Shown in pieces: positions 1-64,000 of a stretch of 64,000 nt of DNA. This DNA is from Planctomycetota bacterium (GTDB taxonomy: Bacteria; Planctomycetota; SZUA-567; H5-PLA8): positions 96,001 through 160,000 of the forward strand of contig JBBRPR010000014.1 in assembly GCA_038227875.1 (NCBI GenBank). Reading direction: 5' to 3'. The first letter of the stretch is position 1, and each line of letters begins with the position of its first letter. The notes under the pieces were generated by a model. It was not told where the DNA came from, ran no database searches, and worked only from the letters and a program-made list of their open reading frames with translations. A program made the position numbers and the translations under genes.

Positions 1-363
1 GCCATTCCCCCACCGCCGGATCCGAATTCCGGAGCGGGATCGAAGTTGAATACGTACGCTTAAACAGCAGGGGTCAGGGGCCAGACGGGTTTAAGCGTAT
101 TCAGTCAGTGAGCCGCCGCGACGATGTTTGTCGCGGCGGCGAAGCTTTAGGGGCAGATCTTAGCTCTTGGGGCCGCGCCCCCCTTCTCAGGGTCACGCAT
201 ACCTTTGTGCCCAAAGGCACAAAGGTCCCGTCCCGCCTGCTCGCCGCCATTCCCCCACCACCGGACGTGAATTCCGATGTACGCTTAAACGGCAGGGGTC
301 AGACGGGTTTAAGCGTATTCAGTCCGTGAGCCGCCGCGACGATGTTTGTCACGGCGGCGAAGC
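1..363. repeat. Two diverged direct copies (1-145, 246-363) of a REP-like palindromic element
   Basis: Both copies share GCCATTCCCCCACC..., the inverted arms TACGCTTAAAC/GTTTAAGCGTA and the hairpin GCCGCCGCGACGA-TGT-TTGTC(G/A)CGGCGGC. Copy 1 may be cut by the window edge. Confidence 0.85.
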
Positions 364-452
364 GAAGCACGGTGTTGATATTTTGTGTTTTGAATGTCTT
401 GCGCAGTGCTCGAATCAATTTCAACTCAAAACTAAAAACTCACAACTCAAAA

Positions 453-1835
453 CTATTTCTGCCTATGCATCTGCGGTCCGCTGCGACTTTTGGATGTCGT
501 AAACGTCCACTCTTTCTTGAACGGTTTACCGTCGATGTCCGCGGTGGCTTCGGCGACGTAGATCGTGCCGGGCTTCAGCGGAGTTTTGGCGATCAGGCAA
601 ATCGTGTTCATATTGTCGCCGAACATTTTGTCGGCAGGCTTTTCGGGCGTCGAGACCCAGGCGTCGACGGCGGCTCCGGAGAGGCTGCCTTCGTGAAGCG
701 TCAGCGCGCCGTTCTTCACTTTCTGGCCATTGGGGAAGGTGATCGTCACGGTCTCGCCGACGCCGCCACTGGGTGTTTCGGGAATGGGGCTGGGGCCTTC
801 ACGGCCGTTCCAACCGGTGCGGACATTTGTGGCGTCCGGGGGCGGATAGCAGAAGGGCTCTTTCATCGTCACTTTTTTCTTCGGGCCGTCGTGAACGTTG
901 ACGGTGGTGAACCCATCTCCGTTGTTGATGCCGGTGACGGCCAGGTCGGACTCCAGCATGGAGATGCGATGGAAAAACGTGTCGAGGAGATTGATCACAC
1001 CCGAGCGTGCGTCGCCGGGATTGCCGCTGATCACGCAGCCCATGCCGGCCTTGGCGCCATCGGCGCTGTATTCCGGCGCAGCCTTGTCTTCGACATGGGT
1101 GATGCCGTGCTTGGCCATGTACTTGATGTGAAGCGCGCCAATGCGTTCGAGTTCCGGATCGCGCTTAAGGGGCTGTAGTTTCAGGACCGCGCGGACGCCG
1201 TTGAGCACCGTCAGCGCGCCCTCGGCGCTGCCATCGCCGGAAGCGAGAAGGGCGCCGAAGTCTCCGCCCTTGGAAAACGTGATCGAATTACCCGAGGGCG
1301 AAATCTTTACGCTCCATTCATCGTTGCCGATTTTCACAGGATCGCCCGGATTCAGGACGGTGGTTTTGTCGAGCACCATCTGATCGCCTTCACCGTCAAA
1401 ACGGCCGTCGGAATTCACATCGATCAATGCGATCGGTTTGCCCTGAAACGTGCCGAGGCGCGCCTGGACGCTCACGACAGTGTAGCCGTCGCCTTTCTTA
1501 TCGAGCTTGTAGCGGTAGGAATCGGTGGTGTTGTCGGAGTAAGTGGCGGTGACGTTCCAGATGCCACCGGCGGGCATCAGCTTGGTGCCGTTCATGCCGA
1601 GGTTGACGTACACGCCTTCGGGTGCGACGCGCGCGGTAATGGGCTTGCCGCTGCTGTCGTTGAGAGGGAGCGAGCCATCAAACTTGAGCTCTGTTGGCGT
1701 CTTGATCTGCCAGTCCTTGAGCTCTTCGAAGCTGACGGCGTGCATGGGAACTTTGACGACGTCCTCCGCAGAAGCCGAAGCAACGGCAAAGAAACATAAG
1801 ACGCACACGTGCGTCCGTAAGGCAGTGAACCGCAT
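453..1835 (-). CDS. Secreted CAP/SCP-like domain protein with a C-terminal Ig-like domain
   Basis: Signal peptide (..AVASASA); DVNSDG Ca-binding-type loop; LNGVRAVLKLQPLKRDPEL..H..YM..H and FFHRISML resemble the CAP fold; C-terminal PLKPGTIY..WTFTT. Confidence 0.7.
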   Translation of the reverse strand: MRFTALRTHVCVLCFFAVASASAEDVVKVPMHAVSFEELKDWQIKTPTELKFDGSLPLNDSSGKPITARVAPEGVYVNLGMNGTKLMPAGGIWNVTATYSDNTTDSYRYKLDKKGDGYTVVSVQARLGTFQGKPIALIDVNSDGRFDGEGDQMVLDKTTVLNPGDPVKIGNDEWSVKISPSGNSITFSKGGDFGALLASGDGSAEGALTVLNGVRAVLKLQPLKRDPELERIGALHIKYMAKHGITHVEDKAAPEYSADGAKAGMGCVISGNPGDARSGVINLLDTFFHRISMLESDLAVTGINNGDGFTTVNVHDGPKKKVTMKEPFCYPPPDATNVRTGWNGREGPSPIPETPSGGVGETVTITFPNGQKVKNGALTLHEGSLSGAAVDAWVSTPEKPADKMFGDNMNTICLIAKTPLKPGTIYVAEATADIDGKPFKKEWTFTTSKSRSGPQMHRQK

Positions 1836-2026
1836 AGTTTTCTCCCGCGCGTTAAGGCATGTCGCCAGGAAGGGCGACGTGACGTAAAACTATATACACC
1901 AGATGTAAAAGCCGCGCAGGAAAGTGGAATTATATCTGCACATGAGCGCCGTGCGCGTTGGCGAAAGCGTGCTACACTGTTGCAAATTTGCAGCAGGATC
2001 CGGCCGACTTAGAGGTCTTGAATGTT

Positions 2027-2719
2027 ATGAGTGACGAAGACAAGCCCAATCCCAAACCCAAGGGGCCGCGCGAATATGTGGTCAACACGGAGCGCGAAAA
2101 AGCGACGCGCAAGCCGCGCACGCGCTTCCTATTCAAATTTATCGCGCTGATTCTGGTGCTGCTGATGGGCGCGTGGGGTTGGTATTCTTACAAGAGCGGC
2201 AAGCCCATCGACCTCAGCGACGCCAAGCAGCGTGACGAGACCCTCGACGCAGCGCGCAAGGACGCGGAACTGGCTGCAGCGAAAACCAAAGAGGTTGGCA
2301 CCGAAGCCATTGCGTGGGCGCAACGGAGCCTCGGCGACCTGGCGAAGATCATCAAAGGCAAGCCGCCGGAGACGAAAGAGGAAATCAAAGTGCTCGTCGA
2401 TGAGTCGAAACAAGCCGTGGAGACTGCCAAGCCGGCCACTGCAACCCCGGTGGCTCCGCCTGTCGTGAGCCCCATCGCCGACGCGCAGGCCGAGTACCGC
2501 ATTGGGCAGGAATATTATGCGAAGACCGACCCAATGGCTTCTCAGAAGCAAGTTCAGTCGAATCTGCATCTGGCCGAGCCGCACTTTTCAAAGTGTCTGG
2601 ATCTGCTTGAAGCCGCACGCACGCGAAAAGTAAACGGAGCGGAGATCGATCGGCTGGAACAAGCGGCGGCGCGACGGCTGTACGACTGCCGAAAACGTAT
2701 GGAGTTGCAGCGGAATTAA
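2027..2719 (+). CDS. Single-pass membrane-anchored hypothetical protein
   Basis: ATG 2027 (MSDEDK) inside ORF 1958-2719; one hydrophobic segment FLFKFIALILVLLMGAWGWY followed by a helical domain. Confidence 0.75.
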   Translation: MSDEDKPNPKPKGPREYVVNTEREKATRKPRTRFLFKFIALILVLLMGAWGWYSYKSGKPIDLSDAKQRDETLDAARKDAELAAAKTKEVGTEAIAWAQRSLGDLAKIIKGKPPETKEEIKVLVDESKQAVETAKPATATPVAPPVVSPIADAQAEYRIGQEYYAKTDPMASQKQVQSNLHLAEPHFSKCLDLLEAARTRKVNGAEIDRLEQAAARRLYDCRKRMELQRN

Positions 2720-2859
2720 CGTCCGAGGCCTCCGAAAATCGGACGGCGCGCCCACCGAAATTCAATCAGTGTCTCGTCTTATAGAGGCATGTCGTTCGCC
2801 TTTCCTTCGCAATTTTAGGAACGCAAATTGCTCAAAGTGGTTCGGTTTTTGGAGCCATC

Positions 2860-3306
2860 ATGGATTCGACCGTTCGCGGCAATGTTCTGGTTGTAGAAGA
2901 CGATCAGGACTGCGGCCATATGATTGTCAGGATTCTCAGCAATGCTGGGTATGGAGTACGATGGGCGCCGACGCGCGAAGCGGCGGTCGCGGCATTGGGT
3001 CGTTATCTTTACGATTACATCATTCTTGATCTGCGCATGCCGGGAATGCCGACGGAAGTGTTTTTGAAAATCGTCGGGGCCTCGTCGCGCGAGATCAACA
3101 TCGTTCTGACCACCGCCGAAACCGACGCTGCTCGCGAAGCCAAGCGGCTGGGGATTGCAAACTTTCTGGGCAAACCATTCATGCCCGAAGATCTGCTGGC
3201 TGTCCTGCGCAAGCTTTCGTCAGGCGTGCGGAAAATTCCCGAAGGATTTCGGCCTCCGCCACCACCAACAACGCCGTCACCCACACCCACGCCCAAATCG
3301 AACTAA
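2860..3306 (+). CDS. Single-domain response regulator (receiver)
   Basis: VLVVEDD, IILDLRMPG phospho-Asp, LGKPF; GGAG RBS upstream; Pro/Thr-rich tail. Confidence 0.9.
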   Translation: MDSTVRGNVLVVEDDQDCGHMIVRILSNAGYGVRWAPTREAAVAALGRYLYDYIILDLRMPGMPTEVFLKIVGASSREINIVLTTAETDAAREAKRLGIANFLGKPFMPEDLLAVLRKLSSGVRKIPEGFRPPPPPTTPSPTPTPKSN

Positions 3307-4646
3307 AGCACTTTATTTTCGCGCGTGACCTGCGCGTACCATTTGGCGCTGAGCTTGGGCTTTCGTTCCAAGGTATTGAAGTCGGTGTGGTAGATGCCAA
3401 AGCGCTTGCTGTAGCCTTCGGCCCATTCGAAATTGTCCATCAGCGACCAGAGGAAGTAGCCTTTCAGATCGACGCCGTCGGTGGTGGCGCGCTGGGCTGC
3501 TCTCAAATAGGCGCGGAGAAACTCCAGGCGGTCGACGTCGAGGCATTCGCCTTTGGTATTCAACGCATCGAACGCGCAGCAGCCGTTCTCGCTGATGAAC
3601 AACGGCTTCTTTATGAGTTCGCCGACGAAGCGCAGCGTCCAGTACAGGCAGTCGGGTGTGTGCTTGAGCCAGCCGATGTTGTAGGTCGGGTAACTCTCCG
3701 TCATGTCAATGGCTTCCGGTCCGGTGGCCGTGGCGCGGGCGAACGATCCCGAATAAATGTTGAGCGCGACGAAATCGAGCGGCCGGGAAATCTGCGCCAT
3801 GTCGCCGGCTTCCATTTTCGGCGGCGTGACTTTCTGCAGTTCAAACCAGAGCGGATTGTACTGGCCGGTGAGCACCGGGACGAGCATGCCGCCGTTGTTG
3901 ATGTTGAAGCATTTTCGCGCCGCGTCGATGTGTTCGGGCGTTTCCATCACGGGCATGTAGTTGGACGGATTTTCGGCCAGGCCCACGTTGACCTTGCGCG
4001 GCGCGTTGGCGCGGATGGCATCGACACTTAAGCCATGCCCCAGCAGCGCATGATGGATGATCGGGACGAGTCGCTGGTTGTCGACCTTTTCGCCCGGTGC
4101 ATGAATGCCGCGGCCGTAACTGAGCGCCGTGAAGCACACAAATTCGTTGATCGTCATCCAGTTCTCAACGCGGTCGCCGAGCGCCTTGGCGCAAATGCCG
4201 GCGTAACGCGCGAGATCGTAGGCGCTCTGCCGGCCATGCCAGCCGCCGTGCTTTTTGTACGTGGCCTCGGGCATATCCCAGTGGTAGCAGGTCGCGTAGG
4301 GAGTGATGCCGGCTTCGAGCAGCGCGTCGACGAGGCGGCTGTAGAAATCCAACCCCTTCTGATTAACCGCCCCATCGCCGTCGGGAACCACGCGCGGCCA
4401 GGCAATCGAAAAGCGGTACATCGAGACACCGAGGTCCTTCATCAACTGGATGTCTTCTTTGAAGCGATGGTAATGATCGCAGGCGACGTTGCCGGTGTCG
4501 CCGTTCTTCACTTTGCCGACCGTGTGACTGAACGTGTCCCAGACGGAAGGTTTACGGCCATCCTCGTTATGCGCGCCTTCGATCTGGTAACTGGCGGTGG
4601 CGACGCCCCATTTGAAATTGGTCGGGAAAGAAAAGTTGGACGGCAT
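3303..4646 (-). CDS. bglA: GH1 family beta-glucosidase
   Basis: FKWGVATASYQIEG, YRFSIAWPR, TINE acid/base, ISENG nucleophile, WSLMDNFEWAEGY. Confidence 0.95.
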   Translation of the reverse strand: MPSNFSFPTNFKWGVATASYQIEGAHNEDGRKPSVWDTFSHTVGKVKNGDTGNVACDHYHRFKEDIQLMKDLGVSMYRFSIAWPRVVPDGDGAVNQKGLDFYSRLVDALLEAGITPYATCYHWDMPEATYKKHGGWHGRQSAYDLARYAGICAKALGDRVENWMTINEFVCFTALSYGRGIHAPGEKVDNQRLVPIIHHALLGHGLSVDAIRANAPRKVNVGLAENPSNYMPVMETPEHIDAARKCFNINNGGMLVPVLTGQYNPLWFELQKVTPPKMEAGDMAQISRPLDFVALNIYSGSFARATATGPEAIDMTESYPTYNIGWLKHTPDCLYWTLRFVGELIKKPLFISENGCCAFDALNTKGECLDVDRLEFLRAYLRAAQRATTDGVDLKGYFLWSLMDNFEWAEGYSKRFGIYHTDFNTLERKPKLSAKWYAQVTRENKVL

Positions 4647-4747
4647 GCGCTGCTCCTGAAGTTTTGGCTAGAGTCCCCGTGACTGCCAGAGCTAACACGT
4701 ACGTCGGATTTTGAAACCGAAAGCATGAAATTGTTCCACGCGCGAGC

Positions 4748-5560
4748 CTACACCGAGCGGCGGAATTCCGCGGGCGTCTGTCCGGTGACCTGCTTGAACT
4801 GGCGGCTGAAAAAATAGAGATCGCAGTAGCCCAGGCGTTCGGCAATGGCCTTGATCGGCAGGTGTTCGGCCAACAGCGTTTTGGCGAGATCGATGCGCCG
4901 CAGCAGGCGATAGCGGACGGGCGAGACGCCGACCTCCGCAGTGAAGCGTTTACGGAAGCGCTCGTAACTGAGGTGGAATTGATCCGCGATGGCAGGAAGG
5001 TCCAGCTCGCGTTCAAGTTCCTGTTCGAGGAGCGCGGACGCGGAGCGCCCGAAGTTGCCGCCGACGCTCGACAGTCGCTGCGAATCGTGGAGGTCGAGGA
5101 TCTCGGCGATGAGCACATGAATGCGCGCGGTCATGATCGCATCGCTGGGCAGCTGATTGGTGATGAAGTCGTGGATCAAACGATTAAAGGATGCGATCAG
5201 AGTCGGCGCGAGGCCCGGCTTCCACACGGGCTCAGTACGCTTGAGCAGTCCGTCGCGTTCAAGCTGCTGAAAAATGTTGCCTTGGAATGTGACGAACGAT
5301 TCATGCCATTGCGGCGTCGGCCAGTAGCTGTGACGCAGACCGGGGAAGAGGACCAGGACGTCGCCGGGCGCGACAGGGAAGGCGCCGTTCTGAAGATCTT
5401 CGTAGTGGCCGCTGCCGCCGGTGACGTAAACGAGCGCGTATGCCATAAGGTCGCGCTGGTTGGTGAAATTGTCCTGCGGCTTGGCATGAATATGCCCCGC
5501 GGAAATGACGGCGGCGGTCTTCCGATTCAAGGCATGACGGAACCGCGTCTGCGCGGTCAT
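4748..5560 (-). CDS. AraC family transcriptional regulator
   Basis: N-terminal cupin plus C-terminal double HTH (IAERLGYCDLYFFSRQFKQVTGQTPAEFR). Start is ATG 5560 or GTG 5587. Confidence 0.9.
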   Translation of the reverse strand: MTAQTRFRHALNRKTAAVISAGHIHAKPQDNFTNQRDLMAYALVYVTGGSGHYEDLQNGAFPVAPGDVLVLFPGLRHSYWPTPQWHESFVTFQGNIFQQLERDGLLKRTEPVWKPGLAPTLIASFNRLIHDFITNQLPSDAIMTARIHVLIAEILDLHDSQRLSSVGGNFGRSASALLEQELERELDLPAIADQFHLSYERFRKRFTAEVGVSPVRYRLLRRIDLAKTLLAEHLPIKAIAERLGYCDLYFFSRQFKQVTGQTPAEFRRSV

Positions 5561-5615
5561 CGGCTTTGGTTTTGGAGGTTTTCGCACCGCGCATTGCCCT
5601 TCCTGTCAGATACTC

Positions 5616-5690
5616 AAATGACCATCTAACACAAAACGATGACCAGTCAATCCATTGATGCACAAGCGCCATTGCTGTTTAATGTTACCA
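5616..5690 (+). promoter_or_regulatory. Putative AraC half-sites and promoter of the PhyH pair
   Basis: ATGACCA direct repeat at 5618 and 5639 (21-bp spacing, typical of AraC-family sites) in the divergent intergenic region, followed by TTTAAT. Confidence 0.4.
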
Positions 5691-5760
5691 TGCAGGGGCG
5701 AGACAGCTCCGGTAACCAAAAATCACAACAGCGTCATTTGAACGATGGAGATAAAAAGCG

Positions 5761-6678
5761 ATGGTCGCGACTGCGGAAAAGCTGGTTCTGCCGGTGGGCA
5801 CGCGTCAGATGGAGCTCGGAAAGGACATCTTTCTGCTGCGCGAAAGCAACGACGTGCTCCATGACGTCGAAGCCTTGCGCGCCCGAATGAAGGAAGACGG
5901 CTACCTCTTCATTCGCGGCCTGCACGACAAGGATCAGGTGCTGGCCACCCGCCGCCGCATGCTCGAGAAACTCGCCGAAAACGGTGCGCTCGATCCGAAA
6001 GCGCCGCTGATGGATGCGGTGATCAATACGGCCAATCCGCGCGGCAAATTCTTCGGCGGCACCAATCAGCTCACCACGCTGCCTGAGTTTCAAGAGCTGG
6101 TGAAGTCGCAGCGTTTGATGAATTTCTTCGAACGCTTCCTCGGCGGTCCGGCCCTGACGTTTGATTACAAGTGGCTTCGTGTTGTCTCCAACGGCGATTT
6201 TACCGGTGCGCATTACGACGTCGTCTACATGGGCCGTGGCACGCATAACCTCTACACCACGTGGACGCCGATCGGCGACTGTACGTGGGATCTGGCACCG
6301 CTGGCGGTTTGCTCCGGTTCGCACAAGGACGAGTTCCGCAAACTTCACGACACCTATTGCAAGATGGACGTCGACCGCGACCACGTCCAGGGCTCGTTCT
6401 CCGACGATCCGTACGAGATCAGCGAGAAGTTCGGCGGGCAGTGGCAGACGGCGGAATTCAAAGCCGGCGACGCGCTGGTCTTTGGTATGCACACGCTCCA
6501 CATGTCGCTGAAGCACACCGGTAAGTCGTACCGCATCAGTTCCGATACGCGCTACCAGCTGGCCGCGGATCCCGTGGACGAACGGTGGGTCGGCGAAAAT
6601 CCGAAGGCGCACTACGCCTGGCATAATCCCGAGAAGAACAAGTCGATGGCCGAAGCGCGCAAGGAATGGGGCGTGTAG
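5761..6678 (+). CDS. Phytanoyl-CoA dioxygenase (PhyH) family Fe(II)/2OG dioxygenase, copy 1
   Basis: EDGYLFIRG, H-Y-D iron motif, distal His in TLHMS, RISSDTR; GGAG RBS. Confidence 0.9.
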   Translation: MVATAEKLVLPVGTRQMELGKDIFLLRESNDVLHDVEALRARMKEDGYLFIRGLHDKDQVLATRRRMLEKLAENGALDPKAPLMDAVINTANPRGKFFGGTNQLTTLPEFQELVKSQRLMNFFERFLGGPALTFDYKWLRVVSNGDFTGAHYDVVYMGRGTHNLYTTWTPIGDCTWDLAPLAVCSGSHKDEFRKLHDTYCKMDVDRDHVQGSFSDDPYEISEKFGGQWQTAEFKAGDALVFGMHTLHMSLKHTGKSYRISSDTRYQLAADPVDERWVGENPKAHYAWHNPEKNKSMAEARKEWGV

Positions 6679-6731
6679 GGAATGTCGAAGTCTGAATGTC
6701 GAATGTCGAATTGAAAACACGGAGCGACGCA

Positions 6732-7649
6732 ATGGTGACGATCTGCACAAAGAACACGGTCCTGCCGGTGGGCAAGGCGCAGATGGAATTGGGCAAGGAC
6801 ATTCTGCTGCTCCGTGAAAGCAACGACATTCAGCACGATCCCGAAGCGCTGAACGCGCGGATGAAAGAAGACGGGTATCTGTTCATCCGAGGGCTTCACG
6901 CGCGAAACGAAGTTCTCGAAGCGCGCCGGCAGATGCTCGAGAAGCTCGCTGAAAACGGCGCGATCAAGCCGGAAACGGATTTGATGGATGGCGTGATCAA
7001 CACGGAAGCGAAGAGCGGCTTTTTTGGCGGCACAAACCAACTGACGACGCGGCCGGGATTTCAGCACCTGGTGAAATCACCGCGGATCATGGGCTACTTC
7101 GATCAGTTCTTGGGCGAGAAGGCGCTGACGTTCGATTTCAAATGGCTGCGCGTGGTCAGCACCGGCGATTTCACGGGCGCGCATTACGACGTCGTCTACA
7201 TGGGGCGCGGCACGCCGAACCTGTACACCTGCTGGACACCGATCGGCGATACGCCGTTCGAGCTCGGACCGCTGGCCATCTGCGTCGGCTCGCACAAATC
7301 CGAATTCGCGCGGCTGCACGAAACCTACGGCCGGATGGACGTAGATCGCGATCACGTTCACGGCTGGTTCTCCGACGACCCCAAGGAGGTCGTGAATCAG
7401 TTCGGCGGCAAGTGGCACACGGCAGAATTCCAGGCTGGCGACGCGCTGATTTTCGGAATGTACACCATGCATATGTCGCTGAAGCACACCGGCTCGCGCT
7501 ATCGCATTAGCGCGGACACGCGCTACCAGCGCGCCAGCGAAGCGGTGGACGAACGCTGGATCGGCGAAAAGCCGAAAGCGCACTACGCATGGAACAACCC
7601 CGAGAAGAACAAGACGATGGAACAGGCGCGGAAGGAATGGGGCGTGTAG
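6732..7649 (+). CDS. PhyH family dioxygenase, copy 2 (tandem paralog)
   Basis: Colinear with copy 1 and the same length (305 aa from ATG 6732, GGAG RBS); HYD and TMHMS motifs intact. Confidence 0.9.
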   Translation: MVTICTKNTVLPVGKAQMELGKDILLLRESNDIQHDPEALNARMKEDGYLFIRGLHARNEVLEARRQMLEKLAENGAIKPETDLMDGVINTEAKSGFFGGTNQLTTRPGFQHLVKSPRIMGYFDQFLGEKALTFDFKWLRVVSTGDFTGAHYDVVYMGRGTPNLYTCWTPIGDTPFELGPLAICVGSHKSEFARLHETYGRMDVDRDHVHGWFSDDPKEVVNQFGGKWHTAEFQAGDALIFGMYTMHMSLKHTGSRYRISADTRYQRASEAVDERWIGEKPKAHYAWNNPEKNKTMEQARKEWGV

Positions 7650-7788
7650 GAATGTTGAAGAAGTGAATGTCGAATGTCGAATGTCGAAGCGCGCGGAACT
7701 TCGCGCGCAGTAAATTAGTAGTCTAATCCGACCTACTCAAGCGCCGCCCTATCCTGTAGGGTGGCTGTTCTCTTGAGGGGTCGACGTT

Positions 7789-8883
7789 ATGAAGCGGCTG
7801 AGTTTTCTCTCCCTTATTATTGGCGCTGTTCTAATTTCATCACACGCATTTGGAGCTGCGGTCGACGACGCGCGCACGTTGCAAAGCGAGGCGACGGCGA
7901 TTTTGCGGGCGTCCAGCGGCGCGGTGGCCGATCCGAAGGTCTACGCGGAAGCGGTACGCAAGCTGGAGAAAGCGCAGTCGCTGCTCGACGAGGCGGAAAA
8001 AGCCAAAACGCCGAACATCGATTCGCTGCAGCAGGAGGTGTCGTCGGCGCTCTTCTGGGCGCGGAAATTCTCGACGGTGCAGGTCATTGACGAACTGGCC
8101 GGCAAGCCGTCGAAGCCACCGGACACAAATGGCGCCGACGCGGCATTCAAGCGCGCCGAGCAATTCGAATCGCAACACAGCGGCGACGACTACGCGATTG
8201 CGCTGCGTTGGTTCCAATTTTCATCCGAATACAGCGGCACGGAACTGGCCCTGCGCGGACTGGCGCGCGCGCGGGAAGCGCAGTCCCGCTATCAGGCCGT
8301 GGAGGCCGCGAAGAAGCAGGCCGCCGAACCGCAGACAGCCGAGAGCAAGTTGCTCGACGAAGGCAACGCCCTCTTTCAGCAGAAGAAATTCGACGAGGCG
8401 CTGGCAAAATTCAATGAAGCGAAGAAGGCCGCGGACTCCACGCTGGTCGAACGGCGCATCGGCCATACGTACGTGGAGCAAGGCCACGCGCTGCGCGACC
8501 AGTATGCGGCGCAGTACCTGCCCGTGTTAAAGGAGTACAACGACGCGAAGCAGAAGGGCGACCAGCGCGCGATGGTGGCGCTGACGCAGAAGGCTCGCGA
8601 TGTGGTCACCAAATTGAAGCCGGTGGAGGATGCGGCGTTTAAAGCGTATGCGAACGCGGAACTGGCGTTTCAGAAGGGACTGGATCTGGCGAAGAACAAG
8701 GATCTGGAATGCGAAGCCTACATCGCTTTCAACAATTACGACCGCGGCAAGGACAAACACCAGCGTGCGAAATTGCAATTGGCGGAGCTCTTTGGTAAGT
8801 ACCAACCGGCCAACGACGAAGAGCGCTCGACGTTTGAGTTTGCCAAGAATCTGTTCCGCCAGCTCGGTGGAGTTTTGAAGTAA
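7789..8883 (+). CDS. Secreted alpha-helical TPR-like protein
   Basis: Signal peptide (..SHAFG); TPR-like EGNALFQQKKFDEALAKFNEA. Confidence 0.75.
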   Translation: MKRLSFLSLIIGAVLISSHAFGAAVDDARTLQSEATAILRASSGAVADPKVYAEAVRKLEKAQSLLDEAEKAKTPNIDSLQQEVSSALFWARKFSTVQVIDELAGKPSKPPDTNGADAAFKRAEQFESQHSGDDYAIALRWFQFSSEYSGTELALRGLARAREAQSRYQAVEAAKKQAAEPQTAESKLLDEGNALFQQKKFDEALAKFNEAKKAADSTLVERRIGHTYVEQGHALRDQYAAQYLPVLKEYNDAKQKGDQRAMVALTQKARDVVTKLKPVEDAAFKAYANAELAFQKGLDLAKNKDLECEAYIAFNNYDRGKDKHQRAKLQLAELFGKYQPANDEERSTFEFAKNLFRQLGGVLK

Positions 8884-8895
8884 ATTGCGCCATGC

Positions 8896-9022
8896 ATGGA
8901 TGTGTGGATGTATGCGCGTAGCGAAAACAGCCGCTCATCCGTGCCGGGGCGCACAGAGTTGGCTGAGCATAACGCACGGATGAGCGAATTCCTTCGCTAC
9001 GCTTAGGAATTCGCACATCCAT
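8896..9022. repeat. Long imperfect inverted repeat (REPIN-like)
   Basis: Nested arms ATGGATGTG/CACATCCAT, GCGTAGCGAA/TTCGCTACGC and CGCTCATCCGTGC/GCACGGATGAGCG. Confidence 0.75.
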
Positions 9023-9035
9023 GGCACAAAGGACG

Positions 9036-10439
9036 ATGATGGATCATCTGAAGAAGGCCTACGACACGAAGTACCTCGAAAGAGCGCTCGCCGACGTCGC
9101 AAGAATCGCGACGGAAGAAGTGGATCGCGCACTACGCCGCGACGGGAAAGTGCTGATCCAGAAGCCGATGGCCGAGATCGCTCGCGAGCTGGATCTGGAA
9201 CGCGTAATTCAGGACGGCAACGCCGATCTGTCGCACTTGGCGCGTGTGTTCCTGCAGAATTGCAATCATCTCCACAACCCGCGATACATGGGGCACCAGG
9301 TTGCGGTGCCGATGCTGCCGTCGAGCATCGGGGATTTTCTCGGCGGCGTCGTGAACAACGGCATGGCCGTCTACGAGATGGGCCCGGCCGGCACGACGAT
9401 CGAGCGAGGCTTGATTCAATGGATGCTGAAAAAAGTCGGCGCATCGTGGGCGGAGACCGGCAGCGGGATTCTCACCCACGGCGGCAGTCTCGCCAACCTG
9501 AGCGGCCTGATCGCGGCGCGCGCGAAGGTAATTCCGGAGAGTTGGGCTGACGGCACGCCGCCGGGATTCGTCTTCCTTGCGTCGGAAGCGTCGCACTATT
9601 CGGTGGCGCGGGCGGCGTCGATTCTCGGGTTCGGCAGCAAGGCGGTGATCAAAGTCGGTGTCGACCTCGAGCTGCGCGTCTCTGCCGAGAACGTAAAAGC
9701 AGCGTACAAAACCGCGCGAGCCGGCGGCAAGCGGGTGCTTGCGGTGATCGCGAACGCCGGCGCGACGCCGACGGGAATCTTCGATCCGCTGCGCGCGATC
9801 GGGGAATTCTGCCGTGCGGAGAACCTGTGGTTTCACGTCGATGGCGCGCACGGAGCTTCGGCGCTCGTTTCGCCGAAGTACCGCGAGTTGCTCGACGGCG
9901 TAGAGCTTGCGGATTCTCTCGCATGGGATACGCACAAACTGCTAGGCACATCGACGCTCTGCGCCGCGGCGCTCTTTCGCGACAAGCAGACGTTGGAATG
10001 CAGTTACGCGCAGCATGCGCCGTATCTGTTCACCGAGGCGGAGAAGCCCGGCGAAGATTTGTCCAAGGTCACGTTTGAATGCACGAAGTCATCGCTGGCG
10101 TTGAAGCTGTTTTTCAATCTCGCCGTGATCGGCGAGCGCGGCATGGCGGCTCATGTGGAGAAACTGTTCGACAACACGCGCACGTTTTACGAGCTGATTC
10201 GCGCGCGCAAGGGCTTTCAGACCATCCACGAACCGCAGTCGAATATTCTCTGCTTCCGCTACGGCAGCGATTCCGCGGTTCAGGACCGCGTGCGTCAGCA
10301 GTTGGTCAACGACGGAAATTTTTACATCACGCGCGCTACCCTGCATGGCGAAGCGTATCTGCGGACAGTGTTTATGAATCCGTTTACGACGACGGAGGAC
10401 GTGTCGGCGCTGTGCGATGAGATTGAGCGGCTGGCGTAG
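9036..10439 (+). CDS. Group II PLP-dependent decarboxylase (diaminobutyrate/aromatic amino acid decarboxylase-like)
   Basis: HNPRYMGHQ, GGSLANL, SHYSV, HVDGAHG, WDTHK (PLP Lys). AAGGA RBS favours ATG 9036/9039 over 9021. Confidence 0.9.
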   Translation: MMDHLKKAYDTKYLERALADVARIATEEVDRALRRDGKVLIQKPMAEIARELDLERVIQDGNADLSHLARVFLQNCNHLHNPRYMGHQVAVPMLPSSIGDFLGGVVNNGMAVYEMGPAGTTIERGLIQWMLKKVGASWAETGSGILTHGGSLANLSGLIAARAKVIPESWADGTPPGFVFLASEASHYSVARAASILGFGSKAVIKVGVDLELRVSAENVKAAYKTARAGGKRVLAVIANAGATPTGIFDPLRAIGEFCRAENLWFHVDGAHGASALVSPKYRELLDGVELADSLAWDTHKLLGTSTLCAAALFRDKQTLECSYAQHAPYLFTEAEKPGEDLSKVTFECTKSSLALKLFFNLAVIGERGMAAHVEKLFDNTRTFYELIRARKGFQTIHEPQSNILCFRYGSDSAVQDRVRQQLVNDGNFYITRATLHGEAYLRTVFMNPFTTTEDVSALCDEIERLA

Positions 10440-10519
10440 AATCTGGACGGAATTTCTGCAACCCATCGCTTTCTCAAGCATCCAAAAGAGCACGGAATGT
10501 TCCCTCTCGGAGTCCCCGC

Positions 10520-11386
10520 ATGAAATTCGCTCTGCTTGCCATGACTCTTCTGGCTATGACCCACGTTTGCCGCGCGGCGGAGTTGGCCGATGGTCTTTAC
10601 TGGCAGACGGACGGCAAATCCGGCCAAAAAATCACAACGTTGAACAGAGGCGACGTGTTCGTCGGTGAGAAATGGGACGTGAAGCCCCTGGAAGTGATGG
10701 TGTCATCTCAAGACAACGCGAACACCAATTTTTATGTGTCGCTGAAGTGTGCGTACGAAATCAAAATCTCTGACTCTTTTATAAACACGGTGCTGATCTG
10801 CGGCGGACGATCATATGCGCAGGGAGGCAGTGGCAGCAACGGTAAGGAGATTTCGTTCGCGGATTATTCCATCGCGGGACAAGAGGGTGCCGATGCGGTG
10901 GCGAAGTATTTCGGCACGACGACGCGCGTGCGACAGCACCCAGGCTACGCGTTTCGCGTGAGCTTTACGCCTGACAAGAAGGAGTATGCGCCCGGCGAGG
11001 AAGTCGCCGCGACGCTGCGCATCGAAAACATCAGTGACAAAACGGTCGCCTTTCAAAAGGGCGGACACAATCGAGCCGAGCGCGATACGCAGTACCATTT
11101 CACTGCACAGCTGAACGGCAAGAGCGTGCCGGACATCGGCACGGATATGAAATTTGGCGGGCTTTCCGTCAATCGCGTACTGAAGCCGAATGAGATTTTT
11201 GAAGACAAGATCGTTCTCAACAAATGGTTCGCGTTTAAAGACGCGGGAACCTACGACATTCTAGGATCGTATTTAATGGAGTTCTTTGAACCCGGTGAGA
11301 AGCATTATTTTATGATCTGGCAGGATTACGCGACGGCCGAATTCAGGGTGACGATTAAAACCCCGGCGGCAAAGGCGGAGAAATAG
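10520..11386 (+). CDS. Secreted hypothetical protein with a beta-rich C-terminal domain
   Basis: Signal peptide MKFALLAMTLLAMTHVCRA; GGAG RBS; PDKKEYAPGEEV..LRIENIS Ig-like pattern. Confidence 0.75.
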   Translation: MKFALLAMTLLAMTHVCRAAELADGLYWQTDGKSGQKITTLNRGDVFVGEKWDVKPLEVMVSSQDNANTNFYVSLKCAYEIKISDSFINTVLICGGRSYAQGGSGSNGKEISFADYSIAGQEGADAVAKYFGTTTRVRQHPGYAFRVSFTPDKKEYAPGEEVAATLRIENISDKTVAFQKGGHNRAERDTQYHFTAQLNGKSVPDIGTDMKFGGLSVNRVLKPNEIFEDKIVLNKWFAFKDAGTYDILGSYLMEFFEPGEKHYFMIWQDYATAEFRVTIKTPAAKAEK

Positions 11387-11432
11387 CGGCGGGGTTGCTC
11401 CATCGCCGAAAGCGTGGTAAGTTTGCCGCGCC

Positions 11433-12731
11433 ATGCCCTCACGAACTCTTGCCTGGATTGCCCTGGTCGTTCTGCTCCTCACGTTGGGACTGCGTCTGCA
11501 CGCGCTGTTCTCGGGGTCGCACGTCGATGAACTGACGCGCGAGCAGGCCACGTACCGGTTGGTGCGCGAAACGATCCGCGAACGCTACGTCAACAACGTC
11601 GACGACAAGGTGGAGAAGAAATTATTTTACGGTGCGCTGGAAGGCATGGCTTCGCAGTTGGACCAGCACACGCAGTTCATTCCGCCCGATGAGTACGAAG
11701 CTTCCGATGCGCGCATCACCGGCGAAATCGAAGGCGTCGGCATGGAAATCGATCAGGACAGCAAGGGTCTGTTCGTCGTCACGCCGTGGATGGGCACGCC
11801 GGCGTACGAGCGCGGAGTCCTGCCCGGCGACCGCCTGCTGATGATCGACGGCGTGGCCACGCAGGGCATGGATAGCGACGAGGCGCGCAAGCGCATCACT
11901 GGCAAGGCCGGCACGGAAGTGAAGCTGACCTTGCTGCATGAAGGCGACGAGAAGCCCGTGGAGCTGGTGCTGCTGCGCGCGGCGATCATCGCGCAGTCCA
12001 TTCAGGCGGCGGAAATTCTGTCGACCGAATGGGTGCCGGATCCGGCGACGAAAATCGGTTTTGTACAGATCGCGCAGTTTCAAAAACACACAGCGATCGA
12101 TCTGGATGCGGCGCTGAAAAAGCTGGAAGGGCAGGGGATGCAGGCGTTGATTCTCGATCTGCGCCAGAATCGCGGCGGGATGCTCGACGCGGCAACCGGA
12201 GTCGCGGAACTGTTTCTGAAGGACGGCCCGATCGTCAGCGTGTTTGAAAAGGGCGAAGGCGGGCGCATTAATGAAGAGGCGCACAAGTCCAGCGGCACCA
12301 AAACGCATCCCGAATGCCCGCTCGTAATCCTGACCGATTCACTGAGCGCATCGGCGTCAGAGATTGTGTCCGGTGCGCTGCGCGAACGTGGGCGCGCGAC
12401 GCTGGTGGGCGGACGGACGTACGGAAAGTTTTCGGTGCAGACGATCATCCGCATCCCCATGGGCGGCAACGAGGGTCTGGCCGCGTTGAAGCTGACCACC
12501 GCGCGCTATAAAACGCCGACGGGCAAATGCATCGACGGGCAGGGCATCGTTCCGGATGTGCTGGTGCCATCGACGGCCGAGCAGCAGAAAGCCCTGCTGA
12601 TCTACCGCAATCAGCGCCATCTGCAGGACAACAATCCTCGTCACACGGCGCCGAAGCCCGGTGCGTTTGTAGATACGCAATTGAAGAAGGCCGTCGAAGT
12701 AATTCTGACCAAAGTCAAGAAGCCGGAATAG
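11433..12731 (+). CDS. ctpA: S41A carboxy-terminal processing protease with PDZ domain
   Basis: N-terminal TM; GVGMEI PDZ; LILDLRQNRGG; SASASEI catalytic Ser; GRTYGK catalytic Lys. Confidence 0.93.
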   Translation: MPSRTLAWIALVVLLLTLGLRLHALFSGSHVDELTREQATYRLVRETIRERYVNNVDDKVEKKLFYGALEGMASQLDQHTQFIPPDEYEASDARITGEIEGVGMEIDQDSKGLFVVTPWMGTPAYERGVLPGDRLLMIDGVATQGMDSDEARKRITGKAGTEVKLTLLHEGDEKPVELVLLRAAIIAQSIQAAEILSTEWVPDPATKIGFVQIAQFQKHTAIDLDAALKKLEGQGMQALILDLRQNRGGMLDAATGVAELFLKDGPIVSVFEKGEGGRINEEAHKSSGTKTHPECPLVILTDSLSASASEIVSGALRERGRATLVGGRTYGKFSVQTIIRIPMGGNEGLAALKLTTARYKTPTGKCIDGQGIVPDVLVPSTAEQQKALLIYRNQRHLQDNNPRHTAPKPGAFVDTQLKKAVEVILTKVKKPE

Positions 12732-14016
12732 CGCGCCGCGCGGCGTCGATCACCGTTTGAATTGATACGCCCTTCTCCAACGCGCTGGCACGGCAATCCT
12801 CGTATTCCGGATGGAATGATGTATCGCGCCCCTGCCACGATCCGATTTTCACACGCACGGCGCCGAACGGCGTCTCCACCGTGATCATGCGCCGCGACAG
12901 TTTCATCCGCGACAGCGTCTGGCAGCGGATCCCGAATGTTGGACACTCTTTGAAAATGAGGTCCGCCAGCGCATCGAGCTGTGCGGGTTCGGCGAGAACC
13001 GTCAGCATCGACCCGGGGCGGAATTTTTTCATCTGAATCGGTGTCAGGAAGACATCCAGCGCGCCGCGCGCGAGCAATGTCTCGCAAAGGAAACCGAGGA
13101 CTTCCGGCGTGGCGTCGTCGATGTTCGCGGAGATTTCGACGATGCTGTCGGTCGATTCCGAATCGCGAGCGGTTGTCGGTTCCGAGAGCGTGCCCAAGGC
13201 CACGCGCAGAATGTTCGGAAACGGTTGGTTCTCGCGCGTGCCGGCGCCGTAACCCAGATTCGTAATCGTCATCGCCGGTAGCGGACCGAAGTGTTTCACC
13301 AGCGCCGCCGCGAGCGCCGCACCTGTCGGCGTAGTGAGTTCTTTCTGAAACGTCGTCTCGCGGATCGGCAGACCTTTCATCAGCTCCAGTGTTGCGGGCG
13401 CGGGAACAGGCATCTGCCCATGAGCGCATTTGACGAAGCCGCCCGAACCCAGCGCGATGGGGCCGGACCAGACTTCGTCGATCCCCAGTGCTTCCAGACC
13501 GATGCAGACGCCGACCATATCGACGATGCTGTCGATCGCGCCGACTTCGTGAAAGCCGACGTCTTCCGGCGGCATGTTGTGCATGCGGCCCTCGGCGATC
13601 GCGAGTTTGTAAAACGCGGCGATGCTGTTGGCCTTTACCGCGGGGCTCAGCGTTGAATTTTCGATCAGCTTCTTGATGTCCGCGTAGGTGCGGTGCGCAT
13701 GCGAGCCGGACGCGCTTTCGCCGTGATGCGCATGACCGTGATCGGCATCGCCGTGCGAATGGCCGTGATCGTGTGCAGGTCCATGTTCATGCGCGCCAGT
13801 TTCCTGAGGCGCGCCGTCGATTGTCACATCAAATTTTGTAGCGGCAATCGCTCCTCGGAGCACACGCTTGGAACCGAGGTGATAGCCGGCGACGTTGAGT
13901 TTCGAGAGCTCAAAATGGAGCCGGGCCAGATCGAGTCCCAGATCCAACAGTGCCGCGACAAACATGTCTCCGGCAATGCCGCTGAATGGATCGAGGTAGA
14001 GTATTGTCTTGCTCAC
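12715..14016 (-). CDS. larC: Nickel-pincer cofactor nickel insertase LarC
   Basis: GTG 14016: LYLDPFSGIAGDM, His-rich insert, FHEVGAIDSIVD, ELTTPTGAA, QMKKFRPG, PEYEDC. Confidence 0.93.
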   Translation of the reverse strand: MSKTILYLDPFSGIAGDMFVAALLDLGLDLARLHFELSKLNVAGYHLGSKRVLRGAIAATKFDVTIDGAPQETGAHEHGPAHDHGHSHGDADHGHAHHGESASGSHAHRTYADIKKLIENSTLSPAVKANSIAAFYKLAIAEGRMHNMPPEDVGFHEVGAIDSIVDMVGVCIGLEALGIDEVWSGPIALGSGGFVKCAHGQMPVPAPATLELMKGLPIRETTFQKELTTPTGAALAAALVKHFGPLPAMTITNLGYGAGTRENQPFPNILRVALGTLSEPTTARDSESTDSIVEISANIDDATPEVLGFLCETLLARGALDVFLTPIQMKKFRPGSMLTVLAEPAQLDALADLIFKECPTFGIRCQTLSRMKLSRRMITVETPFGAVRVKIGSWQGRDTSFHPEYEDCRASALEKGVSIQTVIDAARRAIPAS

Positions 14017-14065
14017 GCCGTACCGTCCCGTTCCCGCTCCAGTTCCGCGTCGAACTTGGAGAAAA

Positions 14066-15661
14066 TCAGATTGAGAAGTCGTCGAAGCCCATAATTTCCC
14101 GCACCTTGTCGCCAATATTCGGGGCGCGCATGAACGTTTCGCCGATGAGCACGGCATCAATGCCGGCTTCCGCCAAGCGCAGCGTGTCGGCGCGATTGCT
14201 GATTCCCGACTCGCTGACCAGAAGGATTCCGTTGCGGCTGGAGCGCGGCAGCTTTTCGGCAAGGCGGAACGTGGTCTCCAGATCCGTCTGCAGCGTTTTC
14301 AAATTACGGTTGTTGATGCCGACGATGTTCGCGCCGCTGTTCAGCGCGATTTCCAGCTCCGCTTCGTCGTGTACTTCCACCAGCGCATCGAGGCCTTCGC
14401 CTTCGGCGGCTTCGCGGAAATCGCGCAACTGGGCCAGGTCCAGGCAGGCGACAATCAGCAGCACGGCATCAGCACCAAAGCGCTCGGCTTCAACGATCTG
14501 GTACTCGTCGATGATGAAGTCCTTGCGCAGGATCGGCAGCTTGGTGGCTTCACGCGCGAGGTTCAGGTGGTCGAGCGACCCCTTGAAATACTTGGTGTTG
14601 GTCAGCACCGACAAAGCCGATGCATTGGCGCCTTCATAAATTTGCGCGATTGCCGCTGGATCAAAATCCGCGCGCAACAGTCCGCCGGACGGGCTGGCCT
14701 TCTTGATTTCTGCAATGAGTGAGAGTCCCGGCGACGCCAGCGCCTTGCGGAACGACCGGGGCGCGGTGCGTTTGGACTGATTTGCGCGCAGTGCGGAGAG
14801 CGGCGCGGCGCTCTTGACCAGCGCGACTTCCTCGCGCTTGTTCTCCACAATTTCCTGCAGGACGTCGGATGCTGAATTCAATGGCCGGCCTGCGCCGCCG
14901 CCCTGTCCACCCACTCCCATGCGCGAGCTCTCCTTGCGACGAATGTCCGCCTCGAGTTCCAGGATGCGTTCGAGCATCGGATCGGGCAAATTGGTCTGTT
15001 CGAGATTGAGCGCCGGAACGCGTTGACCGCCCGAGGCGACGACGCGTCCGGGAATTCCCACCACCGTTGAACCCGGCGGCACGGCGTGTAGCACAACCGA
15101 TCCGGCGCCGATGCGCGAATTCTGGCCGACGACAATGTTACCCAGCACTTTCGAACCCGCGCCCAGCGACACGCCGTCTTGAATCGTAGGATGGCGCTTG
15201 CCGGTTTCCTTTCCCGTTCCGCCCAGCGTGACCTGGTGGAGCATCGAAACATTGTTGCCGAGGATCGCCGTTTCGCCGATCACGACGCCGTGAGCGTGGT
15301 CGATGAAAATGCCGCGACCAAATTTCGCGCCTGGATGAATGTCAGCCCCGGTAAGGAAACGCGCGTAGAAATTCACCAATCGCGCCGGCGTGCGCAGTCC
15401 CCAACTATATAAGGGGTGCGCGGCGAGGCGATGAAGTGTCAGCGCCCACCAGCCCGGGTAGCAGGCGCAGGCGATCCAGCCTTCCGCGGCCGGGTCGCGA
15501 TAGCGGATGGCTTTCAGATCCGAAATAATATCAACGAGCGTGGAGGGCCGTGTCAGCAGTACCAGCAGACTGGTCAGTACGAAGAAGGCGACGAACGCCA
15601 AAAAGAGTGCGCAGAAAACCCACCCCACGTAGGCTGCGACAATTTCCATGTAGTGCAACAT
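14066..15661 (-). CDS. cysE-trpC: Fusion of N-terminal TM helix, serine O-acetyltransferase and indole-3-glycerol-phosphate synthase
   Basis: One open frame: RDPAA..TGADIHPGAKFGRGIFIDHAHGVVIGET..VTLGGTGKETGKRHP (CysE), Gly-rich linker, then IAEIKKASPS, LSVLT, LRKDFIID, LVEVH, GINNRNL, VSESGI (TrpC). Start is 15661 or 15649. Confidence 0.9.
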   Translation of the reverse strand: MLHYMEIVAAYVGWVFCALFLAFVAFFVLTSLLVLLTRPSTLVDIISDLKAIRYRDPAAEGWIACACYPGWWALTLHRLAAHPLYSWGLRTPARLVNFYARFLTGADIHPGAKFGRGIFIDHAHGVVIGETAILGNNVSMLHQVTLGGTGKETGKRHPTIQDGVSLGAGSKVLGNIVVGQNSRIGAGSVVLHAVPPGSTVVGIPGRVVASGGQRVPALNLEQTNLPDPMLERILELEADIRRKESSRMGVGGQGGGAGRPLNSASDVLQEIVENKREEVALVKSAAPLSALRANQSKRTAPRSFRKALASPGLSLIAEIKKASPSGGLLRADFDPAAIAQIYEGANASALSVLTNTKYFKGSLDHLNLAREATKLPILRKDFIIDEYQIVEAERFGADAVLLIVACLDLAQLRDFREAAEGEGLDALVEVHDEAELEIALNSGANIVGINNRNLKTLQTDLETTFRLAEKLPRSSRNGILLVSESGISNRADTLRLAEAGIDAVLIGETFMRAPNIGDKVREIMGFDDFSI

Positions 15662-15846
15662 AGTCTGACTGACATGTTCATAAGAAGCGCGAAAAAATCC
15701 AACGCATAATGAGGATGGCCGTTCGGGAGACTCAGGCGGGCGATTGGCTCTTGGGCGTGTGAGAACCCGCGCGTCTTGACAAAGTGTATTGGGCCCCATA
15801 TATTGAAGTCGTAGTTCATCTTTCACCGCGCAGAGGTTCAACGTTG

Positions 15847-17700
15847 ATGGCTGGCTCTGATGTCTCCGATGGCTCGACGACCGACGGTTTGCCCGTCGCG
15901 CCATCCATGGCGCCAGCATTGCTGACGGCCGAAGTGCCTCGCCACGCCACTCAAGTTGACGGACGCGTGCTGACCATCTCCGGCTGCGCAATCGTCATCG
16001 CCGCGCTCGTCGCACTGGTGGCCCAGGGACTCACACGCCTGATTTTCATGTTCACCAATCTCTGCTTTTACGGAAAGCTCTCGTTTGCGCACGCCACGCC
16101 GTACGACCATCATCTGGGTTGGCTGGTCGTGTTCGTGCCCATCGGGGGCGCGATTGTCATTGGCCTGATCGCGCGCTTCTGGCTGGAATCGATCCGCGGC
16201 GACGGCATTCCCGAAGCGATGGAGAAGGTGCTGGTCGGCAAGAGCCGCATCCCGCCGCTGATGACGCTGCTGAAGCCGATCTCCGCGGCGATCTCAATTG
16301 GTACCGGCGGCCCGTTCGGTGCGGAAGGTCCGATCATCGCGAGTGGCGGCGCGCTGGGATCGCTGATTGGCCAACTCTTGCGCATCACGGCGTCCGAGCG
16401 GAAGACACTGCTTTCCGCCGGTGCGGCGGCAGGCATTGCGGCGGCGTTTGGCAGTCCCGTCGCGGCGGTTCTGCTCGCGATTGAAATCCTGCTCTTCGAA
16501 TTGCGGCCGCAGTCGCTGATTCCCGTCGCGCTCGCCAGCGCCACTGCGGCGGGAATTCGCATGCTCTTCGAAGGCAGCGAGCCGGTCTTCCCCATGCCGT
16601 TGATCGAATCCATTTCCGGATCAGCGGTGCTGGCGTACACGCTGCACGGACTGATCGTCGGCGTCGCGGCGGCGTGGGTGACGGCATTAGTCTATCGTGC
16701 GGAAGAATTGTTTGATCATTTGCCCATTCATTGGATGTGGTGGCCGGCCCTCGGCGCAATTGTCGTCGGCGTCATCGGCTACATAGAGCCGCGTACGCTG
16801 GGAGTAGGCTACGTCAACATCACCGATTTCCTCGCGCAGAATCAGACGCTGCGCTTCATCGTCATGCTCAGCATCCTCAAATTTGTCTCGTGGACGATTG
16901 CGTTGGCCAGCGGAACATCCGGAGGAACGCTGGCACCGCTTTTCACGATCGGCGGCGGCATCGGCGCGGTGCTTGGGGTGGCCACCAATCATTTCTTTCC
17001 CGAAGCGGGAGTCGACGTACGCATGGCCGCACTCGTTGGGATGGCGGCGATGTTCGCGGGCACCTCGCGCGCGGTCCTGGCGTCAGTGGTCTTCGCGTGC
17101 GAAGCGACGCATCAGGTCAGCGGTTTGCTGCCGCTACTCGGCGGGTGCTTCAGCGCGTACCTGGTTTCGTGTTTGATGATGCAGCATTCGATCATGAGCG
17201 AAAAGATCGCGCGGCGCGGAGTGCGCGTGCCGACGGAGTACACGCCCGACGCACTGGAACAGATTCTCGTTCGCGATGTAATGACCGCCGGCGTTGTCTC
17301 CATCCGCGGTGAGGACACCGTTCAGAAAATCCGTGATTGGCTGAACGCCGAAGGATCCGCGCATCAAGGATTTCCGGTGCTCACGTCGTCCGATCTGCTG
17401 GCGGGCATCGTGACGCGCAAGGACCTGATGGATTCCAAAGTACCCGGGAGCAAAAAGATCATTGATGTCATCCGGCGCACGCCGATCGTGGTCTATGCCG
17501 ACTGCTCGCTGCGCGCAGCGACCGATCACATGGTCAATCACGGCATCGGCCGGCTCCCGGTTATTCTGCGCGAGGAACCGAAGAAGATCGTCGGCATGAT
17601 CACGCGCAGTGACATCCTCTCGGCCAGCCGCCACCGCATCGACGAGCACAGCAATCCCACCGCGCAGATCAAAATTCCGCTGAGCGTCTTCGGCGGCTGA
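15847..17700 (+). CDS. ClC family chloride channel/transporter with a CBS pair
   Basis: GDGIPE, GPFGAEGP, SGGTLAP, many TM helices, and C-terminal CBS motifs (VRDVMT, GIVTRKDL, GMITRSDIL). Confidence 0.92.
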   Translation: MAGSDVSDGSTTDGLPVAPSMAPALLTAEVPRHATQVDGRVLTISGCAIVIAALVALVAQGLTRLIFMFTNLCFYGKLSFAHATPYDHHLGWLVVFVPIGGAIVIGLIARFWLESIRGDGIPEAMEKVLVGKSRIPPLMTLLKPISAAISIGTGGPFGAEGPIIASGGALGSLIGQLLRITASERKTLLSAGAAAGIAAAFGSPVAAVLLAIEILLFELRPQSLIPVALASATAAGIRMLFEGSEPVFPMPLIESISGSAVLAYTLHGLIVGVAAAWVTALVYRAEELFDHLPIHWMWWPALGAIVVGVIGYIEPRTLGVGYVNITDFLAQNQTLRFIVMLSILKFVSWTIALASGTSGGTLAPLFTIGGGIGAVLGVATNHFFPEAGVDVRMAALVGMAAMFAGTSRAVLASVVFACEATHQVSGLLPLLGGCFSAYLVSCLMMQHSIMSEKIARRGVRVPTEYTPDALEQILVRDVMTAGVVSIRGEDTVQKIRDWLNAEGSAHQGFPVLTSSDLLAGIVTRKDLMDSKVPGSKKIIDVIRRTPIVVYADCSLRAATDHMVNHGIGRLPVILREEPKKIVGMITRSDILSASRHRIDEHSNPTAQIKIPLSVFGG

Positions 17701-17839
17701 GCGCGTATCGCGCGTTTATCCTGCTTGCGGTTGAACACTCCCCTGCGTACAACACGGCGTCGCCTTACAAACCGTGTTTCGTCCGCGGCGCTCCGCGAAA
17801 TTTCCGAGCGCTTGCAGGACTTGCAGGAGTCGCGCGTTC

Positions 17840-19116
17840 GTGGCCGGATTTCATCCCGATACCGCCGAGTCCGGAAGTGAAGGCGCTTCGTCGCTGACTC
17901 CCATCACTGTCGCGCTGATTGGCATGCTGGTGATGTCGGCAGTCTTGAATTACGTCGACCGCTTGACGACCAGCGCGCTGGCGCCCACGTTGAAGGCGGA
18001 ATTTTCGCTCAACGACACTCAGTGGGGCTGGGTGAATTCCGCGTTCGCGCTCGCCTATATTTTCAGCAGCGTGTTTGGCGGCGCGTGGATTGACCGCGTC
18101 GGTGTGCGCAAGGGCTTGATGATCAGTTCGCTGATTTGGTCGCTGGCCGCCATGGGCCATGCCTTCGCGACTGGTTTCAAGAGTCTCTGTTTCTGGCGCA
18201 TGCTGCTGGCGCTGGGAGAAGGACCGGGCATTCCCTGCATGTTAAAAGGCATGCGCCGCCTGATGCCGCCACGCATGCGCGACACCGGAACCGGTCTGAT
18301 CTTCGCTGGCGGCGCGGCCGGCGCATTGATCGCGCCGCTGTGCGTCATTCCCATTGCCACGCACTTTCACAGTTGGCAGGCCGCCTTCCTGACCACTGGT
18401 GGAATGGGGATGTTGTGGCTGCCGATCTGGATTGCGCTCGCCTTTCGTTCCAACGTTCCGCTCGGCCCGGCGGAAATTAAATTGACGGCCGGCAACGACA
18501 CCGCCCCGCAGCCGCTCCGCTGGAGTTCCCTGGCGCTGTGGGCGACCTTGGCTGCCGTCTTCTTCACCGTCGCGCCCACCGTGTACGCCAATAATTTTCT
18601 CTCGCTCCATCTGACAAAAAGTTTCGGACTCACACAGGAAGTCGTCGGACACTACATGTGGCAGCCGTTTCTTGCGGTCGACATCGGACAATTGATCGGC
18701 GGATTCGCGGCGACGTTCTTGTTGACCCGGGGCTTCACCTACTTGAACGCGCGCCGGCTGGTCATGTCGATCGGATTCATCGGCGCCACGCTGATCCTGG
18801 GCATGGCGCACGAGAAGGAAGTGCAGGCGGCGCTCAATTGGCTCATCGCGTCCCGTTTTTATACCAGGCCGCGTATACGGTGCTGATGGCGTATGGCGTG
18901 GAGTCCGTGGCCGAAGGTCAGACGGCGCGAATGGCGGGCTTGATGAACGCGACCTTCTCCGCGTGCAATTTTGTCTTCAGTCCGATCATCGGCAATCTCG
19001 CCGACAATCACGGCTACTCGGCTGTAATTACTCTGATTGGCGTGACGCCGCTGGTGGGGCTTGCCTGCTGGATCGTGCTGAGTCATTTGCATGCGCGCGC
19101 TGCAAGCAAAATCTAG
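17840..19116 (+). pseudogene. MFS transporter (ExuT/hexuronate-like) split by a 1-nt frameshift
   Basis: LNYVDR and GAWIDRVGVRKG MFS motifs. The frame breaks at the T5 run 18856-18860; one extra T gives SRFLYQAAY.. and the remaining TM helices to stop 19116. Confidence 0.8.
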
Positions 19117-19952
19117 CGCTTCTGTTTCGCGCGATAGCGGAGCGGCGATTCGCCGGTCTCCTGTTTGAAGCGCTTGGAGAAGTGGTACACGTCCCGGTAT
19201 CCCGTCTGGCTCCCGACTTCGCTGACAGGCAACCGCGTGCGCGCAAGCAGGTGTTTCGCGCGTTCCATGCGTGCTTCAGTCAAGGCGGCGACCGGCGAGC
19301 GTCCCATTTCCTTCGAGAACTTCTGGCACAGGTAGCGGGGATGCAGCCCGACCAGCGCGCCCAGGTCGCGCAGTTGAAGCGGCGAATCGCAATGCAGTTG
19401 GATGTACTCCATCACGAATTCGCAGGTCCGTTTGTCGGCGTTGTTGGCCGGCGCGTTCTCGTTGGCCTTCAAATAGCGGACGAGCAGCAGAAAAAATGTT
19501 GAAAGCAGCGCGGCGGCGATTTCGAAGTGGCCGTGTTGAAAGCTGTTGGCTTCGGCGCTCGCCTTGCGAAAGTAGCCGTCGAGCTCCCGGAATTGGGCGG
19601 CGGGCAAAACGTTGAGGTTCGCGAGGAAATTGGGAAAGCGCAGCGTGCGGTTCTTTCTCCCCAGCGTGAATTTAAAGCTGATGCCTTGCATCGGACGTTC
19701 GCGGTCGGCCAGAAAACTGTGGCGGTCGTCCGGATTCGAAATGTAGACGTCGCCGGCTTTGATCCGGTAAGTCCGGCGGTTGATCACAACCTGCCCGCTG
19801 CCCTTATAAAAGTAGTCGATCTGGTAATAATTGTGTACGTGCGGCTGGATCTTGCGCAACGCGGGCCACGACAGATCTTCGCTGAAGATCACGCTGGGAT
19901 TGCGCAAGCATCCGCTAAGCTTTTCCGGCCAGCTTTCCACATTCATTTTCAT
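19113..19952 (-). CDS. AraC family transcriptional regulator
   Basis: PHVHNYYQI cupin; GYRDVYHFSKRFKQETGESPLRYR HTH. Confidence 0.92.
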   Translation of the reverse strand: MKMNVESWPEKLSGCLRNPSVIFSEDLSWPALRKIQPHVHNYYQIDYFYKGSGQVVINRRTYRIKAGDVYISNPDDRHSFLADRERPMQGISFKFTLGRKNRTLRFPNFLANLNVLPAAQFRELDGYFRKASAEANSFQHGHFEIAAALLSTFFLLLVRYLKANENAPANNADKRTCEFVMEYIQLHCDSPLQLRDLGALVGLHPRYLCQKFSKEMGRSPVAALTEARMERAKHLLARTRLPVSEVGSQTGYRDVYHFSKRFKQETGESPLRYRAKQKR

Positions 19953-20056
19953 GCCTGAATAATATACAAAATAATATTCATTACAACTGAATCCGACCCA
20001 TTGTCTGGGGCGCAGTCGTGGGCCATAATATGCCGGTCAGTTTGAACGGAGGTGTC

Positions 20057-20893
20057 ATGAAGCTCATCTACTTCACGAAGTTTCTCAAAGGACTTACCGC
20101 TGAGCAAGTCGGCGCGACTGCAGCGTCGCTCGGGTTTGCGGGCTTGGATCTGGCCATTCGACCGGGCCAGTGTGTCGAAGCCGGTAACGTCGGAGCCGCG
20201 CTGCCGGCGGCGATGAAAATTTGGCGTGATCGCGGACTGTCGGTGCCGCTTGCCACGCTGGAGGGCACGCCGACCGATCCGCACAAGAAGGAGACGGGAA
20301 GCATTTACGCGGCTTGCGCCGAACATGGCATTCCGAACATCAAGCTCGGTTATTGGCTGTGGCGCGAGGGCAAGTGGAGCGGCAAAAATCTTCCCTACTG
20401 GCAGGGCGTGGAGCAGATTCGGTCGGACCTCGAGTCGCTTCAGCGCCTGGGCGAAAAGTACGGCGTGCGCAGTCTCGTTCACACGCACTGCGACAATTAC
20501 TACGGCATGAATGCCTCCTCTGCGCGGCACCTGGTCAACGGCTTCGATCCGCGCTACATCGGAATTTACCTCGACCCCGCGCATCTTTCCGCCGATGGCG
20601 AGACGCTGCCGATGGGCCTCGATATCTGCGGCGAATACCTGCACATGGTTGCCGCAAAGAATGTCCGCTATCAGCTCTCCAATTCGGACGCGCCTGCAAC
20701 GTGGAAACACGATTGGTGCCAGCTCTCCGAGGGTCTCGTCCACTGGCCCAACGCGATCGCGTCGCTGAAAGCTGTCGGCTACGACGGTGCGATCAGCGTG
20801 CACGGCGAATATTCCGGTCCCGAGGTACTTCCAGAGATTCTTGAAAAGGTGAAAACTGACGTCGCATTTTTGAAACCGCTCATTCCCGCGTGA
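20057..20893 (+). CDS. Sugar phosphate isomerase/epimerase (xylose isomerase-like TIM barrel)
   Basis: GGAGG RBS before ATG 20057; GFAGLDLAIRPG, VHTHC, YLDPAH, VAAKN, SVHGEY. Confidence 0.85.
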   Translation: MKLIYFTKFLKGLTAEQVGATAASLGFAGLDLAIRPGQCVEAGNVGAALPAAMKIWRDRGLSVPLATLEGTPTDPHKKETGSIYAACAEHGIPNIKLGYWLWREGKWSGKNLPYWQGVEQIRSDLESLQRLGEKYGVRSLVHTHCDNYYGMNASSARHLVNGFDPRYIGIYLDPAHLSADGETLPMGLDICGEYLHMVAAKNVRYQLSNSDAPATWKHDWCQLSEGLVHWPNAIASLKAVGYDGAISVHGEYSGPEVLPEILEKVKTDVAFLKPLIPA

Positions 20894-20905
20894 AAGGTGT
20901 CGACC

Positions 20906-21667
20906 ATGACAGAAGCTCAGCAAGCCCGCCTCGCCATGCGTAAGGGCGAATGGACCGGACCGACGCAGTTTAAAGTTCCGGGATTCGTGCAGACCAATCT
21001 CGTTGTGCTGCCACAATCCGACGCATACGACTTCCTGGTTTTCTGCCAGCGCAATCCCAAGGCGTGCCCGCTGATCGATGTCACCGACCCCGGCGACCCG
21101 GCGCCGCGCATGACCGCGCCAGAAGCGGATCTGCGCACCGATCTGCCGCAGTACGCCGTCTATCGCAAGGGCGTGCGCGAGAAGAACGTCACGGACATTA
21201 CCGATCTGTGGAAAAAGGACAGCGTTGCGTTCCTGATTGGCTCAAGCCTGACCTTTGACGATGCGTTGGAGAAAGCGGGCGTGCCGAAATCGAAGGACGT
21301 TTGGGTGTTGAACACGACGATCCCGACGAAGCAGGCCGGAAAGTTCAAGGGACCCGTCGTGGTTACGATGCGTTGGATGACGCCCGCTCAGGCCGTCATC
21401 GCCTGCAACCTCACCAACCGTTTCCCGAACAACCACGGCGCGCCGCTGCATCTCGGCGATCCGCGCGAAATCGGCGCCGATCTCGATCATCCGATTGTCG
21501 GAGAGCCCGTGAAAAACATTCCCGCTGGTGTGATGCCGGTGTTCTGGGCCTGCGGTGTGACGCCTCAGCGCGTAGCGCTGGAATCGAAACCCGACTTGAT
21601 GATCACACACGCGCCGGCGCATGCGTTCGTGACCGATTTGCGCGTGGAACAATTCTGCCTTCCTTAG
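20906..21667 (+). CDS. YcsI/UPF0317 putative hydro-lyase (D-glutamate cyclase-like)
   Basis: FCQRNPKACPL, ADLRTDLPQY, HGAPLHLGDP, PVFWACGVTPQ, ITHAP. Confidence 0.88.
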   Translation: MTEAQQARLAMRKGEWTGPTQFKVPGFVQTNLVVLPQSDAYDFLVFCQRNPKACPLIDVTDPGDPAPRMTAPEADLRTDLPQYAVYRKGVREKNVTDITDLWKKDSVAFLIGSSLTFDDALEKAGVPKSKDVWVLNTTIPTKQAGKFKGPVVVTMRWMTPAQAVIACNLTNRFPNNHGAPLHLGDPREIGADLDHPIVGEPVKNIPAGVMPVFWACGVTPQRVALESKPDLMITHAPAHAFVTDLRVEQFCLP

Positions 21668-21691
21668 CCTCAACCTTCCTGGAGAACTGAA

Positions 21692-22738
21692 ATGAAGACG
21701 TTGCGTTTTGGTGTGATCGGATGCGGTTTCATGGGCGGGCTTCATGTACTGAACGCCAAGAGCATCCCTGATGTGAATGTGGTCGCCTACGCTGATGTGC
21801 GGAAAGAATCGGCGGAGCAATTCCTGAAAGAGTACGGCGGCGATTATGCGACGAACGACGCAGATCGTATTTTCGCTGACAAGAACATCGACGCGGTGCT
21901 GATCCAGACCGGCGAGCGCTACCATCCGGCGCTGGGCATTTCGGCGGCGAAGGCTGGCAAGCACACGTTTATGGAGAAACCGGTCGCGGTCACAGTAGAA
22001 GACGCCCTGGCGCTCGAACGCGAAGTGCGCAAATCCAAGGTGAAGTACCTCGTCGGGTTGTGCAATCGGCTCGCGCCAGCAGTGAAACGCGCCAAGGAAC
22101 TGCTCCCGCGACCGTGGATAACGTACGGGCAGTGCTCCGACACGGTCTCCGCGCAGGCTTGCCACAATCTCGATTTGATCGTTCACCTTTTCCACACCGC
22201 GCCGCTGGTCAGCATCTACGCGGCAGGCGGATCGTACTATGAACTCGATAAGCATCTGCCCGCCGATAGTTTCATTGCGACGCTGCGTTTCGCCGACGGT
22301 TCGCAGGCCTGTTACATTCAGCACGGAAAGGCCTACAACGCGCTGATGACGAAGTACTCGTTCCAGCTTTTCGGCAAGGACCGCAGTGTCTTCCTGTCGC
22401 GGCGCTTCAAGGAATGTCATCTCAGCACCAATCTGAAAGCGCCTGATTTCTCGACTGTGTTTGCGGGCCCGGATTTCACGCCGACGAATTCCGCCGAGCA
22501 CCACAAGGACGTACGCGGTCCGCACGGCTACATGGGTCACTACGATGAACTCGTCGCGCTCTGCGATGCCATCCGCAACGACACCGAGCCGCCGATGACC
22601 ATCGAACACGGCCGCCATGTGCTGCAGGTGGAGAAAGCGATCTTCGAATCAATCACGACGGGAGCGCTGGTGGACTATCCGAAGTTTTTAGCGCGCTGGG
22701 ATTCGAAACAGCCGTGCGAAACGGCGAACAAGCAGTAA
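21692..22738 (+). CDS. Gfo/Idh/MocA family oxidoreductase
   Basis: GVIGCGFMG, AGKHTFMEKP. Confidence 0.9.
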   Translation: MKTLRFGVIGCGFMGGLHVLNAKSIPDVNVVAYADVRKESAEQFLKEYGGDYATNDADRIFADKNIDAVLIQTGERYHPALGISAAKAGKHTFMEKPVAVTVEDALALEREVRKSKVKYLVGLCNRLAPAVKRAKELLPRPWITYGQCSDTVSAQACHNLDLIVHLFHTAPLVSIYAAGGSYYELDKHLPADSFIATLRFADGSQACYIQHGKAYNALMTKYSFQLFGKDRSVFLSRRFKECHLSTNLKAPDFSTVFAGPDFTPTNSAEHHKDVRGPHGYMGHYDELVALCDAIRNDTEPPMTIEHGRHVLQVEKAIFESITTGALVDYPKFLARWDSKQPCETANKQ

Positions 22739-22763
22739 GCAGAGCCATTGGACGCAAGACCAC

Positions 22764-22804
22764 GCTGAGGCGGCCGCTGTAGGGCCGCCTCAGCTATTTT
22801 ATTT
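22764..22804 (+). terminator. Intrinsic terminator between convergent genes
   Basis: GCTGAGGCGGCC/GGCCGCCTCAGC stem followed by TATTTTATTT. Confidence 0.7.
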
Positions 22805-23550
22805 CAGCGCCGAATATCCGTTACCTTTGCAATATTTTCTCCAACTTCCCCACTCACCAGAAACACCGGCCCAAAGTGGTTCGCGACATCGACGCGTGTG
22901 GTCTTTGCGTTGGCGTAGCGCATGGTATATCCGGCGCGGCGGCGCTCGCTGAAATTCGCGTCGCTGCCATGCAGGATGTACGAGTCGTGAATTGAAATCT
23001 CGCCCGCCGCCAACTCCACCGGGACGGCCAGCTTTTCGAGCTCCGGTGAGACTTCGACTTTCAGGTTGAAGACGTCGTCGCCTTTTTCGTAGACGATGGC
23101 CATTTCGGGAAAGCCCTGCTGCGAGGACGGAATGACATTCATGCAGCCGTTGCCCGTGTCGGCGTTGTCGATGGCCAGCCAGACCGTGACGATGTCGGTG
23201 CCTTTCACCGAGGTCCACGTCGGCCGATCCTGATGCCACGCAACCTTCTTGCCTTCGCGCGCCGGTTTGACGATCAGGTGCGACATGATCAGCACGAGAT
23301 CGTTGCCCAGCACAGACCTCACCGCATCGAGCACCTTCGGATGTCGGCAGAGCTCCAGCCAGTACAGGCTTTTTACGTGCGGTTCGGTGAGGTACTCCGG
23401 GCGCACGTCCTTGTTCTCGGCCATGAGCTTGTCGAGCTCGGCGCGCGCATGCGCGATTTCGTCATTCGACAAGGTCTGATCGAAGACGCAGTAACCTTCC
23501 GTACTGAACTGCCTGGGGTTGGTATTGAGCCGGCCGGTCGTGACGTTCAT
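22804..23550 (-). CDS. PhyH family Fe(II)/2OG dioxygenase
   Basis: AAGGAG RBS before ATG 23550; EGY, WHQD, VWLAID..NGCM.VIP.S, LHGSDANFSERRRAG. Confidence 0.9.
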   Translation of the reverse strand: MNVTTGRLNTNPRQFSTEGYCVFDQTLSNDEIAHARAELDKLMAENKDVRPEYLTEPHVKSLYWLELCRHPKVLDAVRSVLGNDLVLIMSHLIVKPAREGKKVAWHQDRPTWTSVKGTDIVTVWLAIDNADTGNGCMNVIPSSQQGFPEMAIVYEKGDDVFNLKVEVSPELEKLAVPVELAAGEISIHDSYILHGSDANFSERRRAGYTMRYANAKTTRVDVANHFGPVFLVSGEVGENIAKVTDIRR

Positions 23551-23638
23551 TTCAGCATTCTCCTTTGAAGGGTGCACCATACTGCACCAGTAAAAGGCTA
23601 AAGCGACGGAATCGGGATTCAATATCTTTCTGGTGGAA

Positions 23639-24670
23639 TTATTTTGAGGTCGATTGACGGATGCGCAGCACAGGCGCGATGGTCGCGCGCTCAGGTGGGC
23701 CCTTCGGATTCGCGACCCGACGACGCAACATGCTCAGGAGTTCCTCGGCCGTCTGCTCAAAGGAATACAGCACCGACGTTGTGGGCACGACCATCTCGTT
23801 GGGATCAACACTGTCGTCGAATCCGGCGACGGCGATGTCTTTCGGCACACGCAGACCCGCTTCAGCCAGCGCGCGCTGTCCGCCCATGGCCATGTAGTCG
23901 TTGAAGTAAAAAATCGCGCGAGGCCGCTGTCCATTCGACAGCAACGCCTTCGTCGCCTCGTAACCTCCCCGATACGAATTGGGACCGATGGGCATCCAGG
24001 CCTTCTGCGGCCTGACTCCGGCGCGCTTAAGTATCTCCAAATATCCCGCGAGGCGCTCGTCCCTCGCGTCGTGGCTGATACCCACATATGCCACCGCCGG
24101 CCCAAAGCGTTCCACGAGATGCCCGACCACCTGGCGCGCGCCGCTAAGCACATCCGCGCAGACAAAATCGCAGTCCGCCTCGCCCGCTCCAAAGGCTGCG
24201 ACGGCAAGGTTCAGTTTGCGAATCGCTGCGGGCATCGAGTTGCCTTGCATGACCAACCCCTGAGCGCCACGCGCTACGAGCGACTTGGCGAACGCCAATG
24301 AAACGCTTCCGTTGTCTTCGGGGGTATGCAGCATCAGCGAGATGCCGTCGCGCGCCGCCGCGCGCTCGATGGCCCGGACGCTTTTCGAGAAGTACGGGTT
24401 TTCCAGTTGGGAGACGCTCAGTCCCACCAGCGTCAGCGCGGCTGTCGGCTTCGTTCGCGAAACGAATGTGCCTTTGCCTTTCACGCGCGTGAGCAGACCT
24501 TCGTTAACGAGCGACGCCACGGCCTTATTGGCGGTCTTGAAGTTGACGCTGTAGCGCTGGGAGAGTTCGCGTTCGCCGGGCACTTTTCCGGTGAAGCGGC
24601 GGGCCTGGATGTCGCGGCGCAGACTTTCCGCGACTTGTTTATAGAGGGGTTCGTCGACCTTGAATTGCAT
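23639..24670 (-). CDS. GntR-HTH/LacI-sensor (AraR-type) transcriptional regulator
   Basis: PLYKQV..PGERELSQRY..GKGTFV winged HTH plus sugar-binding domain (NDYMA, VPKDIAVAGFDD). Confidence 0.9.
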   Translation of the reverse strand: MQFKVDEPLYKQVAESLRRDIQARRFTGKVPGERELSQRYSVNFKTANKAVASLVNEGLLTRVKGKGTFVSRTKPTAALTLVGLSVSQLENPYFSKSVRAIERAAARDGISLMLHTPEDNGSVSLAFAKSLVARGAQGLVMQGNSMPAAIRKLNLAVAAFGAGEADCDFVCADVLSGARQVVGHLVERFGPAVAYVGISHDARDERLAGYLEILKRAGVRPQKAWMPIGPNSYRGGYEATKALLSNGQRPRAIFYFNDYMAMGGQRALAEAGLRVPKDIAVAGFDDSVDPNEMVVPTTSVLYSFEQTAEELLSMLRRRVANPKGPPERATIAPVLRIRQSTSK

Positions 24671-24706
24671 GCCGTCTTGTAGCGCGCCGGCACGCGGCGG
24701 GCAACG

Positions 24707-25819
24707 TCACGCGTCGATTTCGCCGGGCAGCAGACCCAGCGGCAACGGCTTGGGTTTGACGCAGGTCGTCGCCAGTTCGATGTACTTCTTCTGCTCGGAT
24801 GCTTCCAGCAGCGAGGCCATGGCGTCGAGCACGTGGACACTGAGCTCGTCGCTGGCGCGGTGCGGGCGGTTGGAAACGATTGCCTGCGCCATATCGGCCA
24901 GGCCCAGTCCGCGCGAATTCTCTGCGTAGCCGTGCGTCAGCGGAACTTCCGACCAGTCCTTCGCGCCCTCTCGCTTGATGCGCACGGGTCCGCCGAACGT
25001 ATTGGGATCCGGTACGCTCATCGAGCCGGCCGTACCGTAGATTTCAATGCGCGGGAGCTCCGCGGCCCAGACATCGAAGCTCATCATGATCGTCGCGATC
25101 GCGCCGGTCTTGAATTCGAGCGTGCCGGCCACGTGCGTCGGCGTATTGACCTTGATCTTCGTGCCGTACTTCGGCTGGCTGGTGATCGTCCGTTCCGGAA
25201 AAGTCGCCCGCGCGGAACACGAGACGCGCTGAATCGGTCCGATCAGGAAGGCGAGGGCAGTCAGGTAATACGGTCCCATGTCGAAGAGCGGACCGGCCCC
25301 CTGCTGGTAAACGAACGTCGCGTCGGGATGCCAATTTTCGGGACCGTGCGAAGCCATGAACGCCGTAGCGCCGATCGGTTCGCCGATCCAACCGTCGTCG
25401 ATCAATTTTCGGCAGGTCTGCAAACCAGCGCCAAGGAACGTGTCGGGCGCGCAGCCGACGCGGAGGTTTTTGCTTTTCGCAAACTTCACGACTTTCTGCC
25501 CATCGGCGCGGTTGATCGCCAGCGGTTTCTCGCCGTAGACGTGTTTGCCGGCCTCCAGTCCCTGCAGCGAGACTTCGGCGTGCGCTTGCGGAATGGTGAG
25601 GTTCACGAGGATTTCCACGTCGGATGCGGTGAGCAGTTCGGCTACCGAGCAGGCGCGCGGAATCTTGAATTCGGCCGCGCGGGCTTTGGCGCGTTCCAGA
25701 TCGATGTCCGCGCACGCGACGATCTCGAGATTGCGGAATTTCTGCCCCGATTGCAAGTAGACGGCACTGATGTTGCCGCAGCCAATGACTCCAACTTTCG
25801 TCCGGCGTGGTGCGCTCAT
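24707..25819 (-). CDS. Gfo/Idh/MocA family oxidoreductase
   Basis: VGVIGCGNIS, AGKHVYGEKP, GPLFDMGPYY. Confidence 0.92.
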   Translation of the reverse strand: MSAPRRTKVGVIGCGNISAVYLQSGQKFRNLEIVACADIDLERAKARAAEFKIPRACSVAELLTASDVEILVNLTIPQAHAEVSLQGLEAGKHVYGEKPLAINRADGQKVVKFAKSKNLRVGCAPDTFLGAGLQTCRKLIDDGWIGEPIGATAFMASHGPENWHPDATFVYQQGAGPLFDMGPYYLTALAFLIGPIQRVSCSARATFPERTITSQPKYGTKIKVNTPTHVAGTLEFKTGAIATIMMSFDVWAAELPRIEIYGTAGSMSVPDPNTFGGPVRIKREGAKDWSEVPLTHGYAENSRGLGLADMAQAIVSNRPHRASDELSVHVLDAMASLLEASEQKKYIELATTCVKPKPLPLGLLPGEIDA

Positions 25820-25840
25820 GAGCTCTCCAGGATTCGATTG

Positions 25841-26632
25841 TTACCAGGACGGAATGGGCTTCTGCAGGGGATTTTCGATCCACAAGAACTGGCCGTTGAT
25901 TGCTTTGGACTCCTCGCTGATCAGCTTCAGGACCAGGTCCGACGCTTTGTTCGGGTCGTCGCCGCCGGTCTGCTCGACCCACTTCACCCAGTTCATGCAG
26001 CCTTTGCCGTTGTCGCCCTGTTCCTGCGCCATGTCGCGCATGTCGGCCCACATCGCGGTTTTCACTTCGCCGGGATGGATGACATTGGCGGTGACGTTTG
26101 TGTCTTTCAGTTCGGCGGCGAGATGGCGTGTAAAATGATTCAGCGCCACTTTGCTTGTCGCGTACGCGCTGTTCATCGGGCCAGGAACATGAAGCGCCGC
26201 GGCGGAACTGAAATTGATGATGCGGCCCCACTTCTGGTTGATCATTTCGCCTACGAACGCGCGGCAGGTCAGGTACGGGCCGATCGTGTTGACCATGATC
26301 GTCTCGATCCACTCTTTAGGGTCGGTATCTTTGAACATCTGCAGCGGTCCGAACATGCCGGCGGCGTTGACCAGAATATTCGGCGCGCCGACTTCAGCGA
26401 CAATCTTGCCCTGGAGTTTGGCGACCTGATCCACATCCGCGACGTTGGCGCTGAATGGCGTCGAAATACCGCCGGCCTTCTTGATTTGCTCGGCCGTTTC
26501 GATCAGCGCTTTTTCAGTCCGCGCGACCAGCACGACGTGCGCCCCTTGCTTGGCCAGCGCCAGCGCCACGGTCTGTCCCAACCCGCGGCTGGATCCGGTG
26601 ATCAGCGCGATTTTGCCGCTCAGTGTTCCCAT
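25841..26632 (-). CDS. SDR family oxidoreductase
   Basis: TGSSRGLG, VNAAG, YATSK catalytic YxxxK. Confidence 0.92.
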   Translation of the reverse strand: MGTLSGKIALITGSSRGLGQTVALALAKQGAHVVLVARTEKALIETAEQIKKAGGISTPFSANVADVDQVAKLQGKIVAEVGAPNILVNAAGMFGPLQMFKDTDPKEWIETIMVNTIGPYLTCRAFVGEMINQKWGRIINFSSAAALHVPGPMNSAYATSKVALNHFTRHLAAELKDTNVTANVIHPGEVKTAMWADMRDMAQEQGDNGKGCMNWVKWVEQTGGDDPNKASDLVLKLISEESKAINGQFLWIENPLQKPIPSW

Positions 26633-26734
26633 TGTTTTCTGCTCCTCTAAAATCTGGTGAGGTTCAATTATGACGCATCAACCGTTCGGACCCAATAGCC
26701 GCGATGGTCATTCGCATGTGTTATTTGATGTGGC

Positions 26735-27247
26735 TCACGAATGAGACGTTCCCGATTGTCGCTGCTGCCGGAGGTATAAAATCAGATCCGTGATCTCCGG
26801 CGTCTGCCCGAGCTGCCGGAGCAGCGTCGCGACCTGGCCGCGATGATACGTCGAATGATTGGCGACGTGGAGCATCATTCCGCCGAGCTGCTGCGTCGAA
26901 ACTTCGCCCTTCAGGCTCGTGATCGTCTGATCCGCCTGAAGCGATTCCGTTGTCTGCGCGGCGACGAACGCTTGCAGCTCTTTTGCCAGTTCCACCCAGC
27001 GCGTGTGGAGCGAGCCAGGCGTCGGGAAGTCGGCGGAATTCCAGAGTTGCGGCTTGGCGTTGTCCCGCCAGCGCGAGAGCCACAGCCACTGCGCGGAGAT
27101 CGTGTGCACGGCCGTGTCCCGGATGGACGTGTGGCTGCTGCTCAGCGCGCGCGTCCACTGCTCGTCATTCAGGCGCGTGAGCGCCGCGAACATCCGCGTG
27201 TCAGCCCACTGCGTGTAGGCGTACATCAGCTGCACTGTGGAAAGCAT
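26735..27247 (-). CDS. DinB family protein
   Basis: YTQWAD, SIRDTAVH, LHVANHSTYHRGQV..LLRQLG; GAGGAG RBS. Confidence 0.9.
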   Translation of the reverse strand: MLSTVQLMYAYTQWADTRMFAALTRLNDEQWTRALSSSHTSIRDTAVHTISAQWLWLSRWRDNAKPQLWNSADFPTPGSLHTRWVELAKELQAFVAAQTTESLQADQTITSLKGEVSTQQLGGMMLHVANHSTYHRGQVATLLRQLGQTPEITDLILYLRQQRQSGTSHS

Positions 27248-27358
27248 GGTTTCTCCTCATTGCTAATGACGACGTTTTCAGGCGCGGATTTTTTGGCAGT
27301 TTCCAGCGTGCTTGCGCGACTTGTCTTTGTGGAAAACCCCGGAATACTCAGCGCCACT

Positions 27359-28963
27359 ATGTGGAAACCTAAATCCTTACTGGCGGTCCTTATTCTGTCG
27401 CAGGCGTTTACGCTGACAGCCGCGGACGCCGACAAGCCAAAGTTGTTCGCGATGCCGGCCATGCCGCCGTTGGGCGCGAACAAGTGGTCGGCCGCGCCGG
27501 TCGTGGTGCCGCTGACGGTCGCCACCGATGCGGAGCTTCCCAAGACGGTGCCGGCTGCCGAGGCCGTGACGCTCAATGGCGAATTGCCGCTGCTTGATCC
27601 CAAAGGAAAACCGATCGTTGTGCGCCGCGACAAGGACGGCGGCGGCGTCGAGACCGGGCTGGGCATCGATTCCGGCGGACTGAACAATTTCTTCGTCAAG
27701 GTTCCCGCCTCCGACAAGCAGGGTCGCGTGATCACGTTCGATGTGCCGCGCGGCCCCGATCCGGCCACGCAGCGCGCGCGGACCGATCACTATCCGCTCC
27801 GGATTTTCGCCGCCGATGGCAACTGGTTTTATCAGCGATCCGGCGGGCTCAAAGGAACGTTTCTCACGCAGCCGGTCTTCGTGATCGATGCCAATACCAA
27901 CGGCCGTTTTGATGACATCGGCGTGGATCTGATCGTCATTGGCAAGGCCGATCCCGTTCCGCTCAGCGCCACCCTGACGCTCAATAATGTTGCCTATGCA
28001 GTGAAGCTCGACGCTGGCGGCGGCGGTCCGCTGACGTTCACGCCGGTGACCTATCCCGAGCCTCTGGCGAAAGGCATCGCCCATTTGAACGAGTGGCGTG
28101 AGCACCTCGGGCTGCCGCCGGTCAAGCTGCATGACGAGATGTGCCGCTGGGCCTCGAATCACGCGAACTTCCTGATCAAGAACAACGTCATGGGATTGGG
28201 CGAAGATCCGGCCATGCCGGGATACTCCAAGGAAGGGGCGTGGTGTGGCGGGCATTCGTGCGTCGTCGCCGGGCCCGCGGACCTGATCCTGGGCATCGAT
28301 GAGCTCACCGATTCGGTCTTTCATCGCATTCTCCTGCTCTCGCCGTACCTGACCGTCACGGGCATGGCGTGGGCACCGGCTGATCCAAACCAGAACGGCA
28401 GCGTTCCCGAGACCGTGATCGACGTGGGCACTACGGGTGACACGAGCATCGACTGGCTGCAGCCGATTGCCTGTCCGTACGATGGGCAGCTGAATGTAAA
28501 GCCGATGTGGAGCGGCCTGGAAAATCCCGGCCCGATTCAAGGCGCGCCGCCGCCGGGCGGTGTGGGTTTTCCAATCACGCTGACGTTTCCGTCCTACAAG
28601 GCTACCAAGACGTTTTCGTTGCGCGTGGAAGGCGGGCCCGATACCGACATGCCCAAGGACGTCATGAGCGAACTGCATGAGGACGGCAACGCGGCAATGA
28701 TTGAATGCTGGGTCAGCGATCCGCAGCATCCGGCTCAGCCAGCGGTCTTCGGCGACAACCTCGCCTCGGTGACGATTACTCCCAAGGAACCGCTGAAGCC
28801 CGACACCGTTTACAGTGTCACCGTGAATTGTTCTTGGCGCGGGAAGCCATTCAAGAAACAGTGGCGCTTTTCCACCGGCGCCGCAGCCCTGGTGCCTCCG
28901 GTGAAGCCTGACGCACAACCCGTCTACCGGCGCAACGGGCTGCCACCCGTTCCCAATCGTTAG
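27359..28963 (+). CDS. Secreted CAP/SCP-like domain protein (paralog of 453-1835)
   Basis: ATG 27359 gives signal peptide MWKPKSLLAVLILSQAFTLTA; DANTNG loop; LNEWREHLGLPPV; VFHRILLL; PLKPDTVY..WRFST. Confidence 0.7.
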   Translation: MWKPKSLLAVLILSQAFTLTAADADKPKLFAMPAMPPLGANKWSAAPVVVPLTVATDAELPKTVPAAEAVTLNGELPLLDPKGKPIVVRRDKDGGGVETGLGIDSGGLNNFFVKVPASDKQGRVITFDVPRGPDPATQRARTDHYPLRIFAADGNWFYQRSGGLKGTFLTQPVFVIDANTNGRFDDIGVDLIVIGKADPVPLSATLTLNNVAYAVKLDAGGGGPLTFTPVTYPEPLAKGIAHLNEWREHLGLPPVKLHDEMCRWASNHANFLIKNNVMGLGEDPAMPGYSKEGAWCGGHSCVVAGPADLILGIDELTDSVFHRILLLSPYLTVTGMAWAPADPNQNGSVPETVIDVGTTGDTSIDWLQPIACPYDGQLNVKPMWSGLENPGPIQGAPPPGGVGFPITLTFPSYKATKTFSLRVEGGPDTDMPKDVMSELHEDGNAAMIECWVSDPQHPAQPAVFGDNLASVTITPKEPLKPDTVYSVTVNCSWRGKPFKKQWRFSTGAAALVPPVKPDAQPVYRRNGLPPVPNR

Positions 28964-28967
28964 GGCG

Positions 28968-30395
28968 CTAAGCTCCGCGCATCACTTCAACCTGCTTCAG
29001 CGCAAACGTCAGATCCTCTACCAGCGCCGTCGCGTCGGGATGGCGGCGCGCCGGATCTTTCGCCAGGCAGGTGTCGACAATGGAGGCTGTCGCGCTGGAG
29101 ACGTCCGGCCGGAATTTTCCCACGGGCGGGTGCGGCCTGTTGATGGTCTCGACGAAAATGTCGAATGGCGAGTCCGCCACGAACGGCAGCCGTCCGCAGA
29201 GCAGCAAATAGAGCGTCGCGCCGAAGCCGAAGATGTCCGCCGGTTTTCCGGCGCGGCGAGCGTCATGGATCTGCTCCGGCGCCATGAACCCGATCGTCCC
29301 CAGCGTCATGTTGCTCCCAGTCAAGCCTTCGCCGCCCTGCATTTCGTGCTTGGCCACGCCCAGGTCCGTGAGCTTCGCGCCGGAATAGCTCAGATCCAGA
29401 TGATCGGGCGTGTAGGGCACGAGGATGTTCTCGGGCTTGATGTCGCGATGGACGATGCCGCTTTCGTGCGCCTTGGCCAGTCCTTTCGCCGCCGACAGGC
29501 ACAACCGCAGCGCGTTCAGTTCGCTCAGGCCGATCTGGCCGTTTTGAATTTCCTGGATCAGGCAGGTGGTCGCGGACATGCCGTCGATGTACTCCATCAC
29601 CAGGTAGAGCAGCGAACCTTCCTGATCGATGTCGTAGACCTGGACGAGATGCGGCGAGTGAATCTGCGAGGCAATCTGCGCTTCGCGGTAAAAGCGCTCG
29701 GCCATGTTCATGTCGTCGCGGAAGAGCGCAGTGGAGACGACTTTCACCGCGACCTGGATTTTCGTGCGCGGATTATACCCGCGGTAGACCACGCCCATGC
29801 CGCCCTGGCCGATGCGCTGCAGCAGGATCACCTTGCCCAGCGTCGGCAGGGGGCGCCCGCGCTGCAGCACGCGCGCGGAGCCAATCAGCAGCGGATCGAA
29901 GGAGATCTCCGGCGTCTTGGGCATCAATTCCAGCGGCACATCCTGGTGTTCAAAGACCGGCGGGTCGTTCTTGGATACCGCGGCGACCAGCGTCGGACGT
30001 TCCGACGTTTGCGGCCGGGGCCGGAACGAGAGAATGCGTTCGGCCGCGTCGATGCGGCTTTTCAGTTCATCCAAAGCCACAGGTTTGCTTAAGAAAACGT
30101 CGGCCCCGGCGTCGATGCCGAGGATCAGATCCTGCGTTTCCTTCTTGCTGGTGAGCAGAATAATGTACACGTACTGCGACTTGGCGCTTTCGCGGATTTT
30201 GCGGCAGACATCCGGTCCATCCAGCCCCGGCATCATCCAATCCAGGATCACCAGCGCCGGTGGATCGTCGGACTGCAGAATCTTCAGCGCTTCCAGGCCG
30301 TCGCCGACGCTCGCCACGTCGTGCCCGCGCCGCGTCAGCGCGGTTTTCAGTACCAGCTGCGAGGTGGGATCGTCGTCGGCGACCAGGATTCTCAT
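28968..30395 (-). CDS. Response-regulator receiver fused to a Hanks-type Ser/Thr protein kinase
   Basis: REC: LVADDD, ILDWMMPG, SKP. Kinase: GQGGMGVVY, VAVK, HRDIKPEN, TDLG, MAPEQ. Confidence 0.92.
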   Translation of the reverse strand: MRILVADDDPTSQLVLKTALTRRGHDVASVGDGLEALKILQSDDPPALVILDWMMPGLDGPDVCRKIRESAKSQYVYIILLTSKKETQDLILGIDAGADVFLSKPVALDELKSRIDAAERILSFRPRPQTSERPTLVAAVSKNDPPVFEHQDVPLELMPKTPEISFDPLLIGSARVLQRGRPLPTLGKVILLQRIGQGGMGVVYRGYNPRTKIQVAVKVVSTALFRDDMNMAERFYREAQIASQIHSPHLVQVYDIDQEGSLLYLVMEYIDGMSATTCLIQEIQNGQIGLSELNALRLCLSAAKGLAKAHESGIVHRDIKPENILVPYTPDHLDLSYSGAKLTDLGVAKHEMQGGEGLTGSNMTLGTIGFMAPEQIHDARRAGKPADIFGFGATLYLLLCGRLPFVADSPFDIFVETINRPHPPVGKFRPDVSSATASIVDTCLAKDPARRHPDATALVEDLTFALKQVEVMRGA

Positions 30396-33300
30396 GCGGC
30401 GGGATCCTGCGCCAGCTTCAGCAACTCGGTGCGCAGCGCGGCGAGTTCCGTCTCCAGCTCCGCCGTGAGCGTTGCCGCCTGCTTCACATCGTTGTCGCGG
30501 CAGGCCGTCTCAAGGTGATAGGCCATCTGCCGCAGCCGCTCGCCGCCGACATTGCCCGACGCGCCTTTGATTGAATGCGCACAACGCTCGGCCGTCGACG
30601 TGTTGCCCGCGATCAGTGCGTCCTTCATGTTGGCGATGCGCTTGGGGACGTCGTCGAGGAAGACCTTGATCACCTCTTTCAGCAGCGCCCCGTCGCCGCC
30701 GACAATGCGCATGGCCGCGTCCAGATCGAAGACCGGCGCCGGAGTCTCCTGGGTTGTTTCGGCGGCAACAGTGGGTGTCGAGGACTTGGAATGCCGGCGG
30801 GGCAGGGCAGGGCGCCCCGCGGAGCGCGCAAGAATGTCGGCCAGCTGGGCCAGGCGCACCGGCTTGGCCAGGTAGTCGTCCATGCCGGCTTCCAGGCAGC
30901 GTTCGCGGTCGCCTTTCATCGCGTTGGCCGTCATCGCGACGATCGGTATCGGCGGCCGGCCCGAACTCTTCTCCAGTCGGCGGATTTCACGCGTCGCCGT
31001 GTAGCCATCCATCACCGGCATCTGGCAATCCATCAACACCACGTCAAAGGCTTCCGTGCGCACCGCATCCAGCGCTTCGCAGCCGTCGACGGAAATCGAG
31101 CAGGCACAGTTCAGTCGCTTGAGCATGCCCACCGCGACGGCGCGGTTGACGTCATTGTCTTCGACCAGCAGCACGCGCAGATTCAGCGCAGGGACATCGT
31201 TTTCGTCGCTCACGGCATCCTGTTCTCCCGACGAGTGGTGCGCGCCGCCTTCAAACGCGACGCGCCAGGCCGATTGCAGCGCGTCGAAGAGTTCCGACTG
31301 CCGCACGGGCTTGTGGAGCATCTCGACAATGCCGCTGGCGCGCAGCTGCTGCGGCGTGAAGGTTTCGCCCACGGACGAGAGCATCACCAGCACGGTCTTG
31401 GCGATCTTTGGATCGGCCTTGATCTTCTGCGCCAGCGTCTCGCCGTTCATGTTCGGCATCTGGTAATCCAGCAGCGCCACGGCGTATTCTTCGCCGGCCT
31501 CCGCCGCGCGGCGCAGTTCCTCCAGCGCCGCCTGGCCATGTTCGACCGCCTTTACCGGCACCTGCCAGACGGAAAGCTGTTCCTGCACCACCATGCGGTT
31601 GACGGCATTGTCGTCGACCACCAGGCAGCGCGCACGCAGGGCGTACTGGGTCATCGTGGTGACGGAGAGTTCCTCCTTCTTCTCGCTTTCAGGCAGCGGC
31701 ACTTCCAGGGTAAAGACGGTGCCCTTGCCGATGACGCTGGACACCGACAGCGTCCCGCCCATCATTTCCACGAGATTCTTCGAGATCGCCAGGCCCAGTC
31801 CGGTGCCGCCAAACTGCCGCGTCGTCGACGAGTCGGCCTGCGAGAATTTCTGGAACAGGCGCGAGCGGTATTCGTCGCTGATCCCGATGCCCGTGTCTTC
31901 CACAGTCATGTGCATCACCGCGCGTCCATTGACCCGCTCGTGGCAGGCGACGGAAATCAGCACGTGCCCTTCCTGCGTGAACTTCACCGCGTTGCTGGCC
32001 AGGTTCGAAAGAATCTGCCGCATGCGCACCGGATCGCCGATGAACGTCTTTGGCGCGCCGGGCGCGTAACGCACAATCAGCTCCAGCTTCTTCTCCGACG
32101 CGCGTGCGGCGATCAGCATCCCGCTCTCTTCCACGATCGTCTGCAGGTTGAAGTGGATGGCCTCAAGCGTCAATTTGCCCGCATCGATTTTCGAGAGGTC
32201 GAGGATGTCGTTGAGGATCGTCAGCAGCGATTCGGCCGAGTTGCGAATGGTGACGGCGTATTCGCGCTCGCGGCCCGTGAGCCGGGTGCTGATCAGCAAT
32301 TCGGACATGCCGATCACGCCATTGAGCGGCGTGCGGATTTCGTGGCTCATGTTGGCCAGGAATTCCGATTTAAGCCGCGCCGACTCCATTGCCATGTCGC
32401 GGGCCGACGAGAGCGTGCGTTCGGCGCGCTTGCGGTCGGTGATGTCGGTGAAGGCGACCACCGCGCCAATCACCACGCCCTCGCGGCGCACCGGACAGGA
32501 GCGGTATTCCACGGGAAAACTGGACTTGTCCGCGCGCCAGAACACCTCATCGTTCACGACCACTTCCTCGCCGCGTGTGAACGCCTGATAAATCTTGCAT
32601 TCTTCCACCGGAAACGGCCGACCGTCTTCGTACTGGTAATGAATGAGCTCGTGCATGTTCTTGCCATGAAGCTGTTCGACGGTCAGGTAGCCCAGCGTTT
32701 TGGCGCAGGCGGGATTGGCGAAGGTGCATTTTCCATCCATGTCGATGCCGTAGATGCCTTCGCTGACCGAATTGAGCAGCAGGCGCAGGCGTTCTTCGCT
32801 GAAGCGGTAGTCGGCTTCGGCCTTGCGCCGCGCCTTGCTGTCGCGCTTGAGAGCCACCATGGCGACGATCAGCACGATCATGGATACGCCCGTGGCGACC
32901 GTGATCATGATCACCGCAACGTACGCCGTGTGCTCTTCGCTTTCCGTTCGCGCTTTGAGCAGGTCCTGTTCCTCCAGCTTTGCCGCTTGAAGTTGATCGA
33001 GGACGCTTCCCAGCAGCTGGCTGGAGGGTGCGTTGACCGTGCCGGCGAGCGTGGAATGGACGGAATCCAGGAATCGCGCCACGTGTTTTTCGAGCACATT
33101 CACGTTGGCTTGCTGGTGCTCGTTGTCGCTGGTCATCGAGCGCAGCTTGGAAATGGAATCGTTGACTTTCGTTTTCGCCTGCTCAATTTCGTCGCCGAAT
33201 TTCTTGTCGTACGACAGCTTGTAACCGCGCTCGCTGCTTTCGATGCCCTTGGTCAGAAAACGGACCCGCTCGATCTCCGCGATGACCTCATAAGTATGCG

Positions 33301-33454
33301 CGACCCGCTTGCCCGATTCGATCAGCGTCGTCGCGCTGGAATAGCGGAACACGCCGACGATACCCAGGATAATCAGCGCCAGGATGAAAGCGATATTGGC
33401 TTTGGTTTCAGTGCTGAAAGACACAGAGAGGTCTCGCGTTAATATAGGGGACAT
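30392..33454 (-). CDS. Hybrid sensor histidine kinase (TM-CHASE3-TM-PAS-HisKA-HATPase-REC-REC-HPt)
   Basis: VAHTYEV/RGY CHASE3; PAS; ANMSHEIRTP; NAVKFT, DTGIG, GGTGLGL; LDYQMP and MDCQMP receivers; AHSIKGAS HPt. Confidence 0.95.
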   Translation of the reverse strand: MSPILTRDLSVSFSTETKANIAFILALIILGIVGVFRYSSATTLIESGKRVAHTYEVIAEIERVRFLTKGIESSERGYKLSYDKKFGDEIEQAKTKVNDSISKLRSMTSDNEHQQANVNVLEKHVARFLDSVHSTLAGTVNAPSSQLLGSVLDQLQAAKLEEQDLLKARTESEEHTAYVAVIMITVATGVSMIVLIVAMVALKRDSKARRKAEADYRFSEERLRLLLNSVSEGIYGIDMDGKCTFANPACAKTLGYLTVEQLHGKNMHELIHYQYEDGRPFPVEECKIYQAFTRGEEVVVNDEVFWRADKSSFPVEYRSCPVRREGVVIGAVVAFTDITDRKRAERTLSSARDMAMESARLKSEFLANMSHEIRTPLNGVIGMSELLISTRLTGREREYAVTIRNSAESLLTILNDILDLSKIDAGKLTLEAIHFNLQTIVEESGMLIAARASEKKLELIVRYAPGAPKTFIGDPVRMRQILSNLASNAVKFTQEGHVLISVACHERVNGRAVMHMTVEDTGIGISDEYRSRLFQKFSQADSSTTRQFGGTGLGLAISKNLVEMMGGTLSVSSVIGKGTVFTLEVPLPESEKKEELSVTTMTQYALRARCLVVDDNAVNRMVVQEQLSVWQVPVKAVEHGQAALEELRRAAEAGEEYAVALLDYQMPNMNGETLAQKIKADPKIAKTVLVMLSSVGETFTPQQLRASGIVEMLHKPVRQSELFDALQSAWRVAFEGGAHHSSGEQDAVSDENDVPALNLRVLLVEDNDVNRAVAVGMLKRLNCACSISVDGCEALDAVRTEAFDVVLMDCQMPVMDGYTATREIRRLEKSSGRPPIPIVAMTANAMKGDRERCLEAGMDDYLAKPVRLAQLADILARSAGRPALPRRHSKSSTPTVAAETTQETPAPVFDLDAAMRIVGGDGALLKEVIKVFLDDVPKRIANMKDALIAGNTSTAERCAHSIKGASGNVGGERLRQMAYHLETACRDNDVKQAATLTAELETELAALRTELLKLAQDPAA

Positions 33455-33672
33455 CGATCCAGCCGGGTCAGCCTACGTCCGACCCACTACACGGTACAGT
33501 GTGGAGCTCACTGCTCGACCTGAAATTTTACCAAAATTGATAAAATGCGACAGAGCCAGTGCAATTATTCATAGCTGCACACGGTGCGTGCACGAGCGGG
33601 AACAGTCCCCCGTGGCGCCGAACAAAGGGCTCCAACCATGCGCAGCACCGGAGTCGTTAGTAGTCCAAGCGG

Positions 33673-33790
33673 CTCGCACCCGAGTCCCTCCGTCATGCGC
33701 CCCCATTTTCTTGCCCCAGATCTCCGCCTGCGAAAAGCGCGCGGGTGCCACTGGTTCGGCAGCCGTTCGCCGAACCAGTGCCGTCCTTGC
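33673..33790. repeat. ~115-bp direct repeat, copy A, with GTGC-hairpin
   Basis: Near-identical to 34054-34165; contains GTGC-CACTGGTTCGGC-AGCCGTTC-GCCGAACCAGTG. Confidence 0.9.
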
Positions 33791-34053
33791 CTATGCCATC
33801 CGCCCTAGCTCCCGCCACCTCGACCGCTCACGTCACTACCACTTTCGACGACATCGGCGCCAGCGGTTTTCAAACGCATGCCCCGCGCGCTGACTCAACG
33901 ATGCGTCAGCGCATTTTGATTGCAGCTGCCGTTCAAGCCGTTGCTTGCCACCCACCTTCAGGTGGTGGTCCGGTCTCCTTAATGATCTTATGAGCCGGCT
34001 TCAGCCGGCTTTCTGAAGTTGCTTGAAAACATTGAACCAAGAGAAGAAGGCGT

Positions 34054-34165
34054 CTCGCTCCCGAGTCCCTCCGTTATGCGCCCCCATTTTCTTGCCCCAG
34101 ATCTCCGCCTGCGAAAAGCGCGCGCGTGCCACTGGTGGAGCCGTTCCCACCAGTGCCTTCCTTGC
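34054..34165. repeat. ~112-bp direct repeat, copy B, with GTGC-hairpin
   Basis: Shares CCGAGTCCCTCCGT.ATGCGCCCCCATTTTCTTGCCCCAGATCTCCGCCTGCGAAAAGCGCGCG with copy A; hairpin GTGC-CACTGGTGG-AGCCGTTC-CCACCAGTG. Confidence 0.9.
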
Positions 34166-34222
34166 TTGCTTGGTTCGAAAAGCAGATAAGAAAGAAGACT
34201 TCTGAATCCAGACGCTCGCGTT

Positions 34223-34313
34223 ACCCTCGGCCTGAAAGGCCGACCGTCAATAGCCAAGGGCGGCAGCCCTTGGTCCGCTCCAGGCGGATGATCCGCGCCC
34301 TGAAAGGGCGCCC
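34223..34313. repeat. REP-like cluster of CCTGAAAGG hairpins
   Basis: TCGGCCT-GAA-AGGCCGA, CCAAGGGC-GGCA-GCCCTTGG and GCGCCCT-GAA-AGGGCGC in series. Confidence 0.65.
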
Positions 34314-34486
34314 GATTTCTTAGCACCTTGTGAACATTAATGGATGCAGCGAGTCACAATGATTGACTCGAAGATCTAACAACTGTACTTCGAGTTACCT
34401 GAAATGATGATGGGGATATTTCAAAGAGTCAGGATAGTTTAGAAGATTGCGGACGGGCTTTCTGAAGAGTAGTAGACAAGCGATTC

Positions 34487-35593
34487 ATGGACAAACACAG
34501 GCAGCTATTTGAACAAGCAGTGGCCGCACAGGAAGCCGGTAAGCTACTACTGGCTGGCGAACTCTTTCAAAAATGCCTGGCGCTCGATGAAACGTTCTCC
34601 AACGGATGGCTACGCTACGCTTCCGTATTGATGTGCCAAAAGAAATGGACTGAGGCCATTAACGCGGTAACGCATGTCCTTTCAGATAAATCGAAGAATC
34701 GAAGGGCAATTGCTCTTTCCACAATGGGGCAATGTTATCTAAAGCAAGAGTTGTGGAGCAAGGCCGAAGTAGCCTTTCGCAAGTCGCTGGCGATAAAGCC
34801 CAAATCCACTACGTGGGTCTTTCATGGCTTCACTCTTTCGGAACTTGGCCGTGATGACGAAGCAATCGAAAGCTACAAAAATGCGCTCGAATTGCAGCCG
34901 GAATTCGACGAAGCCCATTACAACCTCGGATGTTGTTTTGGACTGAGGAGAGAGCACGAAAAAGCAATTTTTCATTTCCGCCGCGCAATTGCCGCCGACC
35001 CTAAGTACGCCAGAGCCTACGCGGAATTGGGCTGGGCCTTAGCTCAGGACCTTTCCAACAACGACAATCTCAATGAAGCGTGTGAGGTTCTGGAAAAGTC
35101 AGTAGAATTGGACCGGTGCTATGGCTGGTCTCGGATTTATCTGGCTTTTGTTTATGAAGGGTTTGGCGAATTCAATGCCGCAGGCGAGCAGTACCAGACC
35201 GCGCTCAAGATTTGGCCGGATTGGGAATTGGCACATTCGTTATATGGACAGTTATTGGCGAATGAATTGAACGACAGGCAAGGCGCAAAGACTCATTTAA
35301 AGACGGCCATTGCTCTGGACCCGGATTATGCTGACGCCTTGTACCATTTGGGTGGGAATCTGTTGAATTGGAACAAGAGAATCGAAGGGGAGCGTTACCT
35401 GCGGCGTGCTGCTTTGCTTGGCCACAAAAAAGCCAGGAAGATCCTGGACGGTCTAGGGCCTTATGTTCCAAAAGATGATAGAAATCGATCATGCTCGAAT
35501 TGCGGCGCGGTTTTAATCCAACGAGCGGAATGGTGGTGCCAGGAATGCGGGTTCGACCGGCGAGCGCAGAAGTTGCCAAAACAGCCAAAATGA
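34487..35593 (+). CDS. Tetratricopeptide repeat protein with a C-terminal zinc ribbon
   Basis: Multiple TPRs (EAIESYKNALELQPEFDEAHYNLG etc.); terminal CSNC..CQEC; visibly lower GC than flanks. Confidence 0.88.
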   Translation: MDKHRQLFEQAVAAQEAGKLLLAGELFQKCLALDETFSNGWLRYASVLMCQKKWTEAINAVTHVLSDKSKNRRAIALSTMGQCYLKQELWSKAEVAFRKSLAIKPKSTTWVFHGFTLSELGRDDEAIESYKNALELQPEFDEAHYNLGCCFGLRREHEKAIFHFRRAIAADPKYARAYAELGWALAQDLSNNDNLNEACEVLEKSVELDRCYGWSRIYLAFVYEGFGEFNAAGEQYQTALKIWPDWELAHSLYGQLLANELNDRQGAKTHLKTAIALDPDYADALYHLGGNLLNWNKRIEGERYLRRAALLGHKKARKILDGLGPYVPKDDRNRSCSNCGAVLIQRAEWWCQECGFDRRAQKLPKQPK

Positions 35594-35651
35594 CTTGCTG
35601 TGTGTTTCTGTTTGTTACGGCGTATACTGATACCGTCGAAGAGGAAATCAC

Positions 35652-36335
35652 ATGCTCATTCTGCCACCATCTGATGATTCGCCAGCGACGCGTGTCTCGC
35701 CTTTTGTGGAGAAAAGTGAAAAGGTTCAATTTAATCCGAAAACTATAATCCTCCCTGGATTGGTGCTATTCGCCGTGATGCTTGGCGCGATTGTCTGGTA
35801 TTTTCTTTCCTATCGACCAGCGAAACTTGCGGCGGATGAATTGTTCGAATTGGAACATGAAGCTCCCCAACTCCTGAATTTCAAGCGGTACGACGCCGAA
35901 ATCCGCGCAGGGAACCCGTATGCGGTCACGCTGTTTGTAACCATGAATCTCGCCGAATTCAAATGGCCGGCCTCATCGGAACAGATCAAGTTCGAGCCCG
36001 CGTTTAAAAAGGTTAAAGGGAGCGGTCAGATTTCCATTCGTATGCCCATAAATCGACCCTCCAAGTTGGACTTTTCCACGCTGTGCTTTAACAGTTCGAT
36101 GTTGTTTGCAGACCTCCAGCAGCGTGTTGCGATTGATCAGGCGGAATTGTTCTTCACGCAGGGCGAAAACAGCGTGACGTTTCCGGTGCCCATGGCTGAA
36201 GCAAAGAAAATGTTCGAGGAATCCCAGACCGGGCCGGTCGCAGTCGAGACGATCAAGAAGTTTCAAATCGCTTCGAATTTTGATGTCATCTGGACACAGG
36301 TAAAGGCTATGAATTCAAAACAGGTTGAAAAGTGA
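35652..36335 (+). CDS. Single-pass membrane hypothetical protein
   Basis: GAGG RBS; TM IILPGLVLFAVMLGAIVWYFL. Confidence 0.7.
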   Translation: MLILPPSDDSPATRVSPFVEKSEKVQFNPKTIILPGLVLFAVMLGAIVWYFLSYRPAKLAADELFELEHEAPQLLNFKRYDAEIRAGNPYAVTLFVTMNLAEFKWPASSEQIKFEPAFKKVKGSGQISIRMPINRPSKLDFSTLCFNSSMLFADLQQRVAIDQAELFFTQGENSVTFPVPMAEAKKMFEESQTGPVAVETIKKFQIASNFDVIWTQVKAMNSKQVEK

Positions 36336-36387
36336 AGCCGGCCAGGTGACAACAGTCCTCGTTTCTATATGGAGGAGACCGAAAATA

Positions 36388-36969
36388 TTATCCCGGCGCC
36401 TTCTCCCCTGCCGATTCCGAATTCCACTCAAACAACTTAAACACGAGACAGATAATCAATCCGCTGGTTGCAAGGTCCACGGCAAGCGCAAAGTAGTCAT
36501 ATTCATTGGCAACAAATCCCCATGAATACGAGCGTCGCAACTGATAAACCCGAACGGCGTGAGCCACCGGCCATCCATAGTTCACCCACGCACCTGTCAC
36601 ACTACGATTCGAATAATTTAAATAAACGATCCCCGCGGTTGCGATGACTATGCCAATCCAAGTTAAGGGTCGAGTTCGTGCAAGGCGCGCTTTAGCCGAT
36701 TTAAAATAGTTCTGACCCGCAGACCGGTTGAGCCACGTCGACAGTTTGTACACAAAAAATAGAATCAAGAACGCCGAGAGTACATTGACGATTGCAAATA
36801 GAATGGTCCCCCAAATTCCCTGTTTTACAAATCCGGCGGGCCAACCATATTCTCCACGTACATTATCGAGAACGAGATTCTTCATCAAAAGCCATGCTGC
36901 GACCAGGACCAGCAACACCGCCGTCGATAAATGAAAGCGAAACCACTGGCGCTTGGGCGTGTCGGTCAT
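36388..36969 (-). CDS. Four-TM membrane protein with two YGWP repeats
   Basis: Internal duplication of TM-N..YGWP..TM-(T/E)W. Confidence 0.75.
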   Translation of the reverse strand: MTDTPKRQWFRFHLSTAVLLVLVAAWLLMKNLVLDNVRGEYGWPAGFVKQGIWGTILFAIVNVLSAFLILFFVYKLSTWLNRSAGQNYFKSAKARLARTRPLTWIGIVIATAGIVYLNYSNRSVTGAWVNYGWPVAHAVRVYQLRRSYSWGFVANEYDYFALAVDLATSGLIICLVFKLFEWNSESAGEKAPG

Positions 36970-37151
36970 GTTGGCTCTCTATCTCGCCCCAGGCTCCCAG
37001 CCCAATGGGTCTCCCGCCAGACTACGGATTCCCAGGGCTCCTCGTTCATCGGAATTGAGCATCACGGCGTCAAACGAGTGTGATGGCGGGTGGCACCGAT
37101 GACTCCAATACCATCACAATAATGCGCCGCTCTCGTTATGTCCCGGCCGTT

Positions 37152-37190
37152 GGGTGCCATGCGTCTGAGGCCGTTTTCAGACGCATGCCC
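37152..37190. repeat. GTGC-hairpin element
   Basis: GGGTGC-CATGCGTCTGA-GGCCGTTT-TCAGACGCATG-CCC, a perfect 11-bp stem. Confidence 0.75.
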
Positions 37191-37214
37191 TGCGCGTGGA
37201 ATCCACACAGCCGA

Positions 37215-37463
37215 TCACGGCATTTCCTCCGGCCGCGGAGGACGTACACGCGAAACGGAGTTTTGCGTGCACGCCCCGAACTTCAAATAATTGGTTTGTC
37301 CTTCTTTCAGCGAGATCCCATTGGCACCATCCGGATCATCCGGGTTATCCGTCTGCCAGAAATCAATCTCCCAGAAGCAAATGGGACAAATGTAATACTC
37401 TTGAAATGGACCAATCTTGTGCCTGCAGCACGGACAGGTATCAACGTCCTCGGGCTTTACCAT
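37215..37463 (-). CDS. CPCC family cysteine-rich protein
   Basis: CPCC..YYICPICFWEID..DGANGISLKEGQTNYLKFGAC matches the Cys_rich_CPCC pattern. Confidence 0.85.
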   Translation of the reverse strand: MVKPEDVDTCPCCRHKIGPFQEYYICPICFWEIDFWQTDNPDDPDGANGISLKEGQTNYLKFGACTQNSVSRVRPPRPEEMP

Positions 37464-37495
37464 CAGATAGATGCTTTCTTCTAAAATTAGACGGC

Positions 37496-37995
37496 TCAGG
37501 ACGTCAATATCTCATCAATGAGCCCATACTCTATAGCCTCGTCCGGCTTAAATGTGATCTCGTCCGCCATATCCGCTCCAGCGTTTGTCCGGTGTCTTTC
37601 GCCAGCAACCCGGCGATGAGCATATTCAGTGCGTTTATCTCGTCGCGCTGAATTTCGGAATCCGATTTACCCCAGCAACTGGAAATACTCAGCCTGGAGG
37701 ACGGCAAGCCGTACCGAAATCCACCTTCGCCGTGAGCAACGATCACAGCAGCCATGGCGTGAGACGGTCCAATTGCATACGTATGAACCGGGCACTTCAA
37801 CTCATCCATTACAGAAACAATGGCCAAGCTCGCATTGACTGCGCCGCCCTGCGATGTCACATATAGGCTGGCCGGCTCCCGTGAATCGCGCGATTGCAAA
37901 AGCAGAAGCTTCGCGATGACCTCGCTGGCCGCCGCGTCGTCAATCGGCCCGACGACCGCTACGATGCGATCTTTTAGCAGCCGCTCCAGAATCAT
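37496..37995 (-). pseudogene. clpP: Divergent ClpP-like protein, frameshifted near the C-terminus, catalytic residues absent
   Basis: RLLKDRIV..GPIDD..LYVTSQGG..DTGQTLERI; the tail FKPDEAIEYGLIDEILTS* lies in another frame after ~37571. Confidence 0.75.
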
Positions 37996-38209
37996 CTTGG
38001 ACTGTTCGATCGGAGTTCTCCTTCCGCGCGTCCGGGTGCTGTCTTACCTATCACGTCAAAGCATGGCAACACATTTCCGTTATGCTCAACGCGATATAGG
38101 AAATTGGGCGTTCCAGATTCCCCAAGTCTGCGCTGCTAAGTGCAGAAGCAATGGACCGATGTCATCCGTCGGTGCTACGATAGTCCTTTCAATCTCGAGC
38201 GCGCAGCCT

Positions 38210-38665
38210 ATGTCCAGCGATCACAATAACCCCGAGCAAATGTGGAGCGTTGAGGAACTCATCGCAAACATGAAAGACGTTTCCGATGACCCGGGCTCGC
38301 GAGCATTGTTCGCGCGCGCATTGGGAGAACGCGGCGCCGAGGCGGCTTCGGCAGTCACCGCACTGATTGAAGTGTTATCTGAAAACGATTCTTCCCTCCA
38401 AATGGAAGCAGCCGACGCCCTCGGAAAAATGGGCAGCGCCGCTTTGAGCGCTATTCCGAGCCTGCAGCAGCTCGAAACCACCGCTTCATCGCAAGGTGTT
38501 CGCAACGCCGCTCATGAAGCGATCCTCGCACTGACGGACCCAGCCGAATATCAACATCTTCAGGGACGCCGTCAAAGGTCGGCGCTGGTTCTGCTCCTAG
38601 TCTGCGCCGGCGTCGTCGCACTGCTTGCAGTGGGAATCTGGCTGATCGTACGCAGGTATCTGTAG
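38210..38665 (+). CDS. HEAT-repeat protein with a C-terminal membrane anchor
   Basis: ARALGERG..AVTALIEVL..EAADALGKMG..AIPSL; terminal hydrophobic helix followed by RRYL. Confidence 0.75.
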   Translation: MSSDHNNPEQMWSVEELIANMKDVSDDPGSRALFARALGERGAEAASAVTALIEVLSENDSSLQMEAADALGKMGSAALSAIPSLQQLETTASSQGVRNAAHEAILALTDPAEYQHLQGRRQRSALVLLLVCAGVVALLAVGIWLIVRRYL

Positions 38666-39090
38666 TCGCTCCACGCTCGACTCGCTCCGACCGTGGGTGA
38701 AGAATCTCAGCCCAAACCCCAGCTCTCAATTCCCATCCTTGGCGTGGGGCATTTGTGTAACGAGTGTCGGTGGCCTCGGTGACGTCGCTCTACCGTACGG
38801 CTCTGGTCTTGCTCCGGCCATTGGGTGCCGTGCGTCCAAGGCCGTTTTGCGCCCCCATTTTAGGAGCATCCGGCATTAGTCCGACGATCCCTTCCATAAA
38901 GATTCCTTTCCGTTCGTGCCGTTCTTTGCGATCCTTGCGGCTTTGCGTCTTTGCCAGAAAGTTGTGCGTCGTACGGCCGGACACGCTATGCCAGAAGCCT
39001 GCACAACTCCCCGCCGGGCGCCCCAGCATGGCGATCACGGGATGCTCCCGTTCACTTCATCGCGTAGCACGAAAACACCGTCGAGTAGCA

Positions 39091-39210
39091 ATCGCTCATT
39101 TACGCTCATTCCTGCTCATTCACGCTCATTTTGAATCATTCCTGCTCAAACACGCTCATTTCAGCTCATTTGCTATCATTCGCTCTCAAACCTGCTCAAA
39201 TTAGCTCATT
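39091..39210. repeat. Phased tandem array of 12 x 10 bp, consensus NNNGCTCA(TT/AA)
   Basis: atcgctcatt tacgctcatt cctgctcatt cacgctcatt ttgaatcatt cctgctcaaa cacgctcatt tcagctcatt tgctatcatt cgctctcaaa cctgctcaaa ttagctcatt. Confidence 0.9.
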
Positions 39211-39949
39211 CGCCAGATTTCCCTTGATTTTCGGGATCAATCACCGCTTATATATAAGGACACTTTCCGCATACCGAAGCTCTCTGCGCCTCACCCCGGC
39301 CAAGGAAATGAAAATGGGCAATGCGAGACGAAATACGAAATTCTCATAACTCCTTATAAGTCGAAAAATACTTAACTTTTACACACATAATTCCAAGATT
39401 TTACTTGACTTTTGCATTCCTCGATCGCATAGATATAGTAGGAAAATCACAAACTCCGCTACCTCCGCGCTCAACTCGCTCAGAACACCCAAACCCGTCC
39501 CGCTCCGCCAGACTATAGACCGAACCCATCCCAAGGAGGCCGCCCTGTAAACCACGATCGCGCTTCAGCCACTGCACGCCCGCTGTCGCGGCGCGAACGT
39601 CAGTTCAGCCCGCGACGGTGATCCGTCCACTGGAAAGGAAAGGAATGGAAAATGGAAAACGATCCGGGCCTGCCCCGAGCAAGCCTGTCGCAGGCCGAAG
39701 GCCTGCGTCGGGCGCGTCGAGGGGGTACAACAGCGCTGTTGTACGGGAAATTGAAACGGACTCGAAGCGTGTAACATTCTGTCACATTTCGTCACATTTA
39801 CCTATGAACCCCGTGTGGTACCCCAACCGCGATTTCGACCTCAATGTTACATCCGGACGCGATGCCGAGCTGAACGCGCGACCTGCCGTTCAATGGAAAA
39901 TGGCCCCGCTGCATTGAACCTCACGCGGCCTTATGCTAAAAAGGAAAAT

Positions 39950-40375
39950 ATGACAGCACCCAACAGACGCCACCGCATTCTCATCGCCAAACCCGGCCTC
40001 GACGGCCACGACCGCGGCGCCAAAGTCGTCGTCAAGGCGCTCTCCGAAGCCGGCTACGAAATCATCTACATCGGCCTCCATCAGGAACCGGAAGCCATCG
40101 TCGAAGCCGCTCTGCAGGAAGACGTCGAAGTCGTCGGGCTCTCCGTCCTCTCCGGCGCGCACATGACGCTCTTTCCGGCGGTCATCGACCTGCTGCGCAA
40201 GAACAACATGGGCGACGTCCTGGTCTTCGGCGGGGGCATCATTCCGCAACGCGATGTCGAAGCGCTGAAGGCCGCCGGCGTGGCGATGCTCTTTACGCCC
40301 GGCACCGACACCCGCGCGATCGTGGCTTATCTGGACGAGTACTTCGCAAAGAAGGATGCGACGCCGGCGGCGTAG
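39950..40375 (+). CDS. Cobalamin-binding small subunit of an acyl-CoA mutase (methylmalonyl/isobutyryl-CoA mutase C-terminal domain)
   Basis: [12 protein letters not shown] (DxHxxG), [28 protein letters not shown]. Confidence 0.92.
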
Positions 40376-40419
40376 GCTGTTTTAGACGTGCCAGTCGTGG
40401 CCCAATGCGCGACGCTTAC

Positions 40420-40488
40420 TCCTCACCCCCGTCTCTCCTTCGACAGACTCAGGATCGCTCGGCCCTCTCCCTCAAAGCGGAGAGGGAA
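40420..40488. repeat. REP-like intergenic palindrome
   Basis: CCTCACCCC..CCCTCTCC-CTCAAAGC-GGAGAGGG with an embedded CCTTCGACAGACTCAGG motif. Confidence 0.55.
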
Positions 40489-40543
40489 CATCGGCTCTCC
40501 ACACGGAGACAGCGGTACAGGCAACAACGGGAGTTGGAACGAC

Positions 40544-41401
40544 ATGGCGGACATCAAATCGGTGGCGGTGATTGGCGCGGGGACCATGGGGTCCGGGATC
40601 GCGCAGGTGGCGGCGACGGGCGGGCTCTCCGTTACGCTCATTGACGTCTTGCCCGAAGCGCTGGCCAAAGGCGTGGCGCGCATCCAGGAATCGCTCGCCC
40701 GGGTCGTCAAGAAAGGCACGCTCTCCGAAGCCGACAGCCAGTTGGCTCAGCGGCGGATCTCCAGCTCCAGCGAACTCAACGACGCCAAGAGCGCCGACCT
40801 GGTGGTCGAAGCGATCTTCGAAGACGAAGCCGTCAAGCGCGCGACCTGGCAGAAACTCGATGGCATCTGCCGCCCCGACGCGATTTTGGCCTCGAACACC
40901 TCGAGCATCTCCATCACGAAGCTGGCGGCGGTGGTCCAGAATCCCGAGCGCTTCATCGGCATGCACTTCTTCAATCCGGTTCCGGTGATGAAGCTGGTCG
41001 AAGTCATCCGCGGCAACCGCACCACCGACGCGACCTGCGCGGCGGTCGTGGAACTCTCCAAGCGCCTGGGCAAGACGCCGATCGAAGTCAACGACTTCCC
41101 CGGCTTCGTCTCCAACCGCGTGCTGATGCCGCTGATCAACGAGGCGATCTTCGCCGTCTTCGAAGGCGTAGCCAAGCCTGAAGCCATCGACGAGATCTTC
41201 AAGCTCGGCATGGCGCACCCCATGGGCCCGCTGCAGCTGGCCGATTTCATCGGACTGGACGTCTGCCTGAACATCATGGAAGTCCTGCAGCGCGGCTTCG
41301 GCGACCCCAAGTACCGCCCCTGCCCCCTGCTGCGCCAGATGGTCGCATCCGGGAAACTCGGCCGAAAGAGCGGCACCGGTTTTTACGCCTATACGAAGTG
41401 A
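40544..41401 (+). CDS. hbd: 3-hydroxybutyryl-CoA dehydrogenase
   Basis: VIGAGTMGSGIAQ, ASNTSSISI, GMHFFNPVPVM, PGFVSNR, AHPMGPL. Confidence 0.95.
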   Translation: MADIKSVAVIGAGTMGSGIAQVAATGGLSVTLIDVLPEALAKGVARIQESLARVVKKGTLSEADSQLAQRRISSSSELNDAKSADLVVEAIFEDEAVKRATWQKLDGICRPDAILASNTSSISITKLAAVVQNPERFIGMHFFNPVPVMKLVEVIRGNRTTDATCAAVVELSKRLGKTPIEVNDFPGFVSNRVLMPLINEAIFAVFEGVAKPEAIDEIFKLGMAHPMGPLQLADFIGLDVCLNIMEVLQRGFGDPKYRPCPLLRQMVASGKLGRKSGTGFYAYTK

Positions 41402-41460
41402 AGGATATCAACTAACCGACAGGTCCAAGAGCCAAGAGCCAAGAGCCAGGAGCCATCCCC

Positions 41461-42234
41461 ATGCCCAACGGACTTCGAATCGAACGTGACGGCGACGTAG
41501 CCTCAATCGTGTTTGCGCGCGAGAAGGGGATCAACGTGCTCTCCTCCTGGCTGCTCAACGAACTCGACGCGGCGTGGACGGAGGCGACGCAGGGTTCGAC
41601 GCGCGTCTGCATCCTGCGCGGCGAAGGCAAGGCCTTCATGGCTGGTGCGGACATCAAGGAGATGTCGGCGCTGGACGGCAAATCAGCGCGCGAGTTCGCC
41701 GCACTCGGCCAGCGCGTCTTCGATAAGATCGAACACTCGCCGGTGGTCAGCATCGCGGCGATTCACGGCGCGGCCCTCGGCGGAGGCTGCGAACTGGCGC
41801 TGGCCTGCGACATTCGGCTGGGCTCCACGGGCATGCTGATCGGCCAGCCGGAAGTGAATCTCGGCCTGGTCCCAGGCTTCGGAGGCTCCCAACGCCTGCC
41901 CCGCGTGGTCGGCACCGGCTGGGCGCTGCGGATGATCCTGACCGGCGAGACCTTCAACGAGACCTCGGCTCATCAGGCCGGCTTGATCACTGAGTACGTC
42001 GACCCGGCGGCGCTGGTGGCTCATGCCCAGAAGCTGGCGCAGACGATTCTCAGTCGTGGGCCGAAGGCCGTTCAGATTGCAAAACGCCTCACGCGTCTAG
42101 CCTTTGATTTGCGCCAAGATGCGGGTCTCGAGACAGAACGCGACGCCTTTGGAGAGACGTTCGAGACCGGCGAAGCCCGGGAAGGGATGCAGGCATTCAT
42201 TGAGAAGCGTGCACCTAAGTTCAAGCACGAATGA
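41461..42234 (+). CDS. crt: Enoyl-CoA hydratase (crotonase)
   Basis: [32 protein letters not shown]; both catalytic Glu present. Confidence 0.92.
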
Positions 42235-42310
42235 ATGTTATGTGATTTGTGATAGTCTCGGTGTAAAGCGGGGTATTGACTTCCGAGATCTTCCCGCTAC
42301 GTTCACATGT

Positions 42311-42505
42311 GCAGCCGAAAGCATTCTGAATACAGCACCCGCAGTGAACCTGCGGCTTCAGAGTGTTGCGGAGGACCCAACTTCCCTCGTACGGAGCCGA
42401 CTTCGGCACCTTAAGAGGGATGGGGCTCAGAACGGTGGGCAACCATCGCTTCAGGTCACTTCCATGACCTCGCCCGACAGCTAACTTCGCAGGCAATTGG
42501 AAGGG
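42311..42505 (+). ncRNA. c-di-AMP (ydaO/yuaA) riboswitch
   Basis: GCCGAA..GCGGAGGACCCA..TGGGG..CCCGACAGCTAACTTCGCAGGC core motifs; loop CTTCCA (42459-64) complementary to TGGAAG (42498-503), the expected pseudoknot; lies upstream of a KimA-like gene. Confidence 0.88.
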
Positions 42506-42682
42506 CAATCCTCTTAGTCCACCTCATCACAGGTGGATTCAAGGTTACCCTACACTAAATCGTATTAGGAAACGGTTAAATTAATGCCTGGCGGCATTAA
42601 GAGCCCGTTAACGGCGTGATCACGCCCCATGGCTTTGTGGGTCGTGCAAGGCTGCGAAGTGCAGCAAAAGGATGAGTTCGCA

Positions 42683-44719
42683 ATGTTCGCAAAGTTGAAA
42701 TTGTTGCTGGTGGGCAAGCCCAAGGACATCGACGACCCGGAGCTATTCCACAGTTTGACGCTGATCGCCTTCCTGGCGTGGGTCGGACTGGGCGCAGACG
42801 GGTTGAGCTCCTCGGCCTACGGTCCCGAAGAAGCCTTCAAAGCGCTCAATGGGCATTGGTATCTGTCCATCTTTCTGGCCGCGGCCGTGGCGATGACGGT
42901 GTTCATCATCTCGCTGGCGTATACGGGGATCATCGAACACTTCCCGTCCGGCGGCGGCGGTTACGTGGTCGCGACCAAACTGCTGGGTGAGAAATTCGGC
43001 CTGATCTCCGGCTCGGCACTGCTGATCGATTACATCCTGACGATTACGACCTCGATCGCTTCCGGCATGGAAGCCATCTTCAGTTCACTCCCGTCGCAGG
43101 AATTCGATCTCTTCGGCCATCACTTCAACCTGACCGGCTGGCATGTGCCGATGGAAGTCGGCGCGATCGTGGTGCTGATCATCCTCAATCTGCGCGGGCT
43201 CAAAGAGTCCATCAACGTCCTTGTGCCCATCTTCCTGCTCTTCCTGGCCACGCACATCATTCTTCTCGGCTCAGCCTTCTTCCAGAAGGCCGGCGAGATT
43301 CCGCAGGCGGTGCATGCCGTTTCGCACGATATCCACCAAGGCCTGTCCAGTCCGGAGCTGGGTTTCATCGGCATGTTCCTGATCTTCGTCCATGCGTATT
43401 CGATGGGCGCCGGTACGTTCACGGGAATTGAAGCCGTTTCCAACGGTCTGCAGATCATGCGCGAACCCCGAGTGAAAACCGGCAAGCGCACCATGATCTA
43501 CATGGCCATCTCGCTGGCCATCTGCGCCGGCGGCATTTTGCTCGCCTACCTGATGTACCACGTGGGCGACGCGGCGGCGCTTCCCGAGAACAAGGACATG
43601 ACTTTCAACGCCATTCTGTTGAAAGAGATGACCAGTGGCTGGAGCTTCGGGCGCTGGTTCATGGTGATTACGCTTGTGGCCGAAGCCGCGCTGCTGACGG
43701 TCGCGGCGCAGACGGGCTTCATCGACGGCCCGCGCGTCATGGCCAACATGGGTCTGGATTCCTGGCTGCCGCACCGCTTCAGCTCGCTCTCCGAACGTCT
43801 GACCATGCACTACGGCATCCTGTTGATGGGCGTGTTGTCCATCGGCGCGCTGCTGGTCACAGGCGGCAGCGTCGCGATGCTGGTGACGATGTACTCGATC
43901 AACGTGTTCATCACGTTCTCGCTCTCTACTTTCGGCATGTGCAAGTTCTACTTCTCAGAACGGAAGAAGCGCAATCACTGGAAGAAGGGCTTCTCCATTC
44001 AGCTCGTGGCGTTCGTGCTCTGCTTCACGATCCTGTGCGTCAACATCGTGGTGAAGTTCTGGCTCGGCGCGTGGATGACGCTGGTCGTCACCTCGCTCCT
44101 GATCGGAATGTGCATCGCCATTCACAGTTATTACAAGAAAGTCTACGCCAACCTCGGCCTGCTCTCCGTCGACGTTGAGATTCCGCCGATCACCGAGACT
44201 CCGCCCGCGAAGTTGGATATCAAGAAGTCCACGGCGGTGCTGCTCGTCGGCGGCTACGGTGGATTGGGTGTCCACGCGCTGGCGCAGGTGATCCGGCTCT
44301 TCCCCGATCATTTCAAACAAATCGTCTTCGTCTCCGTCGGCATCATCGACTCCGGCAACTTCAAAGGCGCCGAAGAATCCGAACGCCTCAAGCAGCAGAC
44401 CGAAGAAAATCTGCAGAAGTACGAAGCGCTGGCTCGCCGTTTCGGTCTGGCCGCCGACAGCATGATGATGATCGGGCAGGACCCGGTCGCCGGCATCGAA
44501 GAACTCTGCGTCGAAGTCGCGTTGCGCTACCCGAAGTCCACGTACTTCGCCGGACAGCTGGTCTTCCAGCGCGATGCGTGGTACCAGCGGTTGCTCCACA
44601 ATGAAACCGCGTTCGCCGTGCAGCGCCGCCTGCAGTGGCAGGGCCTCCCGATGGTCGTGCTGCCCGTGCGCGTTTGGGGCAAAAAGAAGAAAGCGCGAAC
44701 GACGGGAATCGATATCTAA
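42683..44719 (+). CDS. kimA: APC-superfamily potassium transporter, KimA/YdaO-like
   Basis: DGLSSSAYGPEE, PSGGGGY, LLIDYILT, NLRG..ES, TGIEAVSNG, about 12 TMs plus a cytoplasmic domain ending LHNETA. Confidence 0.88.
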   Translation: MFAKLKLLLVGKPKDIDDPELFHSLTLIAFLAWVGLGADGLSSSAYGPEEAFKALNGHWYLSIFLAAAVAMTVFIISLAYTGIIEHFPSGGGGYVVATKLLGEKFGLISGSALLIDYILTITTSIASGMEAIFSSLPSQEFDLFGHHFNLTGWHVPMEVGAIVVLIILNLRGLKESINVLVPIFLLFLATHIILLGSAFFQKAGEIPQAVHAVSHDIHQGLSSPELGFIGMFLIFVHAYSMGAGTFTGIEAVSNGLQIMREPRVKTGKRTMIYMAISLAICAGGILLAYLMYHVGDAAALPENKDMTFNAILLKEMTSGWSFGRWFMVITLVAEAALLTVAAQTGFIDGPRVMANMGLDSWLPHRFSSLSERLTMHYGILLMGVLSIGALLVTGGSVAMLVTMYSINVFITFSLSTFGMCKFYFSERKKRNHWKKGFSIQLVAFVLCFTILCVNIVVKFWLGAWMTLVVTSLLIGMCIAIHSYYKKVYANLGLLSVDVEIPPITETPPAKLDIKKSTAVLLVGGYGGLGVHALAQVIRLFPDHFKQIVFVSVGIIDSGNFKGAEESERLKQQTEENLQKYEALARRFGLAADSMMMIGQDPVAGIEELCVEVALRYPKSTYFAGQLVFQRDAWYQRLLHNETAFAVQRRLQWQGLPMVVLPVRVWGKKKKARTTGIDI

Positions 44720-44964
44720 GGACTAGCAGGCGTCCCGCCTGCAACGTTTGTGCAACTTGGATCTTCCCAAACTTGCCCGTTGCTTCTCACGGGCCAGCAG
44801 CCCGTTGATAAAACTCCGCCTGCGCCGCGAAACGCCTTTACTGCCAGGCGTTTCACGGAGAAAATTGGCGGAATTAGCCTTTTCAACGGGCTGCCAGGGA
44901 CAAGAATGCTGATGTAGTCCGCTCTTTGGAACGTCCAACCAAGTAGGGACGCGGGAGTCGGTGG

Positions 44965-46845
44965 ATGAATTCAGCGCGGCAAAGCATTCTCTGGACGGCG
45001 GGGCTGTTGTTGAGCCTTGGGGTTGTTCATGCCGAAGACCTGGTCCGCACCGTGGAATTCCGCGACGGCACGGTGTTGACGGTGACGCTCCCCGACGCGA
45101 ACGTCAGTGCGACGCTGCGTGAAGATGGAGCGGTCAAGCCCGCGCAACTCAAGCTCTCGGACCTGTCGGAACTCGCCTTCGCCAAAAAGCCGCAGTTGGA
45201 TGAAGGCAAGCGCTTCGCCGCGCTGATCGAAGACCTCGGCAACGACGACTTCACTGTCCGCGAGAACGCCGAACGTGACCTGCGCGCAGCCGGTACGAAT
45301 GCGCGTGCTGATCTCGACGCCGCGAGCACCCAGGAGCTCGACCCGGAAACCAAGGCGCGCGTGGTTCGCCTGCGCTCCTATCTGCCGCCCCCTTCGGAGC
45401 TCGAAACCGCCGGCGGTTACTTCGATCCCGTCACATTCACTGCCACCCACAAGAAAGTCCAGGCCGACACCGCCGGCTTGTCGCTGATCGGAACTTACCA
45501 GGGCCATGCCGTGAAACTCGACCGCACGACCGTCGCCAAACTGCGCCTGCCCGCCGCTACGGTAGCCGAAGCGCCACCGCCGACCGGCCCGGTCACCACC
45601 CGGATCGCCGAAGATGGGCCGGAAGCATTCGGCAAGGACACCACCCGCATCGATTTCGAGACCGCGCCCGACGGCACGGCGCTGACGGCCGGCATGGACA
45701 TTGGCCAGACGTTCGTGCCGAAGGGATTCACGCTCGCGACGTCATATGAAGACTCGTTCGTTTCCGTGAACAACTACAACGTCCGCGGCCCGAGTGGGGG
45801 AAACTCCTGCGCCACGCACAACCCGCTCTGGAACGGCGTCGTCACCATCCGCTTCTGCGTGCCCGGTCAGCCGAAGGTTCCCGCCGGAGTCACGCGCGTC
45901 GGATTGTGGATCGCCGAAGTCGCGCCCGACGGCACAGCGCTGGAGGCCTACGATTCCCGTGGCCAGCGCATCGCGGAAATCAAGGTCGTCAAGCAGGGCA
46001 ACGATTTTCTGGGCGTCAGGAGCTCCGTGCCGATCGCGTATGTCAAGATTGTTCCCAACATGGCCATCGATCCCAACTACACATTCGATGATCTCGTCTA
46101 CGATACGCCGCGCCCCTTCACGTTTGTGCCGCACGAGAAGTTGTTCACGATTCAGACCCGGCAGGGTAACAAGATCCTGGCGAAGAGCACGACCGTCTCG
46201 GTCACCACCAGCAAGCTTCACAGCACGGATCTGGCCGTGGGCATCGAGACGCTCGACTTGCCGCTGGCCGATGTCGCCACCGTGCTCACGCCGATGAGCA
46301 ACTGGAAAGTCCAGCCGCTGGTCAAAGGCTGCTGGTTGAAGTTGCGCGACGGCTCGGTGCTCCATGCCGGTTTGGAAGACGGCCCCGTCTGTACGCGGCT
46401 ACCGCTGAAGGTCTCGCCGCAGACAGTTTCGGCGATGTGGGGCGACGCTGGCGAATTCGTCGAGCTGCCGCCAAAGGTCGCGATTCCGGAAGGCGGTGGC
46501 GTTTACGTCGACAAGAAAGGCTCGCTGGCCTTCACCGCATGGAAATTCGGCAAGCAGTTCATCGACGAGCCGCACTTCCATCCCGAAGGCGACCCCGATC
46601 AACGCTGGAGCCTGGTGCGCTACGAGACCGCGGCGACGACCTGGTTTTCGCCCGATCCTGTGATCGCGGCCACTTCCGGCCGCATCCTGTTGCTAACGGG
46701 AGAAACCTTCGTCCTCGGCACCGATTCCACGACCGGCTTCACGCTCGAAGCGTGGACGGAGGCTGAACTGATCGTGAAACACGGCACGGATCTGGTCCGC
46801 ATCCCGGTGGGGGAGATTTTGTCGGTCACGTTGCCGACGAAGTAG
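44965..46845 (+). CDS. Secreted hypothetical multidomain protein
   Basis: Signal peptide (..GVVHA); HEAT-like LIEDLGNDDFTVRENAERDL; beta-rich central domain (RIDFE..FDDLVY). Confidence 0.78.
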   Translation: MNSARQSILWTAGLLLSLGVVHAEDLVRTVEFRDGTVLTVTLPDANVSATLREDGAVKPAQLKLSDLSELAFAKKPQLDEGKRFAALIEDLGNDDFTVRENAERDLRAAGTNARADLDAASTQELDPETKARVVRLRSYLPPPSELETAGGYFDPVTFTATHKKVQADTAGLSLIGTYQGHAVKLDRTTVAKLRLPAATVAEAPPPTGPVTTRIAEDGPEAFGKDTTRIDFETAPDGTALTAGMDIGQTFVPKGFTLATSYEDSFVSVNNYNVRGPSGGNSCATHNPLWNGVVTIRFCVPGQPKVPAGVTRVGLWIAEVAPDGTALEAYDSRGQRIAEIKVVKQGNDFLGVRSSVPIAYVKIVPNMAIDPNYTFDDLVYDTPRPFTFVPHEKLFTIQTRQGNKILAKSTTVSVTTSKLHSTDLAVGIETLDLPLADVATVLTPMSNWKVQPLVKGCWLKLRDGSVLHAGLEDGPVCTRLPLKVSPQTVSAMWGDAGEFVELPPKVAIPEGGGVYVDKKGSLAFTAWKFGKQFIDEPHFHPEGDPDQRWSLVRYETAATTWFSPDPVIAATSGRILLLTGETFVLGTDSTTGFTLEAWTEAELIVKHGTDLVRIPVGEILSVTLPTK

Positions 46846-47016
46846 CGACTGGTAACCAGGACTGTCAATGGTTGTCCGGCTCGCTTCGAGGTCATATAAG
46901 CTTCGGCAGGGGGGACGTCTGTCCTGGAGCTTCTTGTTGCTAACGCAACCCGGCCCGAGGGGTCGGGCCACCCTGCGAAAATTTCGTCGTCTGACTTATT
47001 AGGATGCTCAATCCCT

Positions 47017-47050
47017 AAAAAAGAACTCGCCGCAAAACGCGGCGAGTTCT
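47017..47050 (-). terminator. Intrinsic terminator
   Basis: AGAACTCGCCGC/GCGGCGAGTTCT stem with a T run on the minus strand, downstream of 47094-48104. Confidence 0.75.
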
Positions 47051-47093
47051 GACTGCTTTCCGTTCTGGCCCCTGGCCCCTGGCTCCTGCCGTT

Positions 47094-48104
47094 CTACAGC
47101 TCCGCGATCGTGACTTCGCGCTTTTCTTTGGCGCTCTTGACGGCGGCGAAGACCATGCCCATCGACTTCAGATTGTCTTCGGCGTTGCACTCCGGCTGGC
47201 GGTCTTCCTTCAACGCGCTGATGAATTCGGCCAGCAGCGCTTTCGGACCTCCGGTGCGTTCGTTGTTGTCGGTCGGCAGCTTTTCGCGCACCTTTTTATC
47301 CGTGCGGTGGGACTGCGTATGATAAAGGTCGAAGCCTTCCCACGTAATGGTGCCCTTCGGTCCTTCGAAGCGCCATTCGCCGTTGTGGCCGGCGGGTACG
47401 TGGCCGACGGTGCAGCCGACGCCGCGGTGTGTGCCGATCACGCCGTTGGTGAAACGGAAGAGGATCAACTGACACGCATCGCCCTGGTGCCAGCCCCACG
47501 GCAGATTCCACGTGATCGCTTGCGCGCTCAGCGGATCGAGACCCAGCGTGTAGCGCATCATGTCGAAGTGGTGGATGCCCATGTCGGTGAGAAACATGAA
47601 CGGCTGCGTGACGTAATGCGAGCCCGGAAGATCGGCCCACGGCACGTAGAGCGAAACGTCCAATTGCCCGACGGTGCCGATGATGCCTTCTTTAAGCAGC
47701 CGGTTGGTCGTGCGCGGCAGACCGGCGAAGCGATAATTCTGCGTGATCATGTGCTTCACGCCCGCGCGCTTGCCGGCGGCGACTACGCGCTTAGCGGCCG
47801 CGTAATCGTCGCTCAGCGGTTTCTCGCCGAGGACATGGAGCTTGTTTTCAAACGCCGTCATCGCGACGCGTTCGTGAACGGCCGGTGGCGTGACGTCGAC
47901 GATGAAGTCCGCCTTCGTCGCCTTGATCGCGGCGCTCAGGTCGTCGTAGAGCTGTTCCTTCTTGACGCCCAGCTCGCCGATCGCGCGCTTCTTGTTGTTC
48001 TCACCGGGCTCCACGCATGCAACGACTTCAACATCCGGATTTTCGCGGCAGTCCTTGAGCCAGCCGGCGCCACGACCACCCAGACCTACGATGATTGCTT
48101 TCAT
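47094..48104 (-). CDS. Gfo/Idh/MocA family oxidoreductase
   Basis: VGLGGRG, HVLGEKPL, QNYRF, DMGIHHFD; AAGGAG RBS. Confidence 0.92.
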   Translation of the reverse strand: MKAIIVGLGGRGAGWLKDCRENPDVEVVACVEPGENNKKRAIGELGVKKEQLYDDLSAAIKATKADFIVDVTPPAVHERVAMTAFENKLHVLGEKPLSDDYAAAKRVVAAGKRAGVKHMITQNYRFAGLPRTTNRLLKEGIIGTVGQLDVSLYVPWADLPGSHYVTQPFMFLTDMGIHHFDMMRYTLGLDPLSAQAITWNLPWGWHQGDACQLILFRFTNGVIGTHRGVGCTVGHVPAGHNGEWRFEGPKGTITWEGFDLYHTQSHRTDKKVREKLPTDNNERTGGPKALLAEFISALKEDRQPECNAEDNLKSMGMVFAAVKSAKEKREVTIAEL

Positions 48105-48131
48105 TTAGTTTGCTCCTTTAGAGGAAATGAT

Positions 48132-48283
48132 GGTGCCACTGGTGTGGATGAATCAGAGCGAAGCGAAGATTCATCCTTACCAGTGCCTTGGCCGGACAGA
48201 CTGTCGAACAACAATTCCACTGCGATCACACTGGTAAGGCCAAGTCTTCACTTGCGTTCAGACTTGTCCGTACCAGTGGCACC
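48132..48283. repeat. Inverted doublet of GTGC-CACTGG hairpins (REPIN-like)
   Basis: GGTGCCACTGGT..GGATGAATC..GATTCATCC..ACCAGTG, then the inverted partner CACTGGT..CAAGTCT..AGACTTG..ACCAGTGGCACC. Confidence 0.8.
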
Positions 48284-48287
48284 AGGA

Positions 48288-49115
48288 CTAAAAGTCGTCG
48301 CACGCGCGGTACGCGTCGATCACAGCCCGTTCGCCGTCCTTGCCCGGTCGGCTGTTGCCGTGTTCCATGCCCATCGGCAGCGTGCAGCCCTTGGCGTGGA
48401 TGTGTTTGAAGACGTTACGGTAGTTGATTTCGCCGGTCGTCGGTTCCTTGCGGCCCGGTGTGTCGCCGCACTGGAAGTAACCGATCTCGCTGTAGCAGGC
48501 ATCGACGTTGGGAATGAGATTGCCTTCGGTGATCTGCTGGTGGAAGAGGTCGCAGAGAATCTTGGCGCTGGGATGATTGACGGCTTTGCTGATCAAGTAC
48601 GCCTGCGGCATTTCGGCGAGGAAGACGCGCGGATGGCTGGAGAGGCGGTTGAGCGGCTCGAAGACCATGATCAGGCCGGACTTTTCGCAGATCTCGCAGC
48701 AGCGCTTGATCAGGTCGATGCAGTTCACGGTCTGGTAATCCCACGCGAGCTTCAGATCAAAGAGGCCCGGGACGACCGTGCACCACTTCGCGTTGACGCG
48801 CTTGGCGATCTCGACGGCGTTGCGCACATCGGCGAGGACCTTTTCGCGCAGTGCGGCGTCGGTGCCGGCGAAGGTCACGTGCTCGAAACTGGCGGCGGCC
48901 ACGAAGACGCCCATGGTCAGATTCAGTCGCGACATTTCGCGCGCAACCTTCTCCTGCGTCGCCACGTCGCGGCCGGGCATGCCATTGTCTTCAATCGCCG
49001 TGAACCCTTCGTCGGCGATGAATTTGATCTGATCGATCAGGTCCGGACCGGCGTGGTGCTGGAACATGCCGAAGTGCGGCGCGTATTGCAGTTTGAACGA
49101 GCGGGACGAACCCAT
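48288..49115 (-). CDS. hyi: Hydroxypyruvate isomerase family TIM-barrel protein
   Basis: GFTAIE, VFEPLN, DLFHQQITEGNL, DTPGRKEPTTGEINY. Confidence 0.85.
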   Translation of the reverse strand: MGSSRSFKLQYAPHFGMFQHHAGPDLIDQIKFIADEGFTAIEDNGMPGRDVATQEKVAREMSRLNLTMGVFVAAASFEHVTFAGTDAALREKVLADVRNAVEIAKRVNAKWCTVVPGLFDLKLAWDYQTVNCIDLIKRCCEICEKSGLIMVFEPLNRLSSHPRVFLAEMPQAYLISKAVNHPSAKILCDLFHQQITEGNLIPNVDACYSEIGYFQCGDTPGRKEPTTGEINYRNVFKHIHAKGCTLPMGMEHGNSRPGKDGERAVIDAYRACDDF

Positions 49116-49254
49116 AATGCGTGATCTCCTGTGGTCGGCCGAATCTATCGTGATTGAGGATGTATCCCCAAAATGTGATTCCCATGCTTATATACCCGCT
49201 GTTTACTGAGAAAGATGTATGCAATAGTGTGATATAGAGTTTACAATTTGTGAT

Positions 49255-50091
49255 ATGGCTACGCAGAGTCCTCCGACAACATTGAATGAATTGTGGCGCA
49301 TTCGTTCGTTTGGCTTGCATCAACGCGTCGATCCCAAGGGCAAGCCGTGGTGGTTCCACAACAATGAACGCTCGCCCTATGGCGTGATGATTCTGCAGTA
49401 CACCGTCAGCGGCAAGATGGTCTACCGTGACGCGCACGGAGAAGTGGAGGTGACACCCGGCCACGCCGCGCTCTTCGCGTTCGACGAGGAAAGCGAATAC
49501 GGCATCCGCCGCGAATTTCCGGAGACGCTTTCGACGCAGCATTTCGTACTGGAGGGCGCGGGACTGGTGGCGCACGGCAATGCGATCCGGCGTCAGTTCG
49601 GTTCGGTCTTCAATCTCGGGGAGGACAACCCGATTCTGCAGCACCTGCGGGAACTCTGCGGCCGCCCCGCGCCGCGCAGCACCGCAGAAGTGAGTCTGGC
49701 CGCCGCGGAGGTCTACAGCGTCTTCATGCGCCTCTACACCTTCCTGGACGAACGCCATTCCAGCGAGAAGCGGCCCGTGGAGCGCGCGATCGACGAGTTG
49801 CAGCGCCACGCCATTGGCAGTCTTTCTCTAAAGGAAGTCGCGCTGCGCCACGGCTGTTCGCGCGAGCACCTCACGCGCGTGTTCTCGGAACGGCTGGGCA
49901 CGTCCCCGGCGCGATTTTTGAAGCGCGCCAAGCTCATCCGCGCGCTGGAACTGCTCCGCGAAACCCGTCTCCCGGTTCAGCGCATCGCCGAGCAGTGTGG
50001 GTTCGCGTCGAAGCACACGCTGGCGCGCTGGGTGCGGGTCGAGACCGGCGCGACGCCGGGTGGGTATCGGGGGCGGGAGGCCAAAGGTTGA
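49255..50091 (+). CDS. AraC family transcriptional regulator
   Basis: CSREHLTRVF..GTSP; IAEQCGFAS..TGATPGGYR. TGTGATAT repeats 21 bp apart at 49228 and 49249. Confidence 0.9.
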   Translation: MATQSPPTTLNELWRIRSFGLHQRVDPKGKPWWFHNNERSPYGVMILQYTVSGKMVYRDAHGEVEVTPGHAALFAFDEESEYGIRREFPETLSTQHFVLEGAGLVAHGNAIRRQFGSVFNLGEDNPILQHLRELCGRPAPRSTAEVSLAAAEVYSVFMRLYTFLDERHSSEKRPVERAIDELQRHAIGSLSLKEVALRHGCSREHLTRVFSERLGTSPARFLKRAKLIRALELLRETRLPVQRIAEQCGFASKHTLARWVRVETGATPGGYRGREAKG

Positions 50092-50232
50092 GTACCCGAA
50101 AAAATCGAGCTTATGACGAAAGGCATTTATGTCAGGAAGGATGCGCGGGACTCACGCGCCGTCCAAGTAGTATTCGCAAATCGCGCGAAACATTGCATAC
50201 TTAAGGCTGGAATACGCACGGAGAAACGATTC

Positions 50233-50760
50233 ATGTCGGGTGAGACAGGCGCGGACAAAGGCGCTGAAAAGGAAGAGTCTTTCGAAGTTCTGCTGGCGCG
50301 GCTGGAGTCGATTGTCAGCCAGCTCGAAGGTGGCGCGCGGCCGCTCGACGAAAGTCTGGCGCTCTATGAAAGCGGTGTCGCGGCGCTGAAGCGCTGCCAC
50401 ACGGTGCTCGACAAGGCCGACAAACGCATTCGCCTGTTGTTGCAGGACGGGCAGGGCAATCCGCAGTTGCGCGACGCGGAGATTCCCAATCGCGGTGCGG
50501 AGAAAGAGAAGGGGAGTTCGCGCCGAGCAGCGGCGCCGGTCTCTGTGACACCTTCCGAGACAGTGGATGAAGATGCGGAAGACGACCCTGGACCTGCGCG
50601 CGAAGTGCAGAAGAAAGTTGAGAATTCTGAAGATCAACGTGTTGACTCAGAGGCTGACAGCCAGCACAATTCCCCGACTTCTGTGAAAACGAAACCGAAG
50701 CCGAAGCCGGGCCAGAGCGGTAATAAAGCTGGAGGATTGTTATTTGGCAGCGCGCAATAA
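50233..50760 (+). CDS. xseB: Exodeoxyribonuclease VII small subunit with a long C-terminal tail
   Basis: SFEVLLARLESIVSQLEGG..LDESLALYESG..C...L..A..RI; conserved xseB-ispA-dxs order. Confidence 0.88.
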   Translation: MSGETGADKGAEKEESFEVLLARLESIVSQLEGGARPLDESLALYESGVAALKRCHTVLDKADKRIRLLLQDGQGNPQLRDAEIPNRGAEKEKGSSRRAAAPVSVTPSETVDEDAEDDPGPAREVQKKVENSEDQRVDSEADSQHNSPTSVKTKPKPKPGQSGNKAGGLLFGSAQ

Positions 50761-51688
50761 GTCGACAGGTCCGGAGCTGACCACCGCTTCCCGGGCGTCG
50801 GCCGATTACGCCGGAACCGCGAAGGCGTTTCTGGAAGAGTGTCGGACGTACATCGACAAGAAGCTCGACGAGGTGCTCCCCGCCGAGTCGGTACAGCCCA
50901 CGACCTTGCACAAGGCCATGCGGTACTCGGTCCGAGCCGGCGGCAAGCGCCTGCGCCCGGCGCTGGTTTTCGCCGCGGCCGAATGCGTCGGCGGATCCCG
51001 CGAAGACGCCACGCCGGCCGCCTGTGCCGTCGAGATGATCCATACCTACTCCCTGATCCACGACGACCTGCCGGCGATGGACGACGACGACCTTCGCCGC
51101 GGTCTGCCGACCTGCCACAAAGTCTTCGGCGAAGCCATGGCCATCCTGGCTGGCGACGCCCTCTTGACGTACTCCTTTGAAGTGCTGACGGCCACAAAAC
51201 ACACAGCATCTATCGCAGGAATCGTCAGAGCCATCGCCCGCGGCGTCGGTACACAGGGTATGGTGGGCGGTCAGGTGCTGGATATAGAAGGGGAAGGCAA
51301 GCCGCCGACGCTGGCTTCTGTCTGTGCGATTCATTCCTGGAAGACCGCGGCGCTGATCACGGCGTGCTGCGAAGCGGGCGCGCTGGCCGGCGAAGCTACC
51401 CAAACAGAATACGAACATCTTACTGAATACGGTCGAAACATTGGGCTGGCTTTTCAAATCGTCGACGATATACTCGACATCACCGCCACACCAGAAGAGT
51501 TAGGAAAAACACCGGGCAAAGATGCACGAGTAGGCAAGGCGACGTACCCCGCTGTGATGGGGCAGGAAAAGGCCCAGCAGGAGGCGACTCGGCTGGCGAA
51601 TCAAGCGTTCGAAGCGCTGGAGATTTTTGGACCCCGCGCCAGCAAGTTGGAAGCTTTGGGACGGTTTGTGATCGAACGCAGTTCGTAA
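50744..51688 (+). CDS. ispA: Farnesyl/geranylgeranyl diphosphate synthase
   Basis: GGKRLRP, LIHDDLPAMDDDDLRRG, GQVLD, FQIVDDILD; TTG start after GGAGG. Confidence 0.95.
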   Translation: MAARNKSTGPELTTASRASADYAGTAKAFLEECRTYIDKKLDEVLPAESVQPTTLHKAMRYSVRAGGKRLRPALVFAAAECVGGSREDATPAACAVEMIHTYSLIHDDLPAMDDDDLRRGLPTCHKVFGEAMAILAGDALLTYSFEVLTATKHTASIAGIVRAIARGVGTQGMVGGQVLDIEGEGKPPTLASVCAIHSWKTAALITACCEAGALAGEATQTEYEHLTEYGRNIGLAFQIVDDILDITATPEELGKTPGKDARVGKATYPAVMGQEKAQQEATRLANQAFEALEIFGPRASKLEALGRFVIERSS

Positions 51689-51764
51689 ATCGGGCAACCT
51701 TAACGATCTGTTCGCAATCAGGCTACACGTTTGCTTAACAGCTTTAGAGGAGAGAGTTTTTTAA

Positions 51765-53777
51765 ATGAGTGATCCTACTGCCTTGACGAGCACAGGTGCA
51801 TCGGCGGACCATCTCTTGAAACCTTTGGAAGATGCCGCGCACAAAGCTGGAGCCGCAGTCGGTGCGGAACGGCCGCTCATTAACTGCCCGATCGCCCGCC
51901 CCTTCCTGAGGAACATCTCGGGTCCGGCGGACATGAAGCGCATCCCGACGGAATACCTCCCCGAACTCGCCTCCGAAATCCGCGAGAAGATCAATTCGAC
52001 GGTGCAGGTGACCGGCGGACATCTCTCGTCGAATCTCGGCGTGACCGAACTGACCATCGCGCTCCACAAGGTGTTCGACTTCAATGTCGACCGCCTGGTG
52101 TTTGACGTCGGCCATCAGGTCTACCCGCATAAGCTGCTCACCGGCCGCGTCGATCAGTTCCACACGCTGCGCCAGAAGGAAGGCATCTCCGGCTATCCCA
52201 ACCCGGCCGAGAGCCACTATGACCTCTTCATGACCGCTCACGCCGGTTGCGCCGTCAGCTCGACGCTGGGCCTGGCCGTTGGCGACCACATGCAGGGCAT
52301 ACAGTCGCAGTGCATCGCCGTCTGCGGCGACGGCGCATTGACCGCCGGTCTGGTTTTTGAAGCCATGAACAACGCCGGTTGGCTCAAGGAAGACATGCTG
52401 GTCATCCTCAACGACAATGAACATTCGATCAGCCCGATCACCGGAGCGCTCTCGGCGACCTGCGCCAACCTGCGCGCCAATCACTTCATCCGCAACGCGA
52501 AGGCGAAGGGCAAGGAACTGCTCGAGAAGATTCCGTACGTCGGCAAGGACGTGGAACGCTTCGCCGAACAGGCGATGGATGCCGTCAGCCGCGCCGCTCA
52601 CGCGCCCGGCTCGATCTTCCTCGACCTGGGCTTCCGCTACTACGGTCCCGTCGACGGCCACGACATTGAAGGCCTGATCCGCTGGCTGACGGAAATGAAG
52701 ACCGTCAAGGGCCCCAAGCTGCTCCACATCGTCACCAAGAAGGGCAACGGACTGCCGTGGGCCGAGAAGGACGCGGTCACTTGGCACGGTGCCAAGCCTT
52801 ACGAAGTTCAGGGCGAAGAAGCGCGCATCAAGAAGGCCGCCGCGCCGACTCCGCCGTCGTACACGAAGGTGATCAGCGACGCGATCGTCAAGCAGGCGAA
52901 GAACGACGAGAAGGTCGTCGCGATTACCGCCGCGATGCGCGAAGGCACCGAACTGCTGAACTTCCAGAAGACGTTCCCGAAGCGCTATTTCGACGTCGGC
53001 ATCTGCGAACAGCACGCGGTGACGTTCGCCGCCGCGCTGGCCAAGACGGGCATTCATCCGATCGCCTGCATTTACTCCAGCTTCCTCCAGCGCGGCATCG
53101 ACCAGTTGATGCATGACGTCTCGCTGCAGGACGGACTGCCGGTGGTCTTCTGCATCGATCGCGCTGGCGTTGTCGGCGACGACGGCCCGACGCACGGCGG
53201 TGTCTTCGACCTCGCGTACATGCGGGCGTTCCCGTTCTTCGTGCTGATGGCCCCCAAGGATCAGATCGAAGCCGAAGCGATGGTCGATTGGGCCGTCAAG
53301 GCGCGCAAGCCAGTGGCGATCCGCTACCCCCGCGACAACGTTCCTGCCGCGCCGCTCACGCCGGTCTTCAAGCCGATCGAACTGGGCAAGGGCGAAGTCA
53401 TTCGCCGTGGCGAAAAGACTGCGTTGCTGGCCTACGGTGCGATGGTCGTCCACGCGCTGGAAGCCGCCGACAAGATCGAGAAGCAGACCGGCCAGAAGGT
53501 AACCGTGGCCAACGCGCGCTTCTGCAAGCCCTTCGATGAAGCGTTGCTGGCCGACATGATCGACAACCACGACCGCGTGTTCACGCTGGAAGATCATCAG
53601 CTGATCAACGGTTTCGGTTCCGCCGCGCTAGAAACGGCGGGGGATCTGGGCCTCGACACCCGCAAGATCAAGCGCCTGGGCATCGGCGACCACTACGTCC
53701 AGCACGGGCCGCGCAAGTGGCAGCTGGGCAAGTGCGGGCTGGACGCGGATGGGATTGTGAAGTCGGTCTTGAAGTAA
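51765..53777 (+). CDS. dxs: 1-deoxy-D-xylulose-5-phosphate synthase
   Basis: GGHLSSNLG, FDVGHQVYPHK, GDGALT..LNDN, DVGICEQH, DRAG..DGPTH. Confidence 0.96.
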   Translation: MSDPTALTSTGASADHLLKPLEDAAHKAGAAVGAERPLINCPIARPFLRNISGPADMKRIPTEYLPELASEIREKINSTVQVTGGHLSSNLGVTELTIALHKVFDFNVDRLVFDVGHQVYPHKLLTGRVDQFHTLRQKEGISGYPNPAESHYDLFMTAHAGCAVSSTLGLAVGDHMQGIQSQCIAVCGDGALTAGLVFEAMNNAGWLKEDMLVILNDNEHSISPITGALSATCANLRANHFIRNAKAKGKELLEKIPYVGKDVERFAEQAMDAVSRAAHAPGSIFLDLGFRYYGPVDGHDIEGLIRWLTEMKTVKGPKLLHIVTKKGNGLPWAEKDAVTWHGAKPYEVQGEEARIKKAAAPTPPSYTKVISDAIVKQAKNDEKVVAITAAMREGTELLNFQKTFPKRYFDVGICEQHAVTFAAALAKTGIHPIACIYSSFLQRGIDQLMHDVSLQDGLPVVFCIDRAGVVGDDGPTHGGVFDLAYMRAFPFFVLMAPKDQIEAEAMVDWAVKARKPVAIRYPRDNVPAAPLTPVFKPIELGKGEVIRRGEKTALLAYGAMVVHALEAADKIEKQTGQKVTVANARFCKPFDEALLADMIDNHDRVFTLEDHQLINGFGSAALETAGDLGLDTRKIKRLGIGDHYVQHGPRKWQLGKCGLDADGIVKSVLK

Positions 53778-53819
53778 CCAGTTGGCAGTCGGCAGTAGCA
53801 GTCGAATCCAAGTTTCAGG

Positions 53820-53847
53820 AAAGAGCGCCCTTAAGGGGCGCTCTTTT
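53820..53847 (+). terminator. Intrinsic (possibly bidirectional) terminator after dxs
   Basis: AAAGAGCGCCC-TTAAG-GGGCGCTCTTTT. Confidence 0.7.
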
Positions 53848-54373
53848 CGTTGAGTCGGGCTTCGCGCTTTCGAATACGCCACTCGCAAAATAGCGCAACT
53901 AGAGCGACAACTGATACTGCAAGCAGTATGTCCCAAACTAAAAACGCGATGTCAATCATGGGTGGGCGGTGCAGAACGCTCTGAGCCAGTTCGTCCTTCA
54001 GCACGATTTTTATTTCTTCGTTATCGCTCGAAGCGAGTTCCTTGTGAAACGCAAACGGCCACCCATATGCCTTGATGGGAAAGATAAAATCACGATTGTT
54101 CGGATCGGGATACCGGTTGACTACGCGTTGCATGTCAGAGTGCTGCACGAGATTCAATCCCATGAATGCCGACGCCAATACCGATAAAATAATCACTGTG
54201 CTTAGATGCAGTTTTCCGTGGCAGGATCGGAGCGCTATCTCAACAAGTAAACCCGTTCCAATTGGAGGGCCAATCACGAGTAGCACGAGCGCGCCCGGTA
54301 AAAACAACGGAGCAAGCGAGAATGCAAGGAGTCCAACGATGATACATGAAATTATTCGCGCGATTTTTCCCAT
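53831..54373 (-). CDS. Membrane protein with a YGWP module
   Basis: About 4 TMs; HLST..GLNL..YGWPF..DILL..CEWRIR resembles 36388-36969. Confidence 0.75.
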   Translation of the reverse strand: MGKIARIISCIIVGLLAFSLAPLFLPGALVLLVIGPPIGTGLLVEIALRSCHGKLHLSTVIILSVLASAFMGLNLVQHSDMQRVVNRYPDPNNRDFIFPIKAYGWPFAFHKELASSDNEEIKIVLKDELAQSVLHRPPMIDIAFLVWDILLAVSVVALVALFCEWRIRKREARLNEKSAP

Positions 54374-54677
54374 CGTTCACACCGCATACGGACCATTAGT
54401 AAATTCGATGATAAGACTATCACGATAAAATGCATCACTTTCACGGAATACAAATCGCCTTATACGGAACTTTACCTGCGATTCCCCCGCGTCGCCTTGG
54501 TCGCGGTCCGCTGCGGACTGCCGGGCACCCTGTTGAACGGACGCGGGGGGATCACTATTTAATCGCAGTGTGTAATTTGAGTTGGGTTCCGCTGACGCGG
54601 TATTTCCAAAAATTCACGCCACTTTTTGCGGCAAATCGGCTTTCCCCGGATCAGCTTGGGTGGAAAGGGGTTGAACT

Positions 54678-57600
54678 ATGCCGAGCGCCGAAGTATGCCA
54701 GACCCTCACGCCGCGGGAGGAACTCGTGATCGCCACACCCGGTCCCGATACCAGTGACGATGCCACCCTGCTGCGCCGGTACGCCACCGCGGGAGATTCC
54801 GCCGCGGCCGAAGAACTCCTCCGCCGCCACCTCGATTTCCTCTACCGTACCGCTCTGCGCTGGCACGGCCGCGCGCCGGATGCCGACGACGCCGTGCAGA
54901 CGGCGTTGCTGAATGTGCTGCAGCAGGCGCGCCAATTTCGCGGGCAGGGCTCTGTGCGTTCGTGGCTGCTGACCGTTCTTCTGAACGTGCTCCGGCGTCA
55001 GGCCCGGGATACGCAATCGCAGCGCGCTCGGGAGGAGCAGATGGCCGCCACGCGTGAGAGTACGACGGCGCTGAAGGATGACTCCGAACTCGCCCAGGCC
55101 GCCGTGCTCAGCGTCAACGGACTGCCGCAGCATTACCGATTACCGCTGAGCCTCCACTTCCTCGAACAGATGTCGATGCGCGAAGTCGCCGCGGCGCTCG
55201 ACATCCCCGAGAAGACCGTGCGCAGCCAGATCGACCGCGGCCTGGAGCTCGTCCGTCAGTCGCTTGCAGCCACGGGTTATGCCGTCGCGTTGCCCGCGCT
55301 TCCAGCTGTGTTCGCCGCCGCCCATTTGGCGCCGGCGCCGCTGGCGCTCTCGGCAACGGTCCACGCGCTCGTACTGAACGCGACTGCCAAAGGTGCTGCG
55401 ACCGCCGGCGCGCTGGCCGGTTCAAAGAGCGCCGGGGCGGGCGTGTTCGCGCTCAAGGCTGGCATTCCGACGCTGCTGGCGATCGGCGCACTCACTGCTG
55501 CGCTGCATTTCTCCAACGCCGTGATGCCGACGTTGCCTGTTACGAAGGGCGACGCGCCAGCGCCGGTCGTCGCCGCTCCAACCGTTACGACCAGTGCGGA
55601 TGTGCCCGCCGATCTCGCGGGAAAGCTGGCGATGAAGGTCGATGTCAACTTCTACCGCGACTATCCGATCGAAGTGCTGCAATACCTGCGGAGTCAGACG
55701 GGCCTGCCTTACGCCATGGCGGATGCCGCGCAGCAAGCGGGGACGCTCCACCTGAAGCAAACCAGCATCAGCGTGCGCGATGTACTCGACAAAATGGCGG
55801 CAGCGTGCGGATTGGAAGTAGAGGTTGCTCACGGCCGCGTGCTGCTCTGGAAAAAGGCTGACGAAGACATACTGAAACTTTTCCATGGGCGTTTGAAAGA
55901 TTCCGACCGCTGGGTTCGCGCCAGGACGGCTTGGGAACTCTCGTCGCTCGGCGACAAACGGGTTCCTGGATTGTTGCTGCAAGCCTGCGCAGATAAGGAT
56001 GTCGGAGTGACGCTATGGGCGGCGCGCGGCTTGAATAAATTTCTAAACGTATTGCCTTATGTTGACGGCGACCGGGCGCCCGCGGTGGCGGCGGCGAAGC
56101 GCCTGTGCACGTTGAAATCGTGGGATCTCCGTTTTGAATTGCTGGGCGCGTTGAGCACGCCGGAAGCAACGGCGGCGCTGATTGGGTACAGCGAAAGCCT
56201 GGATCCGTCAGTACGCAGTAGAGGCATCAGCGGGCTGGCCAGAGACCGCCAACCTCAGGCACTGGAGTATCTGCTGGGGAAAACAGTGCTCGTTGCGGAC
56301 GTTGAGCCCTCGGACTCCGTGTTGCCGTGGGAAGCGTTGGAGGCAGTGCTGGCCGATGCGCTGGGCCAGTCGGAAGATCCGCGGGCGATCGACGCGTTAT
56401 TGACCTTTACACGGAAACCTCGCGCCAGGGAAGTTGACCAGAACCGGGTGGGACACGCGGTCGCGGCACTGGCGCGATTCAATACTCCGCAGGCCTGCGC
56501 GCGAGTGGCGGAGTTGCTCAAGAATCCGGAAATATTCACCTGCATGTTTCCCAGCAAGCATTTGCAGTCCATGGATCCAGCAGTGTTGAACGTGTGTTTT
56601 ACCTACCTTCATGACCCCGATGAAAACAAGGCGCGCATCGCACGTTGGACGCTGGGCGCCGCGCGCGACCCGCGTGCACTGGATGCGATGGTTACGGAGG
56701 CCAATGATCGTTCGAACATCAACGCGAGATGGGTTGATGAGATTGCTGCGTCTCGCGATCCCCGCGGCGAGGAATTGGTCGTCAAGCACTATGAGGAGAG
56801 TAAGAGCAATCCGGACGAAGCGAACTACCAGGGAAGTCCCGGCTTGCTCCTGCTGGCGACGCGCAATCCCAAAAAAATTGATCGATTGATCGCCGACATG
56901 AAGGATGAACGCAAAGACCTGCCGGCTCGTCTGGCGGCGGCGTCCACGCTTACGTTTGCCACTCAGCGTACCCCGGAGCAGGAGTCTGATATTCTCGCCT
57001 GGATCGGCAGCGCAGATCGAAAATTCAGGTGCGCAATGGTTCTGCATGGCCATGGGCTGTGGAGCAACGACGCGCGTTGGACTGCCTTACTGGAGGAACT
57101 GAAACAAGATTCGGACCCGAAAGTGCGCGACGCGGTGGCCGGTGATATGCATCGCCGTGAAGATCCTGCGGCGATGAAAGCGACCATTGAAACGTTGCGC
57201 AACGGCGACGCGGAATCTCGACGCCAGATTCTCGACGTAAATGCGCAGGAGGGCGAGCTTGTGCGCAGCGGCGAGCCGCTGATCGCAGACGCCATGGCTC
57301 AGTTGCTGACGAATGAGGATCGCGATACGCAGGCAGCAGCGGCCTGCGCGCTGGGCGTGATCCACGATGCGCGAGCGCCTGTGCCGCTGCTGGCGCAGCT
57401 GGCTTTGACGCCTGCACCGGATCAAGGATTCGCCCGCATTACGTATGACGGACAATGTACGCCGCGCGCGGCCCTGTTGATTTTGGCCACCAACGGCAAC
57501 GCTGACGCCGCACGCGCGCTTCATAAACTCGTACGCGTTCCGGAACTCGATTCGGACTTTTTAGACAACATGGTCAAATCCCACGAGCCTGTCCTGGTAA

Positions 57601-58418
57601 AAACAGTTGCCGACGTAGCGCTCGATGCCACCGTACCATCGCTGCTTCGGTTGACTGCAGTAATGGCGGTCTACTCTTACGGCACAGATGCCGCAACGAG
57701 GTCCATGATGGCCCAGTTGATGCGCGATCAGCTGAGCGATCCGGAGACGGACCCCAAGGCGCGCGTTTCCATCCTGAGCGTGCTCGTGCGCACCGGCGAA
57801 GCAAAGGATCTCGACCTCGTCTTCGAACAGATGCGTCAGATAACTGTTGAGAGAAGCAGCGACGTCGGAGATCTGGCGTATGCCCGTCCCAAAGATGTTA
57901 ATGGATTCGTGCAACACTTGGTGAAATTCATTGGCGACAGCACCATCAATCTAAATTTACGTTCAGAGGCTGCCGGAGCGCTGCTGAAATTCCGCGATCG
58001 CCATGAAGCGGAAATGGAGAAATTTACGCCCGGACCCGCCGAGTTGCTGATTCAGCTCTCGTCGGTCGGAGCAGTCTCTGACATGACGCGCCAGCGCCGA
58101 TGGAATGCGCTGATGGAAACCAAGGACCCCGTCGCACTGGAATTTGTGCGTCGCACGTTGAAGTCGGGTGAATTTCATGATCGGATGATAATTGCCGGCT
58201 GGCTGGCGTTATCAAAAGGCGACCACGAATCTGTCAGCGTGCTGATCGAACTTTTGAAGGATAGCGATGCAAAGAACGCCTCGGTGGCAGCCGCCTCGGT
58301 TGAAAATTGTGCCAAGCAGACCGTCGTCTCGGATGCCGATCAAAAACGCCTGACCGAAGCACTTGCCGCGTATAGGAAGACACTGCCCAATCCATTCGAG
58401 CAAAAGGAAGGGTTTTAA
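54678..58418 (+). CDS. ECF sigma-70 factor with a ~1000-aa C-terminal extension (TM, STN-like segment, HEAT repeats)
   Basis: Sigma2 DADDAVQ..SVRSWL; sigma4 LPQHYR..EVAAALDIPEKTVRSQIDRG; Ala-rich linker and TM; many HEAT motifs (DPKVRDAVA, AAAACALG). Confidence 0.88.
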   Translation: MPSAEVCQTLTPREELVIATPGPDTSDDATLLRRYATAGDSAAAEELLRRHLDFLYRTALRWHGRAPDADDAVQTALLNVLQQARQFRGQGSVRSWLLTVLLNVLRRQARDTQSQRAREEQMAATRESTTALKDDSELAQAAVLSVNGLPQHYRLPLSLHFLEQMSMREVAAALDIPEKTVRSQIDRGLELVRQSLAATGYAVALPALPAVFAAAHLAPAPLALSATVHALVLNATAKGAATAGALAGSKSAGAGVFALKAGIPTLLAIGALTAALHFSNAVMPTLPVTKGDAPAPVVAAPTVTTSADVPADLAGKLAMKVDVNFYRDYPIEVLQYLRSQTGLPYAMADAAQQAGTLHLKQTSISVRDVLDKMAAACGLEVEVAHGRVLLWKKADEDILKLFHGRLKDSDRWVRARTAWELSSLGDKRVPGLLLQACADKDVGVTLWAARGLNKFLNVLPYVDGDRAPAVAAAKRLCTLKSWDLRFELLGALSTPEATAALIGYSESLDPSVRSRGISGLARDRQPQALEYLLGKTVLVADVEPSDSVLPWEALEAVLADALGQSEDPRAIDALLTFTRKPRAREVDQNRVGHAVAALARFNTPQACARVAELLKNPEIFTCMFPSKHLQSMDPAVLNVCFTYLHDPDENKARIARWTLGAARDPRALDAMVTEANDRSNINARWVDEIAASRDPRGEELVVKHYEESKSNPDEANYQGSPGLLLLATRNPKKIDRLIADMKDERKDLPARLAAASTLTFATQRTPEQESDILAWIGSADRKFRCAMVLHGHGLWSNDARWTALLEELKQDSDPKVRDAVAGDMHRREDPAAMKATIETLRNGDAESRRQILDVNAQEGELVRSGEPLIADAMAQLLTNEDRDTQAAAACALGVIHDARAPVPLLAQLALTPAPDQGFARITYDGQCTPRAALLILATNGNADAARALHKLVRVPELDSDFLDNMVKSHEPVLVKTVADVALDATVPSLLRLTAVMAVYSYGTDAATRSMMAQLMRDQLSDPETDPKARVSILSVLVRTGEAKDLDLVFEQMRQITVERSSDVGDLAYARPKDVNGFVQHLVKFIGDSTINLNLRSEAAGALLKFRDRHEAEMEKFTPGPAELLIQLSSVGAVSDMTRQRRWNALMETKDPVALEFVRRTLKSGEFHDRMIIAGWLALSKGDHESVSVLIELLKDSDAKNASVAAASVENCAKQTVVSDADQKRLTEALAAYRKTLPNPFEQKEGF

Positions 58419-58452
58419 ACAATCGCACAACTTATTTCTGAAAAATGAAGGC

Positions 58453-58503
58453 TTGACGCAGTCGTTTCGCACTGTAATATCCGTTTCGTACAGTGAAACG
58501 GTG
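58453..58503 (+). promoter_or_regulatory. Sigma70-like promoter overlapped by putative IclR operator
   Basis: TTGACG-N16-TAATAT; palindrome CCGTTTC-GTACAGT-GAAACGG and a second half-site CGTTTCG 19 bp upstream. Confidence 0.55.
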
Positions 58504-58507
58504 CTAA

Positions 58508-59269
58508 ATGGCGATCGCGGTCCTCGAAAAGTCTTTTTCCGTCCTCGAAGCGCTTTCGCGCGCTGAAGGGCCCACGCCGCTGGCGGAGCTTGCGGCGCAG
58601 ACCAGGCTGCCCAAGCCCACGATCTACCGCATTCTTAAGACACTCCTGGCGCTCGGCTACGTTGGCCAGGAACGTTCGCTGGCCGGATACTTTCTGACCT
58701 CGCGCATGGCCAACCTCGGCCAGCCTGACGCCTTCGGCGCACTGCGCGAACGCGCGCGGCCGATCATGGAAGAACTGCTCGAACGCTTCAACGAGACGGT
58801 CAACCTCGGCGTGCTGGAAAGCGTTTTCGTTCGCTACATCGAGGTGCTTGAAACGTCGCAGTCATTACGCCAGGTCGTCGCACCACGCTCGCGCGACGCG
58901 TTTTATTCCACGGCCATCGGCCGCGCGCTCGTGGCGTTCCTGCCGGAGACGGAACGCGAACGACTCTTGCGCTCGGTTGAACTAAAAGCGCTGACACCCA
59001 AAACGATCACCGATCGCCACGCGCTGCGCACGGAGCTCGATGACACGCTCAAGCGCGGCTGGTCGCGCGAACAAGGCGAGAACGATCTCGGTGTGATCTG
59101 CTTCGGGGCACCGCTGCTCGATCAGGGCCGCCCCGTCGCGGCGATCAGCATCACCATCCCCACTATTCGCGTCACGACGGAGGTGCGCAAGAACGTCGTC
59201 GCGGCGCTCCGTGCGATTCATAGTGAAGTTGCCCGAGAAAAGGAGCTCCTGCATGGCCGTCCTGGCTGA
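58508..59269 (+). CDS. IclR family transcriptional regulator
   Basis: LPKPTIYRILKTL HTH; ETVNLG, STAIGRA, CFGAPL..AAISI. Confidence 0.93.
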   Translation: MAIAVLEKSFSVLEALSRAEGPTPLAELAAQTRLPKPTIYRILKTLLALGYVGQERSLAGYFLTSRMANLGQPDAFGALRERARPIMEELLERFNETVNLGVLESVFVRYIEVLETSQSLRQVVAPRSRDAFYSTAIGRALVAFLPETERERLLRSVELKALTPKTITDRHALRTELDDTLKRGWSREQGENDLGVICFGAPLLDQGRPVAAISITIPTIRVTTEVRKNVVAALRAIHSEVAREKELLHGRPG

Positions 59270-60584
59270 AACCTCCAGCGCAATTCTGGAACGCAACCGC
59301 GAAGTCATTCCCGGCGGCGTCGTCTCGCTCAACCGCTGCATCGATCCGGTCCGCTCGTTCGTCAGAGCGAAGGGTGCGTACCTTTATGACGCGGAAGGAC
59401 GCCGCTACATCGACTACCACGCGGCGTTCTCGCCGTACCTGCTTGGCCACTGTGATGCCGACGTCGACGGCGCGGTGATCGAATCGATTCAGAGCGGCCA
59501 GTCGCTGATGGGCGCCGGCCCGACGACGTGGGAAGGCGAACTGGCGCGCCTGCTGGTTGAATGCGTGCCGACGCTCGACAAAGTTCAGATCACCAACACC
59601 GGTTCCGAAGCCACGTTCTACGCAATCCGCCTGGCGCGCGCGGCGACCGGGCGCGACGGCGTGGTAGTGATGCAGGGCGGCTACAACGGCTGGCACAACG
59701 ACGTCGCGTTCAATCTGCAGGATCCGGCCGCGGCGATGCGCGAAGATCCAATCAGTGGTGAGCTTCCACTGCGTCCTATCTCCGCAGGCATTCCCGCTAG
59801 TGTGCGCGGCGACGTGCATGCTGTTCACTACAACGATCTGCCGGCCGTCGAATCTGTCTTCAAAACCGGGTTGATCGCAGCGATTATTCTCGAACCGGTG
59901 CTGCAGAACATCGGCATCGTCAAACCGCAGCCGGGGTATTTGCAAGGCTTGCGCGAACTCTGCGACCGCCACGGCGTCGTCCTGATTTTCGATGAAGTGA
60001 AAACCGGCTTCCGCCACGCGCTCGGCGGCTATCAGTCGCTTTGCGGCGTGAGGCCGGACTTGAGCAGCTTCGGCAAGGCCGTCGCCAACGGCTACCCGCT
60101 CGGCGTGATCGGCGGCAAGCGCGAGTACATGGACTACTTCACGCATAGCGATCCGAAAAAGAAAGCGATGATTGGGGGCACGTATAACGCCCACCCCGTG
60201 CCAGTCGCGGCCGCGATCGCGACGCTGAAAAAGCTGCGCGACGGCGCGCACACCATTTATCCGGGCCTGGAGCGCCTCGGCGCGCGCATGGAGGAAGGTC
60301 TGCGCCGCCTGTTCGCGCAGCATCGCATCACCGCGACCGTCGCGCGGCAAGGCTCGGCGTTCACGGCTTACTTCATGGACCACGCGCCACGCGATTGGCG
60401 CGACATTGCCGAGCACCATAATTTTGACTTCGACCTGAAGTACCGCAAGGCGCTGATCGAACAGGGCGTCTTCCATTTCCCCGGCGCGACCAAGCAGGGC
60501 AGCCTCTCGACGGCGCACACGGAAGGCGATGTCGACGAAACACTGGTGATCACCGACCGCGTGTTGCGCGGGCTGAAGGCCTGA
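59253..60584 (+). CDS. Class III PLP aminotransferase (glutamate-1-semialdehyde aminomutase-like)
   Basis: IPGGV.S, GAYLYD.EG..YID, TGSEAT, LIFDEVKTGFR, FGKAVANG, GTYNAHP; AAGGAG RBS. Confidence 0.9.
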   Translation: MAVLAETSSAILERNREVIPGGVVSLNRCIDPVRSFVRAKGAYLYDAEGRRYIDYHAAFSPYLLGHCDADVDGAVIESIQSGQSLMGAGPTTWEGELARLLVECVPTLDKVQITNTGSEATFYAIRLARAATGRDGVVVMQGGYNGWHNDVAFNLQDPAAAMREDPISGELPLRPISAGIPASVRGDVHAVHYNDLPAVESVFKTGLIAAIILEPVLQNIGIVKPQPGYLQGLRELCDRHGVVLIFDEVKTGFRHALGGYQSLCGVRPDLSSFGKAVANGYPLGVIGGKREYMDYFTHSDPKKKAMIGGTYNAHPVPVAAAIATLKKLRDGAHTIYPGLERLGARMEEGLRRLFAQHRITATVARQGSAFTAYFMDHAPRDWRDIAEHHNFDFDLKYRKALIEQGVFHFPGATKQGSLSTAHTEGDVDETLVITDRVLRGLKA

Positions 60585-60604
60585 TTCTCTTTCGAGGACG
60601 AGCG

Positions 60605-61381
60605 ATGCTGCTAAAGAATCAGACGGCGATTATCAGCGGCGGATTGGGCGACATCGGCCGCGCCATCGCGCGCATGTTGGCGACCAACGGCGCCAACATC
60701 GCGCTCGGAGACCTGCTCCCGGTGGACAAAGCCGCGCAGTTTCTGCTCGAACTGGAACGATTGCCGTCCGGCGTAAAAGCGCGCTACGACCGTGTGGATG
60801 TCTGCGACGCATCGGCCGTCACTGCGTGGGTCGAAAGTGCGTCCTCGGCGCTGGGTACGCCGACGCTGGTCGTGCCGAACGCTGCGAAGGTGACGCTCAA
60901 GACGATGCTTGAGGTCACGCCTGCCGAATGGGAATCGGAACTGCGCGTCAATCTGACCGGCGCGTTTCATCTGGCACAGGCGGCGGCGCGGAAACTGGTC
61001 GCGGCGAAGCTGCCGGGCCGGATTGTCTTTATCGGAAGTTGGGCCGCGCACGCGCCGCACCGTCCGCTGCCGGCTTACTCTGTGACAAAAGCCGGACTGC
61101 GCATGCTGATGCGCTGCATGGCGCTGGATCTCGCGGAGCAGAAGATTCTGGTCAACGAAGTTGCGCCCGGCTACGTCGACGCGGGCTTGAGCGGCCGATT
61201 TTTCGAGGCCGACAGCGCAGTGCGCGACGCGGCGCGAGCCCGCGTGCCGATCCAGGAATTGATCTCCGCCGAAGATGTCGCGCGCGAAGTGCTGCATCTC
61301 TGCGACCCGGCATGCCGGCATCAGACCGGCAACGTGGTCGTGATGGACGGTGGACTGTCGTTGGTCAGCAAGGCAAATTGA
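60605..61381 (+). CDS. SDR family oxidoreductase
   Basis: SGGLGDIG, YSVTK, NEVAPG. Confidence 0.92.
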   Translation: MLLKNQTAIISGGLGDIGRAIARMLATNGANIALGDLLPVDKAAQFLLELERLPSGVKARYDRVDVCDASAVTAWVESASSALGTPTLVVPNAAKVTLKTMLEVTPAEWESELRVNLTGAFHLAQAAARKLVAAKLPGRIVFIGSWAAHAPHRPLPAYSVTKAGLRMLMRCMALDLAEQKILVNEVAPGYVDAGLSGRFFEADSAVRDAARARVPIQELISAEDVAREVLHLCDPACRHQTGNVVVMDGGLSLVSKAN

Positions 61382-61398
61382 CAAAGAAAGGCACGGTT

Positions 61399-62784
61399 AT
61401 GAACAGTTCGAGAGCGCCATTTTATCATCCGGGATTCTCCGGTCACATCGGCGTGGCGCGGACGGACATTACGCCGCCCATTGGCATCTACGCGCGTAAC
61501 TGGGGCGCGGCGAAGCACGACGCGGCCGAATCCATTAACCGCCCGCTGACCTTGACGGCGCTGACGCTCCAGACGTCGCCTGACGCGCAGCCGCTGGTCC
61601 TGGTCGCGGCCGACATGGGCTGGTGGCGCGATTCAGCGGAAGCCTCCGTGCGTGAACCGATTCTTGACGCGCTGAAAATTGGGCGCGAACGCTTTATCTT
61701 CAATCTTTCGCACACGCATTCCGCGCCGGTGCTTTCGCCCGGGGTCACCAATGCGGCAGGAGTTCAATTCAGCGAAGCCTACCTGCAGCGCATCCGCGAC
61801 GCGGCGCTCGAAGCCGTGCGCGGAGCCTTGCGCTCGGCACGTCCGGCGACGCTGGAGTGGGCCACCGGTCGCTGCGATCTGGCGCGCAACCGCGATCTGC
61901 CCGAACCGGAGAAGAAGCGCATCGTCTGCGGCTACAATCCGGGCTCCGACGCCGATGACACGCTGCTGATCGGCCGTGTCACGAGCATGATCGACGGACG
62001 CGAGCGCATCCTCGCGACGCTCGTCAACTACGCCTGCCATCCCGTCACGCTGGCCTGGGAAAACCGCGCGATCTCGCCGGACTTCGTCGGCGCGATGCGC
62101 GAAATCATCGAAGGCCGCACTGAAGCGCCGTGCCTCTTCCTGCAAGGCGCGTCGGGCGAACTGGCGCCGGCCGAAGAATACACCGGCGACACGCAGGTCG
62201 CCGATCGCCATGGCCGCCGCCTGGGTTTTGCCGCGCTTTCCGTGATCGAAGGCATGTTGCCAAGCGCGGCGGAACTCGCATATGGCGGAGTCGTCGAATC
62301 CGGTGCGCCGCTGGCGGTCTGGACGCGTCGCCCGCATACGCTCAATACCACACTGGGGGCGATGCGCGCGACGACGGCATACGCAATCAAGAAGGACTAT
62401 CCGCCCGCCGCGGAAATCGAGCAGCAACTGGCCGCATGTTCCGATCGTGTGATGTCCGAACGGATGCGGCGCAAGCTCGCGCTCCGACAGAAACTCGGCG
62501 ACGGCGCGACGGCCGAAAGCGCTCTCTGGGCGTGGCGCATCGGCGATGTCTTCATGCTCGGCGTGCCGAACGAAGCGTACTCGCTGCTGCAGACCGAACT
62601 CCGCCGCCGCCTCGCGCCGCGAATGGTGGCCGTGATGAATCTCGTCAACGGGAGTACCGCTTACCTGCCTCCCGCCACTCTTTATGATACGGATATTTAT
62701 CAAGTCTGGCAGACGCCGTTTGACCGTGGCTGTCTGGAGCAGACCATTGAACTGGGTGCGCGCTGCGTAGAGGAGCTTTCATGA
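61399..62784 (+). CDS. Neutral/alkaline non-lysosomal ceramidase-like amidohydrolase
   Basis: [37 protein letters not shown]. Confidence 0.82.
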
Positions 62785-63959
62785 AAATCACCAAGGTCGA
62801 AACGCTCGTTTGTAACGCGCGGATGCGCAACTGGATCTTCGTCAAAGTCGTGACCGACCAGCCCGGACTCTTCGGCTGGGGCGAGGCGACGCTCGAATGG
62901 CATACGCGCTCAGTCGTCGGCGCGGTCGAAGACATTTCGCAGCTGCTCGTCGGCGAAGACCCGACGCGGATCGAGCACCTCTGGCAGATGATGTACCGCC
63001 AGCATTTCTGGCACGGCAACGGCATTGTGCGCGGCACGGCGATCAGCGGCATCGACATCGCACTGTGGGACATTCTCGGAAAAATTCATGGCGTGCCGAT
63101 TCATAAATTGATGGGCGGCCCCGTGCGCGATTACATCCGCACGTACTGCCATCTCGGCGGCGGCAAAATGGAGGATTTTTACAACACGCCCGTCGACAAC
63201 GCGCGCCGCTTCGGGGAGCTTGCCGCCGAAGCCGTCGAGAACGGATACACCGCATTCAAGTCGATGGCTGTGCCCGAAACCGCGCCGATCGAAGGCCTCA
63301 AGCCGATTAAGGCCGCGGAAGCATCCGTCCGCGCGATGCGCGACGCGGTCGGCGACGGCATCGACATCATGGTCGATTGTCACGCGCGCCCCTCACCGCG
63401 CATGGGCCTGCGTTTCGCCAAGGCGCTCGAACCGTACGGGCTCTATTTTTTCGAGGAGCCCTGCTGGCCGGAGACGCTCGACGACATCGCCGCCGTGCAG
63501 CGCGCAGTCTCGACGCCCATCGCAACCGGCGAACGTCTCGTCACGCAACACGCGTTCCGCGAATTGTTTGAAAAACGCGCGTGCAGCATCATCCAGCCGG
63601 ACATCACCCACTGCGGCGGCTTAACGGAAGTCCGGCGTATCGCCGCGATGGCCGAAGCCTATCGCATCGCGCTCGCGCCGCATAACCCGCAGGGACCCGT
63701 GAGCACGGCCGCGTCGCTGGAATTGGGCTTCGCTACACCGTCGTACATCATTTGTGAATCGGTTCACCTCGATGTCCCGTGGCGCCAGGATGTTGTTACC
63801 GAAGGCTTCACCGTCGAGAAAAAGGGTCGGATCGTGCGCCCCGGAAACCGGCCAGGCCTGGGCATCGAAATCAACGAGGCGGAAGTCCGCAAGCATCCGT
63901 TCCAGCAGGAAGTCCTGCAGCGCAGTTTCTACGCGGATGGCAGTGTCGGCGACTGGTGA
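62781..63959 (+). CDS. dgoD: D-galactonate dehydratase-like enolase-superfamily enzyme
   Basis: [51 protein letters not shown]. Confidence 0.88.
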
Positions 63960-64000
63960 GACTCTGCTCTCCATAGGAATAAGTGACGTTATCCCCGCCC

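Follow-up and report, generated by a model that had tools for sequence, protein, structure and literature searches.

Introduction

In the classical cysteine synthase complex, formed by CysE and CysK in Salmonella, E. coli and H. influenzae and by SAT and OASTL in plants, a serine acetyltransferase (SAT) polypeptide carries a flexible tail ending in isoleucine, and this obligatory C-terminal Ile enters the CysK active site, giving about 80% of the binding energy. The CysE of M. tuberculosis is a short isoform and a free soluble protein with DFSI at its own C-terminus, and this native tetrapeptide has been crystallised in MtbCysK1 (PDB 2Q3C; PMC9547175). The plant SAT peptide DYVI inhibits OAS-TL with an IC50 of 8 uM and has a Ki of 4 uM on LmCS (PMC3388911). 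Partners of CysK or OASTL beyond free CysE include the CdiA-CT toxin (which ends in GYGI), CymR and the STAS domain of plant SULTR1;2, and these use an Ile-COOH tail or another surface. TrpC, the indole-3-glycerol-phosphate synthase (IGPS), occurs as a module of multidomain proteins in TrpC-TrpF (E. coli, 1pii), TrpD-TrpC-TrpF and TrpC-TrpB, where its partner is another enzyme of the tryptophan pathway.

Here we describe a gene from an uncultured planctomycete encoding a CysE and a TrpC domain on one polypeptide, located in a window of 64,000 nucleotides (the whole stretch of DNA analysed). As in the classical complex, a SAT polypeptide has a flexible tail whose terminal Ile would enter the active site of a type-A CysK, and the genome's CysK likewise carries the TSGNT and Gln residues; unlike the classical arrangement, the tail lies about 280 residues past the SAT domain and behind a complete TrpC barrel, the SAT is a short isoform with a predicted transmembrane anchor, and CysK binding is a prediction. 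The short CysE isoform and the DFSI end are shared with the M. tuberculosis system, although DFSI follows TrpC here rather than CysE itself. An IGPS barrel with intact catalytic residues is again part of a multidomain protein, as in the known TrpC fusions, whereas its partner here is CysE, which belongs to another pathway and is N-terminal to TrpC, with no trp partner either fused or adjacent. CdiA-CT, CymR and SULTR1;2 offer a parallel in that CysK or OASTL is bound by proteins other than free CysE, and in this genome the end of TrpC, CysA and CysH carry Ile-COOH tails; unlike those partners, the candidates here would all belong to one pathway of one bacterium, in biosynthesis or in transport. 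The reading that we favor, with a probability of roughly 0.6, is that the gene product is a membrane-tethered bifunctional CysE-TrpC that would dock CysK through a motif at the end of TrpC.

The fusion gene and its neighborhood

The organization of the locus is as follows; all features are on the minus strand.

14066..15661, minus strand: fusion coding sequence, 531 aa plus the TGA stop at 14066-14068 (ORF translation; both domains identified with Pfam and NCBIfam)
15551..15658, minus strand: predicted N-terminal transmembrane helix, residues 2-37 (AF2 helix, hydropathy, K+R bias)
14912..15544, minus strand: short-isoform CysE with its C-terminal helix, residues 40-250 (TIGR01172, PDB SAT matches, invariant residues)
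14876..14911, minus strand: disordered Gly-rich linker, residues 251-262 (AF2 coil, pLDDT <50)
14090..14875, minus strand: complete TrpC barrel, residues 263-524 (PF00218, NF001377, PDB 3tsm, AF2)
14069..14089, minus strand: tail GFDDFSI, residues 525-531, candidate CysK-docking motif [DE]-[YF]-[SAV]-Ile-COOH (coil, conservation, identity to DFSI of MtbCysE in 2Q3C)
14017..14065, minus strand: spacer of 49 nt between the fusion gene and larC (read from the sequence)
12715..14016, minus strand: larC (nickel-insertion protein), co-directional and downstream (PF01969 Ni_insertion, E 1.1e-138; GTG start at 14016)

The frame runs from the ATG at 15661 to its stop without internal interruption, and the protein consists in order of the transmembrane helix, the short-isoform CysE, the disordered linker, the complete TrpC and a 7-residue tail. 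The initial annotation had described a single uninterrupted frame with a hydrophobic N-terminus, CysE, a Gly-rich linker and IGPS, and on this ORF analysis, Pfam, NCBIfam and the AF2 model agree. CysE-TrpC is a genuine single-polypeptide fusion. A protein database search returned both domains together in 102 of its 120 best clusters (44-91% identity), which come from many independent JGI, ENA, NCBI and Logan assemblies, and an alignment of 93 fusion sequences shows no variation in the catalytic columns of either domain. The same architecture is found in 15 other genomes of the family. An artefact, in which an assembly or sequencing error merged two adjacent genes or translation of the TrpC part begins anew at an internal start codon (the TTG at 14881, for example), is extremely improbable given this recurrence of the uninterrupted architecture, and the stop codon after the CysE domain that the initial annotation had named as contrary evidence is seen in none of the 93 sequences. 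Mapping of reads over the junction had been proposed as a check. A 22,330-base contig of run X1 spans 13950-15750 with 0 differences, but X1 is the sole full-length read support, is possibly the window's own source and does not count as independent. Runs X2-X4 gave short contigs only, the junction is not bridged by any of them, and the longest in its vicinity spans 14698-14886.

As stated in the initial annotation, larC lies close downstream on the same strand, and no further trp or cys gene is present among the 51 long ORFs of the window. Genes trpF and trpA are on other contigs than the fusion gene, and no trpB is found near it. The pairing with larC recurs in 9 of the 15 other family genomes examined, where larC is directly downstream of the fusion; a functional link was considered and set aside, as LarA and LarE homologs are encoded elsewhere and no mechanism was found despite the conserved pairing. 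An S41/PDZ protease gene is located at 11433-12731, two genes from the fusion.

The CysE and TrpC domains

In the acetyltransferase domain, the cysE model TIGR01172 aligns to residues 46-206 and scores 211.3 bits, a marginal pass by less than 1 bit over its cut-off of 210.65 (214.6 bits in the genome search), and Pfam Hexapep is found at residues 157-191. The domain is a short isoform and contains no full SATase_N domain. The closest PDB SATs include 4n69, 1t3d and 1ssq (E about 1e-45 to 1e-47), and the nearest free homologs, at 51-58% identity, are named serine O-acetyltransferase. Residues D121, H122, R156 and H157 are invariant in the 93 fusions, as are H109-A112 of the IHPGA segment and G147, G148, T149 and G150 of the GGTGK segment; we take the roles of the catalytic His and Asp of the hexapeptide core and of the substrate-binding residues to be those of E. 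coli CysE. In the AF2 model residues 105-205 form the short-strand ladder of a left-handed beta-helix, with pLDDT mostly >90.

The narrow TIGR01172 margin of 0.65 bit, together with a passing score for the EpsC model NF041874 (190.8 against a cut-off of 150), raises the question of whether the domain is instead an EpsC-like or other membrane hexapeptide acyltransferase that uses a different acceptor, in which case the cell would make cysteine by some other pathway. CysE does not usually have a membrane anchor, and a second PALP enzyme, encoded on contig C23, scores 289.9 bits with the cysK model. We consider this very unlikely: the fusion gene is the sole cysE match above cut-off in the 9.3-Mb genome (88% complete), which also carries cysK, cysA and cysH, the best PDB relatives are true SATs, the names of the nearest free homologs point the same way, and a SAT-type CysK tail agrees with a CysE role.

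The linker differs in length and composition among homologs (alignment columns 268-330). Behind it, IGPS profile PF00218 matches residues 268-522 with 287.7 bits (E 8.6e-86) over profile positions 1-253 of 254, TrpC model NF001377 scores 321.6 bits against a cut-off of 260, and PDB entry 3tsm is matched with an E of 1e-63. The alternating strand/helix pattern of a beta/alpha barrel is modelled by AF2 with pLDDT >90. Residues E318, K320, K380, E429, N450, R452, E484 and S485 are invariant in the 93 fusions and constitute the catalytic Glu/Lys/Asn/Ser set, their roles being carried over from S. solfataricus IGPS. The fusion is the only IGPS match of the genome, and with trpF and trpA encoded elsewhere the domain can be placed in the tryptophan pathway.

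Membrane anchor

Residues 2-37 are modelled by AF2 as a single helix with pLDDT of about 96. In the clade to which the window belongs (clade A), the best 19-residue Kyte-Doolittle window is 2.2-3.3 in all 54 sequences, and the 10 residues flanking the hydrophobic 19-mer contain on average 0.28 K+R on its N side as against 1.80 on its C side. The helix is long enough to span a bilayer, as in single-pass signal-anchored proteins, and probably serves as a signal anchor; the positive-inside rule predicts that the N-terminus faces outward and that the enzymes lie in the cytoplasm. The suggestion in the initial annotation that the anchor tethers a trimer-forming CysE and TrpC at the membrane is a reasonable structural reading of the hydropathy and the model.

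Distribution and history of the fusion

Five families, all of a single Planctomycetota class, were found to carry the fusion. In a library of 1.84 billion, no more than 3 of the 150 best representatives at 50% identity are CysE+IGPS fusions, and in searches with the fusion protein TrpCF and TrpDCF occur solely among the distant matches. The locus designated L009 is the only full-length fusion among the best 80 related loci, where TrpC-only matches dominate the ranking. The initial annotation had named common occurrence in databases as contrary evidence; the architecture is common within one class but globally rare. No paper on a CysE-TrpC fusion was found in the open-access literature searched, and the words fusion, fused, indole and transmembrane are absent from a 2025 paper on CysE diversity (PMC13040420). 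Where fusions are named in annotations, they are called TrpC or serine O-acetyltransferase alone.

A single origin of the fusion is not rejected by either domain (p-AU 0.693 for CysE and 0.525 for TrpC). In the outgroup genomes cysE and trpC are on different contigs. In our view CysE and TrpC are linked by history, through one fusion event that has been retained ever since, and not by chemistry. The initial annotation had proposed coordination of two serine-consuming pathways, and in this form the idea finds no support: TrpC uses no serine (TrpB does), and nothing was found that links the two chemistries. More broadly, the fusion could couple cysteine and tryptophan synthesis, for instance if it kept the use of serine in balance or supplied O-acetylserine to a TrpB-type enzyme near the site of indole-glycerol phosphate synthesis. 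Some TrpB2 enzymes take activated serine, and the retention of the fusion in five families with both domains intact means that it has at least been long tolerated. The dispersed trpF and trpA, the lack of a nearby trpB and the separate outgroup genes all speak against such coupling, as does the protein itself, in which no channel or shared site is marked in the sequence and a disordered linker joins the domains (pTM 0.58), and we regard functional coupling as having little chance of being correct.

The C-terminal tail

The DFSI tail is the most informative feature of the gene and was passed over in the initial annotation. It is modelled as coil behind the last helix of the TrpC barrel (pLDDT about 43), so that a free C-terminal Ile stands on a flexible tail. 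An end of the form [YFW]-x-Ile is present in 53 of 59 clusters of clade A, 49 of which have the strict motif. Among the controls such an end is absent from all 42 fusions of sister clade B, and it occurs once in 142 TrpC-type representatives and once in the 120 free CysE proteins nearest to the window's. Among the 49 tail-bearing of 54 clade A rows, Ile is at position -1 in all 49, Y/F/W at -3 in all 49 and D/E at -4 in 45. The spacer before the terminal motif is 7, 8, 10, 11, 14 or 19 residues, while the motif itself is fixed within the clade.

The last four residues of the window protein are identical to the DFSI of MtbCysE in 2Q3C, and DYVI ends five clade A clusters, so that both endings equal peptides for which CysK or OASTL binding has been found experimentally. 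The SAT domain ends near residue 250 and the tail occupies residues 525-531; since it follows the TrpC barrel and not the SAT domain, it is a variant of the docking tails of the cysteine synthase complex type rather than a member of them. With an aromatic-x-Ile end in only one of the 120 nearest free CysE proteins, the motif is probably convergent with that of MtbCysE.

A tree built without the tail columns requires a minimum of 6 changes for tail presence, best explained in our view if the tail was gained once, in the ancestor of clade A, and lost in five scattered lineages. Insertion of TrpC between the CysE core and an old tail is a less likely history, as the 5 closest free planctomycete CysE proteins, 119 of the 120 nearest free CysE proteins and the fused sister lineages have no tail. 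Within clade A the tail is absent from 6 of 59 clusters, and two intact family members, G419 and G407, also do without it; the tail is thus dispensable in some lineages. In four other families (f3, f104, f105 and f106) the related fusions are likewise without a tail.

CysK and other proteins with the tail motif

The genome encodes a bona fide CysK elsewhere, which scores 464.7 bits with TIGR01139 against a cut-off of 350.95. It gives 449 bits against CysK of the E. coli/Salmonella type, 430 against H. influenzae 1y7l and 401 against the M. tuberculosis enzyme (2q3b/2q3c), and only 220-224 against CysM. Across 29 orthologs its TSGNT loop and QQF do not vary; they include T75, S76, T79 and Q149, the counterparts of the peptide-binding residues T71, S72, T75 and Q145 of PaCysK (PMC12895370). 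The genome thus has a type-A CysK with the peptide-binding residues present. A clean co-variation of tail and CysK was sought and is not seen: G419 has no tail yet its CysK is 81% identical, and G407 has no tail and only a 60% paralog in a genome that is 83% complete.

The motif [DE][YFW][SAVM]I was set from the fusion family before the genome was scanned, and frames of at least 200 aa were searched. It ends 3 of 13,014 long frames, namely those of the fusion, CysA (the sulfate importer ATPase) and CysH (sulfate reduction). Looser motifs ([YFW]xI, GxGI) were tried as genome probes and discarded; they end 32 further frames, 8 with a Pfam domain, and as none of these is sulfur-related the strict motif alone is specific. 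CysH orthologs of the same family have a DF[SNA]I end in 10 of 10 genomes, compared to 0 of 22 in other Planctomycetota families. For CysA a [YFW]xI end is present in 96 of the 120 nearest clusters, with named sources in Omnitrophica, NC10, Binataceae, Hydrogenedentales and Planctomycetes, and the tail seems widespread. The open-access literature searched yielded no description of CysK being bound by the tail of CysA or of CysH.

These matches bear on whether the tail of an otherwise bifunctional fusion might do something other than dock CysK. It might be read by a different partner with affinity for hydrophobic C-termini, such as a PDZ-type or tail-specific protease or an adaptor, or act as an intramolecular regulatory plug of TrpC or CysE. 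PDZ domains, too, typically bind C-termini of the aromatic-x-hydrophobic type, the S41/PDZ protease gene is two genes from the fusion, and there are family members without the tail. Proteases of the S41/PDZ type work outside the cytoplasm, however, and the tail is predicted to be cytoplasmic; the S41 gene is also not beside the fusion in L009, the one relative with a long flank examined. In the monomer model the tail shows no order and is not folded against either domain. That the other motif-bearing frames are CysA and CysH only points to a sulfur-pathway partner, and DFSI is identical to a peptide crystallised in a CysK. A role for the tail apart from CysK is therefore unlikely, although it is the most serious of the alternatives considered here.

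The preferred reading, docking of the fusion to CysK, can be extended more tentatively. The CysK of this lineage might be a docking hub for the whole sulfate-assimilation pathway, recognizing [DE][YF]x-Ile-COOH on CysA, CysH and CysE-TrpC, a proposal suggested by the shared tail sequences to which we give somewhat less than even odds. Dimeric CysK may then bind, bridge or inhibit these proteins at the membrane, and rising O-acetylserine would free all three of them from CysK.

Implications

In the arrangement that we propose, one polypeptide would supply both the SAT and the IGPS of the cell, and the N-terminal signal-anchor helix would hold the enzyme at the cytoplasmic side of the membrane. 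As a left-handed beta-helix, the short-isoform CysE is expected to form trimers, each flexible linker bearing a monomeric TrpC barrel and then a disordered tail ending in Asp-Phe-Ser-Ile-COOH. The fusion would bury the C-terminus of CysE itself, with the docking motif now at the new C-terminus, the end of TrpC, and the predicted binding of CysK would yield a membrane-tethered cysteine synthase complex.

Both enzymes are textbook examples, but a membrane-anchored CysE whose CysK-docking peptide seems to have arisen anew at the C-terminus of an enzyme unrelated to it is not a textbook arrangement. If true, it would be a clean natural case of a short linear motif that tracks the terminus of the polypeptide and not the domain that it serves. 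Labelling these proteins with a single name also makes the genomes appear to be without one of the two genes, cysE or trpC. The shared motif on CysA and CysH leads to a testable hypothesis, that CysK controls sulfate uptake, sulfate reduction and O-acetylserine supply by one docking code. If so, these bacteria would have a post-translational switch, sensitive to O-acetylserine and sulfide, that acts on uptake, reduction and carbon-skeleton supply together, and this would be a bacterial counterpart to the SULTR1;2-OASTL and SAT-OASTL controls of plants.

The CysE-TrpC fusion gene

The initial annotation described one uninterrupted CysE-TrpC frame with a Gly-rich linker between the two enzymes, and both features are borne out, with both domains found by Pfam and NCBIfam and the linker matching a disordered segment of an AlphaFold2 model of the fusion. 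The model was built with an alignment of 93 fused homologs as input (mean pLDDT 90.2, pTM 0.58), and its SAT (serine acetyltransferase) helical cap and beta-helix are both present.

The fusion frame and its segments in the AlphaFold2 model
ATG 15661 to TGA 14066-14068, minus strand: CysE-TrpC fusion frame, 531 codons, single open frame
Residues 2-37: single long helix, pLDDT about 96
Residues 204-226: low-confidence loop
Residues 228-250: helix
Residues 251-262: disordered linker, the Gly-rich stretch
Residues 265-524: beta/alpha-barrel pattern, strands alternating with helices
Residues 525-531: coil tail, pLDDT about 43

In Pfam, residues 157-191 match a hexapeptide-transferase repeat and residues 268-522 a complete IGPS domain (E 8.6e-86, profile positions 1-253 of 254), and the NCBIfam TrpC model NF001377 scores 321.6 bits (cut-off 260) on residues 266-524. 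The cysE model TIGR01172 passes narrowly on residues 46-206 (211.3 bits, cut-off 210.65) and the NCBIfam EpsC model likewise scores above its cut-off on the CysE part; by score the cysE assignment is marginal. The catalytic columns are invariant across the 93 aligned fusions in both the CysE half (D121, H122, R156, H157) and the TrpC half (E318, K320, K380, E429, N450, R452, E484, S485), residues whose roles are those of their counterparts in CysE of E. coli and IGPS of S. solfataricus.

Among the 51 long ORFs of the window there is no second trp or cys gene, as had been annotated, and larC does lie close to the fusion, its GTG at 14016 being 49 nt downstream on the same strand. This arrangement recurs in 9 of the 15 other family genomes examined, and larC does not directly follow the fusion at the loci of families f3, f104 or f106. 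The LarA-like genes (four matches) and LarE of the window's genome are on contigs other than that of larC. Two further loci of the window have unusual architectures: an ORF very long for a sigma factor, and an apparent operon that combines two kinds of signalling chemistry.

Other features of the window
12715-14016, minus strand: larC, directly downstream of the fusion
28971-33454, minus strand: receiver-domain Ser/Thr protein kinase (475 aa) directly downstream of a hybrid histidine kinase (1,020 aa; CHASE3-PAS, two receiver domains and an Hpt domain)
54678-58415, plus strand: 1,246-aa ORF with N-terminal ECF-type sigma-70 regions 2 and 4, then HEAT repeats

Distribution and origin of the fusion

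A protein search of 5.8 billion clusters, in which the 120 best matches were considered, returned a SAT-type Pfam domain together with IGPS in 102 of them (query counted), at 44-91% identity to the query. These dual-domain clusters stem from JGI, ENA, NCBI and Logan assemblies, their named source organisms are Planctomycetota, and their product label is merely 'TrpC' or 'serine O-acetyltransferase'; the fusion is thus already in databases, labelled by one of its two names only. No junction stop codon occurs in the 93 aligned fusions, and the proposal that the fusion is genuine is upheld by this and by the recurring architecture. Reads that span the gene come from a single sequencing run, X1, with zero differences, and as X1 may be the window's own source the read-level support is weak. 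We consider it very likely that the fusion is real and bifunctional.

The window's genome (9.3 Mb, 88% complete) has one IGPS match and one cysE match above cut-off, both of them the fusion gene, which must therefore supply both housekeeping activities. Its trpF and trpA are on contigs other than the fusion's, and a bona fide cysK (cysteine synthase) is on contig C65 (464.7 bits, cut-off 350.95).

Among 401 Planctomycetota genomes, with a match defined as a single frame covering both domains, the fusion is found only in the window's family f1 (8/8, plus the window's genome) and in f3 (2/2), other families having separate CysE and TrpC matches, often on different contigs. In a second sample of 61 genomes of the window's class, where fused and unfused were judged from the length of the CysE-matching frame, this frame is about 490-610 aa long in f1 (15 of 16 others; broken in G411), f104, f3 (4/4) and f106, and 310-406 aa long, taken to mean unfused, in f2 and f107. 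Family f105 would be the fifth with the fusion but carries no conclusions because its sole basis is the unpublished genome G409.

The best 150 representatives (50% identity) of a library of 1.84 billion include only three CysE+IGPS fusions, P0054, P0074 and P0089. Other long matches turned out to be tandem SATs, double IGPS or TrpDCF/TrpCF proteins; one library member, P0121 (944 aa), has three SATase_N matches and repeated SAT cores, and is a single chain of tandem serine acetyltransferase modules.

Monophyly of the fused sequences is not rejected by the domain trees (CysE part, p-AU 0.693; TrpC part, p-AU 0.525), a result compatible with one fusion event. In P0073, a 721-aa metagenome cluster of the sister clade B, CysE and TrpC are joined in frame to half of a cysteinyl-tRNA synthetase, the C-terminal one (tRNA-synt_1e positions 199-300, with DALR_2); this is either a triple fusion of cysS, cysE and trpC or the product of a read-through call, and hints at an ancestral cysS-cysE neighbourhood. 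In G426, an unfused f2 relative, cysK (1170-2111) adjoins cysE (2569-3063) on contig C220 (L174:1170-3063).

A conserved C-terminal tail in clade A

The fusion extends past the TrpC barrel and terminates in GFDDFSI. An end of this kind is common in clade A, the clade of fusions to which the window's gene belongs, and rare or absent elsewhere.

Sequences with a [YFW]-x-Ile end
Clade A clusters (61-91% identity): 53/59, with [DE][YFW][SAVM]I in 49/59
Clade B fusions: 0/42
TrpC-type representatives: 1/142
Nearest free short CysE: 1/120
Closest free planctomycete CysE: 0/5

The clade A alignment has 49 rows with a tail, in which position -1 is always Ile (49/49), position -2 mostly Ser (22), Ala (18) or Val (7), position -3 Tyr (30), Phe (18) or Trp (1), and position -4 mostly Asp (39) or Glu (6). 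The spacer after the last helix is 7, 8, 10, 11, 14 or 19 residues long; such variation in spacer length ahead of a constant terminal motif is the hallmark of short linear motifs. When the N-terminal, linker and tail columns are left out of tree building, clade A comes out as monophyletic (SH-aLRT 99) and the five tail-less rows are scattered singletons; the trait needs a minimum of 6 changes, which may be read as one gain and five losses. Within f1 the tail is present in 14 of 16 intact genes. Since neither the free relatives nor the sister lineages with the fusion have the tail, the simplest history is fusion first and tail later: fusion would have buried CysE's own C-terminus, and a docking motif would then have been gained on the new C-terminus in the clade A ancestor.

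A hydrophobic N-terminal 19-mer (mean Kyte-Doolittle 2.2-3.3) is present in all 54 clade A sequences, with mean Lys+Arg counts within ten residues of the helix of 0.28 on the N-side and 1.80 on the C-side. By rule of thumb this charge bias fits a signal anchor, a topology that would leave the enzymes cytoplasmic. Anchors are also found in some sister lineages (P0074; P0092/96/99; f104 and f106 genomes), most clade B fusions are without one, and the trait requires at least 3 changes on the tree.

Proteins sharing the tail motif

The motif [DE][YFW][SAVM]I was set from the fusion family before all six frames of the window's genome were scanned (13,014 frames closed by a stop codon, each 200 aa or longer). 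Ile ends 326 frames and [YFW]xI 33, and only three end in the full motif: the fusion and two proteins of sulfur assimilation.

Further frames with the motif
C15:86261-87349 (L193:762-1850), plus strand: CysA, sulfate ABC-transporter ATPase, ends FSEDYSI; TIGR00968 406.4 bits against 342.75, top match CysA
C15:103893-104639 (L193:18394-19140), minus strand: CysH, APS/PAPS reductase, ends QDFSI; NF002537 219.4 bits against 154

Looser tail motifs are unspecific: the 32 further frames that have them include no sulfur-related protein, and 8 of the 32 contain a Pfam domain. In 10/10 f1 genomes the CysH ortholog (61-72% identity) has the ending DF[S/N/A]I, following an extension of about 15 residues past the ECGLH motif, and none of 22 complete CysH proteins from other Planctomycetota families ends in Ile; CysH would have acquired the same motif in the window's family. 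Among CysA orthologs, those of G091 and G154 have the ending EDYAI, and those of three f2 genomes SDYVI or SYVI. The 120 clusters nearest to CysA include 98 with an Ile end, 96 with [YFW]xI and 45 with [DE][YFW][SAVM]I, and some of those ending in [YFW]xI carry names from Omnitrophica, NC10, Binataceae, Pirellulales, Hydrogenedentales and Planctomycetes; a CysA-CysK link may be widespread. The family members G221, G283 and G419 have a further CysH type (L235, L236, L240), divergent at 31-35% identity, that ends in DGSGI or KGAGI, resembling the G-x-G-Ile end of E. coli CysE. The Leishmania SAT, to which these ends can be likened, is reported to end in GSGI (PMC3388911).

CysK as the candidate receptor

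Judged by sequence, the tail motif is of the type found on SAT C-termini that plug into CysK. DFSI is reported as the native MtbCysE tetrapeptide, seen in complex with MtbCysK1 in PDB 2Q3C, with about 80% of peptide binding energy attributed to the C-terminal Ile carboxylate (review, PMC9547175), and the plant SAT peptide DYVI is reported to have an IC50 of 8 uM on OAS-TL, the plant equivalent of CysK, and a Ki of 4 uM on the Leishmania enzyme (PMC3388911). The window's genome encodes a type-A CysK, with bit scores of 449 for E. coli/Salmonella-type CysK, 430 for H. influenzae 1y7l and 401 for Mtb 2q3b/2q3c, and just 220-224 for CysM. Across 29 orthologs of this CysK the residues T75, S76, T79, Q149 and F150 do not vary, and the first four correspond to the peptide-binding T71, S72, T75 and Q145 of PaCysK (PMC12895370). 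Of the 16 other f1 genomes, 14 have a CysK ortholog (81-87% identity).

Tail-less fusion members exist, and the tail-less G419 retains an 81%-identical CysK; both observations count against CysK docking, and the tail may be recognised by another receptor for hydrophobic C-termini. That the only long frames of the window's genome sharing the fusion's tail are two sulfur-assimilation proteins is hard to explain unless a sulfur-pathway partner is addressed, and we favor CysK as this partner because it is the known receptor of such tails. That CysK serves CysA, CysH and CysE-TrpC alike as a docking hub is a more tentative proposal, and on balance a doubtful one.

CysK is already known to bind tail mimics, among them the CdiA-CT toxin (GYGI) and CymR, and plant OASTL is reported to bind the sulfate transporter SULTR1;2 at its STAS domain, reducing uptake (PMC4212615). 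We found no description in the open-access literature of a CysE-TrpC fusion, or of CysA or CysH tails with CysK, and the words fusion, fused, indole and transmembrane are absent from a 2025 survey of CysE diversity (PMC13040420). As in known TrpC fusions TrpC is fused here too, but to a partner outside the trp pathway. The coordination of the Cys and Trp pathways that had been suggested for this protein is unsupported: we see no sign that the two are chemically coupled, and the link between CysE and TrpC is taken as historical.

By analogy with the cysteine synthase complex the fusion would act like a partner of CysK, although it is not a strict member of that complex because its tail is not on the SAT domain. 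We put the probability of the whole explanation, a bifunctional membrane-tethered fusion docking CysK by a predicted tail contact, at about 0.6. The helix would anchor a CysE trimer at the cytoplasmic membrane face with three TrpC barrels on flexible linkers, and the tail would enter the CysK active site; the resulting cysteine synthase complex would be tethered to the membrane and, like the classical one, be expected to respond to O-acetylserine and sulfide.
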